Shown piece by piece: positions 1 through 64,000 of a stretch of 64,000 nt of DNA. A model generated the notes under the pieces. The model did no database searches, was not told where the DNA came from, and saw nothing but the letters and a program-made list of their open reading frames with translations. Position 1 is the stretch's first letter. Each line of letters begins with the position of its first letter. Location of the stretch: NCBI GenBank assembly GCA_000405685.1, contig ASPF01000013.1:11055-75054 (forward strand), given 5' to 3'. Position numbers and translations under genes: made by a program. The DNA is from Candidatus Geocrenenecus sp. JGI 0000106-J15. Its GTDB lineage: Archaea; Thermoproteota; Nitrososphaeria_A; Caldarchaeales; Wolframiiraptoraceae.

Positions 1-1
1 A

Positions 2-1339
2 TATACTTTCAACTTGTATGAAAAGCCTTTATCAGCTGAAATTAAAGTTTATCTTGAAGATGGTAATCAATATTTCAAATTCAAGACTGATAGCTCAGGT
101 TTAGCAGAGACAGGCGAGTTCCTTCCTATAACATATAAATTCAAAGCATATGTTATGGATGTAGAATGCGGTGAAGTAATTGTCCAGCCTCAAGCTTCTG
201 AGTCATATACGATTAAGCTGAACGTTAGGAACACTTACATTAAACTATATGATAAAGATCGAGAATCAACTATCCCAGATTCATTAATAGAATTATATAC
301 AGAAAAATCGAAGGCAAACAGTATGACGAATGCTTCTGGAATTGCTCTCTTCGAGAATATACCATTAACAAAATATCTGTACAGAGTGTACATGTATGGG
401 TTTAAAGTTGGAGAAGGAGTAGCAGATATAGGCTTAGACAGGCAGTTCCTAGAAGTAGTTGCAGGCGGAATATTAGATTTGAGATTAACTATCGTAGATT
501 CTGATAGACAGCCAGTAGATGGAGGAAAGATAGAAATAACCGTTGGAGATGCAGAGATAACTGCAAATATAGACCAGAATGGTCAGGCTAGAATACCGAA
601 TCTTCCCAATACAACCCTCTATATCGCTGGGCTATACTATAAAGATGTGAAAGTAAAAACAGATACCCGTGAAATAAATCTAGTTAGTGATGAAATGCCT
701 GTGACGATTAGTGCGTCTATCTATACATTAGAAGCCTCTATAAAATTGAAAAATGGTGAATTAATGAAGTTCGGAGAAGTTAATATCTATGTTAGCGGTA
801 GGAAGACTTCAAAGATCGTTCTCTCAGAAACCAATCCATTTATTGAGAGGCTTCCAGGAGGAGAATTAACGATAGAAGTAGTATTCAAGAATGTCAAGGT
901 AGCGTCTAGAAGCTTCACGTTAGATGCTTCAAAAGGATTAACATTGCAAGCTGATGTATACAACTTCGTAAGTACTTTCTATAACACTCTCGGGGAAAGA
1001 TTGGAAGGGCTTAGTCTAAAGATAGAACGTGAAAATACTCTAATAGAAGAATTGGAGACGGATGAGAATGGAATGATAGATACATACTTACCTAGAGGGG
1101 TCTATAAGTTTACAATAAATTATGGAGATCAAGAATATAGTTCTTCGATCGAGATAACTGATACAACTCAGTTGAGCTTCATGCTTCCAGTTCAAGTGCT
1201 TAATCCAATCATCATAATGTTTCTCCCACTAGTAAATGTTTTAATAATGTCATATTATTTCATGAGAAAGCTTAAAACTCGGAGTCTCCTTCAAAAGAAA
1301 AAACCAGCGAAAACAATTAGAAAAGTATTAAAGATATAG
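2..1339 (+). CDS. C-terminal part of a large cell-surface protein with tandem beta-sandwich (CarboxypepD_reg/prealbumin-like) repeats, a C-terminal TM anchor and a Lys-rich tail; the 5' end lies outside the window
   Basis: The frame is open from base 2, with no stop before the TTG at 14. There are five to six ~80-aa repeats with a recurring pattern (D..G.P..ga.v.l...g......TdenG......lp.G.Y). The last 50 aa are a hydrophobic helix (IIIMFLPLVNVLIMSYYF) followed by KLKTRSLLQKKKPAK. Confidence 0.5.
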   Translation, partial: YTFNLYEKPLSAEIKVYLEDGNQYFKFKTDSSGLAETGEFLPITYKFKAYVMDVECGEVIVQPQASESYTIKLNVRNTYIKLYDKDRESTIPDSLIELYTEKSKANSMTNASGIALFENIPLTKYLYRVYMYGFKVGEGVADIGLDRQFLEVVAGGILDLRLTIVDSDRQPVDGGKIEITVGDAEITANIDQNGQARIPNLPNTTLYIAGLYYKDVKVKTDTREINLVSDEMPVTISASIYTLEASIKLKNGELMKFGEVNIYVSGRKTSKIVLSETNPFIERLPGGELTIEVVFKNVKVASRSFTLDASKGLTLQADVYNFVSTFYNTLGERLEGLSLKIERENTLIEELETDENGMIDTYLPRGVYKFTINYGDQEYSSSIEITDTTQLSFMLPVQVLNPIIIMFLPLVNVLIMSYYFMRKLKTRSLLQKKKPAKTIRKVLKI

Positions 1340-1350
1340 AGGGGAGTCGA

Positions 1351-1911
1351 TTGAAGAAGATCAGTAAAATACTAGATCTTTTAATGTTCACATTATTGAT
1401 TATACTATTTGGATTACTGATCTCCGCTATAATTTATAATATTAGAGGAGAAGTCTTCCCTGTACTTGTCGTAAAAAGTGGAAGTATGGAGCCAGTCTTA
1501 TCTAGAGGAGATGTAATCATTATAGAGAATGTCTCTTCTGAAAATATCAAAGCAGATCCAGTAAATGGAGACATTATCGTCTTCTATAAGCCTGGTACAA
1601 ATGTATTGATTGTCCATAGAGCAATACATAAGGTTAAAGAAGGATTCATAACAAAAGGAGATGCAAATGTAGGTTCAGATCATTTTTCACCTATTTCTCC
1701 TGAATATATCGTCGGTAGATGGACTGGGATAAAGATCCCCTCCTGGACAGGTCTTGGATATCTCTCACTATTCCTTAGAGGTGAAATTTATCCACCATAT
1801 GGAAAGATAATATTAGTGGTTTTGATTATTTTAAATGTATTCCTGATTGTGAAAGATGTTTTTTCAAGATTGAAGAAGAATGCTCAGAAAGAGAAGATAG
1901 TAGAATCTTGA
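1351..1911 (+). CDS. Signal peptidase I, archaeal/ER type (S26B, Sec11/SipW-like)
   Basis: N-terminal TM helix, catalytic-Ser box VVKSGSMEPVLSRGDVI, VHRAI and ITKGDAN(V)GSD boxes, and a C-terminal TM helix. TTG start preceded by GGGGAG. Confidence 0.8.
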   Translation: MKKISKILDLLMFTLLIILFGLLISAIIYNIRGEVFPVLVVKSGSMEPVLSRGDVIIIENVSSENIKADPVNGDIIVFYKPGTNVLIVHRAIHKVKEGFITKGDANVGSDHFSPISPEYIVGRWTGIKIPSWTGLGYLSLFLRGEIYPPYGKIILVVLIILNVFLIVKDVFSRLKKNAQKEKIVES

Positions 1912-2518
1912 AGTACTCTTCTACTAGTCTTGTTTCAGCAGTTTTCTTTATAACCTTTACGCAATATGTAATGGAGTTCAGCAGTTCTGAGATGTCGAGT
2001 CCTTGCTTCAAGTATGGGTCCATCTTGCTAACGTTAATAGATAATTCGATCAGTGCGTATGATGCTCTACTATATGGCTCGATGATTCTATCTCCTTCAT
2101 ATGCTTTAATAGCTAAGCAGTAGAAATCCCCTATTCTTCCTTCATCAACGATCTTTTCTATAGTAAACTCGATATATGCTTCAGCATTCTTCAGCCTGGG
2201 TACATCTACTATCTCTGAATTTTCAATTTCTTCTCTAAGATACTTCTCCTTGTCCTTCACGAGATACTTAACGAAAACTGTTGGATCTCGAGTAATATTT
2301 ACCACGCCTTCCCGTCGTTCGAAGAGGTTACTATATGTCCTGGTCTCTTTATAGACTCTTAAGAGGAAACTTGAAAGATCGTTATCTAAGAATCTTAAAC
2401 CCATGGGTGCAGCATCTACCTCTCCACTTCTAGACTTTGTTGTTAAGATAACTTCATAGACTATGTTTGGAGATACGTGGGGTAGAATATCTCTAATATG
2501 TGTATGTCTTCTCTTCAT
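1826..2518 (-). CDS. DUF447 family protein (FMN-binding split-barrel-like), of the type linked to H4MPT/methanopterin gene sets
   Basis: N-terminal YEVILTTKSRSGEVDAAPMGLRF is typical of DUF447. At 230 aa it is ~30 aa longer than usual, and its tail overlaps the convergent signal peptidase gene by 86 nt. Confidence 0.5.
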   Translation of the reverse strand: MKRRHTHIRDILPHVSPNIVYEVILTTKSRSGEVDAAPMGLRFLDNDLSSFLLRVYKETRTYSNLFERREGVVNITRDPTVFVKYLVKDKEKYLREEIENSEIVDVPRLKNAEAYIEFTIEKIVDEGRIGDFYCLAIKAYEGDRIIEPYSRASYALIELSINVSKMDPYLKQGLDISELLNSITYCVKVIKKTAETRLVEEYFKILLSSLSEHSSSILKKHLSQSGIHLK

Positions 2519-2605
2519 AGTTGTTACTTAATTTGTCTACAAGATATCTTTTAAGTTAACCCTAAGAGAAGCATTTAGAATAGGAACCAAAATATATTTC
2601 GATTC

Positions 2606-3517
2606 TTAAGGAGTCCAGCCCGATAAGAGTGTGACTGCAATCGAAGAAGCTAATATATCTGCGGTAGCTCCTGGTCTTGTTCTCCAGCTTCTCCTCATTC
2701 TTCTATCAAGTTCACGTAGTGCTTCTAATCCTTTCTGAGTGCTTACACCTCCTAAACCTAGAATCCTTGAGGCCATGTATGATATCTGGCGAGCTATCGG
2801 TTTTCCACTTCTTCTCAGTATATGTGTATCAGGATAATTTGAGAGAAGTTCGAGGAAGGTTTGAGCAAGAGCTTCTTTTATAGGCATTTTCTTAATATTC
2901 CTTTTCAGTCTCATGGCCCCATACATCGTTCTAGGATAAGTTCTAACCCATTCATATGCTACTATCTCCCTATCAAAAAATGGTCTTAGGGCATGTATAG
3001 GTTTCAGCTTATGTCTTCTTATCTCGATGTAGGTTTCATCGTTTAACACGTCCATGAAAGATATCCTACCCAAGCCTCTAGGCGAGACAAGTTTTATCCC
3101 ATTAAATATATAGATAGTGTCTCTCCAATCCATACTTAGTAATATTCTCTTTAGGTTCTTTTTGAGAGTTTTAAAACTTACTGGTTTAGTCCTTGATAAT
3201 GATGATGCAGCAGCTATAGGAGACATCAGTAATAGTGCTCCTAGATGGGTGTTTCCACCTTTCTGGCATGACATCATATCCTTAACTCCTTCGTAGATTA
3301 CTTTCCCCAAACCTTTACCAGATCTCTTAAGACCAATCTCTGCAGCATTCTTAAAGCAAGAATATAATGTTGAAGAAGATAGAAGAAAATGTTCAAACGA
3401 TGTTTCTTTAAAATCGTGTAGTCTATCAACTAGCCCAGGTTTAGGCGTTGTAGATACTTCTAATAGTAAAGCTGAGACACATTTAGAAGCTATCCAGTCA
3501 TGATCCATACTTAACAT
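2606..3517 (-). CDS. Triphosphoribosyl-dephospho-CoA synthase (CitG/MdcB) family protein
   Basis: The motif EVSTTPKPGLVDR near the N-terminus, the ~300 aa length and the helical composition are typical of the CitG family. Confidence 0.7.
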   Translation of the reverse strand: MLSMDHDWIASKCVSALLLEVSTTPKPGLVDRLHDFKETSFEHFLLSSSTLYSCFKNAAEIGLKRSGKGLGKVIYEGVKDMMSCQKGGNTHLGALLLMSPIAAASSLSRTKPVSFKTLKKNLKRILLSMDWRDTIYIFNGIKLVSPRGLGRISFMDVLNDETYIEIRRHKLKPIHALRPFFDREIVAYEWVRTYPRTMYGAMRLKRNIKKMPIKEALAQTFLELLSNYPDTHILRRSGKPIARQISYMASRILGLGGVSTQKGLEALRELDRRMRRSWRTRPGATADILASSIAVTLLSGWTP

Positions 3518-3520
3518 TCT

Positions 3521-3925
3521 TTATTTCACCATTTTATCTAGTATCTTCGGTATAGATTCTATGGTTGTAAGCCCGAATATTCTAAACTTCTTTAACATTC
3601 TCCAATATGTTAAGTCGATGTTTTTTACTAATCCTTCAAGGAACTTCTTTAGATACATTGTTTTCTCTTCTCCTTCATAGTCCATGTCAAGTAATAGTAT
3701 TACATGTATAGGTTTTAACGTATTGATCTTTTCCAATAAGTCTTCTCTCGACCTATATGTTATGATTGTTCCTTCTATACCTACAGCTTTTAATGCTTTA
3801 AGGTCATTCTCACCTTCAACTATTATCAAAGAACCTTCTTCAGATTCTTTAATTAGCCTCCTAACTATCTCTAAGAGCTCTTCGTATTCTTCGATGCATC
3901 TATGTTTCTTCGAGGGCACCATCAT
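3521..3925 (-). CDS. Small Toprim-domain protein (small primase-like / RNase M5-like)
   Basis: IIVEGENDLKALKAVGI (Toprim Glu) and ILLLDMDYEGEE (DxD acidic cluster). Its stop is 3 nt upstream of the CitG-like start. Confidence 0.6.
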   Translation of the reverse strand: MMVPSKKHRCIEEYEELLEIVRRLIKESEEGSLIIVEGENDLKALKAVGIEGTIITYRSREDLLEKINTLKPIHVILLLDMDYEGEEKTMYLKKFLEGLVKNIDLTYWRMLKKFRIFGLTTIESIPKILDKMVK

Positions 3926-4180
3926 AACTACCTATTCTCTATCACAACATAGAAATTAAGCTTCCATCTATTAACCTATCTATATCTCCTAGAAGAAAAT
4001 AAAATCCTATTATATAATGGTGTCCCTCCATAGTTTAAGAAAAACTGTGTTCAGAAAATGAATAGTTTACCATTTTTTGACAGCTTATTCCATTCGAAAA
4101 GAAGTTTTGTAACTATAGAATAGATACGATTGTATTACCAATCCTTTTTACATATGTAATTTACACTACCCCTCAGGTTC

Positions 4181-4188
4181 GGAGGTGA
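4181..4188 (+). promoter_or_regulatory. Shine-Dalgarno-like GGAGGTGA, 7 nt upstream of the RHH gene ATG
   Basis: GGAGGTGA at 4181-4188 and ATG at 4196. Confidence 0.4.
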
Positions 4189-4195
4189 GAATTGG

Positions 4196-4342
4196 ATGAA
4201 GGTAGTAACAGTTCATCTCCCAGAGGCATACTTAGAAGCAATAGATGAGCTAGTTAGAAGGAAGATCTATCCGAATAGAGCTGAGGCAATAAGAATGGCT
4301 GTAAGAGACTTTATTCAATCGGAGGCAAATATAAGTGAATGA
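4196..4342 (+). CDS. Ribbon-helix-helix (CopG family) protein of 48 aa, CdrS-like, overlapping the ftsZ start
   Basis: Not in the ORF track because it is under 60 aa. The translation is MKVVTVHLPEAYLEAIDELVRRKIYPNRAEAIRMAVRDFIQSEANISE, a beta-strand plus two helices typical of RHH proteins. Its TGA (4340-4342) overlaps the ftsZ GTG at 4335 by 8 nt. Confidence 0.65.
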   Translation: MKVVTVHLPEAYLEAIDELVRRKIYPNRAEAIRMAVRDFIQSEANISE

Positions 4343-5396
4343 CGAAATCTTTATCGATACAGGTTTGATAAATGATGTAAGAATAACGTTGATAGGCGTA
4401 GGAGGAGCTGGATGCAACGCCGTTAATAGATTATCGAATTTACATCTTTGGAAAGTTAATCTAATCGCAGTGAATACCGATGCACAACATCTAGAAATAA
4501 TTAAAGCGCCAAAGAAGATAGTGCTTGGAAAAGCCGTAACAAAGTTTAGAGGCGCAGGCGGTGATCCAGCTAAAGGAAGAGAAGCAGCAGAAGAATCTAT
4601 AGATGAGATTAGAGAAGTAGTTGAAGGCTCAGACATAGTATTTATCTCAGCAGGGTTAGGCGGAGGAACAGGCACAGGTGCAGCACCATTAATAGCTGAA
4701 GTAGCTAGAGAAGAAGGAGCAGTGGTCATAGGTTTCACTACTCTTCCATTTAAGTTTGAAGGAAACGTGAGGAAGAGGATAGCCCTACAAGGTCTAGAAG
4801 AAATGAAACGTAACTGCCATACTGTTATAGCAATAGACAATAATAAACTCTTAGAACTTTATCCACAGTATAGCCTTAATAATGCTTTCGCAATCGCCGA
4901 CGAAGTAATAAGTAACATGATCTTAAGTATCACAGAATCCATTCTAAAGCCTAGTTTAATCAATATAGATTACGCAGACTTTAAAACAATAATGATTAGA
5001 GGGAATCTAGCAGCTCTAGGTATAGGGATGGCGTCAACTCCCAATAGAGCAGAAGAAGCAACCTTCAGTGCTCTAGAATGCCCTCTACTGGATGTAACAT
5101 ATGATGGCTTAACTGGAGCAATAATCCATGTGACAGGCGGAGAAGATATGAAGATTAGTGAAGCAGTAAGACCTGCTGAAATAGTCTCAGAATTAATGGG
5201 AGAAGAAGCCTTGGTAATATGGGGTGCGAGAATAGATAGTTCTTTAGACTCTAAGCTTCAGGTATCGTTAATTCTAACTGGTGTAAGCCGTAGAGAATCA
5301 GAAGCAGCAGTAGACCAAGCGAAGAAGGATGAAGTCTTCAATGAAGAAGATTTAGAGAAGATTATGGAGGAACTAGGTATAAGAAATCTCAGCTGA
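4335..5396 (+). CDS. ftsZ: Cell division GTPase FtsZ
   Basis: GVGGAGCNAVNRL, the tubulin signature GLGGGTGTGAAP, a T7-loop region AIDNNKLL, and an acidic C-terminal tail. Confidence 0.95.
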   Translation: MNDEIFIDTGLINDVRITLIGVGGAGCNAVNRLSNLHLWKVNLIAVNTDAQHLEIIKAPKKIVLGKAVTKFRGAGGDPAKGREAAEESIDEIREVVEGSDIVFISAGLGGGTGTGAAPLIAEVAREEGAVVIGFTTLPFKFEGNVRKRIALQGLEEMKRNCHTVIAIDNNKLLELYPQYSLNNAFAIADEVISNMILSITESILKPSLINIDYADFKTIMIRGNLAALGIGMASTPNRAEEATFSALECPLLDVTYDGLTGAIIHVTGGEDMKISEAVRPAEIVSELMGEEALVIWGARIDSSLDSKLQVSLILTGVSRRESEAAVDQAKKDEVFNEEDLEKIMEELGIRNLS

Positions 5397-7075
5397 AACT
5401 CTTTTTTATCTCCTCCAATTTTTTTATTTTATCTTTTATATCTTTTTCATCAATCTTCTTAAATAATGGTTTAGGCTCTTTTATCTTGTGGCCTGGAAGG
5501 AGAGTTTTCTCAACATCGCTCCATCTTAGTTCATCAACTTTCTTATCTATATTCAAGTATTCTATTAGTTTTTGAGATGTGAAGGGAAGATATGGAGACA
5601 TTATTACTGCAAGAGCATGGATAACCTGGATTAGTACGTACATAGTCCTCGGAGCTTCTTCGAGATTTCTCCAAGGAGATTTTTCATTCAGATACTTATT
5701 GCCTTCCTGAGCTAGATGTAGTATTTCTTTCAATCCTTCTCTGAATTCACATGCCTCGACACACCGCTTAAATCTTTCAACTATATTACAGCATTCATCA
5801 AGCATCTCTTTACTTCTTTGATCCAGCTCTCCTGGCCTTGGAACGACCCCGTCCATTCTTTCATATGTGAATGTTAATACACGATGTACAAAGTTTCCTA
5901 GAGTCCCAATTAACTCTCCATTAATCTTATCTGCGAAATCCTGCCACTTAAAATCTGTATCTTTTGTTTCAGGAGCGATCGCAGTTGCATAATATCTTAT
6001 AATGTCTGGTTCATATTCAGCTAATAATTCATGAAGCCATATAACCCAACCTCTGCTTGTTGAAAGCTTTTCTCCTTCTAGATTTACAAACTCATTCACT
6101 ACTACATTGTATGGAAGAATATATTCTCCATGAGCTATAAGTAGAGCAGGGAATAGAATAGTGTGGAAGAAAAGATTATCTTTACCTATGAAACAATATA
6201 GCTTTGTCTCATGATTCATCCAGAAGTCCCTCCAAGCATCTGGACGGTTTCGAACATTTTCAGCCCAATCTCTTGTCGCAGAAATGTATCCTAGGAGGTT
6301 CTCAGCCCAATTATATATTACCTGGTTTTCTGAACCTGGAAAGGGAGCGGGAGGACCCCATTCATAATCTCTAGTAATATCTTTATCTCTTAATCCCTCT
6401 TTCTCTAACCATGAAATTGTTTTGTTATATGTTGCTTTTCTCCAGTGTTTCTTATCCTTGACATATTCCAATACTTTAGAAGATAATTCACTAAGCTTAA
6501 GGAAGAAATGTGTTTTTCTAATTATTTCAGGCTTGTTTCCACACAAGGTACATCTAGGGTCAAGTATCTCGAAAGATTCATACCATGAACCGCATACTTC
6601 ACATACGTCTCCATATTGGTCTTGTGCTCCACATTTAGGACATGTACCCTTCACGAATCTATCTGGTAGAACCATCTTATCTTTTGGACACCACCACTGC
6701 TTAATCTCTTTTGGATAGATATACCCTTTCTCCCATAGTTTCTTATAGAATTCTTTGACAACTTCATAGTGTATATGCTTGCTAGTACGTGAAAAGATAT
6801 CAAAGCTTATTCCAAGCTTCCCGAAGACCTCTTTCTGTAGTGGATAATATTTATCACATAATTCTTTAGGCTTCATATTCTGTTTGATGGCTTCCAATAC
6901 AATGCTACTTGCATTCTCATCTGTACCGCATACGAATATGACCTCGTCTCCCATTAATCTATGGAATCTCGCAAAAATATCAGATGGTAAATATGCTCCT
7001 GCAAGGTGTCCGAAATGCCTAGGTGCATAAGAATAAGGGAGTGCTGCAGTAATTAGGTATTTTCCGAGGCTCCAT
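5389..7075 (-). CDS. metG: Methionyl-tRNA synthetase; the 5' end is disrupted by an apparent 1-nt insertion
   Basis: Zn-knuckle CPKCGAQDQYGDVCEVCG, a KMSKS-equivalent KLSTSRG, and an anticodon-binding helical domain. The track ORF starts at 6954, but the in-frame upstream codons encode KYLITAALPYSYAPRHFGHLAGAYLPSDIFARFHRL (the HIGH region). The only ATG (7075-7073) is in the -1 frame. Confidence 0.9.
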
Positions 7076-7119
7076 CACCTCTACAATACTCTAAATTAAG
7101 AGTTCTATTTAATATTCGT

Positions 7120-8217
7120 TTAACCTTCTTTTTGAGGATTTAAAGGTTCAAGCCTGGCCTCAACTTCGTCTGAAGATATTTCTGACTCAAGTAGTAGCGT
7201 GGCCTCAACTTCTTCTGCGAATTCTCTTGGAAGCTCTTTATCTATTGATATTTGTTCATCAACTAAATCTATTGGGAAAGGTATTCCAGTTACTATGTTT
7301 ACATTCTTAAGGGTGTAAGCTAATACAGTGTCAAGGTCTACTCCTTCACCAAGTTCTAAGCAGATAGGTGCAGCATACTTTGATAGCCTAGCATGTATTC
7401 TAGGTCTACTAGTTATTTCTTTAACATAATCTATACCATCTTTATCTTCTACATTAATCTTAGAAGTCGGTGGAGATAGGTCTGTAGCTGTCTGTATCCT
7501 AAGCTTATTATTAACATAATTAAATGCATTTTTTCTATTCTCCTCTGGAGTATTCTCTTTTCTTATTATACCTTTTTTAACCATCTCATTATACCATGTT
7601 ACTAAGCTGCTATAGTGTAGGTAGCTCCATTCATCTTCTACAATATCTCTATAATCAAAGTATTTTCCGAATGGCATTAATGAGCGAAGTATAGATCTGT
7701 CATTTCTGTTTAACATAGATTCTTTATCCCATGTTTTAGAGAGGATCCATCCATCTATTGCACATGTCCTAAGCCTTTTTATCACGCCTACTGTTTTACC
7801 TGAATTAACAAGCTTTCTAGTTAAATCTAGAACATGCTTTACTAGCTCCCATCCACTACTATATTCTTCTATTCCAAGGCTTCTTAGGTCTAGATTTTTT
7901 ATCTCGCTGCACCTAGTTCTAAAACCGTAGAATGAGCCATCGATAAGTAGTAAGTCAACATCATATTTTTCAATACATCTTGAAGCCATCTCTCTCTCCT
8001 TAGCTGTCATTAGAAGTGTAAGTATTTTCCTAGTCTGCTGTATATCTCCTATTTGATTAACCATCATGTATCCTCCCACCATGTTTTCATCATCTTTATC
8101 CGATATGATCTTACTGCCATCAAATACCATGTAGCAAGCAGTATAGACCCCTATCCTATAACCTAATCTATCACTAAATGCAGGTGAAGAAGAACCATCC
8201 ACAGCACCTATTCTCAT
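7120..8217 (-). CDS. nurA: NurA-type 5'-3' nuclease (DNA end resection); the true N-terminus is probably upstream, up to 8429
   Basis: IGAVDGSS catalytic Asp motif at the very start of the track ORF, followed by LIDGSF. It lies immediately downstream of herA. The frame stays open to 8421 with protein-like sequence. Confidence 0.75.
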   Translation of the reverse strand: MRIGAVDGSSSPAFSDRLGYRIGVYTACYMVFDGSKIISDKDDENMVGGYMMVNQIGDIQQTRKILTLLMTAKEREMASRCIEKYDVDLLLIDGSFYGFRTRCSEIKNLDLRSLGIEEYSSGWELVKHVLDLTRKLVNSGKTVGVIKRLRTCAIDGWILSKTWDKESMLNRNDRSILRSLMPFGKYFDYRDIVEDEWSYLHYSSLVTWYNEMVKKGIIRKENTPEENRKNAFNYVNNKLRIQTATDLSPPTSKINVEDKDGIDYVKEITSRPRIHARLSKYAAPICLELGEGVDLDTVLAYTLKNVNIVTGIPFPIDLVDEQISIDKELPREFAEEVEATLLLESEISSDEVEARLEPLNPQKEG

Positions 8218-8484
8218 GTCTCTACTTAAGCCTTCAGGAATATCCCTAATCTTTAATAAGCTGTTAATTCTTGAAATTTTCTCTCTTTCAGATTTAATTT
8301 CTTCAAAAGCTTTTGCAGCCGCTTTCTTTGCATATTCATAGAAATCTAATTGAAGCTTGAAGGGCAGCTTACTGAATGCTGAAGGCTTCTCTTCCTCGAA
8401 AATCTTTATTCGCCTCCGATGCTAAACATGGATTACCCTACTTATTAAACTTCTGAAGAATTGGTAGACTTATTCTTATCTCTT

Positions 8485-9906
8485 CTAATGTATTTGGAAG
8501 CTTATTAATAACGGGATGGGCGACGGGTTCATCCTCCCTAAGAAGTAGAAGTGTCCTTCAGGTAGGGTCAACAAGGTCTCAGGAGAGATGTAGTAGGATG
8601 CAGCTAGCTTCTGGGCTTCTTCTACGTCTAGTGGATGAATTCTTCCAATGAACTGTGTATTTAGATTTCTTCTTACAGCAGCGTTTAGCCCTATCTCTCC
8701 CGCCATCCCTTGAGATAAAATTACTATAGATAAACCATAGCTTCTACCTAAGGCACATAGATCTATGATCATGTCCGTTGTATCCTTCTCCATTCCTCTC
8801 GGCTGCCAAGGAGCATACTGTGGTCCCTCATCGATTATTAGAGCAATATTTAGGGTCTGCTTCCTCTCCATTAATTTTTTTAAGTATTTTGTTATCGCTG
8901 TAAAGACTGCGAGTTTCTGTTCTTTAATTCCTCTACTCATGTCTATAACAACGGCTCCTCTGTCTTTTACTTTTGAAACTATTTCCCAGGGCTCTATTGT
9001 TCCAAGGAACTTCTCAAAATCTTCTTCTGTTATTGTTTCAAAAGATGATTCAAGCCTACTCATTTGAAGCGTTTTAGTATCTTCTTTTACCCCTGGAGAA
9101 CTTGTTATGATATGTCTAGCTTTTTGTAGTATTAGTTCACGGCTAACCGAGGGGTCTCTACCTCTCCAATCTACCTGTCTTAAAGCTGTCTCAACAGCTG
9201 CTGCCACTGGGTTTTCTTCTCTATCATAGTATCCAAAGTTTCTAGTTATTGTTCCGAAATATTTTATAACTGTCTGATTATCTACTTTTATCTGGTCTAA
9301 AGTTATCATTGACTCAAAGTATGGAGCATAATCGCTTCCTTTCCAATCCATAACTATTACATCATACCCAGCCCTCCTGAGTAGAGGTATGATCTCATAT
9401 CTTGTTAGATAGCTTTTTCCTGACCCAGTTACGCCGAAGACTCCTATATGATAATTTATGTATTCCTTGAGGACTGGGACCTTCCATCTCGGTCTCCCCC
9501 AGTAGTGTCCGATGAACAATTCACTCTTTCCAAGATACTGCATAGGGCTATCTTCGTCTGTGAATATCTCAACTGTTGAGGTTGGAGCAATTATAATTCG
9601 ATTCTGAGAGATACCGTCGTCATTTATCTCGCCTATTACTTGAAGTTTAAACAGAAAATATTCTTTTACACTACTAGGAATTCTCCTACTCTTAGCATAG
9701 GCTACGCCAGGTGTGAAGGTTCCAGTTCTTAAGCTCTCATTAATCCCTAATCCTCCTCTGCATACTGCTAATACATCCCCGCCATTCTTATTCTTGATTA
9801 ATACTAGGCTTTCATTTTTTACTTCTTTCTCCATTCCATCATATAAGACAACTGTAGCACTAGACTCGCTTGTACCACTACATACAATGCCGATCGGGGT
9901 AGGCAT
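8485..9906 (-). CDS. herA: HerA-type hexameric ATPase/helicase (DUF87)
   Basis: N-terminal HAS-barrel-like region, Walker A GVTGSGKSY, Walker B ALIIDEGPQYAP, and pairing with nurA. Confidence 0.85.
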   Translation of the reverse strand: MPTPIGIVCSGTSESSATVVLYDGMEKEVKNESLVLIKNKNGGDVLAVCRGGLGINESLRTGTFTPGVAYAKSRRIPSSVKEYFLFKLQVIGEINDDGISQNRIIIAPTSTVEIFTDEDSPMQYLGKSELFIGHYWGRPRWKVPVLKEYINYHIGVFGVTGSGKSYLTRYEIIPLLRRAGYDVIVMDWKGSDYAPYFESMITLDQIKVDNQTVIKYFGTITRNFGYYDREENPVAAAVETALRQVDWRGRDPSVSRELILQKARHIITSSPGVKEDTKTLQMSRLESSFETITEEDFEKFLGTIEPWEIVSKVKDRGAVVIDMSRGIKEQKLAVFTAITKYLKKLMERKQTLNIALIIDEGPQYAPWQPRGMEKDTTDMIIDLCALGRSYGLSIVILSQGMAGEIGLNAAVRRNLNTQFIGRIHPLDVEEAQKLAASYYISPETLLTLPEGHFYFLGRMNPSPIPLLISFQIH

Positions 9907-10036
9907 CTCGATTTAAACTATTTCAGAGTTTCATAAAATGATTTCTATATACTGGCTGGCCAAATAAAGCCTCAATCCAGAGATGAGATAAACTTAAAAA
10001 CCGCTTATATAGGATAGGGACGAGGGCTGGGCGGCC

Positions 10037-10150
10037 ATGAGTATAGAAAGCTTCATAGACTTACTTTACAGTTCTCTTTTCTGGATTTCCATCTTAACTT
10101 TCATATTGATTATAGCGTATATTCTATATAAAGAGATTTCAAAAAGGTAA
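10037..10150 (+). CDS. Possible 37-aa single-pass membrane peptide
   Basis: MSIESFIDLLYSSLFWISILTFILIIAYILYKEISKR. It has an ATG start and sits just upstream of priS. There is no homology evidence. Confidence 0.2.
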   Translation: MSIESFIDLLYSSLFWISILTFILIIAYILYKEISKR

Positions 10151-10169
10151 AGACTTAACAACTACGTGA

Positions 10170-11438
10170 ATGCATGCTACTATAGAATCAACCTTGTTAA
10201 CACAGGCTGATCAAAAATTCGTAGAATCACTATTCAAGAGATATTATCTAGAGAAAGCAGGCACTGTCTATGTCCCTGAGAAGATAAGTGAAAGAGAATT
10301 CGGATACTTCCCATTTGAAGAAAAAACTATGATTCGGCATCTCTACATAGAGTCATCAGAGAAGCTAGGAGAATTTCTTATAAAGAATAACCCTCTCCAC
10401 GTATATCATTCAGCAGCATTCTATAAGTATCCTGGTGCACCGATGGAGGAGAAAGAATGGATAGGAGCAGAACTAGCATTTGATATAGATGCAGACCATC
10501 TTAAAACACCATGTAGGAAGAAACATGACTTCAAAGTATGTTCAAAATGTTTCATAACTTACCCAGCTCAAGTAGATAGATGTAGTAAGTGTGGAGGAGT
10601 ATTAACAGATGTAGAATGGGTTTGTGAATTATGCTTAGAAGCAGCAAAACAGGAAACAAGGAAGCTACTAGACTTTCTAGAGAGAGACCTAGGCTTTAAG
10701 AAGATTAGGATAGTCTTCTCAGGTAATAGAGGCTACCATATAGTTGTCATGGATGAAGAAGTCCTAGAGCTTGGACAGCAAGAAAGGAAAGAGATAGTAG
10801 ACTACATTACTGGAACAGGTATTTCATTAAGAATAATGGGGTTAATTGAAGACCCTAAAAAAGATAGAGCAACCCAGATAAGTGGACCAGACATCTCTGA
10901 CCCAGGTTGGAGAGGTAGAATAGCTCGAGCCTCAGTTCAACTAGCTTTAGTAACTAATGCTTCTGAATTATCTGAATTATTATCGATAGACCATAGACAG
11001 GTTGAAAAGTATACTGATGTTTTAAGACAACACTCAGAAGAGTGGAGTGAACGCTGTGCATGGGATACGCTTCCAAGAAACATGGTGAAAATATTAGGGG
11101 AGGCAGCAGTAAAATATGCTTCTGCAAAAATCGATGTCGTAGTTACATCGGATATTCATAGATTGATTAGGCTTGCAAACACACTTAACGGTAAGTCAGG
11201 ACTAATAGCTAAAATAATTCAGCTAAATGAACTTGAGGATTTCGACCCATTCTTCCAAGCTACTGCATTACCGTATGATAGGACGGTTGATATACATGTT
11301 CTAAAGTCTCCAGGATTCAAGATGCTTGGAGAAGAGTTTGGACCCTACGAGAATACCAGTACTCGACTACCAGTTTCGGTGGCCGTACTCCTTATATTAA
11401 AGAACTTAGCTAGTATATCAAAACCCTCCGCCAATTAA
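10170..11438 (+). CDS. priS: DNA primase small (catalytic) subunit PriS
   Basis: Catalytic FDIDADH, Zn-knuckle CSKC..CSKCGG, SGNRGYHIVV, and DVVVTSDIHRLIRLANTLNGKSG. Confidence 0.9.
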   Translation: MHATIESTLLTQADQKFVESLFKRYYLEKAGTVYVPEKISEREFGYFPFEEKTMIRHLYIESSEKLGEFLIKNNPLHVYHSAAFYKYPGAPMEEKEWIGAELAFDIDADHLKTPCRKKHDFKVCSKCFITYPAQVDRCSKCGGVLTDVEWVCELCLEAAKQETRKLLDFLERDLGFKKIRIVFSGNRGYHIVVMDEEVLELGQQERKEIVDYITGTGISLRIMGLIEDPKKDRATQISGPDISDPGWRGRIARASVQLALVTNASELSELLSIDHRQVEKYTDVLRQHSEEWSERCAWDTLPRNMVKILGEAAVKYASAKIDVVVTSDIHRLIRLANTLNGKSGLIAKIIQLNELEDFDPFFQATALPYDRTVDIHVLKSPGFKMLGEEFGPYENTSTRLPVSVAVLLILKNLASISKPSAN

Positions 11439-11504
11439 TGTAGAGAAGAATATAATGCCGTAGCTAGAGAAGCAATTTTATTATCCGAGTATTATTCTTA
11501 AATA

Positions 11505-11999
11505 TTGAGGATGTCAGGCGAAGTATCAATATATGAGCTTGTTTATGAGCTTTGGAGGATAGAGAACTCGACAGATGAGTTAGGGAAGCTTCCAGAAGGA
11601 TTTGAAGAAAAGTTAAGAGAATATTTCTCAAGATTAAAAAGTTATCTTAGAATCTCAGATAAGATGATGTTATCTACTAGTCTAAGGGAGGCTGAGGTAG
11701 ATGCAGTATCTAAACTTGTGCAATCATTATTTGAGATTAGGTTGGCGAAGATTATTAGAGCGGTCGAGTCTGGTTCATATCCTGAAACTATGTCAGGGTT
11801 TGAGAAGAATATATACATGTCTCTTCATAGAATCTTAACAGAACATAGAAAATATGTTGAATCAATAATCATGGCGACATCATATAGTGGATGGAATATT
11901 ATTGAATCGAATTATGATGTAGTCTGCTTTCAGCAGGATTTCCCTCAGATTGTTGGAGAAGACTTGAAGACTTATGGTCCATTCAAGCGATTGGCTTAA
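11505..11999 (+). CDS. GINS subunit (Gins51/Gins15 family)
   Basis: N-terminal helical A-domain pattern (YELVYELWRIENSTDELGKLPEGFEEKLREYF...RLAKII) and a C-terminal B-domain start (FPQIVGEDLKTYGPF). It is adjacent to priS, as in many archaea. The C-terminus may be short. Confidence 0.55.
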   Translation: MRMSGEVSIYELVYELWRIENSTDELGKLPEGFEEKLREYFSRLKSYLRISDKMMLSTSLREAEVDAVSKLVQSLFEIRLAKIIRAVESGSYPETMSGFEKNIYMSLHRILTEHRKYVESIIMATSYSGWNIIESNYDVVCFQQDFPQIVGEDLKTYGPFKRLA

Positions 12000-13782
12000 A
12001 GCTCTCATAGTAATGCTTAGACCATTTAAAGATGCAAGATTAAACAGTAGTGAAGATATCTTAGAAGCCTTATCTAGGCTTTCAGGAATAATTATTGAAG
12101 ATAAAGCTGGAACATTTATAGGTGCTAGAATGGGTAGACCAGAAAAAGCTGCTCAGAGAGAGATGAGTCCTCCTGTAAATCTACTATTTCCAATAGGATC
12201 AAATGGAGGCCCCTCAAGGGACTTCATAAATGCATTAAATAATAATGAGAAGATTACCGTTGAACTTGTTAAGAGACGATGTTCAAGCTGTAACAAAAAG
12301 ACCTGGACTCATAAATGCCCTGAGTGTAGAATACCAACAGAAATAATCGGAGAATGTGAGTCATGCGGTTTCGAGAAAAGATATGATGAAGAAACAGTAT
12401 GTGAGAAATGTGGAGGAAACATTACATATTATGAAAAATATGTAATAAACATAGCTGAGAAGTTATATGAAGTATCTAGAGAGATCAACGATCCTCTACC
12501 TGGAAAGATTAAAGGGGTTAAAGGGTTAAATAGCTTAACAAAGACTCCTGAAGACTTGGCTAAGGGGATTTTAAGAGCTAAACATGAACTCTATGTATAC
12601 AAGGATGGAACTATAAGATTTGATGTTACAAATGCCCCTCTGACCCATTTTAAACCAGGTCAGATAGGAACATCGGTCGATAAGCTGAGAAAACTAGGCT
12701 ATACACATGATATATTCGGGGAGCCGCTAACCTCCCCAGAGCAGATTCTAGAATTAAGAATTCAAGACGTAATTATACCTCGTAAAGCAGCAGAGCATCT
12801 ATTAAGAGTATCTAGATTTATCGATGACGAGCTTAAGAAGCTTGCAGGGATGGAGCCATACTATAATTGGGAGAAGCCTGAAGATATCATAGGAGAGCTA
12901 ATAGTAGTTTTGTCTCCACATACATATGCTGGATCAGTTGCAAGGGTAGTAGGTATAATTGATGGCCTTATATGTTTCGCTCATCCAGTGCTTCATGCTG
13001 CAAAAAGAAGAGATTGTGATGGAGATGAAGACAGCATTATGCTTCTACTTGATCCTTTAATCAATTTCTCAAGACTATATCTACCAAATAGAGTGGGTGG
13101 AAGAATGGATTCCCCCCTCCTTATAACTTCAATAGTATATCCAGAAGAAGTGGATGAACAAGCCCATAACCTAGATGTAGTTGAAGCATATCCTCTAGAA
13201 TTTTATAGAAAAGCTAGGAAAAATGAACATGTATCGAATATAGTGAGGATTATTCCAACTATTAAGAACTATTTAGAGAAACCTGAAGCTTTTGCTGGAT
13301 GTAGGTTCACTCATCCTCAAAGCCTACTGGTAACTAGTGTAAAAGAGTCTGCATATAAGAAACACTCATCAATGCTAGGCAAAATTATAGGACAGATAGA
13401 AATTGCTGAAAGATTAGCTGGAGTAGATGTTAGTTTAATGGTGGAGAAGATCATGGAGACTCATCTACTTCCAGATATAGTTGGAAATGCTAGAGCATTC
13501 TTTACACAAGAGTTTAGATGTAAGCGATGTGGATCAAAGTATCGTAGACTCCCAATAACTAGCAGATGCTATAATTGTGGAGATGAATTGAAGCAGACTG
13601 TCTATAGAGGAGCTGTAGAAAAATACGTTGAACTTACACAAGAACTTCTTGGAAAATATGTTAAGAACCAGTATTTAAGAGAACAAGCCCTCATAGCTCT
13701 TGAAGGCATAAAGAAGATACTATCAAAAGAAGAGCTGTCTGAAGCGTCTGGAAGACAGGTCTCCTTGGAAAAGTTTATGTGA
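11974..13782 (+). CDS. DNA polymerase D large subunit (DP2), C-terminal half only
   Basis: GARMGRPEKA, a Zn-finger cluster CSSCNKK..CPEC..CESCG..CEKCGG, the catalytic acidic loop AAKRRDCDGDEDS, and the C-terminal Zn finger CKRCGSKY..CYNCG. It is 602 aa, versus roughly 1100-1300 aa for full-length DP2. Confidence 0.85.
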   Translation: MVHSSDWLKALIVMLRPFKDARLNSSEDILEALSRLSGIIIEDKAGTFIGARMGRPEKAAQREMSPPVNLLFPIGSNGGPSRDFINALNNNEKITVELVKRRCSSCNKKTWTHKCPECRIPTEIIGECESCGFEKRYDEETVCEKCGGNITYYEKYVINIAEKLYEVSREINDPLPGKIKGVKGLNSLTKTPEDLAKGILRAKHELYVYKDGTIRFDVTNAPLTHFKPGQIGTSVDKLRKLGYTHDIFGEPLTSPEQILELRIQDVIIPRKAAEHLLRVSRFIDDELKKLAGMEPYYNWEKPEDIIGELIVVLSPHTYAGSVARVVGIIDGLICFAHPVLHAAKRRDCDGDEDSIMLLLDPLINFSRLYLPNRVGGRMDSPLLITSIVYPEEVDEQAHNLDVVEAYPLEFYRKARKNEHVSNIVRIIPTIKNYLEKPEAFAGCRFTHPQSLLVTSVKESAYKKHSSMLGKIIGQIEIAERLAGVDVSLMVEKIMETHLLPDIVGNARAFFTQEFRCKRCGSKYRRLPITSRCYNCGDELKQTVYRGAVEKYVELTQELLGKYVKNQYLREQALIALEGIKKILSKEELSEASGRQVSLEKFM

Positions 13783-13834
13783 AATGGCCAATTCGGGTAA
13801 GAATTATCTAGAAGATCGAAGAATAATACTATAG

Positions 13835-14104
13835 ATGGTCGAGGTCAATCCGAGGGCATACCTGGCGAGGATTCGGAATGTCAAGAAGGGAGTGAATATA
13901 AGATCTAGAATACTTGAATTAATAAGCTCGAAACCATTAACGATCAAGAAGATAGCTGAACGGGTTGGTAGAAGTCGCTCGTCAATAAGAAGACATTTAA
14001 AGAATATGGAGGCTGAAGGGATCGTTAGATCTCAAAGATATAAGGGTAGGACTATCTGGATGACTACTGGTATAGGTCAGAAAGCTATCGAGGAAGTATA
14101 CTAG
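13835..14104 (+). CDS. Winged-helix (ArsR/MarR-like) transcriptional regulator
   Basis: RSRILELISSKPLTIKKIAERVGRSRSSIRRHLKNMEAEGIV is a typical wHTH. Confidence 0.6.
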   Translation: MVEVNPRAYLARIRNVKKGVNIRSRILELISSKPLTIKKIAERVGRSRSSIRRHLKNMEAEGIVRSQRYKGRTIWMTTGIGQKAIEEVY

Positions 14105-14268
14105 AAGAATATGTTTGCAATTATGACCATCACGATCATTAACGATGTAAGGATCAGTACTAACTCGGCTTTGATCTTTATACCTTTAATTTCTTCTTCA
14201 AAGAATCTTAGAAGACCTGCAGCTGACTGAGGCATAGGTGCTTCTCTTCTCTTTTTCCTAGCACTCAA
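14101..14268 (-). CDS. Preprotein translocase subunit Sec61beta (archaeal SecG)
   Basis: Not in the ORF track (55 aa). The translation is LSARKKRREAPMPQSAAGLLRFFEEEIKGIKIKAELVLILTSLMIVMVIIANIFF: a basic N-terminus, the AGL(L/I)R(F/Y) motif, and a C-terminal TM tail anchor. The start is TTG at 14268, or alternatively ATG at 14235. Confidence 0.7.
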   Translation of the reverse strand: MSARKKRREAPMPQSAAGLLRFFEEEIKGIKIKAELVLILTSLMIVMVIIANIFF

Positions 14269-14359
14269 CAATCCGTCACCATCAGAGAATAGTTAAGACT
14301 TTCTAATAAATACTTCTATCAATGTTAAGAGCTAACTATCTATCTTCGATAGATGGAGC

Positions 14360-15361
14360 TTAATAAAGGGTGGTCTGATCTGCCTCAAAGATAGGCTTAG
14401 CATTGATTCCTCTACTTCTAAGACTCTTAGAAAACTCCTTAGCATATCCATAGATCGTGTAAACTTGTTTAGGTTGGCTCTCTAAAATATACCGAACTAG
14501 CCCATCATAATCTGAATGCCCACTAAGTGGAAAAGATATATCATAATTAGGATATCGATATCTTAAAGCCCATCCTGTGGCCACAGCCCATCGAACCTTC
14601 CTGCTTGTAGGCAGTTCTTCTTTAAAGCTTGAAACATATACGCATTCTCCCTGCTTCAATCTTTCTATGCCTTCAACTTTATTTATTGGAATATAATCTA
14701 GAGATACTTTATGTTCAATGTATTTTTCAGATATTCTAGCTACTGGATTGCTTACAATTACTGGAACGTCTAGGTAAGTATTGACTATACGTATGATTTC
14801 TTGACTCTTCCCTATAGAATAGACCTTGAATGCAGGTATCTCATCTGACGAGATAGTCTTGAGAATCCATTTAACGATATCCGCATATATCTTCTCTCTA
14901 TTAGGAAATCTATAATATGGTATCCCGTAAGTTGACTCAATTATAAGTATGTCGGATTCTATTGGCCTTGCACCTTCATGTATTATGGTATCATAGATAT
15001 TGAGATCGCCTGTATAGACTATTCTTAATCCATCAGAATCAATAACGTATTGAGCTGAACCTAGAACATGTCCAGAAGACCTCATTGAAATCTCTAACCC
15101 TTCTCCGATTCTAAGCTTCCCTCCATACTTTAGGATAGTCCAATCACCTTTTCTCCCGATAGCTCTCAATATTGAAGCTGTTTCTTCGCTCATTACAACG
15201 TTCTTCAAAGATAATCTATAAGCATGGTCTAGATGTGCATGGGAGATAAATTGGATACTGCCACTAAGAGGCTTAGTATCAAAAACTAATCTTGAATCTT
15301 TGATTTCTAAGATGAATCCGCTGCTCCCAAGGATTCTCAAGTCACTCAATCTATATTTCAT
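14360..15361 (-). CDS. MBL-fold metallo-hydrolase, beta-CASP-like nuclease family
   Basis: HAHLDH metal motif, SSGHVLGSA, TGD, ESTYG and a C-terminal SGHSD; ~330 aa. Confidence 0.6.
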   Translation of the reverse strand: MKYRLSDLRILGSSGFILEIKDSRLVFDTKPLSGSIQFISHAHLDHAYRLSLKNVVMSEETASILRAIGRKGDWTILKYGGKLRIGEGLEISMRSSGHVLGSAQYVIDSDGLRIVYTGDLNIYDTIIHEGARPIESDILIIESTYGIPYYRFPNREKIYADIVKWILKTISSDEIPAFKVYSIGKSQEIIRIVNTYLDVPVIVSNPVARISEKYIEHKVSLDYIPINKVEGIERLKQGECVYVSSFKEELPTSRKVRWAVATGWALRYRYPNYDISFPLSGHSDYDGLVRYILESQPKQVYTIYGYAKEFSKSLRSRGINAKPIFEADQTTLY

Positions 15362-15438
15362 TAAATATTAGGATGTTCTTAATATTTTCTTGACATATGA
15401 TTTATTTAGTAGTTTTACCGAACAATTAATAAATCCCT

Positions 15439-17205
15439 ATGGTTAGTGGATACATGAAAAAATTGAAGAAGGAAAACCATACATCGAAGCTGGCCTCACT
15501 CTATCCATACATTAAAGGACTGCCAGGCAGAGGAAACCTCCTAGGGTTGACTGTTACCTTCACTACTATTACAATAATCTTAGCTTCGTTAGCAGACTGG
15601 ACGATAAGCTGGGCACCTGCCTTATCTTTTTACTCAATAACTATCCTTAATTGTCTATTTTCTAAAGTGGATAGAGGATTAATAAATTTTAGGAGACTTA
15701 ATGGGTTAACATTAGTAGAGATGATACTTAATGGTCTTGGATTAGCTATTCTGCATCTAATTAGTGTTTTTGCTAAGTCTCATGTAAGTGGTCTCATTAT
15801 ATTTTCATCCTTTACAGCTCTAGCTACCTTACTGAGAGGTCTAGTGGTAAAAGTTCTCACAGAAGATGATTTATTATACACTTTAAAATACTCTAGCGTA
15901 GTCTCAGGACTCCTAATTCTTCCGTTTCTGACTCCTAGTTTAAATAATCTTCTAATACCGATGCTTGTTGGACAAATTACAGGAAATCTTTTACATATCT
16001 TTTACTCTTCGATTATTAACCACTTTTCTAGAATTCATGGATTAAAGCCTATAAAACTCTTATCAGCAATGTTGGCTATATTTCTTGATGGAAAGAAGGA
16101 ATCTTTAGAGAATTTAGCAGAGAAACTTAACACTAGATCAGATATCACTGTTGAATGTCTTGTTTTCAGAGAAGTAGAGAGAAGAAATATAGAAATAGCA
16201 TTCATAATACCTGACTTTCACCCTGGACCTTTTAGAGATTTTGGTAGCAGCATACTCCCATATCTAATCGATGAGAAGCTCTCAAGTAAAGGTATCAAGA
16301 CTGTGATTGCAAGAGGACTCTCAGATCACTCTAAGAACATTATCTCTAGGAGAGACTGTGAATTCATAGCTGAAGAGATTTCAAATAAAATAATTAATTG
16401 TAATTCTAACTATTCTAGGAGAATCGGCTTAGCAAAGATTTTAAAATATGGATCTGCTACAGCTTCTCTAATACCGATTGGGGATGCATCACTCGTATTG
16501 CTGACTCTTCATCCAAAAGGTATGGAAGATATACCTCCCCAAGTAATGGATGGAATAAAAAGAGATGATATAATCGTGATTGATACTCATAATAGTTTTT
16601 CAGAAGATGTTAAAGAACTAGATGGGAACGGCTTCAAAGACATTAGGAATCTATTGACCATGGCATCAGAGACTATAGTTGAGAAGAGCTCACAGATTCA
16701 AGTTGGATATAGTGAAAGCATGATAGAAGGATACGGTCTAGAGGATGGTATAGGTCCACTAGGTGTAAGAGTCTTAACATTTAGAAATGATAATCATTTT
16801 ACTGCAATAATCGTACTCGACAGTAATAATGCTGTACCAGAGATCCGTGAAAGAATACTTGAAGATGCTTCAGACCTAGGCGTAGATCACTGTGAAGTCT
16901 TAACAACTGATACCCATATAGTGAATGGCATCAAGCTAGGGGGCAGAGGATACCACCCTCTCGGGGAGGTAATTCCTATAGAAGTAGTATCATCATCAGT
17001 AACTCAAGCTTTAAAGAGAGCTATGTCAAACCTGAAGGAGATGGAGGTCTCAAGAGTCTCAACCGTATTCAGAAATGTTAAAGTGATGTCCAATGACTTT
17101 TTAGCAGAAGCTGCAGAGAAAACTTTCAAATCTCTCAGACTCTTTTACATAACTATATTGTTAACTTTAACTGCTTCTGGATTGATTACCTTATTTTTGG
17201 TTTGA
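15439..17205 (+). CDS. Multi-pass membrane protein with a large soluble C-terminal domain (DUF2070-like, tentative)
   Basis: About 200 aa of hydrophobic helices, then a ~350 aa soluble domain and a terminal TM helix. The family assignment is from memory of this architecture only. Confidence 0.4.
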   Translation: MVSGYMKKLKKENHTSKLASLYPYIKGLPGRGNLLGLTVTFTTITIILASLADWTISWAPALSFYSITILNCLFSKVDRGLINFRRLNGLTLVEMILNGLGLAILHLISVFAKSHVSGLIIFSSFTALATLLRGLVVKVLTEDDLLYTLKYSSVVSGLLILPFLTPSLNNLLIPMLVGQITGNLLHIFYSSIINHFSRIHGLKPIKLLSAMLAIFLDGKKESLENLAEKLNTRSDITVECLVFREVERRNIEIAFIIPDFHPGPFRDFGSSILPYLIDEKLSSKGIKTVIARGLSDHSKNIISRRDCEFIAEEISNKIINCNSNYSRRIGLAKILKYGSATASLIPIGDASLVLLTLHPKGMEDIPPQVMDGIKRDDIIVIDTHNSFSEDVKELDGNGFKDIRNLLTMASETIVEKSSQIQVGYSESMIEGYGLEDGIGPLGVRVLTFRNDNHFTAIIVLDSNNAVPEIRERILEDASDLGVDHCEVLTTDTHIVNGIKLGGRGYHPLGEVIPIEVVSSSVTQALKRAMSNLKEMEVSRVSTVFRNVKVMSNDFLAEAAEKTFKSLRLFYITILLTLTASGLITLFLV

Positions 17206-17274
17206 CCAAGTTTTAAATAATAGAAAAATTTTATTTCACTGAGCCTGGATCTATTCAAAGAGGTTAGAGAGGGT

Positions 17275-17544
17275 TTGGGTAGAGCCATGGTCATAGTTGG
17301 AAAGAAGCCTAAGATGAGATATGTTACTGCATGTATAACTCTATTTAACAAGGGTGAGAAAGAGATCCTGCTTAGAGCTAGGGGTAGAAGCATTAATAAT
17401 TGTATAGATGTTGCATTCCTACTTAAGAAGAGCTTCTACTCTGATTTAAAGATAAAGAATATAGCTATTGGGTATGATGAGGCAGAATTAGAAGGGAATA
17501 GAAGAAGATACGTAAGCTTTATCGAGATACTGGTATCTAGATAA
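17275..17544 (+). CDS. albA: DNA/RNA-binding protein Alba
   Basis: VIVGKKPKMRYVTACITLFNKGEKEILLRARGRSINNCIDVA matches the Alba consensus; 89 aa. Confidence 0.85.
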   Translation: MGRAMVIVGKKPKMRYVTACITLFNKGEKEILLRARGRSINNCIDVAFLLKKSFYSDLKIKNIAIGYDEAELEGNRRRYVSFIEILVSR

Positions 17545-17623
17545 TTCAAGGTAGGATTCATACTTAACTAGAATAGATCCCTCACATAACTAAAGAGTTA
17601 TAGAGTTAAATGATATTGAAATA

Positions 17624-18958
17624 ATGAGTGAAATGTCTCGAGACCTCGACGGAGCTTCTATAAACTTCTTCTCAGAAGAAGTTGTAGAGATATTAGAGAA
17701 AGCATGTAGAATTTTTTCTCGCTCCTTCCAGCCTCAATATCCTCTAATTATTAAACAATTAGGTGAAGGAACAGTAATTGATATTAATGAGAATGAATAT
17801 ATAGATTTCACATCTGGAGGTGGAACCCTACTACTAGGTGGAAACCATCCAAAAATCATTGAAGCTATCACAAAACTATTAGAACAGAAGAATCTGTTCA
17901 CTTTCCCGAAATCATACAACAGAGACTTCATAGAATTCATTGAAGAACTCTTAAGAGTCTCACCTATCAGAGATGAAGCTCGAGCATTGATACTTGATTC
18001 TAGATCTGAAGCAGTAGAAGCTGCTATTAGAATAGCTAGACTTTATACTGGGAGAAGATTAATTATAGGGTTTACAGGCTCATATCATGGGCTAACTCTT
18101 GGAGCTCAATCTATATCAACTGATATACCTACAAAATGGAAGAGATTTGAAGAAGCTCCAGGCTTCGTTAAAATTCCTTACCCAGATTGTTCCAGATGCT
18201 TCTTTCATCTCAAAAATAATGAATGCAGGAGAGATTGCCTAGATTATCTTGAAGAGTTTCTCAAGCTAGATATCTTAGAGAATACTGGTGCAATAATTCT
18301 ACAACCATTAAGAAGTGATGGTGTCTCTCCTCCTGAAGAGTATCTTAAGAATCTCAAAAAGATCTGTAGAGAAAACAAGATACTATTAGTTGTAGATGAA
18401 TCATTATCAGCCCCCGCAAGAACAGGTAGATGGTTTATCCTAGATTACTATAATGTAGATGTAGATTGCCTAATTCTGGCCTCACAAATCTCTCAAGGAA
18501 ACCCGATCGGGGTCTTTCTATCGAGAAGCAGACTGCTCGACCTAGAGCCAAATTATCTTGAACCAGAAATTGGCGGAAACATTCTTACAATAACTATAGC
18601 GTCAAAAGTCTTAGAGATATTGAAGGATGAGGGATTAATTGAACGTGCTGAAAGAATTGGTAGGCTGATAAAGAAGAGGCTTGAAGAGCTTAAAGAAGAG
18701 CTTGAGTTCATTTCTAGAATAAATGGAAAAGGAATGTACATAGGATTAGAGCTGGGGGAAGAAGATAAACAATCTAGAATTCTTGGAAGAGAACTTACAA
18801 CCGAATGTTTTAGAAATGGGTTACTACTCAAAATACATAGAGAATCAACTATTGTAATTTCTCCCCCGTTAAATATTAAAGAAGAAGTATTAGAGAAGGG
18901 TTTAGAGATTCTCGATGCTAAGTTAAGAGAGCTGTACAGAGTTAGAGCAAGATTCTAA
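17624..18958 (+). CDS. Class-III PLP-dependent aminotransferase (acetylornithine/GABA aminotransferase family)
   Basis: GFTGSYHG, LLVVDES, ~440 aa, and a family-typical layout. Confidence 0.8.
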   Translation: MSEMSRDLDGASINFFSEEVVEILEKACRIFSRSFQPQYPLIIKQLGEGTVIDINENEYIDFTSGGGTLLLGGNHPKIIEAITKLLEQKNLFTFPKSYNRDFIEFIEELLRVSPIRDEARALILDSRSEAVEAAIRIARLYTGRRLIIGFTGSYHGLTLGAQSISTDIPTKWKRFEEAPGFVKIPYPDCSRCFFHLKNNECRRDCLDYLEEFLKLDILENTGAIILQPLRSDGVSPPEEYLKNLKKICRENKILLVVDESLSAPARTGRWFILDYYNVDVDCLILASQISQGNPIGVFLSRSRLLDLEPNYLEPEIGGNILTITIASKVLEILKDEGLIERAERIGRLIKKRLEELKEELEFISRINGKGMYIGLELGEEDKQSRILGRELTTECFRNGLLLKIHRESTIVISPPLNIKEEVLEKGLEILDAKLRELYRVRARF

Positions 18959-19233
18959 CGTGTTATTTCAAGTTTCTTTAACCTGCTACCTTCTTTATGT
19001 ATAGCATAGTTACATTCTTTACAGATAAGCTTAAGAGTCTGCTTTTGAGTCGTCTTAGACTTCTTGCGTTGGAGTGGATACTTCTGTCCACCATATCCAT
19101 GTAGTTCCCTCTCATGTCTACGTGCACCTGCTGCTAAAGCTCTATCCTTACCCTTCTTGTATAAAGTCACTTTATGCTCAGTATATTTACGGCATCTCGG
19201 ACAATAAGTATTAATTTTTTCAGGGACCTTCAT
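18955..19233 (-). CDS. rpl44e: 50S ribosomal protein L44e
   Basis: YCPRCRKYTEHKV..YKKGKD...GYGGQ....KK.KTT.K..L.L.C..C matches L44e/L36a. Confidence 0.9.
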   Translation of the reverse strand: MKVPEKINTYCPRCRKYTEHKVTLYKKGKDRALAAGARRHERELHGYGGQKYPLQRKKSKTTQKQTLKLICKECNYAIHKEGSRLKKLEITR

Positions 19234-19338
19234 GCTGAGAAGAATTAAATGCTACTGATTATTAAATTTCTCTCTTTATAATCTTACCCAGCGATCAAAT
19301 GGAATTAGAGGAGTTGTATCTCATGTTTCGATATTTTC

Positions 19339-19890
19339 TCACTCTAGGTAGGTTTCTTTAAGTCTTCTTAGCATTCTAACCTGTTTCTCATGTTCTTCTC
19401 CTATTTCTTTTTCTTCAAATTCTTTAAATCTATCCATAATCTCTACTTGAACCTCTATAGGAATATATTGGTCTGCTAGATTAAATAGTATATTGTCTTC
19501 TTTCCATATATGTTGTTCAAGAAGAGAGATATAGTTTCTAGCATTTTCAATGAATTCATCTAAAGCTATTCGAGAACCTTGTTTATATTTCTCAACAGCT
19601 TTATTCATAGCTTTAACATAACTCCTCCCTTCTTCATGCTCTATTAACATAACAGCTATAGGACCACCATCCCTAGGTATGCCAGCATCCTCCAAGGCTG
19701 GAAATAGAATGTTTTCTTCTTTTCCATGATGACATTTATCTGCAAATGTCTTGATGAAATTTAATATCTTCTCCAAATCTTCTACTGAGACATTTTGTTC
19801 TAAAGTAGCCTTACTGATAATCTTATCCAAGATGGATAGCATCTCTTTAATCTCTACATGCTCATTCTTCAAAACATCCGTAGGCTTCAT
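19339..19890 (-). CDS. Hemerythrin-like (HHE cation-binding) domain protein
   Basis: LKNEHVEI, HHGKEENILFP, MLIEHEEGR and EQHIWKEDN repeats of His/Glu ligands. Confidence 0.7.
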   Translation of the reverse strand: MKPTDVLKNEHVEIKEMLSILDKIISKATLEQNVSVEDLEKILNFIKTFADKCHHGKEENILFPALEDAGIPRDGGPIAVMLIEHEEGRSYVKAMNKAVEKYKQGSRIALDEFIENARNYISLLEQHIWKEDNILFNLADQYIPIEVQVEIMDRFKEFEEKEIGEEHEKQVRMLRRLKETYLE

Positions 19891-20090
19891 AAATAATTCC
19901 AGTTATAAAAAAGACTTTTCAGATTTAAACCTCTCGTGATGACAAGTTATCAAGTAATTCAAAGTCAATCCACTTCTAGAATGCGTCTATTAAGGTTTGA
20001 TGATAATATTTTCTTGTTATGTTGAAAAGACCTGTAAGTAGATAGGATATATATTCGATGAGAACATGTAATTCTAGGTAGTGATGGATT

Positions 20091-20747
20091 ATGTTGTTGA
20101 TTGAAAGAATCATAGTCGGCTCATTGATGAGTAATGTGTATCTCGTCTTTGATAACGTCACGAATGAGGGAATTTTGATAGATGCTGGAGACGATGCAGA
20201 CAAGATCATAGAAGTCATAAAGAAGAATAATGTTGAAGTAAAAAGAATATATGCTACTCACGGACACTTCGACCATGTATTAGCTATCGGAGAACTAAAA
20301 GACTACTTAGAATGTAAATTCTATATACATCAAGACGATTCACCAATAGTTGAAAAAGCTGCAGAATCTTGTAGAAGGCTGCTTGGAAGAGGATGTAGTG
20401 ATCCTCCTAGACCAGATGGATATGTTAAAGATGGAGATAAGATAACGGTTGGAGAAAATGTAATTAGAGTATTGCATACACCAGGTCATACGCCAGGTAG
20501 CGTATCATATCTAACAGATGACGTTGTATTCACTGGAGACACCCTCTTCGCTGGAGCTATCGGTAGGCATGATTTCCCTGGAGGAAACTTAGAGCAGCTT
20601 CTTAAATCACTAAATAAGCTATTGAATCTACCAGACCATTACTCAGTTTATCCTGGCCATGGCCCCTCAACAACTATAGGTGTAGAGAGGATCTATAATC
20701 CATTCATAGGCTTGAGAGGACTATATAGAGAAGGTAAGAAGATATAG
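20091..20747 (+). CDS. MBL-fold hydrolase (hydroxyacylglutathione hydrolase-like)
   Basis: ATHGHFDHV, HTPGHTPGS, TGDTLF and GHG motifs. Confidence 0.8.
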   Translation: MLLIERIIVGSLMSNVYLVFDNVTNEGILIDAGDDADKIIEVIKKNNVEVKRIYATHGHFDHVLAIGELKDYLECKFYIHQDDSPIVEKAAESCRRLLGRGCSDPPRPDGYVKDGDKITVGENVIRVLHTPGHTPGSVSYLTDDVVFTGDTLFAGAIGRHDFPGGNLEQLLKSLNKLLNLPDHYSVYPGHGPSTTIGVERIYNPFIGLRGLYREGKKI

Positions 20748-20784
20748 TATAGGTTTATATGATAAGAATATATGAAGTGAAGTG

Positions 20785-20928
20785 ATGAATATTTCAAAAT
20801 TATTGAGAAGATTTATTGTAATGCTTTTCGCAGGTATAGGGTTGTCTATTAACTGGAATCTAGTCTCTAATTACTCAGCAATAGTTGCCGCAGGCTTTAT
20901 AGCATATCTGTTATGTGAATTATACTAG
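20785..20928 (+). CDS. Possible 47-aa small membrane protein
   Basis: MNISKLLRRFIVMLFAGIGLSINWNLVSNYSAIVAAGFIAYLLCELY has two hydrophobic segments. There is no homology evidence. Confidence 0.2.
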   Translation: MNISKLLRRFIVMLFAGIGLSINWNLVSNYSAIVAAGFIAYLLCELY

Positions 20929-20944
20929 TTAGGAAAACATGTGA

Positions 20945-22093
20945 ATGCAGAAAGTGGAGAGACGGTATTTGAGAAACATATCTTCACTTGAACTGAAACT
21001 GCATGCTTCAGCTTTTATAGTAGGGCTTGGATTATCTGCTCCAGCATATTTCATCCCTATATTTCTCCAGAAACTAGGGGCAAGCTATACCTTGATCGGT
21101 ATTATGGGAAGCATTAGGTCAACTCCATACGCTATTCTACCTATACTGACAGGCTTTATCATGAGCAGATATGATATGAGGAAATTGTATATCCTCAGTT
21201 CAATTTTATCATTCATAGGCTTCATCCTCTTATCATTCTCCCAAAGCTACTTAGAGATAGGTTTAGCTAACTTTTTACTAGGCATATCAATGGTGTTCTA
21301 CTGGCCTATAGCTGAATCTATTATTGCTGAATTCTTTCCAGAAGACTCGAAGTGGAAGGTATACTCAAGCTTTTCTGCTTCGTGGTCTACAGCATACTTT
21401 CTTGGACCTATATTAGGAGGAGCATTAGCAGAGTTAGCTGACCTTAGAACTTTATTCGCTATTTCAGGAGTTATATGTGCAGTAGCTATTCCATTGATGT
21501 ATCTTATGGGTGAGCTACGTCTAAAAAATATTAGCAAGATAAAATTCAAAGATGGAAAATTCATTCATATCTGGCCTCTGTATGTTACTGTCTTCCTCTT
21601 TGCAATCGGCATGGCATGTCTTATTCTTCTCGCCCCCTCATATTTCTATGAAACTGGATGGAGCAATTTTATGGTTGGAGCGATCTTCACAGTATTTGGA
21701 ATAGCTAGAACTATCGGGTACCTATGGTTAAGCAGGCTTAAGAAGATAGATGAAGCTAAAACACTAACATTATCGATAGTATTACAATCACTAGTGATAT
21801 TTCTACTAGTCTACACCCGTCCTGAGATACTGTTTCCGGTATTAGCTGTCGCAGGAATTATCAATGGAGCATACTTTGTTGCATCATTTAGCGTTATTAG
21901 CAAGAAAGTTGAGTCTGGATACAGAAGTATCTCAATTGGTTTTCTTGAGAGTATAATAGGGGTTGGATTTATTATTGGACCAGCATTTGTTGGTTTACTA
22001 CTAGACTACCTAAATGTATGGATGGCTTTCACGATAACATCTCTTGTAATCTTATCAGCTTTACCACTAGTATTGATCTTGAAGAAACTTTAG
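20945..22093 (+). CDS. MFS transporter
   Basis: About 12 predicted TM segments, in two halves separated by a basic loop (GELRLKNISKIKFKDGK). Confidence 0.7.
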   Translation: MQKVERRYLRNISSLELKLHASAFIVGLGLSAPAYFIPIFLQKLGASYTLIGIMGSIRSTPYAILPILTGFIMSRYDMRKLYILSSILSFIGFILLSFSQSYLEIGLANFLLGISMVFYWPIAESIIAEFFPEDSKWKVYSSFSASWSTAYFLGPILGGALAELADLRTLFAISGVICAVAIPLMYLMGELRLKNISKIKFKDGKFIHIWPLYVTVFLFAIGMACLILLAPSYFYETGWSNFMVGAIFTVFGIARTIGYLWLSRLKKIDEAKTLTLSIVLQSLVIFLLVYTRPEILFPVLAVAGIINGAYFVASFSVISKKVESGYRSISIGFLESIIGVGFIIGPAFVGLLLDYLNVWMAFTITSLVILSALPLVLILKKL

Positions 22094-22101
22094 TATACTC
22101 T

Positions 22102-23169
22102 TCAGGTAAGACTACATATAGATGTATTCTCTCTAACAAATCTATTAAACACTATTTCAGCGATAACTTTACATTCATTAGCAACGTATCCAAGGGCCCA
22201 TGAGATGTATCTGGCTGAAGGAAGTACTCTCGGGTCACCTGTTAATGCAAGGCTTGTCCTACTTAGTCTAATGTTTTCATCGATTTCTTTAATTACTTCA
22301 TCCGCTATGTTGATGTCAAGACTGAAGAAAGCTTTCATACACTTATCAAATATTTCTTGTACTCTATCCGCCATCTTTCGAAGCTCTACCGATACATTTT
22401 TATCAAGCCATAAACCCCTCCGCTTCAGGTTCAAGCATTCATGTGAAACATCGTAAATATAATCTGCGATTTCTTCAAGAGATTTAACAGCTATCCTAGC
22501 ACCTACTACGTATAGAGGACTATCTACTCCGAGTATTTTTCCAAGTTCTCTTCTTCTAAGATAGGTGAAGAGTAGTCTTACTATAAGAAAGTATAATTCA
22601 TCTATTCTTTCTTCTTGTTTCTCAATATTCTTTATTATGTTTTCATCACCCATACTTATTAAGTCTGATAGCTGACTGAGCATAGATGATACCATGACCT
22701 GGAATCTCTTTAGTAATCCTTCAATCGGGAATCTACCAGGATCAATGAAGCTCTGGATTAATATGTTTTGAGGGTTATGTTCTACTATCTCAAAAGCTGG
22801 TAGTCTATCAATAATCTTTGATATTTCATCGGTTTGTTCTGTTGTAAAGCCTTTCATAGATTCTATCTTAACAACATCATATCCTTGGACATAGCATCCA
22901 ATTATCATTCTAGCAAGCTGAACAGAAGAAGTACATAACTCGGCGTTTATAGTTGCAGTCAACTCTCTCTGCATCTTGACGGGAGGCTGAATCTTTAGAG
23001 AACCATCTGGCTCCTCGATAATGGCCAGCATATCTCCTCTCTTCAACCCTTTCTCAACAACCCATTGCTTAGGAAGGGTTATACTATATGTTCCCTCGCC
23101 TACTTGCTGTATCCTCCTATACTGTTCGCTTGTCTCCACGCTCTTTCGCCTATATACACCTATATACAT
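22102..23169 (-). CDS. AbrB/SpoVT-domain plus PhoU-domain regulator (archaeal PhoU-like phosphate uptake regulator)
   Basis: N-terminal GTYSITLPKQWVVEKGLKRGDML (AbrB swapped hairpin), followed by two helical PhoU-like repeats. Confidence 0.7.
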   Translation of the reverse strand: MYIGVYRRKSVETSEQYRRIQQVGEGTYSITLPKQWVVEKGLKRGDMLAIIEEPDGSLKIQPPVKMQRELTATINAELCTSSVQLARMIIGCYVQGYDVVKIESMKGFTTEQTDEISKIIDRLPAFEIVEHNPQNILIQSFIDPGRFPIEGLLKRFQVMVSSMLSQLSDLISMGDENIIKNIEKQEERIDELYFLIVRLLFTYLRRRELGKILGVDSPLYVVGARIAVKSLEEIADYIYDVSHECLNLKRRGLWLDKNVSVELRKMADRVQEIFDKCMKAFFSLDINIADEVIKEIDENIRLSRTSLALTGDPRVLPSARYISWALGYVANECKVIAEIVFNRFVRENTSICSLT

Positions 23170-23228
23170 CTATTAGATAAAATTTAAGAGCTTCTAGAAA
23201 CAGTCTTATAGCAGGAGGCGAGGGCAAG

Positions 23229-23465
23229 ATGTTGTTAGAACAGCCAAAAATGTCTCTAAGGAGGAGTTATGCAAACGGCTATAAATATTGTTCAAGATGC
23301 AGGGTCTACTACCTGACAGACAGTGTTAGATGCCCATACTGCGGAATACTCTTAAGGAATTCACCTAGAAAAAAGAAATCTCTCAGAAATACAAAGGTTA
23401 TAAAAGTTCCCCCAGAGATAGAGAAAGAGTCTAGTAAATTAGAAGTAGCTATAAAGACGGCGTAA
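23229..23465 (+). CDS. Small zinc-ribbon protein
   Basis: CSRC..(13)..CPYCG followed by a basic tail. Confidence 0.35.
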   Translation: MLLEQPKMSLRRSYANGYKYCSRCRVYYLTDSVRCPYCGILLRNSPRKKKSLRNTKVIKVPPEIEKESSKLEVAIKTA

Positions 23466-23573
23466 GATAAGGTACCTCAACAGGCAATCTGCAGAAATCA
23501 TTAAGCATCGTCAACAACCCCCACTAAGACTGTTAATGATTTATATTTAGATTGAATAACTACTGTCAGGGTT

Positions 23574-24707
23574 ATGGTTAGTGTAGAATATGTCGTAGAG
23601 CTTACAAGAAGGCTGATAAGAATTAATAGTGAAAATCCTCCTGGAAGAGAATTCGATGCTGCAAGTTTCGTAGCAGATGAATTAGCGAAAATTGGGATGA
23701 AGACAGTAGTTGATAGATTTGAAGATTCGAGAGCTAATGTAATCGGAGTATATGGAGAAGAAAACATTCATCCATCAATAATGTTGAACACCCATTTGGA
23801 TACTGTCCCAGTAGGAGATAGAGAAAGATGGAGTTTTCCACCCTTCAGTGGAGAAGTAAGAGATGGCAGGATATACGGTAGAGGAGCAGTAGATGCTAAA
23901 GGAATTTTAGCATCATTTCTTGGAGCTTTAAAAGAACTAGCTGATAAAGATTGGCCAATAAGAGGCAGAGTAGTTCTAGCTGCAGTAGCAGATGAGGAAG
24001 TAGAAGGTAAAGGTACTAAGAAACTAGTTGCAGCCGGTTTAAGAACAGATTATGCAATAGTTGGAGAACCTACATCACTTAATGTATGTACAGCTCATAA
24101 AGGAAGAGTAGTAGTTCAAGTAGATTTTCATGGACGATCAGCCCATGCAAGTACACCATCTAAAGGGAAGAATGCAATATACTATGCATCTGAATTTATA
24201 AGAAGAATCCAGAAAACGAAATTTACAGAGAAGCATGAACTTCTAGGTCATCCAACATGCACTGTTACATTGATTAAAGGTGGAGTTAAAGATAATGTCA
24301 TCCCAGATAAGTGTACAGTAACCTTAGACCTCAGAATACTTCCCTCGATGAAGCTTAACCAAGTATTAAAAAAGATTGGAAGGCTTATAGAGAAAGATAC
24401 ACATAAGAAAGATTATCATATTAGAATAGTAAATTATATCTCACCTGCAGAAACATCTTCTAGTGATGCCTTAGTGAGAATAGCTCTAAAAACAATAAAT
24501 GAAATAACAGGTAAAAAGACTAGGGTTCGAGGGTTCCCTGCCACATGTGATATGAGCTTCCTAGTTAATCAAGCAAGGATACCTACAATCATTCTAGGTC
24601 CAGGAAAAATAGGAGATGCACACATAATAGATGAATCTATAAATGTAATAGAACTAGTTGATGCTTCAAAGATATATTTGAAGATACTAGAGAAGATTCT
24701 TTCATAA
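23574..24707 (+). CDS. M20 family metallopeptidase (ArgE/DapE/LysK-type deacylase)
   Basis: LNTHLDTVP, GRGAVDAKG, ADEEVEG, GEPT and HGRSAHAS motifs. Confidence 0.85.
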   Translation: MVSVEYVVELTRRLIRINSENPPGREFDAASFVADELAKIGMKTVVDRFEDSRANVIGVYGEENIHPSIMLNTHLDTVPVGDRERWSFPPFSGEVRDGRIYGRGAVDAKGILASFLGALKELADKDWPIRGRVVLAAVADEEVEGKGTKKLVAAGLRTDYAIVGEPTSLNVCTAHKGRVVVQVDFHGRSAHASTPSKGKNAIYYASEFIRRIQKTKFTEKHELLGHPTCTVTLIKGGVKDNVIPDKCTVTLDLRILPSMKLNQVLKKIGRLIEKDTHKKDYHIRIVNYISPAETSSSDALVRIALKTINEITGKKTRVRGFPATCDMSFLVNQARIPTIILGPGKIGDAHIIDESINVIELVDASKIYLKILEKILS

Positions 24708-24744
24708 TAGATTTTCCTCAGGTCTAGTTAACTATAAAAGAAGT

Positions 24745-25758
24745 CTACATCTTACGTCCTGTAACATTCATAACTTTAAGAAAGTCTCTTATCCTTGCTT
24801 GAATACCATATCTCTCCTCTCTAAATCTCATATGTAGATATATCTTAAAGAGTAGTATCCAGTCCCTCTCAAGATTAAACTTACCAGTCAATTTTTTGCG
24901 GATAAATTCAAAAACAGTAACGTATGGTTTAAACATCTTTAGAATAGTTTTCCGATATCTTTCAAGATTATCTAGGTTCTCGAGAAGTGCTTCTGCAGAA
25001 TATAAGCTTGGAATGATTCCTTCACCTAGCATTGGGTATACTGTTCCGATAGATTCGCCTACTCCTACGATGTTCTCGATATAGAATGGTTGACAATAGA
25101 GTGGAGGAGTAATCCTAACAGGTCTACCGATCCTCATTAAGACTTCACCTCCATGCTTCTTAACAAATTCATTTACGATTCTACAATGTCTATTAAAGTA
25201 GTCGCCTGCACCAACATGGTATACGTTTCCACCAAGAGGGAAATACCATAAATATCCAGAAAGCTCTTTGAAAGGCTTAATATAGAAATCATCAAAGGGA
25301 GGGTTACTAAACTTTACACGATATTCTAATGTTGGAATAAAATACTCATTCTTGCTCCGTCCTAGAAGAGATCTGTTAAATCCAGTTGAATCTATGATTA
25401 AGTCATAATCGTTAAGTGCAGACGATACTCTTACACCGAATTTTACCTTAGAATCTCTTATCAAATCTTCCTCAAACTTTTTTTTATCAAAGGTGCATAG
25501 CCCCCTCAACTTGATGTGATAAAGCTCTCTACCAAGGTCTACTATCATCTCTCTACCAGTAAAGAGTAGATATTCTTCGAAGCTCAACCCTACCTTCTTA
25601 GCGAAATCCTTCATCACGTTTCTAGAGGTGCCCCATGCACATATAGGAAAATATCTAGAACGGTCAAGCATCTCGAATCCTTCGACTTCATGTTCTTCTC
25701 TAAGTCTTGATAGAAGATATGAGCCCGCTATGCCTACACCTACAACAGCAACCCTCAA
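24745..25758 (-). CDS. FAD-dependent oxidoreductase, geranylgeranyl reductase family
   Basis: N-terminal dinucleotide fold VAVVGVGIAGSYL; ~337 aa; C-terminal GVGESIG. Confidence 0.55.
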   Translation of the reverse strand: MRVAVVGVGIAGSYLLSRLREEHEVEGFEMLDRSRYFPICAWGTSRNVMKDFAKKVGLSFEEYLLFTGREMIVDLGRELYHIKLRGLCTFDKKKFEEDLIRDSKVKFGVRVSSALNDYDLIIDSTGFNRSLLGRSKNEYFIPTLEYRVKFSNPPFDDFYIKPFKELSGYLWYFPLGGNVYHVGAGDYFNRHCRIVNEFVKKHGGEVLMRIGRPVRITPPLYCQPFYIENIVGVGESIGTVYPMLGEGIIPSLYSAEALLENLDNLERYRKTILKMFKPYVTVFEFIRKKLTGKFNLERDWILLFKIYLHMRFREERYGIQARIRDFLKVMNVTGRKM

Positions 25759-25891
25759 AGCTAAAAAATATTACAAACATTGAAATTTAAACTCTAATAA
25801 ATTAAAACAATTTGAAAAAGTGGAATAGGTAGAAGCCTCTAAGAAGAATATAGATAAGAATTAAATTTAACCATTAAATATCTAGAAGGTA

Positions 25892-25965
25892 GGGCCCGTA
25901 GCTCAGCCTGGTAGAGCAGCGGGCTCATAACCCGTTGGTCGTGGGTTCGAATCCCACCGGGCCCA
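25892..25965 (+). tRNA. tRNA with CAU anticodon (elongator Met, or Ile2 if modified)
   Basis: The cloverleaf is GGGCCCG/TA/GCTC-AGCCTGGTA-GAGC/A/GCGGG-CTCATAA-CCCGT/TGGTC/GTGGG-TTCGAAT-CCCAC/CGGGCCC/A. G1:C72 argues against an initiator. CCA is not encoded. Confidence 0.9.
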
Positions 25966-26032
25966 TGCAATTCTACTTAATATAATACCATTTACTATAA
26001 TGAGCCAGCATAGAGGGTTTGGGTGATTTGTA

Positions 26033-27424
26033 GTGAAGTTCTCTAGCCCTGTGATTAAGTTTGCTGGAATACTTTTCGGGCTGGTTATACTCTCGAATCT
26101 ACTGAATTTGAATAACATTCAGATGTTTTCTCTACTTATATTGGGAAGTATGATTGGAGCAACCTTAATGTTCTGGAGATACAGAGTCTTATTTGCATTT
26201 ATTGCTTTATCTTTCATGTTAGGTGTGGGTTTAATAGAAGTAAGGCTAATAAAGGATTTCGCTCAACTTGATACTATACTTTTCCTAGCATCTATGATGG
26301 TTATAGTTGGGTATCTTGAAGAAAAAAGATTCTTTGAAGTATTAATGGATAGATTAGTCGGAATTATTGGAGATAAACCTGCTCTCGTCATGATCTTCTT
26401 CTTGGTTATGTCTGCTTTTCTCGCTGCACTAGTAGATGAAGTTACATCTATCTTGATAATGGTTGCAATTATCTTGGACTATACTTCAAGATACAAGATT
26501 AACCCTGTCCCCTTTATCGTCATGTCTATATTCGCAACGAATATAGGAAGCTCAGCAACTGTCGTTGGAAATCCAGTCGGAGTAATGATAGCATTCAATG
26601 CGAAGCTAAGCTTTATAGAATTTCTTAGATGGGCTACGCCGATTGCCATAGCGTCTCTTTTTCTCACCTTGGTAATTGTCCGCATCGTATTCAAGAATGA
26701 GATAATGAGATTAGAGAAAACGGTATTAGATGAAAGAGGTAAAAGTAAGGAAATAGAAGAAGTGGTCCGAAATATACCTGACATCCGTATACCTGCAATA
26801 GTTTTTCTTGCAACTATACTTGGTTTAGTCTTCCATACACCATTAGAAGAATTGCTTGGACTGGAAAAGAATTCTATGCTTCTAGGAGTTCCATTCTTTT
26901 TCGCTGGAATAGTACTCTTTTTTGAAAGGGAACATGCAAGAGAGATAGTAGAGAGAAGAATTGATTGGTGGACGCTAATGTTTTTCTTAATATTCTTTGC
27001 AAGCGTAGGTACATTGAAACATGTTGGAACAGTAGATGTACTAGCTAAAGTAGTTTATAACTCTACAGGAGGAGTTCTCGAATACATAATCTTAACTATA
27101 CTTTTTGCTGGTGGACTTATGACAGCTTTCATGGATAATGTTTTAGCAGTTGCTACATGGATACCTATAATACAGACTATGGGAGGACTAGGAGTAAACA
27201 CCTACCCGCTTTGGTGGGCGCTATTATTCACTGGAACTTTCTGGGGGAACTTAACCTTGATTGGGAGCACAGCTAACATAGTAGCAATAGGAGCCTTAGA
27301 GAAAAGAATTGGAATACATCTTACTCTAAGGTACTGGATACCGTATGGAGTTGCTGTAACTCTACCAACCATCGGACTTGCTACATTAATGCTGATGATC
27401 CAGTTACCTTTAATGTCTGCTTAA
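26033..27424 (+). CDS. Ion/anion permease of the ArsB/NhaD (CitMHS/SLC13-like) superfamily
   Basis: Two hydrophobic halves separated by a charged loop (ERGKSKEIEEVVRN), ~12 TM segments, and family-like LVDEVTS and GNLTLIGSTAN segments. Confidence 0.6.
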   Translation: MKFSSPVIKFAGILFGLVILSNLLNLNNIQMFSLLILGSMIGATLMFWRYRVLFAFIALSFMLGVGLIEVRLIKDFAQLDTILFLASMMVIVGYLEEKRFFEVLMDRLVGIIGDKPALVMIFFLVMSAFLAALVDEVTSILIMVAIILDYTSRYKINPVPFIVMSIFATNIGSSATVVGNPVGVMIAFNAKLSFIEFLRWATPIAIASLFLTLVIVRIVFKNEIMRLEKTVLDERGKSKEIEEVVRNIPDIRIPAIVFLATILGLVFHTPLEELLGLEKNSMLLGVPFFFAGIVLFFEREHAREIVERRIDWWTLMFFLIFFASVGTLKHVGTVDVLAKVVYNSTGGVLEYIILTILFAGGLMTAFMDNVLAVATWIPIIQTMGGLGVNTYPLWWALLFTGTFWGNLTLIGSTANIVAIGALEKRIGIHLTLRYWIPYGVAVTLPTIGLATLMLMIQLPLMSA

Positions 27425-27729
27425 TCTCCTTTAATGCAGGCCATAATTAAAGGATGGTCATCTCTCAAGGTAATCCAAACTTCAAAACCATGTCTTAACA
27501 AGGTTGTAATAACATCACCATATGGAAAACGTACAGGATCTATAACTTCTATACTAAAACCTCCATACTCTGTATTCATTATAGCCGTCCCCGATACTAT
27601 CAGCTCAATACTTTCTCTTACATCACGGACAGACTTAACCTCTTTTTCACCCAAGGATGCAGTATCACTCTGCCTATAACTTTGTCCACACTCTTTATTC
27701 TTACTCTTCAATCCATCAAGATGATCCAT
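27421..27729 (-). CDS. Hypothetical protein
   Basis: ORF only; no recognisable motif. Confidence 0.3.
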   Translation of the reverse strand: MDHLDGLKSKNKECGQSYRQSDTASLGEKEVKSVRDVRESIELIVSGTAIMNTEYGGFSIEVIDPVRFPYGDVITTLLRHGFEVWITLRDDHPLIMACIKGD

Positions 27730-28058
27730 AGGTCTCTAATAAGTCTTAATTAACTACATACAGAAACAAGTTTATAAATTTCAAGATAATTCTTCGAGGA
27801 CCTTATTTTAATCCTACGTGTCGGTGAGGTGAAGATGTAACTAAGATTATAAGGTCAACTCCATTATTCAAAATCATCATGTAAAGGCTAGTATCTCTCA
27901 ATGAGAATTATTGACAGAGATTTTTCATCTAAAATATTTTGGACCGATATATTCGTCTGAGACTTCTATATAAATCATTAAGAGTAATCTACATCTCTAG
28001 AACACAATTCAGTAGCTTGGCAATTACAGCTTTACTAGAAATGTTTATTTTGTAAGCA

Positions 28059-28613
28059 ATGATTAATTTTTTGAGGCTCTTCATGATGGATCTCTTAAGT
28101 ATTATTAAAGGTAGGAGGTCTATAAGGAGTTTTCAAGATAAAGAGATACCAGAAGATCATCTCCTAGCAATCCTAGAAGCTGGAATATGGGCTCCTTCTG
28201 GAAGTAATATTCAGCCTTGGGAGTTTATACTTGTCAATGACTCTACATTGATCAAGAAGATTAAGCTTTTATCTCCTGGATTGTATGGTGTACCTAAAGC
28301 ATTGATAATTCTATGCATGAATAAGAAGAGAACAGAGAAGGCTGGGAGGCTTGGGCCAAGCTTAGCAGTCATGGATATATCGATGGCCGCTCAAAACATG
28401 ATGCTGATGGCTTACTCTCTAGGAATAGGGTCCTGCCCGATAGTATCATTCAATAAATCAGGCTTAAGAGAATTACTCGAAATACCTGAAGAAGTTGACC
28501 CAGTCTTAATGATTAGTTTAGGTTATCCTGATGAATGGCCACGTGCACCTGAGAAAAGACCCTTGGAAGAGGTGGTGCATGTAAATGCATATGGAAAAAA
28601 TCTTAGAAGATAA
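28059..28613 (+). CDS. Nitroreductase family protein
   Basis: RRSIRSFQDKEIP..L..ILEAGIWAPSGSNIQPW. The likely start is at the internal MMDLL. Confidence 0.8.
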   Translation: MINFLRLFMMDLLSIIKGRRSIRSFQDKEIPEDHLLAILEAGIWAPSGSNIQPWEFILVNDSTLIKKIKLLSPGLYGVPKALIILCMNKKRTEKAGRLGPSLAVMDISMAAQNMMLMAYSLGIGSCPIVSFNKSGLRELLEIPEEVDPVLMISLGYPDEWPRAPEKRPLEEVVHVNAYGKNLRR

Positions 28614-28881
28614 GCATTTTCAGCTACTAGCTTTCCTATTAACATCTGCTAGAGGATGCATCGATGAACCTCCAATATACGGTCCTCTAAGATTAATCGA
28701 TGCAGCTGAAAAACTCATAAGCATATTAATGGAAAAGTATAGAGGAGAATCAACAGAACTTAAAGAAATAAGAAATAAGATAGAAAAAGCGAGAAACCTA
28801 GTCTTAACAAATGAAGAGGAATTCATAAAAACATTAGATGATCTTGTAGTAAGTCTTTCAAAAATAATCAAGAAAACATAA
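28585..28881 (+). CDS. Hypothetical helical protein
   Basis: ORF overlapping the end of the nitroreductase gene; no confident family assignment. Confidence 0.35.
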   Translation: MHMEKILEDKHFQLLAFLLTSARGCIDEPPIYGPLRLIDAAEKLISILMEKYRGESTELKEIRNKIEKARNLVLTNEEEFIKTLDDLVVSLSKIIKKT

Positions 28882-29003
28882 TAAAATATGGTGAGTGGCC
28901 TAGAGGGATTGACACATATACTTAACAATGCTTGAACTACTTGAACACAGGTGACCTGACCTTCTTTATCACATACGCGGATCATTACACGACGAGGAAG
29001 AAA

Positions 29004-29300
29004 ATGTTATTCATGGCTTATTGGGAACTGAACCCTCAAAAAGACATTAGAGAAGTAGGGAAAGTAGCAGCTGAATTAAGAAAATCTGGAAAATGGCCTG
29101 TTGACGGAGTGAAGATTGTATCATGGTATATGACGCCGAGTACTCCCTTCTGGGGTACTATAGTGTATGAAGCTGAAAATGAAGAATCAGTATTTAAGAA
29201 TCTTCTAGCTTGGCTAAACGCTATGCCAGGCATATTCACTACCTACAAAATCGCACCCGTTCTACCAGTAGAGAAAGCAATACCTCTAGCACTCTTGTAA
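29004..29300 (+). CDS. Small conserved protein (DUF3303-like, tentative)
   Basis: ATG at 29004 preceded by GAGGAAG. MLFMAYWELNPQ... is reminiscent of DUF3303. The track ORF starts further upstream, at 28932. Confidence 0.4.
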   Translation: MLFMAYWELNPQKDIREVGKVAAELRKSGKWPVDGVKIVSWYMTPSTPFWGTIVYEAENEESVFKNLLAWLNAMPGIFTTYKIAPVLPVEKAIPLALL

Positions 29301-29324
29301 CCGAAGAGTGCAACCACCTTTTTT
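29289..29324 (+). terminator. 8-bp hairpin spanning the stop codon, followed by a T6 tract
   Basis: GCACTCTT-gtaaccg-AAGAGTGC (29289-29311), then aaccacc and TTTTTT (29319-29324). Confidence 0.35.
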
Positions 29325-29639
29325 ACTAGAGAGTGTACAACTTATTTTTAGAGTTTAGAAAGAAGACTTAGCTTGTTATATGCTGGTCATCCAAGTCTAA
29401 ATATGGGGATGGTTCACAAGGAAGCGAAGAAGAAAGCTATAGCAAACATAAGCAAAAACTTTACTCTAGTGAATAACATTCTTTATACATGTTTCTCTGA
29501 TCAGAAACTCAATCAAATACGAGTTCCTAATTTTTTCTGCTTTAGCAATATCAGATATTTCGACTTTTTCTTCTAGAGTTAATTTTGCGCATTAAGTTAA
29601 TTCCCCCACCTAACTGTTGCATGAAGTAATATATTTGCT

Positions 29640-30640
29640 CGTCCAGATCTTCAACTTAAATAGCATTTGATAGAAGCTCACTCAATAACAGGTTTAATTT
29701 TGTTTTGACTATAAGGTATAAGGCTCTGATATTTCTCAACCTTTCCAACTCAGATCGAAAATGTATCTTCCCGATAACTATATTTAAATTCTTAAGATGC
29801 TATTCTACCCATCCTCTAGCTGAAGATATTTCCTTCACTCTATTGGGAAGCATATAAATTGGTCTTTTTCCCTTTGTAGATTTTTGTCAACTCTCTTAAA
29901 ACTAATAAGCGTAGTTCTTGATTGAAAGTCGACTTTCCTGAAATTTTTAGATCCTTAACTATTAGAAGGTCTTTTAAAGCCCGATGAAGCCCTTCATAAC
30001 TTGCAACTCCATCTATCCTTATCCATACCTGAAATATTTGGCAAAATAGTTTTCTGATTCATTTCTAGGCTCTGTTAGATTCGGGATCTCAAGACTGTGG
30101 CCCATCTTACTATTCTCAGCTGGAATCATGATAAAGCCTCGTCCAAGGCATACATGCTCACGTCTAATGCTGAAGCATTCGCTAAGCCTCACACCTACTA
30201 GGGCCACATCATTATTGCTTAACGCCTCTGTGAGAAGTTAGAACTCACTACGAGCTTCTATAGCTTTGATGGGCCTGGAGCTCTATCAATTCTTGCTCTC
30301 CCCGTTCCTTCTAAGAATCTTGAGCTTCTTAGAAGGGACCTCTACTTCATGATATGAGAAGAAACTTCTAACTAGATATACTTCGAACTGAAGTATCTTG
30401 AGACCTGCTTCATAAATAAGCTTGTTTCTCTATCGCTGAAGCAAATTTATAAGGGTTTCAACGTCTACTGATAACAGATCATCAATCTAGTTTAAACTTA
30501 GATCATTACCCATACAATCTAGAACCTTGATTAGCGAATAATGTCTCCGCTCTCTAATAATGATTGATTAAACTCTAAATACTGCTTGAGACTCTTATCA
30601 AGCTGTGAGCTGTCTAATGCTCCGCCTCCCTAGAATCATA
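29640..30640 (-). pseudogene. Degraded tyrosine recombinase (integrase) gene; boundaries are approximate
   Basis: The best-preserved piece (30019-30207) reads ALVGVRLSECFSIRREHVCLGRGFIMIPAENSKMGHSLEIP, which is box I (Arg) plus the K-beta-hairpin region. Downstream pieces in other frames include GKIHFRSELERL (box II-like). Several in-frame stops and frame changes are present. Confidence 0.5.
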
Positions 30641-30689
30641 TCTAATACGGATAAAGAAATACCTAAATATGCTATTGAGCACCGTGGAT

Positions 30690-30789
30690 GGGCCCGTAGC
30701 TCAGCCAGGATAGAGCACCGGAAGAAGCTTTCTAGCTTCTGGTGAAGCTTTTAACCCGGGGGTCGCGGGTTCAAAGCCCGCCGGGCCCG
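30690..30789 (+). tRNA. tRNA-Lys(UUU) with a 25-nt intron (30722-30746) at non-canonical position 30/31
   Basis: The exons give GGGCCCG/TA/GCTC-AGCCAGGATA-GAGC/A/CCGG^G-CTTTTAA-CCCGG/GGGTC/GCGGG-TTCAAAG-CCCGC/CGGGCCC/G. The intron is flanked by a perfect hBHBh' motif (see finding). Confidence 0.85.
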
Positions 30790-31138
30790 TATACTAATTA
30801 ACATATTTCCCTGCAGTAAAGAATAGTTGAGTAGAATTTTATCTAAAGTGTGCGTATTTTTCTTTATATGATAACTGTAACCTTGATGATTTCTTGCTTT
30901 AGGACTGTTTTGAACATATAGATTAAAGGACGCTATCTTTCTAAGTATTTCTAACCTAAGCCAAGATAACATGAAGAATGTGGTCCATGTTCATCTAGCC
31001 TATTAGAGGAGATCTCTATAAACCGTAAACCAGCCACTAAGCATAAGATAGGTCTCATGTAACTCTTCATGAGATGGGTTGATTATTACATATAGAAAAC
31101 TTCTATTATGTAGCTCTCTTAGAAAAGTAAGTCTTAAA

Positions 31139-31212
31139 CGCCCTGGCCGGGATTTGAACCCGGGTCTGCGGCTCGACAGGCCGCCATACTAACCGGACTA
31201 TACTACCAGGGC
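31139..31212 (-). tRNA. tRNA-Asp(GUC)
   Basis: The reverse complement is GCCCTGG/TA/GTAT-..-GTAT/G/GCGGC-CTGTCGA-GCCGC/AGAC/CCGGG-TTCAAAT-CCCGG/CCAGGGC/G. Confidence 0.95.
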
Positions 31213-31506
31213 TCAATTATTTGTTATAGATGGCTATTTATCAACCTTATGTAGCCTATGGATTTCACATGTTGCTGATTAATAGGCTTTATCAAGCGTG
31301 GTAATTAATTCTCTCTTAGTCTTAACTACGGTGTCAGTCTTCATTATGGAGGGACTATCTATTTGATATAAGAAGTCTTGTTAAGATTTTAAAGACTAAT
31401 TCAGAAATGTGAATAAATAGGAGGCAGTAGTAAGTACAGTAAGAAGTTCTGATGACAAATAGTCGACTTATCTAGAATTTCTGCCTACAAGGTAGCAAGC
31501 CTTTGT

Positions 31507-31926
31507 TTATGTTCTATGATCAGCTTTTAGCTTTAGTTTAGCTATTGTTGAGAGATCAATCTTTTTCCTATTCTTAAGGATAACATATTTCTCATTAGCA
31601 ATTTTCTTAGCTGCTTCATAGATGAACGACTCTATCCTTATCTCATCATAAAGAATTTTGTATCCAGCTACTAGTCCTGAAGCTAGGCCTCCAGGCTCTA
31701 AATTCTCTTTAAAAGATTCTTCATCTAAGACTATTATATCAATTAGGGTCTTGGCCTGAAAATCCTTAAGGTTTTTGAGAATCTCGATCTCTAAATTAGT
31801 CTTCTCTTTTACATCTAGAAGTTTATCAACGATAATCAGTATGTCTAAGTCTCTTGCTTTCACTGGATTATACACACTACTCCCAAATATAGCTATCGTT
31901 CTAAGCTTCTTTGAATAAGCTGCCAC
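31507..31926 (-). CDS. Minimal nucleotidyltransferase (MNT) domain protein, partner of the upstream HEPN gene
   Basis: IAIFGSSVYNPVKARDLDILIIVD (GS...D.D polbeta-NTase motif). GTG start 13 nt after the HEPN stop. Confidence 0.75.
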   Translation of the reverse strand: MAAYSKKLRTIAIFGSSVYNPVKARDLDILIIVDKLLDVKEKTNLEIEILKNLKDFQAKTLIDIIVLDEESFKENLEPGGLASGLVAGYKILYDEIRIESFIYEAAKKIANEKYVILKNRKKIDLSTIAKLKLKADHRT

Positions 31927-31939
31927 GACATTCTTAATC

Positions 31940-32467
31940 TTAGATAATATTTCTTCTTCTAAGATAATTTCCCACCACTTCTACTGTTCTCTCTGCTAGG
32001 CTTAAACCCTTTTCTGCGATTTCCTTTGTTACGACGTCTTCAGGTCCTATAACTTCTCCTCTTAATAGGAAAGGATATCTGGACCTAGTATAGTATTCCG
32101 TCAAATATTCTAAGGCTCCTAAAATCTTTTCAAATTCATCCTCCCACTCATTTTCAAATACGTCAACGAATATGCTTATAAGCTCTGGACCATGATTATA
32201 GATGACCCGTCTCTTTGCTTCCAACATAGCCTTAACACTTTTCTCAACAGTTTGTTGAGCGTAGAAGACCGCTTGAGGATAATCTTCATATCTTAGAGCT
32301 TTCCTAGCTCTCTCAAGATCTTTCAGAGACTCCATATAGTATTTTTCAGCAAATCTATCGAAGATAGACATGACTCTAGAGTTCTCATATATCATGGTAG
32401 TTAAAAAGATTATGCTTTCGTAAATTTCGCTGGGCATCCTATTCTTAATGACGCATAATATATTCAT
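31940..32467 (-). CDS. HEPN domain protein (module 1)
   Basis: Helical core ...AQQTVEKSVKAMLEA... and YYTRSRYP, paralogous to the other two HEPN genes. The likely true start is the internal Met at 32371 (MSIFDRF...). Confidence 0.7.
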   Translation of the reverse strand: MNILCVIKNRMPSEIYESIIFLTTMIYENSRVMSIFDRFAEKYYMESLKDLERARKALRYEDYPQAVFYAQQTVEKSVKAMLEAKRRVIYNHGPELISIFVDVFENEWEDEFEKILGALEYLTEYYTRSRYPFLLRGEVIGPEDVVTKEIAEKGLSLAERTVEVVGNYLRRRNII

Positions 32468-32874
32468 GGCTCTACCATCTACTCTATTTCAATAACTATC
32501 TTGTTAGCCTGCTATGTCGCTAATAGGATAGAAGAAGCACACCAATAGGTATCACGAAATCATGATATTCAAGATATCTAAAATAATACCATCTAAGTAT
32601 CCTTGAATACGTAGGTCGAATATTAAAGTAACATTGATTAGCATAGACTCACCAGATTTCTTCTTAGGCATATTCAATACAAACTGCATAGTCTATGAGA
32701 GAATACATGGATTAACAACATGGCATTCACATTATAATAGAGAAGAAGAATTAAGAGATGTGCAAGAAAGATAAGACTTCTTGAAGAATTTACAGTCATT
32801 ATTCTTAAATATATTTGTTATATTAATTCCTAGAATTGTTGATTTCATAATTTAACTTCAACATACATGTATTG

Positions 32875-34056
32875 TTAGTCCGCTTTCTCAATCATTATAG
32901 AAGTTGCACCACCCGTGCCATGACAAAGAGCTGCTACACCCCTGAAGTAATTGTATTGTTCCATCGCATTTATTAACGTAGTTATTATTCTTGCTCCACT
33001 TGCACCTAATGGATGTCCAAGAGCGATGGCCCCGCCAAAAATATTTAATCTATCTCTACTTACATCTAATAAATCTTCAAACAATGCCGTGGATACTGCG
33101 AAAGCCTCATTATTTTCAAACAGATCTACCTCTTTAACCGTATACCCTGTTTTAGTTAATAGTTTTCTAACAGCATAGATTGGTGCCTCTGAAAAACGCC
33201 ATGAATCTAATGCGGCCCAGCTATATCCCACTATCTTAGCTCTGGCTCTCAAATTATATTTTCCGATAGCTTCTTCACTTGCTAGTAAGATCGTGGATGC
33301 ACCATCACTAATCTGGCTTGATGTAGCTGCAGTATGTATCCCACCAATGAAGACTGGAGGTAGCTTAGACATCTTCTCTAAAGAAGTATCTGGTCTTATT
33401 CCTTCATCTATCTCCAAGATTATTTTATTATTATTCGTTATGGGAATTATTTCTTTCTTAAAGTATCCATGTTTCGTCGCATTATGGGCTCTCATATGAC
33501 TCTCATAAGCTATCTCTTCCAATCTTTCACGGGTATATCTTCTCTCAGCAGCAACCATGTCTGCTTCCTGTAACATAACTAGACCATTAAAAGGATCTTG
33601 AATACCATCATAGACTAGTGAATCTAATATCTTTAGATCTCTAGTGTAATCGATTCTAACCCCCCATCTATATTGATATGGTATTATGAATGGAGACCTA
33701 CTCATACTCTCCATGCCTCCTGCAATTACTAGGTCGGCATCCCCAGACTTGATGAGTGATGCTCCATTGATAACCGCCATCATGCCTGAAGCACAAACCA
33801 TATCTACGTTAAATGCATCTACATTATTCGGGACCCCAGCCATAATGCTTGCTTGACGTGCAGTATTCTGTCCAGTTCCATCACGGATAACTTGTCCCAT
33901 TACAACAATATTTAAATTCGATGGATCGAGATTGTTCCTCTCAATTATTTTCTTAATTAAGAGAGCACCTAATTCAATAGCTGAAAAGTTCATCAATGAT
34001 CCACCAAACTTCCCTATTGGAGTCCTTATAGCATCAACTATGTAGACATCCTTCAT
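32875..34056 (-). CDS. Acetyl-CoA C-acetyltransferase (thiolase II)
   Basis: The active-site Cys region VDMVCASGMMAV, NEAFA, and C-terminal GHPLGASGARI and CHGTGGA. Confidence 0.9.
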   Translation of the reverse strand: MKDVYIVDAIRTPIGKFGGSLMNFSAIELGALLIKKIIERNNLDPSNLNIVVMGQVIRDGTGQNTARQASIMAGVPNNVDAFNVDMVCASGMMAVINGASLIKSGDADLVIAGGMESMSRSPFIIPYQYRWGVRIDYTRDLKILDSLVYDGIQDPFNGLVMLQEADMVAAERRYTRERLEEIAYESHMRAHNATKHGYFKKEIIPITNNNKIILEIDEGIRPDTSLEKMSKLPPVFIGGIHTAATSSQISDGASTILLASEEAIGKYNLRARAKIVGYSWAALDSWRFSEAPIYAVRKLLTKTGYTVKEVDLFENNEAFAVSTALFEDLLDVSRDRLNIFGGAIALGHPLGASGARIITTLINAMEQYNYFRGVAALCHGTGGATSIMIEKAD

Positions 34057-34497
34057 CAGTGAACTACCTAAATATGTCTATGGCAGACTCGATTAATTAG
34101 TATTAGGGTCACATATAAGATCTTCTGTTAGCCTGTGTTAATGTCTTTAAAATAGACAAGTCAAGGTAGAACTTCAGTTGGTTAGGCTCTAGAGTTGCAG
34201 GTCTTTATTAAATATTTAATTTTATGTTATGTTAACCATCTTCACCTATTTTCAGGATCTGGTGGATCATTAACAGTAGGAACCTCGATGAAGCAGGCTA
34301 AAGAACTTTGACGATCAGATTTAAGATATTCTGTTCTCTATTACGTGTTAACTTTAGAATACTCTTCTCAAGATAGGTGGTATGTCTATTATCATTTAAC
34401 TAAATCTACCTTGTTAGCTACCTCTAAACAGATATTAATAAAATTATATTCAGCAAATAGTATTTAAGCATCCTTGATTATGTAAGCAGCAATAGAG

Positions 34498-34905
34498 ATG
34501 GATAAGTTGGAAACTGCTAAGATTCTTGTTGATGAGATTATGACTAGGAATTTAGTTACTGTTACCCTGGGAAGTAGTGTTGAAGATGCTGTAAAGAGGA
34601 TGATTGAATACGATGTTGAATGTCTTCCAGTAATAGATTCTGTAGGTGTTTTGCATGGTTTAATTACATTCAGAGATGTTGTCACAAAGGCTGTACTAAA
34701 GCAGGCGGACATAAAAGAACTTAGAGTTGAAGATATAATGACTAGGAATCCTATAACATGTAGCCCTACATCAACAGTCTTAGAGGTTGTAAAAATCATG
34801 AAGAATAAGCATCTTAGGAGAATCCCAGTAGTAGACTCTAATAATAAATTATTAGGGCTAGTTACAGATTTTGATTTAACATTGTTAGGCTGGGAGATAA
34901 AATAG
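34498..34905 (+). CDS. CBS-domain pair protein
   Basis: Two CBS repeats (IMTRNLVTV...LPVID and IMTRNPITC...IPVVD). Confidence 0.85.
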   Translation: MDKLETAKILVDEIMTRNLVTVTLGSSVEDAVKRMIEYDVECLPVIDSVGVLHGLITFRDVVTKAVLKQADIKELRVEDIMTRNPITCSPTSTVLEVVKIMKNKHLRRIPVVDSNNKLLGLVTDFDLTLLGWEIK

Positions 34906-35046
34906 GTCGACTTCTACGTTATCTTTTTTATTCTACTTTAAGATGCTTCGAGTAGTTTATCTCTGTGAAGACAAAGAGTCTGTTATAATCTACTGGAGAC
35001 TAGGACTTTAAATGTATATGGAATATTGAATAACTTAGAGAACTTG

Positions 35047-35508
35047 TTAACCTTGAGTAGTGAAGGACATGTGATTAGATTTAGTGTTTTTACTGCAAAA
35101 AGCCTTGAGCTTCTCTACTATCTCTCTCGGCAAAGGAATAGCTTGATTCTCTTTAATATTTGCGGAAACTATAACGAAATATCCTTCTGCAGCTTTCTTA
35201 CCGCTTGTAAGATTATTAACAATAAAGCGGTATCGTATCGCTTTCTCTCTAATCTCGTCTATCTGCAATGTTACTTCTATTAAATCATTAAACTTGCATG
35301 GTGAAAGATATCTACAGTATGCTTCAATTCTGGGAAACCATATACCTGAACTAGAAAATGATTGGAAATCTATACCAAGAGAATTATAGAATTCTTCTTC
35401 AGCTCTCTCAAAATATCTAAAATAGTTTGAGAAATGTACTACATTAGCAGCGTCTGTCTCAACCCATGAAACTCTAAACTGGACACTGAAAGACTTCATA
35501 AAGATCAA
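35047..35508 (-). CDS. Acyl-CoA thioesterase, hotdog fold (YbgC/4HBT family)
   Basis: RVSWVETDAANVVHFSNYFRYFERAEEEF is typical of 4HBT. The probable start is at the internal MKSF. Confidence 0.75.
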   Translation of the reverse strand: MIFMKSFSVQFRVSWVETDAANVVHFSNYFRYFERAEEEFYNSLGIDFQSFSSSGIWFPRIEAYCRYLSPCKFNDLIEVTLQIDEIREKAIRYRFIVNNLTSGKKAAEGYFVIVSANIKENQAIPLPREIVEKLKAFCSKNTKSNHMSFTTQG

Positions 35509-35711
35509 ATTATAACTCTACAAAGTTATTATAAGTATTTATCTAGCTCAAATAGACTGGACCGATATAATATAACCTATTATTACAATGCTCAGATGGT
35601 GGTTAAAGATATTTTTCCTCAAGCTTCTCTAGGTCTCTCATAAACATGGGGAAAAAATCTATTAAATACGATTATCAATTATCCTTAGCTTGATTATAAG
35701 GTGTAGATAGC

Positions 35712-35933
35712 ATGAGTGAGGTGCTCAGGAAGATTACGATGTTTAGAGCATATCTACATCAATCTATAGATAAAGAAGTAGAGGTAATTACAGTTAGAGG
35801 TGAGCCGATATACGGAAAATTAATCGGCTATAGCTTAGATTCTGATCCTCCTGTAATAATTATTGAGAATATGAGAGAACGATATTTCATAAACCTTAGA
35901 CATGTTGAGACTATTAGAAGCACAATACAATAA
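35712..35933 (+). CDS. Small protein with an Sm-like/LSm-like pattern (tentative)
   Basis: IDKEVEVITVRGEPIYGKLIGYSLDSDPPVIIIEN...INLRHVETI resembles Sm1/Sm2 spacing. This evidence is weak. Confidence 0.3.
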   Translation: MSEVLRKITMFRAYLHQSIDKEVEVITVRGEPIYGKLIGYSLDSDPPVIIIENMRERYFINLRHVETIRSTIQ

Positions 35934-36140
35934 ACTAGTCTTCTTATCACTCGGCTCAATTCTACTAATTATCTATCAACATTTTTTATATTCTCTCCAC
36001 ATTACTCAGACACATCTTTGTAACATCTATTATCCTGCAATTTTTGGAAGTTATCATGAGAGTTTCCAAGTCTAAACGATTACATTAAGTTCTCACAACA
36101 TTATAAGCTTATCTATATCGTTCTCATTAATAGATTACAG

Positions 36141-37238
36141 ATGAAGATCCTTGTTTTAGGAGGAGCTGGAGATATAGGATCAGCGATTGTAGAAATCCTC
36201 TGCTCATTTAACATTGGTGAAATAATTATCGGCGATATTAATCTAGCTAAAGCTGAAGAAGCATCTAGATCTCTTATATCTAGAGGTTATGAAGTATATA
36301 TCTCTAAGGTTGATGCTCTAAATATTGATTCATTGAGAGAAGCCTCAAAAGGAGTTGAATTAGTTGTTAATGCTGTCGGCCCATTCTATAAGTATGGATT
36401 CAGGATCGCAAAGAACCTAGTTTATACAGGTCTAAACTTCATTGATGTATGTGATGATTATGATGCAGCTCAAGAAATTTTAAACCTTGATGAAGAAGCG
36501 GTCAAGAAACAAGTATCAGGGGTTATGGGTCTAGGATGGACACCAGGCTTATCAAATATTCTTGCTTTAGAAGCTTCAAAGAGAATAGGAGAAGTAGATA
36601 ACATCTATATTTACTGGGTTGGCTCGGCAGCAGATTCAAGAGGGTTAGCTGTAGTAATGCATTTATTCCATGCACTCATAGGTAGGGTTCCCATGTATCG
36701 GGGAGGAGAATACGTCTATGTAGATTCAGGAAGCGGTGGAGTAAATATAGAGTTCCCAAAACCTATTGGGGTCATTAAATTATACTATACTGGTCATCCA
36801 GAACCTATTACAATACCTAGATATATTAAGGTAAAAAATAATGTGACCGTGCATGGTGGACTTGTACCTTCGTGGCAGAATGGTTTAGCTAGGTTCTTAC
36901 TCAAAATCTTAAAGATAGATTCAGATGTCAAGGTTGAAAATCTATCAAGATGGATTCATAGAATTGAGGATATTTTCAGAGCTGGAGGTTTACAGCTTAG
37001 CGCTGTAAAGGTTGATGCAGAGGGAAAAGGCAGGAAGATATCGTTTATATTGATGGATAGAATGAGAAAGTTGACAGCACTGCCAGCAGCTTTAGGAGCA
37101 GTAAAACTCATTAGGGGAGAATTAGATTTTATTGGAGTTAAACCTCCAGAAGCAGTAATCAGAGACTCGAAGCTCTTTCTAGATGAACTCTCTAAACATC
37201 GTATACATATTAGTTGTTCAGAGTTTAGTCTTTCATAA
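36141..37238 (+). CDS. Saccharopine dehydrogenase-like NAD(P)-binding oxidoreductase
   Basis: N-terminal Rossmann fold ILVLGGAGDIGSAI, ~365 aa, and GWTPGLSN, typical of the family. Confidence 0.7.
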   Translation: MKILVLGGAGDIGSAIVEILCSFNIGEIIIGDINLAKAEEASRSLISRGYEVYISKVDALNIDSLREASKGVELVVNAVGPFYKYGFRIAKNLVYTGLNFIDVCDDYDAAQEILNLDEEAVKKQVSGVMGLGWTPGLSNILALEASKRIGEVDNIYIYWVGSAADSRGLAVVMHLFHALIGRVPMYRGGEYVYVDSGSGGVNIEFPKPIGVIKLYYTGHPEPITIPRYIKVKNNVTVHGGLVPSWQNGLARFLLKILKIDSDVKVENLSRWIHRIEDIFRAGGLQLSAVKVDAEGKGRKISFILMDRMRKLTALPAALGAVKLIRGELDFIGVKPPEAVIRDSKLFLDELSKHRIHISCSEFSLS

Positions 37239-37619
37239 TCCATAAACGTTTTCTTCTAGTAAATCTTTTTCTTGCATATTCAATGAGATCCCTGATTCTC
37301 TCACTAGATCTAATGATTATCCCTTCTGTAAGTGCGGAGAGAATTAGAGGATTCATCCTATTTAACATTGATTCAACTTCTTCATAGGTGTAAATGAATA
37401 CATCTGTCCTTGGAATTCCTAACTCAAACGTGATCTTGAATCTATCAAATATATTTATGTTCTTAACCTGATCGCTCACTATCAATAGGTCTAAGTCGCT
37501 CCACTCCCTCCCCCTCTTCTACTCCATGACCCAAAAACCATTACTCCTTCTATCTCGAACACTCTGCTTATCTTCTCAACTAGTTCTTCTATATTTCTAG
37601 TCCAGCTTTCTCTAAGCAT
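37225..37619 (-). pseudogene. MNT nucleotidyltransferase (module 2), interrupted by a 1-nt frameshift in a G-run
   Basis: The ATG at 37619 gives MLRESWTRNIEELVEKISRVFEIEGVMVFGSWSRRGGG..stop. The next frame continues EWSDLDLLIVSDQVKNINIFDR... (track ORF 37225-37485). The junction is at C5/C3 runs, 37506-37514 on the plus strand. Confidence 0.7.
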
Positions 37620-38002
37620 CCTCTCACCCAATTAATTATTCTCCTAGCAGATTCTAATGCTTTCATAGCTGTCGCCTCATCATAGTACATGCCTGGATAT
37701 CCAGACTCGAAAGCATTAGGGTCTCTTGATGGAATGTAATGTCTATCTAGTTCACTGCCCGCGATATATAGTTCCTCATCTACTCTTTCAAGATCTCTTA
37801 CATAGTCTAGTAATTCAGTTATGCTATGTCCCCAACTACTCCTACCATAAACATATAGGAGAGCTTTAACAGCTTTCTCAACAGCTTGCTGAGACTGGAA
37901 ACAACTCCATTCATAATTCTTAAACCTAAAACTATCTTCAGCTGCTTTCAAATCTCTTAGAGACTGTGCAGCCCACCTCTTCGCTTCTTCAAAACGTTCC
38001 AA
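37589..38002 (-). CDS. HEPN domain protein (module 2)
   Basis: EWSCFQSQQAVEKAVKALLY and ELDRHYIPSRDPN; paralogous to 40079-40487. Confidence 0.8.
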   Translation of the reverse strand: MERFEEAKRWAAQSLRDLKAAEDSFRFKNYEWSCFQSQQAVEKAVKALLYVYGRSSWGHSITELLDYVRDLERVDEELYIAGSELDRHYIPSRDPNAFESGYPGMYYDEATAMKALESARRIINWVRGCLEKAGLEI

Positions 38003-38285
38003 GACCTACTATCTATCCTTAGTTAAAGCTTATTTAAGCCATTAATTTTTAAAGAGATGAAAGATAGATAGACATCTACAGATCCTCTTCGAATTGTCAT
38101 AAAATTTGTATTTGTCTAATGGGACACTTAGTTGATAGATAGGCGGTTATCTCTTTAAACTATTCGATTTCTAATTTCAAGTTGTTTGAGGAGATTGTAA
38201 AGTTGTTCTTGGATTTTTGTATAAGTGGCTTATGTAGCAGTTTATATTGTTTGTTTATTCATTAAATGAGTGAAGTGGTGTCAGT

Positions 38286-39311
38286 ATGAAGTTGCCGAAC
38301 ATTGGTAAATTAGATAAGAAGGTTTTCGATGAAGTAATCTTACCAAAGCTTGGAAGAAGAGATAAAAATGTACTAATACCACCTATGCATGGAGTAGATG
38401 CTGCTGCTATAAGGATATCAAGAGATGCCGTTATGGTAGTTGCCGAAGACCCTACTTTTGGTATGCCTGTGTTAATGCCTTTCTTTGGTTGGGCCATAGT
38501 TCATATATGTGCAAGCGATGTAGCAGTACTCGGAGCTAAGCCGAGATATATGCTTATATCTCTTCTCTTACCACCGAATACTCTAATAGAAACATTCAAG
38601 ATGGTTTGGAATCAGATAAACGATGAATGCAAAAAGTTAGGCATCTCTATAGTTGGAGGACATACAGGAGTCTATCCTGGGATTAGTTATCCTCTAAATG
38701 GTGGATGTGTAATGATAGGTTTCTGTAGGAAGAGAGATCTTAGACCTGCATCAAACGCTAAGGCTGGCGACGTCTTACTCATTACTAAAGGTGTAGCAAT
38801 TGAAGCTGCTGGAATCCTAGCCTATCAAGCAGAAGAAGAATTGAAGAAAATATATGGCTCCGAATTTGTTGAAGATGCAAAGAAACTCTTCTTTCAGATG
38901 AGCGTAGTAGAAGATGCTTTAACCTCTGCTAGATACTGCCATGCAATGCATGATGCTACAGAAGGCGGATTGATTAACGCTGTTTATGAGATGGCTGAAG
39001 CCTCAAATCTAGGAGTGATAGTTTATGGAAAAGATATAATAATTCCAGAACCAGCCGAAAAAATATGTGCTTATTTCGAGATAGATCCATTAACCTCTAT
39101 AAGTGAAGGTACCTTAGTAATAGCAGCTCCGAAAAAGAATATTGGAATGATAAGGAAAGCTTTAAGGAAGAAGAACATAACTTCAGCAGTCATAGGAGAG
39201 TTCACAGAGTCAAAAGAAAAGATCTTAATAAGGAAAGATGGTAGCGAGGAGAAAATCAAGCCTGTTGAAAATGATCCCTTCTGGGAAGCTTACTTTAGAA
39301 CTTTAAGGTGA
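38286..39311 (+). CDS. AIR synthase-related (PurM/ThiL/HypE/SelD superfamily) protein
   Basis: GVDAAAI, VAEDPTF, NDECKKLGISIVGGHTG and MHDATEGGL motifs. Confidence 0.75.
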   Translation: MKLPNIGKLDKKVFDEVILPKLGRRDKNVLIPPMHGVDAAAIRISRDAVMVVAEDPTFGMPVLMPFFGWAIVHICASDVAVLGAKPRYMLISLLLPPNTLIETFKMVWNQINDECKKLGISIVGGHTGVYPGISYPLNGGCVMIGFCRKRDLRPASNAKAGDVLLITKGVAIEAAGILAYQAEEELKKIYGSEFVEDAKKLFFQMSVVEDALTSARYCHAMHDATEGGLINAVYEMAEASNLGVIVYGKDIIIPEPAEKICAYFEIDPLTSISEGTLVIAAPKKNIGMIRKALRKKNITSAVIGEFTESKEKILIRKDGSEEKIKPVENDPFWEAYFRTLR

Positions 39312-39317
39312 AAAACA

Positions 39318-39914
39318 TTGAATAAAAACGAGGTTGACAAAGTTTTAGGAAATCTCGTAAGAGCTGTCAAAATCTTAGAAGAATGCTTTGAATTCGCTGA
39401 CCTTATACCTGAAGTTAGAACAAACATAGTATATGCATTACCAAATGCTCAGACAATAGATGAGGTTGCTGCAATAGAAGGAAGAATAACTAAAATTAAT
39501 AACAGGCCTAAAGCTTGTGGTTATCCAGCTTTCGGTGCCTCAAGTCACATGGCCAGATTAATTATTGAGATCATGAAGATAGACAAGAGTTTGAGAGCTG
39601 GAATAAACTTCTCATGGAGTGAAGAATTCTCAAAATGGCTTGAAGAATGGTCCAATAAAAACAATATCTTATATGGATACATAGATAGGTTTCAAGAACC
39701 TGAAGAAATCTCTAAGATTGAAGGAAGATCAATCCCATGGAAAGTAGAATATCTACTGAGAAAGTACAATACTATCCCAAGGATATTCTATGAATCCCCT
39801 GGAATCGGTAAAGAACCCCTCTTCGTATTGATTGGAGAAAACGCTGTAGAAGTTGCAAATCTTTCTGTAAGAATAGCGAAGGAATGGAAAAGAGCTAGAG
39901 AAGAACATAGTTAA
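39318..39914 (+). CDS. ThiN-type thiamine-phosphate synthase family protein
   Basis: LIPEVRTNIVYALPNAQTIDEVAAIEGRI and FGASSHMARLII are ThiN-like. Confidence 0.6.
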   Translation: MNKNEVDKVLGNLVRAVKILEECFEFADLIPEVRTNIVYALPNAQTIDEVAAIEGRITKINNRPKACGYPAFGASSHMARLIIEIMKIDKSLRAGINFSWSEEFSKWLEEWSNKNNILYGYIDRFQEPEEISKIEGRSIPWKVEYLLRKYNTIPRIFYESPGIGKEPLFVLIGENAVEVANLSVRIAKEWKRAREEHS

Positions 39915-40078
39915 CATGGATTAATACCTGTATATTGCTAGACTCGGTTTTAAAATTTCTAGATTGATGTCTTCTTATCCCACATGAATAACTGTACTCT
40001 AATAATCTTTACACCTATTGTAATCCTTGCATTAAAAACTACGATGAAAGAATATATGTAAACGTTCAAATATTTGTC

Positions 40079-40487
40079 GTGGGGTTTAAACTGACTTCTA
40101 GAGCTAAGGATTGGATGAAGCAGGCATTAAGAGATTTACAGCATGCAGAATTATCTATGGAGTTTGGGAGCTATGAGTGGGCGTGTTTTGCAGCTCAGCA
40201 GGCTGCTGAGAAAGCTGTTAAAGCTCTCTATGAGAGTAGGAATATGGAGGTTGCGGGGTATTCAGTGTTAAGAATGCTTGAAAATCTCAGAGATGAGCTT
40301 AAACTTGATTCGAGCTTTATTGAGAAAGCAAAAGAACTTGATAGAAACTATATACCAACACGATATCCTAACTTCCATGTTGAAGGCGCCCCAATGGATT
40401 ACTATACTAAGAACGATGCAATAAGGGGCGATACAATATGCAAGGGAAATTATTGAATTCTGCAGAAGTAAAGGTGTTCAAGCTTAA
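40079..40487 (+). CDS. HEPN domain protein (module 3); its C-terminus is shifted by an extra G in a G4 run
   Basis: EWACFAAQQAAEKAVKALYE and ELDRNYIPTRYPN. After G4 (40425-40428) the track frame ends as GDTICKGNY. The -1 frame instead reads AIQYAREIIEFCRSKGVQA-stop (40485-40487), matching the paralog's C-terminal helix. Confidence 0.75.
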
Positions 40488-40500
40488 CATTGAATATATC

Positions 40501-40854
40501 ATGGAAAAGGTAAAAAGCTATGCTGAGGAATTAGTTAGTAAAGGAAGCGCTCAAGCAGTAATACTATTTGGCTCTCTTGCTAAAGGGACTTATTCACCTT
40601 TCTCAGATATTGATGTATTAATTCTAGTAAAGGATGCTCCACCTAACCCTATCGATAGAATAAGTAAGTACATAGACCCGAAGCTTCCTCTAGATATTGA
40701 ACCAAGAGTTCTGAGAATTAACGAGTTCTTTGATATTATTAAGGAAGAGAGAAGGTTTGGAAAAGAAATACTAGAGAACGGGATAATCCTTGCAGGAAAA
40801 ACAGAGATTCTTGAAGAAGCTAGAAAACTTCCCTGCAACATTAAGAATAAGTGA
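40501..40854 (+). CDS. MNT nucleotidyltransferase (module 3)
   Basis: VILFGSLAKGTYSPFSDIDVLILV. The ATG at 40501 (MEKVKSYAEEL) lies 13 nt after the corrected HEPN stop. The track start at 40438 is probably an artefact of the upstream frameshift. Confidence 0.75.
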   Translation: MEKVKSYAEELVSKGSAQAVILFGSLAKGTYSPFSDIDVLILVKDAPPNPIDRISKYIDPKLPLDIEPRVLRINEFFDIIKEERRFGKEILENGIILAGKTEILEEARKLPCNIKNK

Positions 40855-41117
40855 AAAGAAAATATACGGAGACTAGAGGTTAGAGAATATGCCAGATGCT
40901 TTAACTTAATCTTAATTTAGTATAATCTTCTAGAGAAGAATCATAAGAAAATTCTTTTTAGATTTTCAAATTAATTCTCTAACTCTACTCAGTCAAAGAT
41001 TTAATAGATTCAGACTTGAAACTTTAACATTTTAGATTATTCTACACGCTTTATTTAAGAACTTAGTAATCTATCGAATATTTATCTCTAGGCTAAGTTC
41101 TAAGTTGAATGGTTTAA

Positions 41118-41594
41118 ATGGGGCTTAATGAATTTCATCTACTTAAGAAGTTGTTAGATGAGAATGGTGTAGAATATACAGTACATGAGCATGATCCTGT
41201 GTATACCTCTGAGCAAGCAGCTAAAGTCAGGGGAGTAGAATTAAAAACTGGTGTTAAAGCTCTCGTCCTAAAAACATCCAATGGAGAATTTATCTTAGCG
41301 TTAGTAGCTGCTGATAGAAAGATAGATTTAGAAAGACTTGCAAAGATTGTAGGCGTTAAGAAGCTTAAGCTTGCATCACCTAACGAAGTATTAGAAAAAA
41401 CTGGATGCGAGGTTGGATCAGTCCATCCCTTCGGGAATCTTTATGGTCTTCAAACATATCTCGATAGATCTGTTTTAGAGAATAAGTGGGTAAACTTCAA
41501 TGCAGGTCTGCATACGGTCTCCATACATATGAGGTCAGAAGATATGCTAAGATTGATCAAGCCAAAACTAGGAGATTTCTCAAAAGGAAGATAA
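41118..41594 (+). CDS. YbaK/ProX-type aminoacyl-tRNA trans-editing deacylase domain protein
   Basis: GVKALVLK, GCEVGSVHPFG and NAG motifs; ~158 aa. Confidence 0.75.
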   Translation: MGLNEFHLLKKLLDENGVEYTVHEHDPVYTSEQAAKVRGVELKTGVKALVLKTSNGEFILALVAADRKIDLERLAKIVGVKKLKLASPNEVLEKTGCEVGSVHPFGNLYGLQTYLDRSVLENKWVNFNAGLHTVSIHMRSEDMLRLIKPKLGDFSKGR

Positions 41595-41803
41595 AGATTA
41601 TTCTTTAATGCTTCAACATACCTAACAAAACAAGATCTTATAAACCACTAAGAATATTATGGTAAATACTTTGATATTCAACTAAGTGTTATGCTTAGAT
41701 AGCTCTGCAAACTTACATAAACTATTACTGTCACTATCTCATGGGTTCCAATTTCTGGGTTATCTCTTCAACTTAGATTCATCACATCTCCCTATAAGAG
41801 CAT

Positions 41804-42703
41804 CTATCTTTTGTATCCTTTGGTAGACTTGAGATCTTTTCTTTCTGATTCAGGCTCAACATGTATCGTCAAGTTTATATCTGGGAGTTCTCGCTTTATC
41901 TCTTCTTCTAGATGGTCTGCAATATCATGTGCTTCTTTTACACTCATCTTATCATTAACAACTAGATGTAGTTCTGAGAATATCATGTTCCCACTTTTGC
42001 GAGTTTTAAGTTCATGATATTCGGAAAAAAGAAATCTATGACTTTCAAGTATCTCACGTATCTTCTTATCAGCTTCTCTCGATGCTGGATCCATAAGATA
42101 GTTTGACGATTTTATAATTAGGTCGATCCCCATCTTCGCAATGAATGCAGCTATACTTATTGCAAGAAGTGAATCAATAAATACATATCCTGTAAAATAC
42201 ATTATTCCTAGACCTACCCAAATAGCTATAGAAGATAAAACATCTGAGAAGAGATGCTTAGCGTCTCCTTCAAAAGCAGGTGAATTTTTAATCTTCGACT
42301 CTTTTAAGAGTTTATATGCTATCCCAGAATTTATTCCTGCTGCTAATACAGATACTGAGATTGCAAGATCTAGGGAATACAATTCAACTGGATTGAAGAA
42401 TCTACTGAAAGCAGTATAGATAAGAAATATCGAGACCAATACTATGAGTATGCCTTCAATTAGTCTAGATATTTCTTCAATCTTCTGATGACCATATTGG
42501 TGGCTTTCATCAGGAGGTTTTCCAGAGATATATATTGAAAAAAGCATTATGCTTGAAGCTAAGATGTTTACTATAGATTCGAGAGCATCGGACAGTAGAG
42601 CAACAGAATTTGAGATAAGAAAAGAGATAAACTTTACACTAAAGACTAGGAAACTGCCTAGAAAAGCAACTACGGCGACCGTGGTCTTTTTCAATCTTCT
42701 CAA
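41804..42703 (-). CDS. Cation diffusion facilitator (CDF) family metal efflux transporter
   Basis: Six TM segments, SVALLSDALESIVN, HLFSDVLSS, and a C-terminal cytoplasmic domain with LHLVV and IHVEP. Confidence 0.85.
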   Translation of the reverse strand: MRRLKKTTVAVVAFLGSFLVFSVKFISFLISNSVALLSDALESIVNILASSIMLFSIYISGKPPDESHQYGHQKIEEISRLIEGILIVLVSIFLIYTAFSRFFNPVELYSLDLAISVSVLAAGINSGIAYKLLKESKIKNSPAFEGDAKHLFSDVLSSIAIWVGLGIMYFTGYVFIDSLLAISIAAFIAKMGIDLIIKSSNYLMDPASREADKKIREILESHRFLFSEYHELKTRKSGNMIFSELHLVVNDKMSVKEAHDIADHLEEEIKRELPDINLTIHVEPESERKDLKSTKGYKR

Positions 42704-42853
42704 ACATCAATGAAAAGCAACCTTCTCTTAAGGATTTGTACTATTAAACTGAATTTTATATCTTATAGATGCATCCTAAGAATAGCATTTGATGCCGTGT
42801 AAAAATAAAGATCTGAATAAATGTGATAGAATGGCCACAGCATTAATTACTCA

Positions 42854-44497
42854 GTGTTAAGTATGTTAGGAAGATCCATAAGCATGAATAATAAATTTTT
42901 AAACGGATATAGCATGTCTAAGGAGAGGAAGATCACATATGTATCGATGTTAACTAGTGAGGATACTCATGCTGAATATGAGAAAGCAGTAAGAGAAGTC
43001 GAGACTAAATATTTTGGGAAACATTACTCAATGTATATTGCAGGTAGAGAAGTTTTCTCAGAGTATGGAGAGTTTGAAGATAGAAGCCCAATAGATACCT
43101 CTATAATAGTTGGATATTTTCAGAAGGGATCTAGAGAACATGTTAGAGAAGCTATTGATAAAGCCTATGAGAGTTTTCCTATATGGGCTAATCATGATTG
43201 GAGGGAAAGAGTTAAGATAATGCAGAATGCATCTAAGCTAATTGATGAGAGAAAATATGAGATAGCTGCTATCATAACCTATGAAGTTGGTAAGAACAGG
43301 ATGGAAGCTCTCGCAGAATGTTATGAAGCTATTGATGCTTTAAGATATTATGCAAAAGTTATGCAGGAAAATAACGGATATGAGAAAGAGCTTGGTCCTG
43401 GTGGTCCTGGAGAAAAATGTAGAATGATCTGTAAACCTTATGGTGTATGGGTTGTAATTTCACCTTTCAATTTTCCATTCATGTTAGCTAACGGAATGAT
43501 ACAGGGAGCATTATTAACTGGTAATACAGTTGTCTTTAAACCTACAAGTGAAGCACCCTTAACAGGGCTAATACTATACAAACTCTTTATAGATGCTGGA
43601 GTACCTGCCGGCGTATTAAATTATGTGACTGGACCTGGAGATGTTTTTGAAGATGAAATAATCACAAACAAGAAGGTTGCAGGAATAGCTTTTACTGGTT
43701 CTAGAGATGTAGGAATGCGGCTGTACAGAAGGTTCACTTCTTCCCAACCTTACCCTAAACCGATAATACTCGAGATGGGTAGTAAGAATCCAGTAATAGT
43801 TACAAGCAAAGCAGATTTAGATAAAGCTGTACAAGGAGTCATTAGAGCAGCATTCGGATATAGTGGGCAGAAATGTTCAGCTACGTCAAGAGTATATGTT
43901 CAGAAAGATATTGCGGAGAAATTCATTAAGAGGTTAATCGAAGAAGCTAAGAAGATAAAAGTAGGAGATCCACGTAACCGTGACGTCTTCATGGGGCCTG
44001 TCATAAATAGGAGAGCATTAGAAAGCTACATGAATTATATAGAAGTAGCTAGGAAAGATGGTGGAAGCATAATTCATGGAGGTCAAGTGTTGAGAGATGG
44101 AGAACTCGCTAGAGGATTCTATGTTGAGCCAACGATCATAACTGGTTTAGATAGAAACCATGAATTATTCAGGAAAGAATTGTTTGTCCCTATACTACTG
44201 GTGGATATGTTCAACAATCTTGAAGAAGCATTAAGAGAAGCAAATAATACAGATTATGGTCTTACAGCGGGTATATTCTCTGAAGACCCTCAAGAGATAG
44301 AATACTTCTTGAAAAATATTGAATTCGGCGTTACCTACGTGAATAGAAGAGGTGGTGCAACAACTGGAGCATGGCCAGGGGCTCAAACCTTCGTTGGATG
44401 GAAAGCAAGCGGAGCTACAGGTAAAGGAGTTGGAGGACCGAATTATCTGCTAAGTTTCATGAGAGAGCAGAGTATAACAATTGTTAAAGAAGGTTAA
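42854..44497 (+). CDS. Aldehyde dehydrogenase, 1-pyrroline-5-carboxylate dehydrogenase-like
   Basis: FTGSRDVG, the catalytic LEMGSKNP and GQKCSATSR, and EPT. The start is uncertain; an internal Met at 42914 is possible. Confidence 0.85.
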   Translation: MLSMLGRSISMNNKFLNGYSMSKERKITYVSMLTSEDTHAEYEKAVREVETKYFGKHYSMYIAGREVFSEYGEFEDRSPIDTSIIVGYFQKGSREHVREAIDKAYESFPIWANHDWRERVKIMQNASKLIDERKYEIAAIITYEVGKNRMEALAECYEAIDALRYYAKVMQENNGYEKELGPGGPGEKCRMICKPYGVWVVISPFNFPFMLANGMIQGALLTGNTVVFKPTSEAPLTGLILYKLFIDAGVPAGVLNYVTGPGDVFEDEIITNKKVAGIAFTGSRDVGMRLYRRFTSSQPYPKPIILEMGSKNPVIVTSKADLDKAVQGVIRAAFGYSGQKCSATSRVYVQKDIAEKFIKRLIEEAKKIKVGDPRNRDVFMGPVINRRALESYMNYIEVARKDGGSIIHGGQVLRDGELARGFYVEPTIITGLDRNHELFRKELFVPILLVDMFNNLEEALREANNTDYGLTAGIFSEDPQEIEYFLKNIEFGVTYVNRRGGATTGAWPGAQTFVGWKASGATGKGVGGPNYLLSFMREQSITIVKEG

Positions 44498-44552
44498 GTT
44501 AGCAGATTAAGAATGAATGATGAAAATCTAGTTTGCCTAGAAATTATATATT

Positions 44553-45134
44553 ATGATTAACTACTCATTGATACGGTCTCGGAGCATGAATCGTCCTAGG
44601 AGGATAATAAGTCTATGGGTTGGTAACACCATTGAAGTTACTGGTACAATTATAGGCTTCATATTATTATTCTCTCTAAGTTTCATTACTGATATACTAG
44701 TAAAATTCTTAGTAATAATTATCTCATGGATGTGTTTCTGGTATTTCCCCCATTGTTTAGCACACTTTATCGTCGGAAGGATTCTCGGGATAAGGTTCCT
44801 ATACTACTTCGTAGGCAGATCTAGTCTTATAAGAATGAGGTTACCTTTAGTTACATCTATACTAGGAGTTGTCCCAGTTTTAGGTATAAAGATTGATAAA
44901 ACATCTATATTGAACATTTCTAGAAACAAGGTAGCTATTATGTATGCTTCAGGAGTTTTAGCATCTATGTTATGTCCGCTCATACCCTTTACATACTCAC
45001 TAATCTATCTCGAATATATCATTACAGTCTTCATCGGAGTTATAACCATTGGGAACATAATCTTCACGACATACTTTAGCTCTAAAGTGGGAGACTTCTC
45101 TAAAGCAGTAAGAATTTTACATCAAGCTAGATAA
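44553..45134 (+). CDS. Hypothetical integral membrane protein
   Basis: Five to six hydrophobic segments; no recognised motif. Confidence 0.4.
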   Translation: MINYSLIRSRSMNRPRRIISLWVGNTIEVTGTIIGFILLFSLSFITDILVKFLVIIISWMCFWYFPHCLAHFIVGRILGIRFLYYFVGRSSLIRMRLPLVTSILGVVPVLGIKIDKTSILNISRNKVAIMYASGVLASMLCPLIPFTYSLIYLEYIITVFIGVITIGNIIFTTYFSSKVGDFSKAVRILHQAR

Positions 45135-45136
45135 CC

Positions 45137-45967
45137 TCATCTCTGCTTCAACATACGACTGAATATAATGAACATTATTAGCGAGGTCGCCGTCCACGAT
45201 ATGAATGCTATTGGTCCTAGACCTGCTAATTCTCTGGGTAGTGTGGTTGTTAATATTGTTAATCCCCATATAGCATTAATTGCACCATGAAGAGATGCTG
45301 CTGGAAGGATGCTCGAAGAGCTCTTTGTAATAATAGAGTGAGGTATCGAGGCTGAGATCGTGAAAAGCGTAAATAAAGGTATTCCTAACAGTCTATTTTC
45401 TGGATAATTATATCCTAGAAGTATTATTGCTGAAGCATGCCAAACCCCCCATACTAATCCGACCATCAAAGAAGATTTAACGAAGCTTAAACCAAGAGAT
45501 TCGAATCTCTGTTGTAGAAATCCTCTCCACCCTATCTCTTCACCTATAGCATATAATGCATTTAATGATATTGCTGCAATATACACGTTAATGAATGTAA
45601 GAAGTAGAAAGATCGGTACATTAATTGAAGTAACTTGAATTGTCCTTTCAATATAGTTAAATGTGAACGCTCCTATAAAGTAGATTATCAGTATGTAGAA
45701 CGAAAATGTTAGAAATGTTACGAATGGAGCAAGAAAATATAAATAAATTACTCGTCTGCTAACTTTCAGCGAACTCTTTATCGGATTCAATCCACCAACT
45801 ATGTATGTAGTCACTGTGGGGGTATACATCCTAAGTGCCCCCCAAGCAAGTAGTGTTAAACTATCTAAAACTCCTAAATTCAGATAGAAGAGATAGTCAA
45901 TAAAGAATGCTAGAATAATAGTAATCAAAGAGAAAAGAATTATCTCTCTTAAGCTTGTCCTATGCAA
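45137..45967 (-). CDS. CPBP family intramembrane glutamic endopeptidase (CAAX protease-like)
   Basis: EEIGWRGFLQ, GLVWGVWH and SLHGAINA motifs in a polytopic protein. Confidence 0.75.
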   Translation of the reverse strand: MHRTSLREIILFSLITIILAFFIDYLFYLNLGVLDSLTLLAWGALRMYTPTVTTYIVGGLNPIKSSLKVSRRVIYLYFLAPFVTFLTFSFYILIIYFIGAFTFNYIERTIQVTSINVPIFLLLTFINVYIAAISLNALYAIGEEIGWRGFLQQRFESLGLSFVKSSLMVGLVWGVWHASAIILLGYNYPENRLLGIPLFTLFTISASIPHSIITKSSSSILPAASLHGAINAIWGLTILTTTLPRELAGLGPIAFISWTATSLIMFIIFSRMLKQR

Positions 45968-46129
45968 ATTATTCCCTCGTTAACCTTCTCCTCCTACGAT
46001 AAGAATTTATGCTAACAAGAATAAGGTAAGATCTCAACTGAAACCTTGTACTTATTCCTTTATTAGACTTGGAAAAATATTCTTTTTAATTACCTGTACA
46101 TTCAAGTTATTGGACCAAGGTGGGAGTCA

Positions 46130-46330
46130 TTGGAGATAGAATGGGCTAAGCTAATACTAAAGCCTAGATCGTCTTTTCTACTAGTCCAATGTAATGAATG
46201 TGGACATAGGCAGATAGTCTTTGATCATGCGAAAACTGAAGTTCCATGCCAAGTATGTGGATCAATTCTTACGAAACCGACAGGGGGTAAAGCACAGATC
46301 TTAGGAAAGGTAGTTGAACATTATGGCTGA
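46130..46330 (+). CDS. rps27e: 30S ribosomal protein S27e
   Basis: PRSSFLLVQCNECGHRQIVFDHAKTEVPCQVCGSILTKPTGGKA. TTG start preceded by GGTGGGAG. Confidence 0.9.
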   Translation: MEIEWAKLILKPRSSFLLVQCNECGHRQIVFDHAKTEVPCQVCGSILTKPTGGKAQILGKVVEHYG

Positions 46331-47114
46331 ATTTATTGAGAAAGAATCACCATCTTTAGGAGAAGTAGTTGTAGGACTAGTGAAAAAGATAGAGAGATTT
46401 GGAGCATACGTAGAGTTGGTTAACTATCCAGGATGGGAAGGATTTGTCCATATTTCTGAAATCTCTCTTAAATGGATAAGGAATATAAGAGACTATTTGA
46501 GAGAAGGTCAGAAAGAAGTCTTTAAGATACTTAGAACAAACCCCCATCTACGTCAAGTTGATCTTTCATTAAGAAGAGTTGAGAAGACGGAAAGAGACCA
46601 GAAGATACTAGAATTAAAGAGGAAACAAAAAGTTCAACGTGTTTTGAATCTTTTATCTGAAAAAACAGGCATCAGTAAAGATGAAATAAAGAAGATGATC
46701 GTCGAGCCTGCTCAACAGAGAGGTTTACAACTCTATGATGTATTACTAGATGCGGTTGAAAACGATTCTCTACCTGAATGGCTTAAGCTTGATAACAGCA
46801 TATCAAGTAAGCTTGTCGAGCTTACAAAACAAGAGATTAAAATGAAGAAAGTAGTCTTGAAGAAAGACTTAATCCTAACATGTAAGAAAGGTAACGGAGT
46901 TGAATATATCCGTAAAGCTATAGAAGAAGGTTTAAAAATATCTCAAAAAGGTGAGACTGTAAACATTACAACTAAGGGCTCTCCTAGATACTTGCTGAGA
47001 GTCGAGGCAGATACAGAAGAAAGAGTAAAACAATTACTTCAAGAAGTAGCAGATAGATGTATTAGTGTTATGAGAGAATTCGGTGGAGAAGGTAGATTGG
47101 TAGAAGAGGATTGA
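46314..47114 (+). CDS. eif2a: Translation initiation factor aIF2 alpha subunit
   Basis: N-terminal S1 domain GEVVVGLVKKIERFGAYVELVNYPGWEGFVHISE, a helical domain and a C-terminal alpha-beta domain. It overlaps rps27e by 17 nt. Confidence 0.9.
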   Translation: MNIMAEFIEKESPSLGEVVVGLVKKIERFGAYVELVNYPGWEGFVHISEISLKWIRNIRDYLREGQKEVFKILRTNPHLRQVDLSLRRVEKTERDQKILELKRKQKVQRVLNLLSEKTGISKDEIKKMIVEPAQQRGLQLYDVLLDAVENDSLPEWLKLDNSISSKLVELTKQEIKMKKVVLKKDLILTCKKGNGVEYIRKAIEEGLKISQKGETVNITTKGSPRYLLRVEADTEERVKQLLQEVADRCISVMREFGGEGRLVEED

Positions 47115-47281
47115 AGACGCTAATAAATAAATGCTTAGAGTGTGGAAGATATACTTTAAGGAGAGACATCTGCCCATACTGTGGTGGAGATGTGAGATCT
47201 GCTCATCCCCCCAACATCTCTCTAGAGAGTAGATATCTCGAGTTGATTCTCATGGCTAGAAGAAAAAGACGTCTAAATTAA
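47111..47281 (+). CDS. nop10: H/ACA RNP protein Nop10
   Basis: Not in the ORF track (56 aa). The translation is LKTLINKCLECGRYTLRRDICPYCGGDVRSAHPPNISLESRYLELILMARRKRRLN. The TTG start overlaps the eif2a stop. Confidence 0.85.
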   Translation: MKTLINKCLECGRYTLRRDICPYCGGDVRSAHPPNISLESRYLELILMARRKRRLN

Positions 47282-47834
47282 GGCTTAAAATACTGTTGAA
47301 GTAGCTATTTCTAACTTAAACTGCAAAAGACACTATCTCAAAAAGGTTCTTTACAGAACCTGTTAAAGTTGCTGACAAGACTGTGAAAGTAGATGAAGGA
47401 GAACTACAGGCAGCTATTAAGAATACTATAGTATAAGAGGTTGAGATGAAAGCGGATCCCTAAGACAGAAACTTTGAGAGCTTTAAAAATATCTTAAATA
47501 TAAATAGTTTACAACTCCTTTATCTTCCATTTTATTCTGTTACTTCTAAAGGTTTTCAACTTCTTTTCTTTTTGAAGTTATCATTAATTCTAACTTCTTA
47601 GAATCCTCACCAAGAATTACTGTTATCGTCCATGAATCCAAAAAATTTAAAATTCCCCTATTTTTCAATTGGTAATCTTTCTTAGGTCTATATTTTACTA
47701 ATGCTTAAGAATTTGTCCCGATAAGGAGTTTTTCCCTCCACATTTGTAAGATTAAATATGCAAAATGGTATCAAATGTCCGCTGGGTGTTATTTCATGGA
47801 TACAACATTTCCTTAACTTACGTATATCGATATT

Positions 47835-49086
47835 CTAGAAATCTTGGAATTGCATTCTAGATATCCATAAATGGTTGTTAGAGTCATCCTCGATGTCCGT
47901 TGAAAACCAATACTTCCTCAATAGTTCTCTAGCATGTTTACATGTTTTTCTCTCCCTGTTCATCATTCTAGTCCCCACATACCTATCAATATTTTTAGGC
48001 AAGCTGGTTACTGAAAGCAATCTATTGTTCATCACAATGACCAAGCAAGAAAAACCACAATGAGCCTCACATCCAATACCAGCTCTAATAGGTATAAAAT
48101 TACTAATCTTGATAAGACCTCGTGTTTGCTCCTCTATGGTATGCAACATATCAGGCATGGTAACCCTATTCTCTACTAGATTTTCAGGATATCTTCCAAA
48201 ATAGCTTATAGGCTGAAACATCACTCCCTTTACGGCTCTTGAATACCTCGATGCAGGGGAAATTATTTCACCAGCTTGGTCCATATTCACTTTATCGACT
48301 ATGGTTGGAACAAGTATTACTCATATACCGATCTTTACACAGTTTTCCAAAACCTTAAGTTTAATTTTGAAAAGATCAGCTCCCCTAAACTTGTAGTGAA
48401 CACTTTCGGAGACACAGTCAAACTGTAAATAAATTAAGTCTAGCCCAGAATCTTTTAGATACTCTAAATATTTAATATCTTTAGCTATTCTTACTCCATT
48501 TGTATCTAAAACAATATTGAAACCTCTTTTTTCTTGCCAAGATAAACTATATCTGGAAGGTCATCTCTGATAGTCGGCTCCCCTCCACTTAACTTTAAGG
48601 CTGGAAGAGACATGCTATTTCTACAATAGCCTATTAGAGCGTTTATGTCAAGATCTGTGCTTTGAGGATTATCGCCTATCTCATACTTTAGAATATGTTT
48701 GTACATTTCATCCAGGATTTCAATATCTGGCTCATATGTGTAACTTTTCATATTTGCGTTTGCGAAACATACAGGACAGTTAAGGTTGCACTTGTTCGTG
48801 GCTTCCATGACTATGAAACATGGTTTTCTCAAGTGCTCGGGGCATAGTCCACAGTCAAAAGGACAACCTTTTTCACTCGTCATCTTAAAATAATATTCAT
48901 CAAACTGTTCAGGTTCCCAATCATTAAATCTCTCCCAGATAGCCCATAGCTCCGGCTTCCCCCTCCAAATGATTACCTTGATCTTCCATGCTGTGGGCAA
49001 GTCTTCTCTAGATAAACGTTCATTCCAATTCTGACTATTTTAGCAACTATTTTCTGAAAACAAATATTACATAGACTATACGTCAT
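47835..49086 (-). pseudogene. Radical SAM protein with an N-terminal Zn-ribbon/rubredoxin-like module (MJ0619/Tes-like architecture, tentative), disrupted by two frameshifts and one in-frame TGA
   Basis: The ATG at 49086 gives MTYSLCNICFQ..CPQHG, then GCPFDCGLCPEH, then the radical SAM motif CNLNCPVCFA and SGGEPT, then ..NIVLDTNG.. and ..FQPISYFGR... Lesions lie at about 48985, at the T6 run 48527-48532, and at the TGA 48321-48323. Confidence 0.7.
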
Positions 49087-49245
49087 TAGCAGCGTATAAC
49101 CATCAGACATGGAATTCTTTAGCTAATACTAATGAAGCCGCATATAAGGGTTCTTGAAGACGTTAGTTGAAACACTCAGGAAACTTTTTCTTACAATTTC
49201 ACACTCAACTTTAATAAGGAATAAATAGAAGCCAACAATATTCAG

Positions 49246-49356
49246 ATGATGTGGTGGCAGTTTTTGACGAAGCTTTCAGAGGGTTATGGTAAGCTTTCGA
49301 ATTATATTGATGGTGAATATGTTGAGGCTGATAGTGATAGATATTTGCAGTCTTAA
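49246..49356 (+). pseudogene. Isolated N-terminal fragment (36 aa) of an aldehyde dehydrogenase
   Basis: MMWWQFLTKLSEGYGKLSNYIDGEYVEADSDRYLQS-stop. The K(L)xNYIDGE(W/Y)VE segment is the usual ALDH N-terminal strand, and nothing follows it. Confidence 0.4.
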
Positions 49357-49409
49357 TTTAATCAACGTGAATGTCAAAGTCTTAATCTTTGATTATCGAT
49401 TCCTCTCTT

Positions 49410-49815
49410 CTACTTCCTAAACAATCCTTCTGGTTTAATTAACAAAACGATAATCATTAAGAGATAAGCTACTCCCTCTGCGATAGAAGGATTGTAAATT
49501 GCCGTATAACTAATAGGTAATCCTACTGATATAGAAAGAAGAACACCAAGTGCTACTGCTAGGACAATATTGTCAGTAAAGTAGTTCATGCAAAAGCTGT
49601 ACCACAGAACCTAGACCGAGCAATAATGCATGACCAAAAGATAACAATCCTCCATAGCCATACATTATAATTACTGCTAATGCAGCTATTCCGTATACTA
49701 GTGTATGGACAGTGAATATTAATGCAACAAAGTTTGGAAGAACAACAAAGACTATTAAAAGTACAAGAGGGTCTAGGTTTCTAGTTAAGAGAACGCTTAA
49801 ATTTTTAAATTTATC
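49410..49815 (-). pseudogene. Remnant of a branched-chain amino acid ABC permease (LivH/LivM family): N- and C-terminal pieces with the middle deleted
   Basis: One piece is ..VYGIAALAVIIMYGYGGLLSFGHALLLGLGS... After a frame change the other is MNYFTDNIVLAVALGV...AYLLMIIVLLIKPEGLFRK-stop. There is no start codon, and roughly 160 aa are missing. Confidence 0.55.
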
Positions 49816-49970
49816 TCAAATGGTATACTATACTTTCTCATCCTGTTTGTAGGTGGATGGATATTCCTACTAGGTATGGTTCATGTAAGACTGCTTGGAG
49901 TAGGCTTAAGAGATGGCAGGATGAAGGCGTCTGGGATGAGATATTCAAGAGGATAGCATCTATTAGATAG
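49809..49970 (+). mobile_element. Fragment of an IS4/IS5-type transposase N-terminal domain (DUF4096-like)
   Basis: ..ILSHPVCRWMDIPTRYGSCKTAWSRLKRWQDEGVWDEIFKRIASIR-stop matches the pattern (C)xWRDLPxxYGxWxTvyxRFxRWxxxGvWdxI. No DDE domain follows. Confidence 0.6.
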
Positions 49971-50459
49971 AGTCTCTGTAGGTAGCGTGATGCTGTCAAC
50001 TTTTACTTAAGTTTTTCTTTTTATCTCTATGTAGTTTCAGGATAAGGCTTTATATGGCTAAGAAGACCTGTTATAATTGCCTAGGTCGGGAAATAGCTAC
50101 TCCTTAACATTGAACTTATCTCTAGATTCTGTATCTTAGGTGTATATTCATAGATGTTATTGTTGCTAGGGCTTTATATGTGGATGCTAGCTTCCCATAC
50201 CTTATAATAATCCTTCTAAATTGCGATGTGTATAAACAAGCCATTGATAATACATGGAAGACTAAGCCGATAGAAGACTATGCATCAACAATAGCAATAA
50301 TAAGAAACCTACTTACAATAATAGAAACTCATACTCAAGAAGAAGAGTTACCTGGTTGCAGGATCTAATGTCCTTTCTCAAAATCTTCTCATTAAAAACT
50401 TAAATTCAACTGAAATTGGTAAGTATTGCTTAGAGGGGTAGCTTATTGTTTCTGGAATT

Positions 50460-51983
50460 GTGCTCCATTGGCTTGAGAAGAATCTTATCAAGACTTTGAG
50501 GAGTTTAGGTAGACCCTTAAGTTTTGAAGAAGCCGCAAATCTTCTAAATAGAGATGTTGGAACAGTAGCTAAAACTGCCCAATGGCTTAAAGAGAAAGAC
50601 CTCGCCGAGGTAGAAGCTAAAACAATCCATTTCATCTCACTTGGTCTAGAAGGAGAGATCTATTCTTTTGAGGGGCTTCCCGAGAAGAGGCTGATAAATC
50701 TGCTCTCAGATCTAGGTGGTTTAACAAATATAGATGAATTAAGGAGAAATTTTAATGAAAATCTTTTCCAGATAGGTTTACTATGGGCAAAGAAGAATGG
50801 ATGGATACAGATAGAGACTCGAGATTCTGAAAAACTAGTTAAGCTCATATATCATCCAGGAGAAACGAGTGAAGAGAAGATCCTTAAACAGTTGAGAGAG
50901 AAGAAATCGCTTGAGTTTGAAAGCCTTGATGAAGATTTGAAGAAAGCTTGCCTAAATTTAAAGAGTAGACAGTCTGTCATCAAGATGAATGAAGTCAAGA
51001 AATATTATGTAAGACTTACAGAGAAAGCTTTACAGATTCCAGAAGAAGAGTTAGAAATAGAAGAAGTTACTAGATTGACTCAAGACATGCTTATATCAGG
51101 TTCTTGGAGACAGTATAGATTTAGTAGGTTTAATGTTTATGCTCCATCTAAACCAGTCTACGCTGGTAAGAGACATCCCCTCCAAAGATTAATAAAAATT
51201 GTTAAAGAGATATTTGTTGAAATGGGTTTTGAAGAAATAAGAGGACCTATCGTTGAGCTTGCTTTCTGGAATTTTGATGCTTTATTCCAGCCTCAAGATC
51301 ATCCTGCAAGAGACATGCATGATACCTTCTACCTAGATCAGCCGAGGTTCGGTGATCCTCCTGAAAATCTAGTAGAAAAAATAAAAGAAGTACATGAAAC
51401 AGGAGGTTTAACAGGATCTCTTGGATGGAGATATCTATGGAAGAGAGAGGAGGCTGAAAAACTAGTTCTTAGAACTCATACAACTGCTACTACTATAAGA
51501 TATCTAGCTGAACATCCAGATCCACCTATAAAAGTATTCTCAGTAGATAGGATATATAGAAATGAGAAAGTAGACTGGAAGCATCTAGCAGAATTCCATC
51601 AAATTGAAGGGATAGTAATGGATAAAGCTGTGTCTTTTAGAGACTTAATCGGGTTAATCAAAGAATTCTATTCTCGCCTAGGTTTAAGAGATGTAAAATT
51701 TAGGCCGAGCTACTTTCCTTACACTGAGCCTTCAGCTGAAGCTATAGTATATCTTAGAGAGAAGAATACATGGCTTGAGTTAATAGGTATGGGAATATTC
51801 AGACCTGAAGTTACCCAGCCTCTAGGAGTAAAGTATCCAGTCCTAGCTTGGGGTGGAGGGCTTGAACGGCTCGCATTAGCTCTATACGATCTAGAAGATA
51901 TAAGAACATTCTACTTTAATGATCTTAGATGGATTAGAAACATCTCTAATATCTATCTTGAGAAGAAAATTGGGATACTGTAA
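50460..51983 (+). CDS. pheS: Phenylalanyl-tRNA synthetase alpha subunit
   Basis: N-terminal wHTH repeats, HPLQR, class II motifs FQPQDHPARDMHDTFY, LRTHTT and FRPSYFPYTEPS, and GGGLERL. Confidence 0.9.
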   Translation: MLHWLEKNLIKTLRSLGRPLSFEEAANLLNRDVGTVAKTAQWLKEKDLAEVEAKTIHFISLGLEGEIYSFEGLPEKRLINLLSDLGGLTNIDELRRNFNENLFQIGLLWAKKNGWIQIETRDSEKLVKLIYHPGETSEEKILKQLREKKSLEFESLDEDLKKACLNLKSRQSVIKMNEVKKYYVRLTEKALQIPEEELEIEEVTRLTQDMLISGSWRQYRFSRFNVYAPSKPVYAGKRHPLQRLIKIVKEIFVEMGFEEIRGPIVELAFWNFDALFQPQDHPARDMHDTFYLDQPRFGDPPENLVEKIKEVHETGGLTGSLGWRYLWKREEAEKLVLRTHTTATTIRYLAEHPDPPIKVFSVDRIYRNEKVDWKHLAEFHQIEGIVMDKAVSFRDLIGLIKEFYSRLGLRDVKFRPSYFPYTEPSAEAIVYLREKNTWLELIGMGIFRPEVTQPLGVKYPVLAWGGGLERLALALYDLEDIRTFYFNDLRWIRNISNIYLEKKIGIL

Positions 51984-52012
51984 AAAGAAGACATCTTATA
52001 TGCTTGCTGCCT

Positions 52013-52600
52013 CTACTCCATCGATACATAAGGTAGAGGACTCTTTAAACTCGTAACCCATTCTATGAATTTCATAGCTGCTCTACCTCTATGTGAAATC
52101 TTATTCTTTTCATGTATCTCCATCTCTGCAAATGTTCTTCCATCTCCTTCTTCTGGTATGAAGATAGGATCAAATCCAAAACCACCTAAACCTTTAGGTT
52201 CATAAGATATTATACCATTCACTTCTCCAGAGAATAGTTTAATCCCAGTATAGGGTGAATAAAATGCAATTACCGACTGAAAGACTGCCGACCTATCTGT
52301 CACGTCGCTCATCAATCTCAAGATACCTATTACTCCTACCGTACTGTATACGTAGGAAGAGTATGGTCCAGGGAACCCTTTAAGAGATCTAATGAAGAGA
52401 CCAGCATCTTCAACCATGACAGGTTCTCTTAGAATATTGTATGCATAGATTACACTTTCCTTAGCTATCTCTTTAAGATCTGTAGATTGTATCTCCTTTG
52501 TCTTTAAAAGTTCTATCCTATATTTTAGATTATATTGTTTAAAGATGTCTATGAATTCTTCTATCTTACTTTTATTTGTTGTAACTAACGTAAACCTCAT
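52013..52600 (-). CDS. Non-canonical purine NTP pyrophosphatase (Ham1/RdgB/ITPase)
   Basis: TTNKSKIEE, VEDAGLF, GFPGPYS, GFGFDPIF and SHRG motifs. Confidence 0.85.
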   Translation of the reverse strand: MRFTLVTTNKSKIEEFIDIFKQYNLKYRIELLKTKEIQSTDLKEIAKESVIYAYNILREPVMVEDAGLFIRSLKGFPGPYSSYVYSTVGVIGILRLMSDVTDRSAVFQSVIAFYSPYTGIKLFSGEVNGIISYEPKGLGGFGFDPIFIPEEGDGRTFAEMEIHEKNKISHRGRAAMKFIEWVTSLKSPLPYVSME

Positions 52601-53241
52601 TCCTTCCTCTCCTCTACATATCTACCTCTCTTCCTTATCTCTCTTATCTTATAGATTAGACCTCTAGTAAAGTCTCTTCCCATAATATTAACATACCCTT
52701 GGAGAAAACTATTCATGAAAACCTCCTTTATACTGAAATGCCCACTCTCCAAGCTTCTATCTAATAGATGAATATCTACTGCGAGATCTTCTAATTCATT
52801 TGTAAATATACTTAATCCAAAATCTACAAAGTATAGTTTACCAGAATCATCTATCAAGATGTTGGATGTTGTTAGGTCGCCATGTGCAATTCCCAGCTTA
52901 TGCATTCTCCCAACTAACCTACCTAGGGAATATGAAACATTGATTATCTCTTCTTCTCCTTTTCCATCAAGCCATCTTCGAAGCTCTACTCCGTCAATAT
53001 ACTGCATGTAGATTGTTGTCTCCTTTCTATCAAATAATAATACTGCGGGACATGGAATCCCAGCTCTCTTCAAATTTAAAATCACTCTAACTTCATGAAT
53101 CATCCTAGATTCTCTAACTTTCTTATCAAGCTCAGAAATTCTATATGGTTTAGGAACTCTATGCTTTGATACAACGTCGAACCCCATCAAAGTACATCTT
53201 GAAATTACAGCTTCAGCACCAACCCTAATAATGTTGCTCAT
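52597..53241 (-). CDS. bud32: Bud32/PRPK-type atypical kinase (KEOPS subunit)
   Basis: GAEAVI, the catalytic loop IAHGDLTTSNIL, and FVDFGLS; ~214 aa. It overlaps the ITPase gene by 4 nt. Confidence 0.8.
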   Translation of the reverse strand: MSNIIRVGAEAVISRCTLMGFDVVSKHRVPKPYRISELDKKVRESRMIHEVRVILNLKRAGIPCPAVLLFDRKETTIYMQYIDGVELRRWLDGKGEEEIINVSYSLGRLVGRMHKLGIAHGDLTTSNILIDDSGKLYFVDFGLSIFTNELEDLAVDIHLLDRSLESGHFSIKEVFMNSFLQGYVNIMGRDFTRGLIYKIREIRKRGRYVEERKE

Positions 53242-53664
53242 TTTCTACAATGCGATTTGCTAAAAAGTAGGTAAAAAACATGTATGAAATTCAGCTCATC
53301 CATGTAATATATATCGGGATAAATACAACGGTTAAGAATTTCAAGATCTAAAGCATATTCTTATCTAATTATGATCTAAAAGCATCATACACATTTAAGG
53401 GGATAGGTATGCGGGAAGAACTTAAAGGATGCATCAAGATAAGGTATCCCAGAAGACATGTTAAGACTTCTAAACGCATTGTTTAAAAATAAATCCATCT
53501 CGGATAATAGACTTCTCCATAGTCTTTGAATATAGTATATCCACCAATTTAGCTCTAAGCATTCACTCAATACATTACTATATCATCTTCATTCTTTTAT
53601 TGAATTAATAAATTATCTTACCATGTTGTTTTTAACCTGCCTATAATATGATAAAATCTTGATG

Positions 53665-53737
53665 AGCCCGGGGAGGGATTTGAACCCCCGTAGAGCGGGT
53701 CTGCAGCCCGCCGCCTAAACCACTCGGCCACCCGGGC
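53665..53737 (-). tRNA. tRNA-Cys(GCA)
   Basis: The reverse complement is GCCCGGG/TG/GCCG-AGTGGTTT-AGGC/G/GCGGG-CTGCAGA-CCCGC/TCTAC/GGGGG-TTCAAAT-CCCTC/CCCGGGC/T. The U73 discriminator is as expected for Cys. Confidence 0.9.
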
Positions 53738-53892
53738 GTAGATCTATCCTTCCCTAAGTCTTAGAATAGTCATGGCAGTTTAAAAATCTTAATGTTAAAT
53801 CAGTATCGAGGGAGTTATTCATGCCGTCATATTACTTGAAGATTATTAAAGAGTAAGCTGCTTATTAGATTGTCGGCTATGGTGAGGGCAGA

Positions 53893-54666
53893 ATGAGTTA
53901 TAGGAGAAGGAGAAGCATTATCAATCTATTGAAATCTAGGAGAAGTATTAGGATATTTAAGCCTGTTCCCTTGCCTAGCGAGATCGTAAAACTACTTGTA
54001 GAAGCTGGTTTAAGAGCTCCAACATTTTTCCAGATGTATTCATTTATCTGGGTTAAGAGCTCGGAGAAAAGAGAGAAGCTAGCTGAGTTATGTAGTGGTG
54101 AAATCGTAAGGAATGCATCGATAATCTTATTAGCATGTGGAGATTTAAGAAGATTATCTAAAATGCTAGAAATGCTAGAGCATAGACATGTTTTATCTTC
54201 AGATAAACATCCAGTCGAGACTATAATGAGCATATTTGATACTGCATTAGCTGTAGAAAACATTATTATTGCGGCAGAATCTCTAGGTCTAGGTTCAGTT
54301 ATACTTGATTGCCCTCTACTCTATGCTCCAATTATTGCACAATTATTCCAGCTTCCGAAAGGTGTTGTCCCGTTTGCATTAATATGCATTGGTGTTAAAG
54401 GAGAATCACCCCCACTAAGACCTAGACTCTCTTTAAACATTATCTTACATGAAGATACATATAGAGATCCTACTACTGAAGAGTTAAAAGACTTCATATC
54501 GAATCTCGATAAGCATATGGAATATGAGAACTATGTTAAGAAATACACTGGAAAAGATGGAAAATATATTGAATACATTAAAGCAAAGACAGAGTTGACA
54601 AAGGAAACAGAGAAGGAAAATGAAGTCTTAATCAAGTATCTCAGAGAGAACTTGTTTAGAATCTAG
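53893..54666 (+). CDS. Nitroreductase family protein with a C-terminal extension
   Basis: RRSIRIFKPVPLP..VKLLVEAGLRAPT and LGLGSV. Confidence 0.7.
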   Translation: MSYRRRRSIINLLKSRRSIRIFKPVPLPSEIVKLLVEAGLRAPTFFQMYSFIWVKSSEKREKLAELCSGEIVRNASIILLACGDLRRLSKMLEMLEHRHVLSSDKHPVETIMSIFDTALAVENIIIAAESLGLGSVILDCPLLYAPIIAQLFQLPKGVVPFALICIGVKGESPPLRPRLSLNIILHEDTYRDPTTEELKDFISNLDKHMEYENYVKKYTGKDGKYIEYIKAKTELTKETEKENEVLIKYLRENLFRI

Positions 54667-54708
54667 CCAGTAAACTTATTTAAAGAAGACATATCAAATA
54701 TCACTAGT

Positions 54709-55779
54709 ATGGGTGGAGAGGAAAGAAATATACTAGACATCCTAGAAGATTATGGGAGAAGAATTACAGAAGAGATAGAGAAGCTTATCCCCAAGAAGGT
54801 TGATGAAGAATCTCTATCTAAATTAATCGGTAAACCATTATTCAAGTATGAGCCAGAATCAATAAATAAATCAATACTAGAGCCTTTCTGGGATTTAATA
54901 AGTAGAGGTGGAAAAAGATGGAGACCTGCATTAATGATTATTGTTTATGAAGCCTTAGATGGAAAGATCGAGGACATCTTGCCACTAACTGTTATACCAG
55001 AAGTTATACACAATGGGACACTAGTAGTAGATGATGTAGAAGATGAAAGTGATTATAGAAGAGGGAAACCATGTATACATAAGACTTACGGTGTGGATAT
55101 AGCGATAAACATGGGTAATACAATGTATTTTCTCCCATTGTTAACACTGTCTAAGATTAATCTATCAGATGATAAGAAGCTGAGGATACTTCAAGAATAT
55201 GTTAAAACAATGATAGAGTTAAGCATCGGCCAGGCGATGGACATTGCATGGCATAGAGGAATGATCGACGATATTACAGAAGAACAGTATATGCAGATGA
55301 CCCTATTTAAGACTGGAGCATTAGCGAGGCTCTCAGTAAAAATAGCTTGCATAATAGCTGATACACCTAGAGAGATTGAAGAGAAGATAACAAGGTTCTC
55401 TGAAACTCTTGCAGTTGCTTTCCAGATTCAAGATGATATATTGAATATTATCGGTGAAGAATCGAAATATGGAAAAGAGATTGGAGGAGATATAAAAGAG
55501 GGGAAGAGGACACTTTTAGTAGTTAAAGCTCTAAGAATCTTACCTACACATAAAGCTGAACGTTTAAGAGAAATACTAAAGCTAAGAACGAACCATGAAG
55601 ATTTGATCAGAGAAGCAATCAATCTCCTAAAAGAATCTGGGTCAATAGACTATGCTAGAAAAATATGCGTTGAACTTGTATCTAAGGCATGGAATGAACT
55701 AGACAAGGTCTTGCCAAATTCTCAAGCTAAAGAGAAACTAAAAGCTTTAGCAAATTTCTTGATTTTCAGAGAATTTTGA
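54709..55779 (+). CDS. Polyprenyl (geranylgeranyl) diphosphate synthase
   Basis: First Asp-rich motif LVVDDVEDESDYRRGKP, second motif FQIQDDILN, and GKRTL. Confidence 0.85.
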   Translation: MGGEERNILDILEDYGRRITEEIEKLIPKKVDEESLSKLIGKPLFKYEPESINKSILEPFWDLISRGGKRWRPALMIIVYEALDGKIEDILPLTVIPEVIHNGTLVVDDVEDESDYRRGKPCIHKTYGVDIAINMGNTMYFLPLLTLSKINLSDDKKLRILQEYVKTMIELSIGQAMDIAWHRGMIDDITEEQYMQMTLFKTGALARLSVKIACIIADTPREIEEKITRFSETLAVAFQIQDDILNIIGEESKYGKEIGGDIKEGKRTLLVVKALRILPTHKAERLREILKLRTNHEDLIREAINLLKESGSIDYARKICVELVSKAWNELDKVLPNSQAKEKLKALANFLIFREF

Positions 55780-56088
55780 GATCTATGAAGGCTGAGAGAT
55801 TGTTATACTACATCTGCGATCTAATTCTTATCCCGACATTATAATATGGTTTAGCATGATTTTCTAAATTTATTTAAAAATATTAGGCTCGATTGGCAAA
55901 GTGTTTTGGCAGATATTGGTTGTACGTACCACGGTAGATTAATACTAAGTTACAACCATCATGGCGGTAGCTTAAGCAACATGAATAAGCAATGACGTAC
56001 ATGAAGTATTACTTATATAGACTATGCATATAGTATCAGGAATTAACAGTAACCATAAGACTCTCAAGAATTATTCAACGCTAGCCTC

Positions 56089-56690
56089 TTATAGATATAA
56101 TCTTCTCTCAAGATCTACCAATCTTCTAAACGCTTTGAGTTTCTCTTCTCTATCTATATTTGTTGAATCAAGTATAGATTTTAGAAAACTTATTGATTCA
56201 TCCATCTTTTTTCTCGATACTGGGTATGGTACACCATCTTTTCCACCATGAGCGAAAGTAAATTTTAGGGGGTCCCTCCAATCTATCTGGACTCCATATA
56301 CTAGTGTAGAGATTAGAGCTAAAGCTCTAAGGGTTGACGCTCCTACTCCTTCTATCTGGATTAGTTCTTCATATTTGCCTGGTTTTATATCGTATGCCTT
56401 CTTAACTGCTTTCCAGTTTATCTTTCTAGGCATATTAAGATGTGGAGGTGTTTGTACTTCAAAATCAATATCCATCCATCTTGTTAATGTTTCCTGTCTA
56501 TTTAGGGAGAGATTTATAAGTCTAACTAGTTTAGAAGGATTCTCTGAGATTAAGTCTACTGAGGTCTTTCTAACATCTCTACTCTTACTAGATGTTAAGT
56601 TAAGGACTGCTTCTTCTTTCTTATCTCCAGCTATTCCACTATGGGGTTCTTCTACGAAGCTTACTATATTTTCACTTATCCAATGATAAG
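56089..56690 (-). pseudogene. DUF763 family gene lacking its N-terminal ~150-200 codons
   Basis: The C-terminal part (..EEPHSGIAGD..; IQIEGVGASTLRALALIS; FAHGGKDGVPYPV) is in one open frame. That frame runs into AT-rich low-complexity DNA near 56700 with no start codon. The first ATG is at 56475. Confidence 0.5.
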
Positions 56691-56700
56691 TGAGAATTGA

Positions 56701-56760
56701 GAATATTATTAAGAATATTATTATTTTACTAATTTATTTACTAATAATAATATTTCCATA
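56701..56760. repeat. AT-rich low-complexity tract with short direct repeats, at the DUF763 truncation point
   Basis: The tract reads gAATATTATTaagAATATTATTattttACTAATttatttACTAATaataatatt. Confidence 0.4.
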
Positions 56761-56844
56761 GCTTAATCTTCCATATAATACTTCATTGACAGCCCTACCT
56801 AGCAGATATGCTACTCTTTCTACTGTCGCCTCACCACCCTCTCT

Positions 56845-57048
56845 TTATAGAACTTCTCTTAAAGCCCTCTCCTTATAATCTCCCATCCTAAACCATCTTG
56901 AACCTCTATGCAATCCATTATTCATGGAGTCTTCTCTTAAGGCTAAGTATGTCATGTGCTTATCACAGTAATATCCTAAAACCCTGCCATCCTTAACACG
57001 TATCCATCTACACTCACCAGAACATCCATCGAAACAACACCTATCCAT
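56845..57048 (-). CDS. Small Cys/His-rich (putative Zn-binding) protein, 67 aa
   Basis: MDRCCFDGCSGECRW...YYCDKH. The family is not recognised, and the gene is part of a compact minus-strand small-ORF set. Confidence 0.35.
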   Translation of the reverse strand: MDRCCFDGCSGECRWIRVKDGRVLGYYCDKHMTYLALREDSMNNGLHRGSRWFRMGDYKERALREVL

Positions 57049-57300
57049 AAACCATCACTAAGCAGGATATAGGAGATAGTGTTAAAAAGTCTAGCCTAGA
57101 AAACTTAGAAACCCTAACAAGCCAAACCATAAACATATACCAACACATAATAAGATAAACATCTATATATATTCTGAGGAGTTCTATATCAGATACATTT
57201 CCAGAACCCCTACATCTAAACAAACAACATACATACCCCTATAAAGAGGATAGAAACAATAAACTTGATAAGCCTATAAATTATATGTTATACCTCATAT

Positions 57301-57600
57301 TCAATCTATACTCTGCTTATTTCCTCCATATTCATTTATAGCTTCTAAGATAACATCTTCATCTACACCCTGCATATACCAATTCATCTTCTCAAACCAC
57401 TCAGTACTTGAAAAACTACCAAAAACATATACATATAAACCATTATACTCTATCCCCTTCTCTTTAACACTTCCTATAATATGAGCATATAGATCATCAT
57501 CGAAAGCCTCACCAACAACAGCTACATCATACCCTATAGACCTAGAATAATCAAACATCCCATAGAGGAATACAATATTATCTCTCAACCCCTCATACAT
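57301..57600 (-). CDS. Hypothetical 99-aa acidic protein
   Basis: ORF only. Its ATG overlaps the stop of the upstream 36-aa ORF (ATGTATGA). Confidence 0.35.
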   Translation of the reverse strand: MYEGLRDNIVFLYGMFDYSRSIGYDVAVVGEAFDDDLYAHIIGSVKEKGIEYNGLYVYVFGSFSSTEWFEKMNWYMQGVDEDVILEAINEYGGNKQSID

Positions 57601-57703
57601 CTATAATATATACATGGTCTATATCTGCTAGAACCTTCAACCTCCCATCCTTAAAGTATAGGTAGATTGACCCTAGAGGTAGGATAAACTTCCTAGGTAG
57701 CAT
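57593..57703 (-). CDS. Possible 36-aa ORF, translationally coupled to 57301-57600
   Basis: MLPRKFILPLGSIYLYFKDGRLKVLADIDHVYIIDV. Its TGA at 57593-57595 overlaps the next ATG. Confidence 0.2.
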   Translation of the reverse strand: MLPRKFILPLGSIYLYFKDGRLKVLADIDHVYIIDV

Positions 57704-58230
57704 ACTTTCTAGCAATTAAAGTACGTGTGTTCTTAAAAAAAGTATAGGTGTCCTAAATCTCATGTAGAAGTCTGGATTATGTTGACACCGTAATATCTAT
57801 CATGGCATCAATAAGCTCTAGGGAAATTTGTAGTCTTTATAGTAAGACTCCGGAGACAGGCAATGCGTAGTTAGCAAGCTCAACCAGCTAGTGGTCCCCA
57901 CAGCTGTTAGACTTAACATGTTAAGATTGCAGGTGAAGCAGAATCTTCAGGTTACCTACGGGAAATTATAAAGCGTTATTCAAGATTTAAAATGATGAAG
58001 AACTTCTCTATCAAGTAGTGAAGAGCAGCTGAGAAAATAGTAGACGAATTCATTGAATTGGATAAAAAGTATAGACTCAGACGATGTATAGTTACTAGTG
58101 ATGTTGAGGGTGGAAGAGGATAGCTGATATCCCTGAATTACTAGTCCTAATAAAATCTTAGTAGTTTTCTAGGAGCTCTATATTTCCGTTGGTGATGATG
58201 TTGTTATCCATGATTGGATAGCAATTTAGG

Positions 58231-59835
58231 TTAGCTAATGCTGTAGGCTTCGGTGAAAGTGTTTGAGAATATTTTATTGGCTCTGTTTGAAATGTTTTTG
58301 ATCCATCCTTGCTTGAGTTCTACACCGTATGGTCCTAGCACGTACCCATTCTTCTCCATAATCTTATATGTTGCTATGAGGCTTTCTTCAGCGGGTTTTC
58401 CTCCATTAAGTATCTTGAATCCTCCACCTTCATCTACCTTTATCTTAAAGTATCCTTCTAGTAGATATTTTACTTTCATGTCTCCGCAAACCTTAAGATC
58501 ATCAATGACTTTTCTTGAGAGCCAGCTAGCAAACTCGTATTCTGCTGTATTATAGTTCCATTGGTATCCTAGATGGTTTTCTTGGAGTATTATTGAAGAG
58601 TAATGCTGGTAAACCATTGTTAATGAGATTGGAAGCAGTATAATGGCTAGAGACAGTACACCCAAATACTTTCTTTTGAAGAAGTTCATTACTCTAACTA
58701 GTCCAATGGATGCTAGTATAGAGGCTGGTGGAAGTATATGGTTTGCAAGCCTGTAGAAGAGTGTTAGAGACATGCTTGGCTGAGCACCAAACATAGAATA
58801 TGCTTCAAGAGATAACGTTGCTGAGAGCCAACCGAATACAAAATATATGTTGGCTATTCCAGCTTGCTGCCTAGAAGTGTGGAATCCAATGATAATGAAG
58901 AAGCCGAGCATAAGTAGTATCAAGATCTGTATTAGTAGATTCACTGGTATCTTTGGAGAGCCTGGCATCACTGGGATAAGCTGATTCGCAAAGAGACAAA
59001 TATATGAAGTTGCTAAGACCATGAACAAGCTTATAGGCGGTCTATTAGCCTTAGACCCAGCCAATAGATAATATGAGATCAGAAGAGAGAATGCTTGGAA
59101 TGAAATAAGAGATAGCATGTCCGATAAGGTTAAAGAATACCGAACACCTCTTAAAGCATATAGAGAATAGTAGGTCGCCCCTAGGATTAATAGTGTAACC
59201 AGAGCTACTATCAATCTTGTGAGGTTATCGTCATCGACCCGTCTTAGCAGAAGTCTCAAGACAAGTATATATGAGAAGATTATTAGTAGGAGGAAGTATT
59301 GGAGGTGATGACTCATAACGATAGCCATCCCGATAATGGATAAGAGAATGCTTCTCGTCACGGTGTTGCCGGCTATGAAGACTAGATATAGGAGAGTGAA
59401 GAAGACTAGCAGGGTAAATGTTTCTTTTGTTACCCCAGATGTAAATATAGCTTGGTAGCCTCCTAAAGCTAACAGTAGAGATGAGATGATGGCCGTGGCT
59501 CTATTGCCTATATTCTTCTTAACTATGATGTAGAGTATGACTGGTGTAAGCGAGGCGATAGCTGGGAAGAGTATACGTTCTACATCTAAGACTCTAGCAT
59601 TAAGTACTATTGATGAGATGGCTCCGAAGACTTGACTTGCAGGCCAGTAATTATTGTAACCGTCAAAGACATTTTCTTCTAAGTTAATCGGTGTATATCT
59701 TAGTAGATTCTCAGTGTTCAGTATAAGAGGCCATGAATCTGTAGAGAGTGGCAGCCCGGTCAGGAACGTTGGGTATAAACGTATAGAGAATGATAGTATG
59801 ATAATTATCGTGAATAGTATGGAAAACCTATCCAT
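58231..59835 (-). CDS. Polytopic membrane protein with a C-terminal soluble domain (GT-C / PMT_2-like glycosyltransferase, tentative)
   Basis: About 12-13 TM segments, a first extracytoplasmic loop containing an STDSWP acidic motif, and a ~110-aa soluble C-terminus. No WWDYG motif is present, so it is not a clear AglB. Confidence 0.4.
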   Translation of the reverse strand: MDRFSILFTIIIILSFSIRLYPTFLTGLPLSTDSWPLILNTENLLRYTPINLEENVFDGYNNYWPASQVFGAISSIVLNARVLDVERILFPAIASLTPVILYIIVKKNIGNRATAIISSLLLALGGYQAIFTSGVTKETFTLLVFFTLLYLVFIAGNTVTRSILLSIIGMAIVMSHHLQYFLLLIIFSYILVLRLLLRRVDDDNLTRLIVALVTLLILGATYYSLYALRGVRYSLTLSDMLSLISFQAFSLLISYYLLAGSKANRPPISLFMVLATSYICLFANQLIPVMPGSPKIPVNLLIQILILLMLGFFIIIGFHTSRQQAGIANIYFVFGWLSATLSLEAYSMFGAQPSMSLTLFYRLANHILPPASILASIGLVRVMNFFKRKYLGVLSLAIILLPISLTMVYQHYSSIILQENHLGYQWNYNTAEYEFASWLSRKVIDDLKVCGDMKVKYLLEGYFKIKVDEGGGFKILNGGKPAEESLIATYKIMEKNGYVLGPYGVELKQGWIKNISNRANKIFSNTFTEAYSIS

Positions 59836-59845
59836 ACCTGTAGCT

Positions 59846-61030
59846 TCACGTTTCTACTGAGTCTATAGCAGTTTTCGTAGCTATCAAGCTGGGTATACAT
59901 GTTAATCCAGCTGAGGCCAGTAGTATCAAGACATCGATTATAGGCTTAATAGTATATGTACCGATGATGAGTAGATTGCTCTCAGAGTAGAACTTAGACA
60001 TTAGATATCCAATCGTTGAGCCAGCTAAGCCGGCTAGAAGAGAGGAGACCAATACTACTATTAGAAACGTAGAGTTTATCCTCTTGGACCCACCTATGCT
60101 TTTAATAATAGAGATCTCTCTAGCATGATCTTGTATGAAAACCGTTGATGCAAGGATTATCGTAGATATTGAGCCGGCGAAGACAAGTATCGCTATACTC
60201 CAGAAGGATGCCTCATTTAATTTAAACTCTCTTGCCATGAATTCTTGCATAGATTCACTTGCACCCCTCACAACATATCTTGATGGTAAAGCTTCTTGGC
60301 TTACTGAAAATAGTAGACTTATGATCCTGCTTGCTTCTGAGGCTGCCTTCTCTCCAGTCCCGCCCCAACCAACAGCTTCTGATAGCTTCTCTCGAGATAG
60401 AAGCTTCTCATCCATCTTAACTCTCATCATCGACACTGAATTGGGGGGTAAGCCTCTCAACCACTGTGCAGCTTGTACCAGTATGAGTATCTCGTCATCA
60501 AGCGATGTCTTAGATTCATATACTCCAACTATCTCCACCTCGATGAAGTTTCTTGTAAGGATTGAGCGGAGAAGCACTCTATCACCAGTCTTTAAGCCAA
60601 ATCTCTTAGAAGCTTCTAAACCTACGACCGCCTCAAAGTATCTCTCACCGCTTATGAATACACCGTCCAGCATTTTAAGGTCTAAAAAGTATTCTAGAGA
60701 ACCTGGATCTACTCCTCTCACAACAATCGGTGCATCATTTAATAACACCGAAACTGAGACCGTTTCTGGACTTATAGCTTCTATGCCTTCCATAGACATA
60801 AGCTCACTGTATATTGCTAGAGAGATGACGCTGGTTTGAGGGGACATGGCATCAGCCCCATAGATTATCATAACGTCTCCAACATCTGTTGTCAGCAGGT
60901 TTGACATCGTAGAGAATACTCCTAACGAGATGCATGCTGTAAAGGCTACGATGGCTGATGCAACTGATACTGTCAAGAGAATCAGGGTAAGCTTCTTCCA
61001 TTTTATAATCTTGAGTAGAGTCGTTGACAT
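59846..61030 (-). CDS. ABC transporter permease, FtsX/MacB-like
   Basis: N-terminal TM helix, a large extracytoplasmic domain, and a C-terminal 3-TM FtsX-type bundle. Confidence 0.7.
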   Translation of the reverse strand: MSTTLLKIIKWKKLTLILLTVSVASAIVAFTACISLGVFSTMSNLLTTDVGDVMIIYGADAMSPQTSVISLAIYSELMSMEGIEAISPETVSVSVLLNDAPIVVRGVDPGSLEYFLDLKMLDGVFISGERYFEAVVGLEASKRFGLKTGDRVLLRSILTRNFIEVEIVGVYESKTSLDDEILILVQAAQWLRGLPPNSVSMMRVKMDEKLLSREKLSEAVGWGGTGEKAASEASRIISLLFSVSQEALPSRYVVRGASESMQEFMAREFKLNEASFWSIAILVFAGSISTIILASTVFIQDHAREISIIKSIGGSKRINSTFLIVVLVSSLLAGLAGSTIGYLMSKFYSESNLLIIGTYTIKPIIDVLILLASAGLTCIPSLIATKTAIDSVET

Positions 61031-61033
61031 ATC

Positions 61034-62131
61034 TTAGAGCTTCATCCTAGTTAGTTTAATTATCGGAGGTATAGAGCCTGTTATAGACATCATGCCTGCA
61101 GCCGCTGAGATCCAGGAGAGATCATTTAGTGTTAGGGTTGGTGGCTGGTAAGCTTCTACTGATAGTATCAGTGAGAGTGCTCTGAAGATAACTTGAGATG
61201 AGACTACCCCAATAGATATACCGATAAGAATACTCATCAGAGATACTATCGAAGCTTTGTAAAATAGGAATAACGCTGCTTTCCTCTTCGAGAATCCGAT
61301 TCTTCTGAGGGCCAAGACCCTATCTAATGAGTCTATACACATCTTTAAGCTAGTAAAGTATGAGCTGATGAAGACTGTTACACTTATAGCTAAAGCCCAG
61401 CTCCTAATAGTATTAAACGTTGATTCTACAATATTTTCAATTGCTTGGGAGGCAGGCTGTAGAGGCATAACTCTCAAGTTTAAGGATGCTAATTCCTCAT
61501 CACCTAGTTTTCCAATAAATTCCAGTAAAGTAACCTTTCCATCAACATCAGGAGATAGCCTCCAAGCATCTTCAAGCTGTACTAGAACTTCTTCATCATA
61601 TGGGCAGCTGCATCTCAATATTCCAGCCACTTTGAGAGTATGCCTCCCATCTCCCAGCTCAATTTCAATATAATCATTAAGAGAGAGATTAAGTCTACTG
61701 GCTAACAATATCCCTACATTGCCTTCAGACATATTCTTAGGCATGGAGCCAGTGAGACTGACATGTCTAAACTTGTATAAGTGGTTTAAGGATGCTCCTC
61801 TCAAAACTGTCTCGACATCTTCAGCATTACTGCCTACCTTACAGTATCTTATCAACTGTGGAGAGAAGTCTACGTTCCTATGCTTCAGAATATCTTCAAG
61901 AAGTTTGTATTCAATTATACTATCACTTAGAGAGTTTGCAGAAGAATTTATAACTAGGTAGTGGTGGTAATCTTGTGCAGGCATTATTCTCGTTAAATGC
62001 TCGATATATGCATTCCCGATAGCTAGAGGGATAACTACTACTGCAATTAGTGAACCTATCGTCAAGATGTATGATAATAGACGCTTAGGCTCACCTATCA
62101 GGTTCTTGAACGCTAAATGTAGAATCATCAT
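61034..62131 (-). CDS. ABC transporter permease, FtsX/MacB-like (second copy)
   Basis: Same architecture as its neighbour, separated from it by 3 nt. Confidence 0.7.
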   Translation of the reverse strand: MMILHLAFKNLIGEPKRLLSYILTIGSLIAVVVIPLAIGNAYIEHLTRIMPAQDYHHYLVINSSANSLSDSIIEYKLLEDILKHRNVDFSPQLIRYCKVGSNAEDVETVLRGASLNHLYKFRHVSLTGSMPKNMSEGNVGILLASRLNLSLNDYIEIELGDGRHTLKVAGILRCSCPYDEEVLVQLEDAWRLSPDVDGKVTLLEFIGKLGDEELASLNLRVMPLQPASQAIENIVESTFNTIRSWALAISVTVFISSYFTSLKMCIDSLDRVLALRRIGFSKRKAALFLFYKASIVSLMSILIGISIGVVSSQVIFRALSLILSVEAYQPPTLTLNDLSWISAAAGMMSITGSIPPIIKLTRMKL

Positions 62132-62174
62132 CTAAAACTTAATATCTCCAGATGGGCGGATATAGAGATGGTAT

Positions 62175-62849
62175 ATGAGCAACGCTATAGAACTCATAAA
62201 TGTATGGAAGAATTACGCTAATAACTTACCAGTCCTTAAAGGTGTCAGCTTATCAGTTCCAGTCGGAGCGTTCATCTCTATAAGAGGAAGATCTGGCGCT
62301 GGTAAAACCACTCTCTTAAGGTTAATCGGGCTGCTTGACCGGCCGTCAAATGGAGAGATAATCCTCCTCGGAACAGAAACTTCTAAAATTAGTGATGGGG
62401 AAGCTTCAAAGATAAGGCTTAAACACATAGGCTTCATCTTTCAATCATTCAACCTGATCCCGTCTCTAACAGTTTTAGAAAATATTGAACTACCTATGGC
62501 CCTTCTTGGAGTAAAGAAGGAAGCTAGACGTAAGAGGTCTATCGAGCTGTTGGAGAGATTCCACATGGAGATGCTTGCTAATAGATTCCCTACGGAATTA
62601 AGCGGGGGAGAACAGCAGAGGATAGCGATTCTAAGAGCTACAGTGAATAATCCTGATATAATCCTAGCAGATGAGCCTACATCTAATCTCGACGAAGAGA
62701 ATAGTCGGCTAGTATATGAATTACTAAGCGAGATTAATCGTGAAAGCCTAGCCGCAATTATTGTGACAGAAGTAAGTCTGGAGGAGAAGCTCCCGACCAG
62801 CGAAGATTACTTACTAAAGGATGGAATTCTATATAAGCTGAATATATAA
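62175..62849 (+). CDS. ABC transporter ATP-binding protein (MacB/LolD type)
   Basis: Walker A GRSGAGKTTLL, Q-loop, signature LSGGEQQRIAILRA, Walker B ILADEPTSNLD. Confidence 0.9.
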   Translation: MSNAIELINVWKNYANNLPVLKGVSLSVPVGAFISIRGRSGAGKTTLLRLIGLLDRPSNGEIILLGTETSKISDGEASKIRLKHIGFIFQSFNLIPSLTVLENIELPMALLGVKKEARRKRSIELLERFHMEMLANRFPTELSGGEQQRIAILRATVNNPDIILADEPTSNLDEENSRLVYELLSEINRESLAAIIVTEVSLEEKLPTSEDYLLKDGILYKLNI

Positions 62850-62879
62850 GCAGTATTTCCAACGTCTAGATTCTCCCCT

Positions 62880-63986
62880 CTAGACAGGCACGGTTTGTTC
62901 ATGAATCCTTCTGGAGGATTCCCCATAAAATATCACTTTTGAGCCCGCCTTCTGCAAAGCATCTAACAACTTGTAATGTGATGAGTACATTATATATGCC
63001 TCCTCCAAGTTATCCAAGTCAGCCCAAGGCTTTCCAGATGTCAGCACCACCAGCTCACCATTATTAATTTTAACCATCCTAGACAATTCTAGAACAAATT
63101 CCGAGTCCAAGATTACGTTTCCAACATAGTATATCATAGCTTCCCTAATCGTCAGCTTTGAGATAACTTCATCAATAGACTCTACCTTAAGCTGGAGAGC
63201 TTCTAGGAGGCCGGAGGCTTCCACTTCTCTAATTATTGAGAGGACTTGGCTAGCTGTCTTAGGCTCAAGAATCTCGTATACATCCCAGCTCTCAGTTATG
63301 TAGTTTTTCATCGAGTAGGAGACGGCTATCTTGAGAGCGATATCTGGGTCGATGGAACGGTATTCTGAGATCAGAGTCAAACCATTCTTCAATATTAAGG
63401 TTATAGGTAGACCGAGCCTAACAGCTGAGATTATCGATGAGAGGAATAACGCATTAACTTCATCACTCGTGATAGGGCCAATGGCTCTCGTATCGAAGAC
63501 CAATCCAACAGCTTTATAGGCTTCTTGAGAGAAGTCTTTTACAATGAGTTTCTCAAGCCTAGCAGAAGCTTTCCAATCGATTGAAGTAAATGGATCGCCT
63601 ATCTGATGCTCTCTACTCCAGAGATACTCTGTCCCCCGACCCTTCTTAGCGCCAGCCGCCTCCCCACCGTAGCCTGTTTGACCAATCATCTTTAATGCCT
63701 CTATGATGAATGGTAGAGTTCTTGGATAAGCAAGGACTTCTAGGCCGAGTGGTATCTTAAAATCTTCATGGAGTACCCTCAGAGGATCTGTAAAGGTAGT
63801 AGTCAAGAAATCGAGTTTATAGATCTTGCCTATTCTTGGCGAGAACGTTAACTTAACTTCGTTAACACCTTTCTTCAAGGTATCTGTTGATGCTTTCACC
63901 CAGTCTGGAAGGTTAACCAGCTTCAACTCGACAGGCGTATATATGATCAAGTCTACATTCTTCTCTTCGCCAGCCATCATCCTCAA
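62880..63986 (-). CDS. DUF58 domain protein (vWA-like; usual partner of a MoxR ATPase)
   Basis: YLWSREHQIGDPFTSIDWKASARLEKLIVKDF is the DUF58 signature region. Confidence 0.7.
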   Translation of the reverse strand: MRMMAGEEKNVDLIIYTPVELKLVNLPDWVKASTDTLKKGVNEVKLTFSPRIGKIYKLDFLTTTFTDPLRVLHEDFKIPLGLEVLAYPRTLPFIIEALKMIGQTGYGGEAAGAKKGRGTEYLWSREHQIGDPFTSIDWKASARLEKLIVKDFSQEAYKAVGLVFDTRAIGPITSDEVNALFLSSIISAVRLGLPITLILKNGLTLISEYRSIDPDIALKIAVSYSMKNYITESWDVYEILEPKTASQVLSIIREVEASGLLEALQLKVESIDEVISKLTIREAMIYYVGNVILDSEFVLELSRMVKINNGELVVLTSGKPWADLDNLEEAYIMYSSHYKLLDALQKAGSKVIFYGESSRRIHEQTVPV

Positions 63987-64000
63987 CCTTACATTCCTAG

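What the first reader, a model, noticed from the sequence alone, without database searches (positions are those of the whole stretch)
11505..13782. The PolD large subunit is encoded only as its C-terminal half: a possible naturally split DP2
ORF 11974-13782 (602 aa) carries GARMGRPEKA, the central Zn-finger cluster, the catalytic acidic loop RRDCDGDED (counterpart of the RNAP NADFDGD loop in the second double-psi beta-barrel) and the C-terminal Zn finger. Full-length DP2 is roughly twice this size.

In the DP2 frame, a TGA at 11965-11967 sits two codons before the ATG. The upstream genes are a 164-aa GINS and PriS, so the N-terminal half (clamp and first DPBB) cannot be encoded here. The ORF overlaps the gins 3' end by 26 nt, and the GINS B-domain looks short after ..TYGPFKRLA.

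Three readings are possible:
- A two-polypeptide DP2 with one DPBB on each chain, mirroring RNAP beta/beta'.
- A relic on the path to PolD loss.
- A rearrangement or misassembly joint.
Basis: partly seen in the sequence, partly recalled or inferred. Interest (0 to 1): 0.7.

Follow-up and report, generated by a model that had tools for sequence, protein, structure and literature searches.

The report
Deletion joint, not a split polymerase
The half-length DNA polymerase D gene is what remains after 6.4 kb went missing from this assembly between two copies of a six-base repeat. Near-identical genomes from other samples carry the normal full-length gene, so this is not a naturally split enzyme.

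Summary
ORF 11974-13782 (602 aa) is the C-terminal 52% of a PolD large subunit (DP2), and it abuts a gins51 gene that lacks the end of its C-terminal domain.

The split reading does not hold:
- Contigs 99.85-99.96% identical to the window, from several other assemblies, carry an intact locus. It reads PriS, full Gins51 (193 aa), Clp1-like kinase, a 213-aa ORF, Elf1, GGGP synthase, a KaiC-like ATPase, an Fe-S assembly protein, and a 1141-aa DP2.
- The window equals that locus minus exactly 6,409 bp lying between two TTCAAG hexamers, with one copy kept at 11982-11987.
- None of 9 same-population contigs that cross a breakpoint has the joint. All related species examined have full-length DP2 (1128-1165 aa).
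- The ATG at 11974 is a gins codon pair (TAT-GGT) read in another frame.
- The break falls inside the DP2 central domain, at about residue 605/606 of the Pyrococcus abyssi protein, so it cuts through the first double-psi beta-barrel (DPBB-1).
- The missing DNA includes genes expected to be essential.

Verdict: a microhomology deletion joint private to this assembly. It is either a chimeric-template or assembly artefact (about 0.55) or a very recent dead-end deletion allele (about 0.35). Low interest.

The parts
10170..11438 (+). PriS (primase small subunit). Intact left-flank gene, collinear with relatives.
   Evidence: Pfam DNA_primase_S, E = 6e-23. Collinear with L002 8-1844 and with same-population contigs L044-L048 at 99.9% identity.
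11505..11999 (+). Truncated gins51. The sequence is native up to 11987. The last three codons (RLA) and the stop are DP2 sequence read out of frame. 34 C-terminal residues of the 193-aa protein are missing.
   Evidence: Gins51_C is matched over 3-24 of 48 here, against 3-44 of 48 in the intact 193-aa orthologue of the same population, L044 5933-6514. Junction alignment.
11982..11987 (.). TTCAAG, the single retained copy of a 6-bp direct repeat. It flanks the missing 6,409-bp segment in the intact locus and marks the deletion joint.
   Evidence: All left-side alignments of same-population contigs end at 11987 and all right-side alignments start at 11982. Reconstruction from L044 and L049 gives a deletion of exactly 6,409 bp between two TTCAAG copies. 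P(at least 6 bp of microhomology at a random joint) is about 0.0013.
11974..13782 (+). DP2 remnant ORF of 602 aa. Residues 4-602 equal S543-M1141 of the 1141-aa DP2. The first three residues (M-V-H) come from gins sequence read in another frame.
   Evidence: Pfam central 256-369 of 372 plus catalytic 7-299 of 299. Identical to the C-terminal part of the full-length DP2 on L049 except I158V and the three junction residues. The ATG lies in the gins codons TAT-GGT, conserved in the gins of all relatives shown.
13835..14104 (+). ArsR-type HTH gene. Intact right-flank gene that follows full-length DP2 in relatives. It was used as the anchor to retrieve same-population contigs.
   Evidence: Pfam HTH_5. 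The identical protein occurs on 13 contigs. L049 and L052 show it directly downstream of a 1141-aa DP2.

Best explanation
The 602-aa ORF is the leftover 3' half of an ordinary full-length DP2 gene.

In the organism's normal genome the locus reads: PriS, Gins51 (193 aa), Clp1-like kinase, 213-aa ORF, Elf1 zinc ribbon, GGGP synthase (PcrB family), KaiC-like ATPase, Fe-S assembly protein, DP2 (1141 aa), HTH.

In this assembly, 6,409 bp between a TTCAAG inside gins51 and a TTCAAG inside DP2 (codons 542-544) are missing, and one repeat copy remains. That is the signature of strand slippage or template switching at a microhomology.

The apparent start codon is accidental. The upstream sequence is unchanged gins coding sequence. 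The fragment lacks the N-terminal domain and five of the six DPBB-1 strands, so it cannot form the two-barrel active site.

My preferred origin is that the joint was made in, or selected from, chimeric or deleted template molecules during amplification, library preparation or assembly. On that view it does not represent the working genome of the cell.

- Shown: the deletion, its exact size, the repeat, and the intact state in near-identical genomes.
- Inferred: that the joint is an artefact rather than a rare in vivo allele. The combined probability that it is a non-functional deletion joint of either origin is about 0.9.
For: - **Intact locus in the same population.**
  - Contigs from other assemblies are 99.85-99.96% identical to the window without gaps.
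  - On the left they run past window 11987 into an intact gins51 and seven further genes (L044, L045).
  - On the right they run upstream of window 11982 into DP2 sequence (L049, L050, L051, L052, L053, L054, L056). L049 and L052 carry the complete 1141-aa DP2.
  - None of these 9 informative contigs has the joint.
- **Exact deletion.** Merging L044 and L049 shows the window equals the intact locus minus exactly 6,409 bp between two TTCAAG copies.
- **No second sighting of the joint.**
  - A scan of JGI metagenome contigs with the right-flank 35-mer found 5 contigs and none carries the joint. L039 and L041 hold both gins and DP2 sequence several kb apart. L040, from the same population at 99.92%, reads DP2 sequence upstream of the joint.
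  - The truncated GINS (164 or 162 aa) and the 602-aa product are not on record in the gene-position collection.
- **Relatives are intact.** L002, L003, L004, L005 and L061 have 6.3-8.2 kb between the same two points. DP2 is 1128-1165 aa in the five relatives read.
- **The missing DNA is native.** Its GC is 0.376 against 0.374 and 0.366 in the flanks, and it occurs nowhere else in the window. It holds a PcrB-family GGGP synthase gene, expected to be essential for archaeal ether lipids (established knowledge).
- **The Gins51 C-terminal domain matters.** It is the docking site for GAN and DP1 (PMC9023282).
- **The break is not at a domain boundary.** It maps to P. abyssi DP2 residue 605/606 in the central domain (308-667), upstream of the last DPBB-1 strand.
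- **A second private junction.** A gene-truncating junction at 56688 exists in the same window, which is what an assembly prone to chimeras would show.
Against: - No reads are available, so the joint cannot be shown to lack read support.
- A 6-bp overlap is too short to cause a false join in a de Bruijn graph assembler. The joint must therefore have existed in at least some sequenced molecules, and a real in vivo deletion would look identical.
- The window carries private SNPs on both sides of the joint. It comes from a slightly different strain or sample than the comparison contigs, so a strain-specific real deletion is not formally excluded.
- I could not identify the source assembly, or whether amplification was used.
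Confidence: 0.55

Rival explanations
1. A genuine in vivo deletion allele. Replication slippage or microhomology-mediated end joining between the two TTCAAG copies removed 6,409 bp in some cells or genome copies of this strain. The allele is very recent and non-functional. It is either a dead end or carried alongside intact copies, and the assembler followed it.
For: - The deletion is precise and has 6-bp microhomology (chance about 0.0013).
- The joint must have existed in real molecules, because 6 bp cannot drive a k-mer misjoin.
- Private SNPs on both flanks show that one strain contributed both sides.
- Assemblies of this population repeatedly break inside the DP2 5' half. That could make a minority deletion path the only unbranched route.
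Against: - The deletion removes GGGP synthase, half of DP2 and part of Gins51C together. A cell with only this allele should not be viable.
- A lethal allele should not reach assembly-level frequency.
- The joint was not seen in any of 9 informative same-population contigs, in 5 JGI contigs, or among recorded gene products.
Confidence: 0.35
2. A functional, naturally split DP2. The N-terminal half, together with the other deleted genes, has moved elsewhere in this genome, and the two chains assemble into an active PolD.
For: - The 602-aa reading frame is open, with an ATG close to the joint.
- The rest of this genome could not be searched.
Against: - The split is absent from genomes 99.9% identical and from all related species examined.
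- The geometry is a simple same-orientation deletion that also truncates gins51.
- The break cuts DPBB-1 inside the central domain rather than falling between domains.
- The ATG and everything upstream of it are unaltered gins coding sequence, so there are no evolved expression signals.
- No DP2 N-terminal half at about 100% identity was found in the species-representative genome collection.
Confidence: 0.03
3. A viable lineage caught in the act of losing PolD. The deletion is fixed in this strain, which now replicates with family B polymerases only, as Crenarchaeota do.
For: - Crenarchaeota lack PolD (PMC4104785), so loss has happened in archaeal evolution.
- The window's strain is distinguishable from the others by private SNPs.
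Against: - The same event removes GGGP synthase and part of Gins51C.
- The remnant shows no decay. Its only difference from the full-length gene is residue 158, Ile in the window and Val in L049, and the sister species L002 also has Ile.
- All relatives keep full-length DP2.
Confidence: 0.04

Closest known systems
Full-length PolD large subunit DP2 of Ca. Geocrenenecus and other Caldarchaeales (1128-1165 aa), and the solved Pyrococcus abyssi and Thermococcus kodakarensis DP2 (PDB 5IJL, 6HMS, 6T8H, 6KNB)
   Same: Residues 4-602 are colinear with the C-terminal 599 residues of the 1141-aa orthologue. They include the GARMGRPEKA segment, the zinc fingers, the catalytic DPBB-2 with its DxD loop, and the DP1-binding C-terminal domain. 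Identity is 88-89% to sister species, and the sequence equals the same-population gene apart from residue 158 and the three junction-derived N-terminal residues.
   Different: Missing are the N-terminal domain and most of the central domain, corresponding to P. abyssi residues 1 to about 605. That includes five of the six DPBB-1 strands and its conserved basic residues.
Microhomology-mediated deletions and template-switch chimeras (replication slippage or MMEJ in vivo; chimeras from multiple-displacement amplification or PCR in vitro)
   Same: Both flanks are collinear with the reference. An internal segment is lost precisely. A short direct repeat sits at both ends with one copy retained. The joined points are only 6.4 kb apart and in the same orientation.
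   Different: The process that made the joint cannot be identified from the sequence alone, and no read or library information is available.
Genuinely split archaeal replication genes, such as the split PolB of Methanobacteriales and the intein-associated split PolB of Nanoarchaeum equitans (PMC4104785)
   Same: A replicative polymerase gene appears as a partial ORF.
   Different: In those cases both parts are encoded and the split is found in a whole lineage or is linked to intein halves (PMC4104785). Here only one part is present. The split is private to one assembly. No intein-family domain was found in the ORF. A neighbouring gene is truncated by the same event.

Membership tests
PolD large subunit DP2 (complete, functional gene) | N-terminal domain (Pfam PolC_DP2_N, PF03833) | tested here: not met
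   No match in the 602-aa ORF and none anywhere in the window. Present at residues 11-280 of the same-population 1141-aa DP2.
PolD large subunit DP2 (complete, functional gene) | Complete central domain carrying DPBB-1 | tested here: not met
   Only model positions 256-369 of 372 are matched. The break corresponds to P. abyssi residue 605/606, within the central domain (308-667). DPBB-1 strands beta7-9 and beta13 lie upstream of it.
PolD large subunit DP2 (complete, functional gene) | Catalytic domain with DPBB-2 and the invariant DxD loop | tested here: met
   PolC_DP2_cat 7-299 of 299, E = 1.8e-119. RRDCDGDED aligns to the catalytic loop of the solved structures.
PolD large subunit DP2 (complete, functional gene) | C-terminal zinc-finger domain that binds DP1 | tested here: met
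   The alignment to 6KNB chain B extends to residue 1198 and includes CKRCGSKYRRLPITSRCYNCG.
Naturally split gene encoding a two-chain enzyme | Both halves encoded in the genome | tested here: inconclusive
   The N-half is absent from the 64-kb window. No DP2 N-half at about 100% identity was found in the genome collection. The source genome itself could not be located.
Naturally split gene encoding a two-chain enzyme | Split conserved in close relatives | tested here: not met
   Same-population contigs (99.9% identity) and the related species read have one uninterrupted DP2 of 1128-1165 aa.
Naturally split gene encoding a two-chain enzyme | Break at a domain boundary, with its own start and expression signals | tested here: not met
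   The break is inside the central domain. The ATG and all upstream sequence are identical to gins coding sequence in the intact locus.
Microhomology deletion or chimeric joint | Both flanks collinear with an intact reference, and an internal segment precisely absent | tested here: met
   Gap-free alignments end at 11987 and start at 11982. 6,409 bp are absent.
Microhomology deletion or chimeric joint | Short direct repeat at both ends of the lost segment, one copy retained | tested here: met
   TTCAAG at both ends of the segment in the intact locus, and a single copy at window 11982-11987. Chance expectation about 0.0013.
Microhomology deletion or chimeric joint | Read-level support that separates an artefact from a real allele | not testable with these tools
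   No reads or assembly graph are available.

The most novel reading that the evidence does not exclude
The deletion is real and fixed in a viable strain of this Geocrenenecus-like archaeon. In one step the strain lost the polymerase half of PolD, part of the Gins51 docking domain and its GGGP synthase gene. It would survive through family B polymerases and substitute functions encoded elsewhere. That would be a live example of PolD loss in the TACK lineage.
Probability: 0.03. Interest if true: 0.7.

Novelty: not a real feature. Interest (0 to 1): 0.08.

Why it matters
A genuine two-chain DP2 would bear on how two-barrel polymerases evolved, and a genuine loss would show how Crenarchaeota came to lack PolD. 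The evidence says neither is happening here.

The practical value is a caution. A tidy open reading frame with all the catalytic motifs can be produced by a single microhomology deletion joint in one assembly. Comparison with near-identical contigs from other samples exposes this quickly. Annotation of this genome should flag gins51 and DP2 as disrupted at an assembly-specific joint, and should not report a split or missing PolD.

Tried and rejected
- **Selection test.** A dN/dS or relaxed-selection test on the remnant was dropped. The remnant differs from the same-population full-length gene at one residue only, and that residue is the ancestral state, so there is no power.
- **Search for the source genome.**
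  - The DP2 C-half and N-half scans of the species-representative genomes gave no hit near 100%.
  - An exact 34-mer taken from same-population sequence just beyond the window's left edge gave nothing.
  - Whether the missing 6.4 kb sits on another contig of the same assembly therefore remains unknown.
- **Search for a second sighting of the joint.**
  - Exact-product look-ups for the 602-aa ORF and for both start variants of the truncated GINS found nothing.
  - The one metagenome scan returned no contig with the joint.
- **Other short DP2 proteins.** In the homologue list, P0098 (734 aa) and P0075 (645 aa) are adjacent N and C pieces of one gene. They look like frameshifts rather than precedents, and L071 also has a broken NAD synthase. 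Most other short hits are cut by contig ends.
- **Inversion or mobile-element excision.** Rejected. The two flanks are joined in the same orientation, the lost DNA has native GC and conserved housekeeping genes, and it is present in all relatives.
- **Promoter scan.** Not run, because the tool models bacterial sigma-70 sites only.
Full report
**1. The observation**

- ORF 11974-13782 (+) encodes 602 aa.
- Pfam places the complete DP2 catalytic domain in it (PF24846, positions 7-299 of 299, E = 1.8e-119). It places only the tail of the central domain (PF24844, positions 256-369 of 372). The N-terminal domain PF03833 is absent.
- The ORF aligns to solved DP2 chains of Thermococcus kodakarensis and Pyrococcus abyssi from about residue 636-641 to about 1182-1198.
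- The upstream 164-aa ORF is a Gins51 whose C-terminal domain is matched only over model positions 3-24 of 48. PriS precedes it.
- A full-length orthologue used as a tblastn query matches the window only with its residues 540-1140, so no N-terminal half is hidden in any frame of the 64 kb.

**2. Who this is and what relatives look like**

- The closest genomes are uncultured Caldarchaeales (Aigarchaeota) of the genus Ca. Geocrenenecus, in the family Wolframiiraptoraceae. Protein identity to the ORF is 89% (L001), 88% (G. arthurdayi, L002) and 81% (G. huangii, L003) (genus context from PMC9246946).
- In the five relatives I read, DP2 is one ORF of 1128-1165 aa. In L001 the N-half and C-half matches abut on one contig.
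- DNA comparison shows the window is collinear with these genomes on both sides of about 11.98 kb. PriS-gins matches one block and DP2-C plus downstream genes matches another. In L002, L003, L004, L005 and L061 the two blocks are separated by 6.3-8.2 kb that the window lacks.

**3. The same population has the intact locus**

I used exact-protein look-ups with the window's neighbouring genes. These were the 473-aa DUF87 ATPase on the left and the 89-aa HTH on the right. They retrieved contigs from ENA, JGI and Logan assemblies that are 99.85-99.96% identical to the window, with no gaps.

- **Left side.** L044 (30.9 kb) and L045 run past window position 11987 into the following genes:
  - a 193-aa Gins51 with a complete C-terminal domain;
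  - a Clp1-type kinase (400 aa);
  - a 213-aa ORF;
  - an Elf1 zinc ribbon;
  - a PcrB-family GGGP synthase (257 aa);
  - a KaiC-like ATPase (248 aa);
  - an Fe-S assembly protein (123 aa);
  - the 5' part of DP2.
- **Right side.** L049 and L052 carry a complete 1141-aa DP2 with all three Pfam domains. L050, L051, L056, L053 and L054 start inside DP2 upstream of the joint and read DP2 sequence there.
- **JGI scan.** A scan of JGI metagenome contigs with the 35-mer just right of the joint gave five contigs.
  - None of the five carries the joint.
  - L039 and L041 hold both gins and DP2 sequence, separated by several kb.
  - L040 is the same population (99.92%) and reads ...AGAGTTAAATTAGACAAGATAATTCTTTCAAG..., which is DP2 codons and not gins, upstream of the joint.
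- **Tally.** None of nine informative same-population contigs has the gins::DP2 joint. SNP patterns show that these contigs represent several distinct consensus haplotypes. The window carries private alleles on both sides of the joint.

**4. Anatomy of the joint**

- Joining L044 (reverse complement) to L049 reconstructs the intact locus. The window equals it minus exactly 6,409 bp.
- The lost segment begins after a TTCAAG in gins51 (...TATGGTCCATTCAAG|AAAGGAGAT...). It ends with a TTCAAG in DP2 (...GATAATTCTTTCAAG|CGATTGG...). One copy remains at window 11982-11987.
- Six or more bases of microhomology at a random joint are expected about 0.13% of the time. The joint is therefore microhomology-mediated and not an arbitrary paste.
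- Consequences for the two genes:
  - gins51 keeps its native sequence through ...TYGPFK. It then reads three out-of-frame DP2 codons (RLA) and stops, losing 34 of 193 residues.
  - In the DP2 frame the first in-frame ATG lies 8 nt upstream of the repeat. It is the gins codon pair TAT-GGT read in another frame, and it is present in the gins of all relatives shown.
  - The ORF is therefore M-V-H followed by DP2 S543-M1141.
  - The only other difference from the full-length protein on L049 is residue 158, Ile in the window and Val in L049. Ile is also the state in the sister species L002.
- The missing DNA has the same GC as its flanks and occurs nowhere else in the window.

**5. Where the break falls in the protein**

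- L542/S543 aligns to residues 605/606 of the 1270-aa P. abyssi DP2.
- DPBB-1 is spread through the central domain (strands beta7-9, beta13 and beta18). Beta18 lies just before the 654-668 linker (PMC4996933).
- The break is therefore inside the central domain. It leaves only the last DPBB-1 strand with the fragment and puts the other strands, with the conserved basic residues, in the missing part.
- The picture of one barrel per chain is not what the cut would give.

**6. What was lost**

- Besides half of DP2, the deletion removes part of the Gins51 C-terminal domain. In Thermococcus that domain docks both GAN and the DP1 subunit of PolD (PMC9023282).
- It also removes the GGGP synthase gene, whose product makes the first ether bond of archaeal lipids (established knowledge).
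- A cell carrying only this allele is not expected to be viable.

**7. Explanation**

Shown: the window carries a private 6,409-bp microhomology deletion, and the normal state of this population and of all relatives is a single full-length DP2.

Inferred: the origin of the joint.

- Six bases cannot cause a false join in a k-mer assembler, so molecules with the joint must have been sequenced.
- They could be in vitro template-switch chimeras from amplification or library preparation. They could also be a rare in vivo deletion from slippage or end joining. In either case the assembler followed them, perhaps because the intact path is fragmented. Several assemblies break inside the DP2 5' half.
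- I favour the artefact (about 0.55) over a real dead-end allele (about 0.35), for three reasons:
  - the allele should be lethal;
  - it was never seen again;
  - the same window has a second private, gene-truncating junction at 56688.
- A functional split (0.03) or a viable PolD-less lineage (0.04) is unlikely.

**8. Comparison with known cases**

- The fragment is an ordinary member of the DP2 family by sequence, but it fails the tests for a complete DP2 (no N-terminal domain, incomplete central domain).
- It also fails the tests for a natural split: it is not conserved, it is not at a domain boundary, and it has no signals of its own.
- Known split archaeal polymerase genes, such as PolB in Methanobacteriales and Nanoarchaeum, keep both halves. 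They are found in a whole lineage or are linked to intein halves (PMC4104785).
- Other short DP2 entries in the protein database turned out to be adjacent pieces of one gene, probably frameshifts, or truncations at contig ends.

**9. Verdict**

The sequence observation is correct. Interest is low. The useful outcome is to flag both genes as disrupted at an assembly-specific joint, and to check the reads.

Noticed in passing
window 56089-64000 (junction at 56688): A second junction private to this window.

- Same-population contigs L080 (35 kb) and L082 match the window up to 56688 at 99.6-99.8% identity. They then continue with the rest of a 368-aa DUF763 gene, an H+-pyrophosphatase and further genes.
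- The window keeps only the 3' part of that gene, a 128-aa remnant ORF. It then continues with unrelated DNA: small ORFs, a 534-aa membrane protein, two large membrane-protein ORFs, an ABC-type ATPase and a 368-aa ORF.
- GC there rises to 0.38-0.435, against about 0.35-0.37 before it.
- The 534-aa and 224-aa proteins of this region, the two looked up, are not on record elsewhere. The 534-aa protein has only relatives at 40% identity or less, none of them in Geocrenenecus.

This is either a strain-specific island or a second chimeric joint.
   Followed up: partly
window 34221: A structural polymorphism next to the thiolase gene. Contigs L072 and L074 diverge from the window exactly here, and L072 continues into an IS1595-family transposase. 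L073 and L078 run through collinear with the window.
   Followed up: partly
L050, L051, L056 (start 328 nt upstream of the joint); L053 (= L040) and L054 (start 26 nt upstream): Contigs from different assemblies begin at the same two positions inside the DP2 5' half, and L044 and L045 end inside it. The start only 26 nt from the deletion joint may be a coincidence of shared read sets, or it may mark a branch in the assembly graph. No SNP at that position was seen among the other contigs.
   Followed up: partly
L002 5963-7401 (Ca. Geocrenenecus arthurdayi): This species has an extra 379-aa ORF with a P-loop-like motif, followed by an overlapping 110-aa ORF. They sit between the KaiC-like ATPase gene and the Fe-S assembly gene. 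The pair is absent from the window's population, where the interval is about 1.7 kb shorter. It may be a small accessory or defence insertion.
   Followed up: no
L070 4788-8205; L071 4767-7938: In two long contigs (559 kb and 108 kb) of other archaea, DP2 is called as two adjacent pieces (388 + 734 aa, and 429 + 645 aa overlapping). L071 also has a broken NAD synthase. These are most likely frameshift errors and not natural splits.
   Followed up: partly
window 19268-19349: A variable spot between species. L001 and L002 carry about 1.0 kb and 1.9 kb of extra DNA here relative to the window, and L003 does not. No tRNA gene lies at this position in the window.
   Followed up: no
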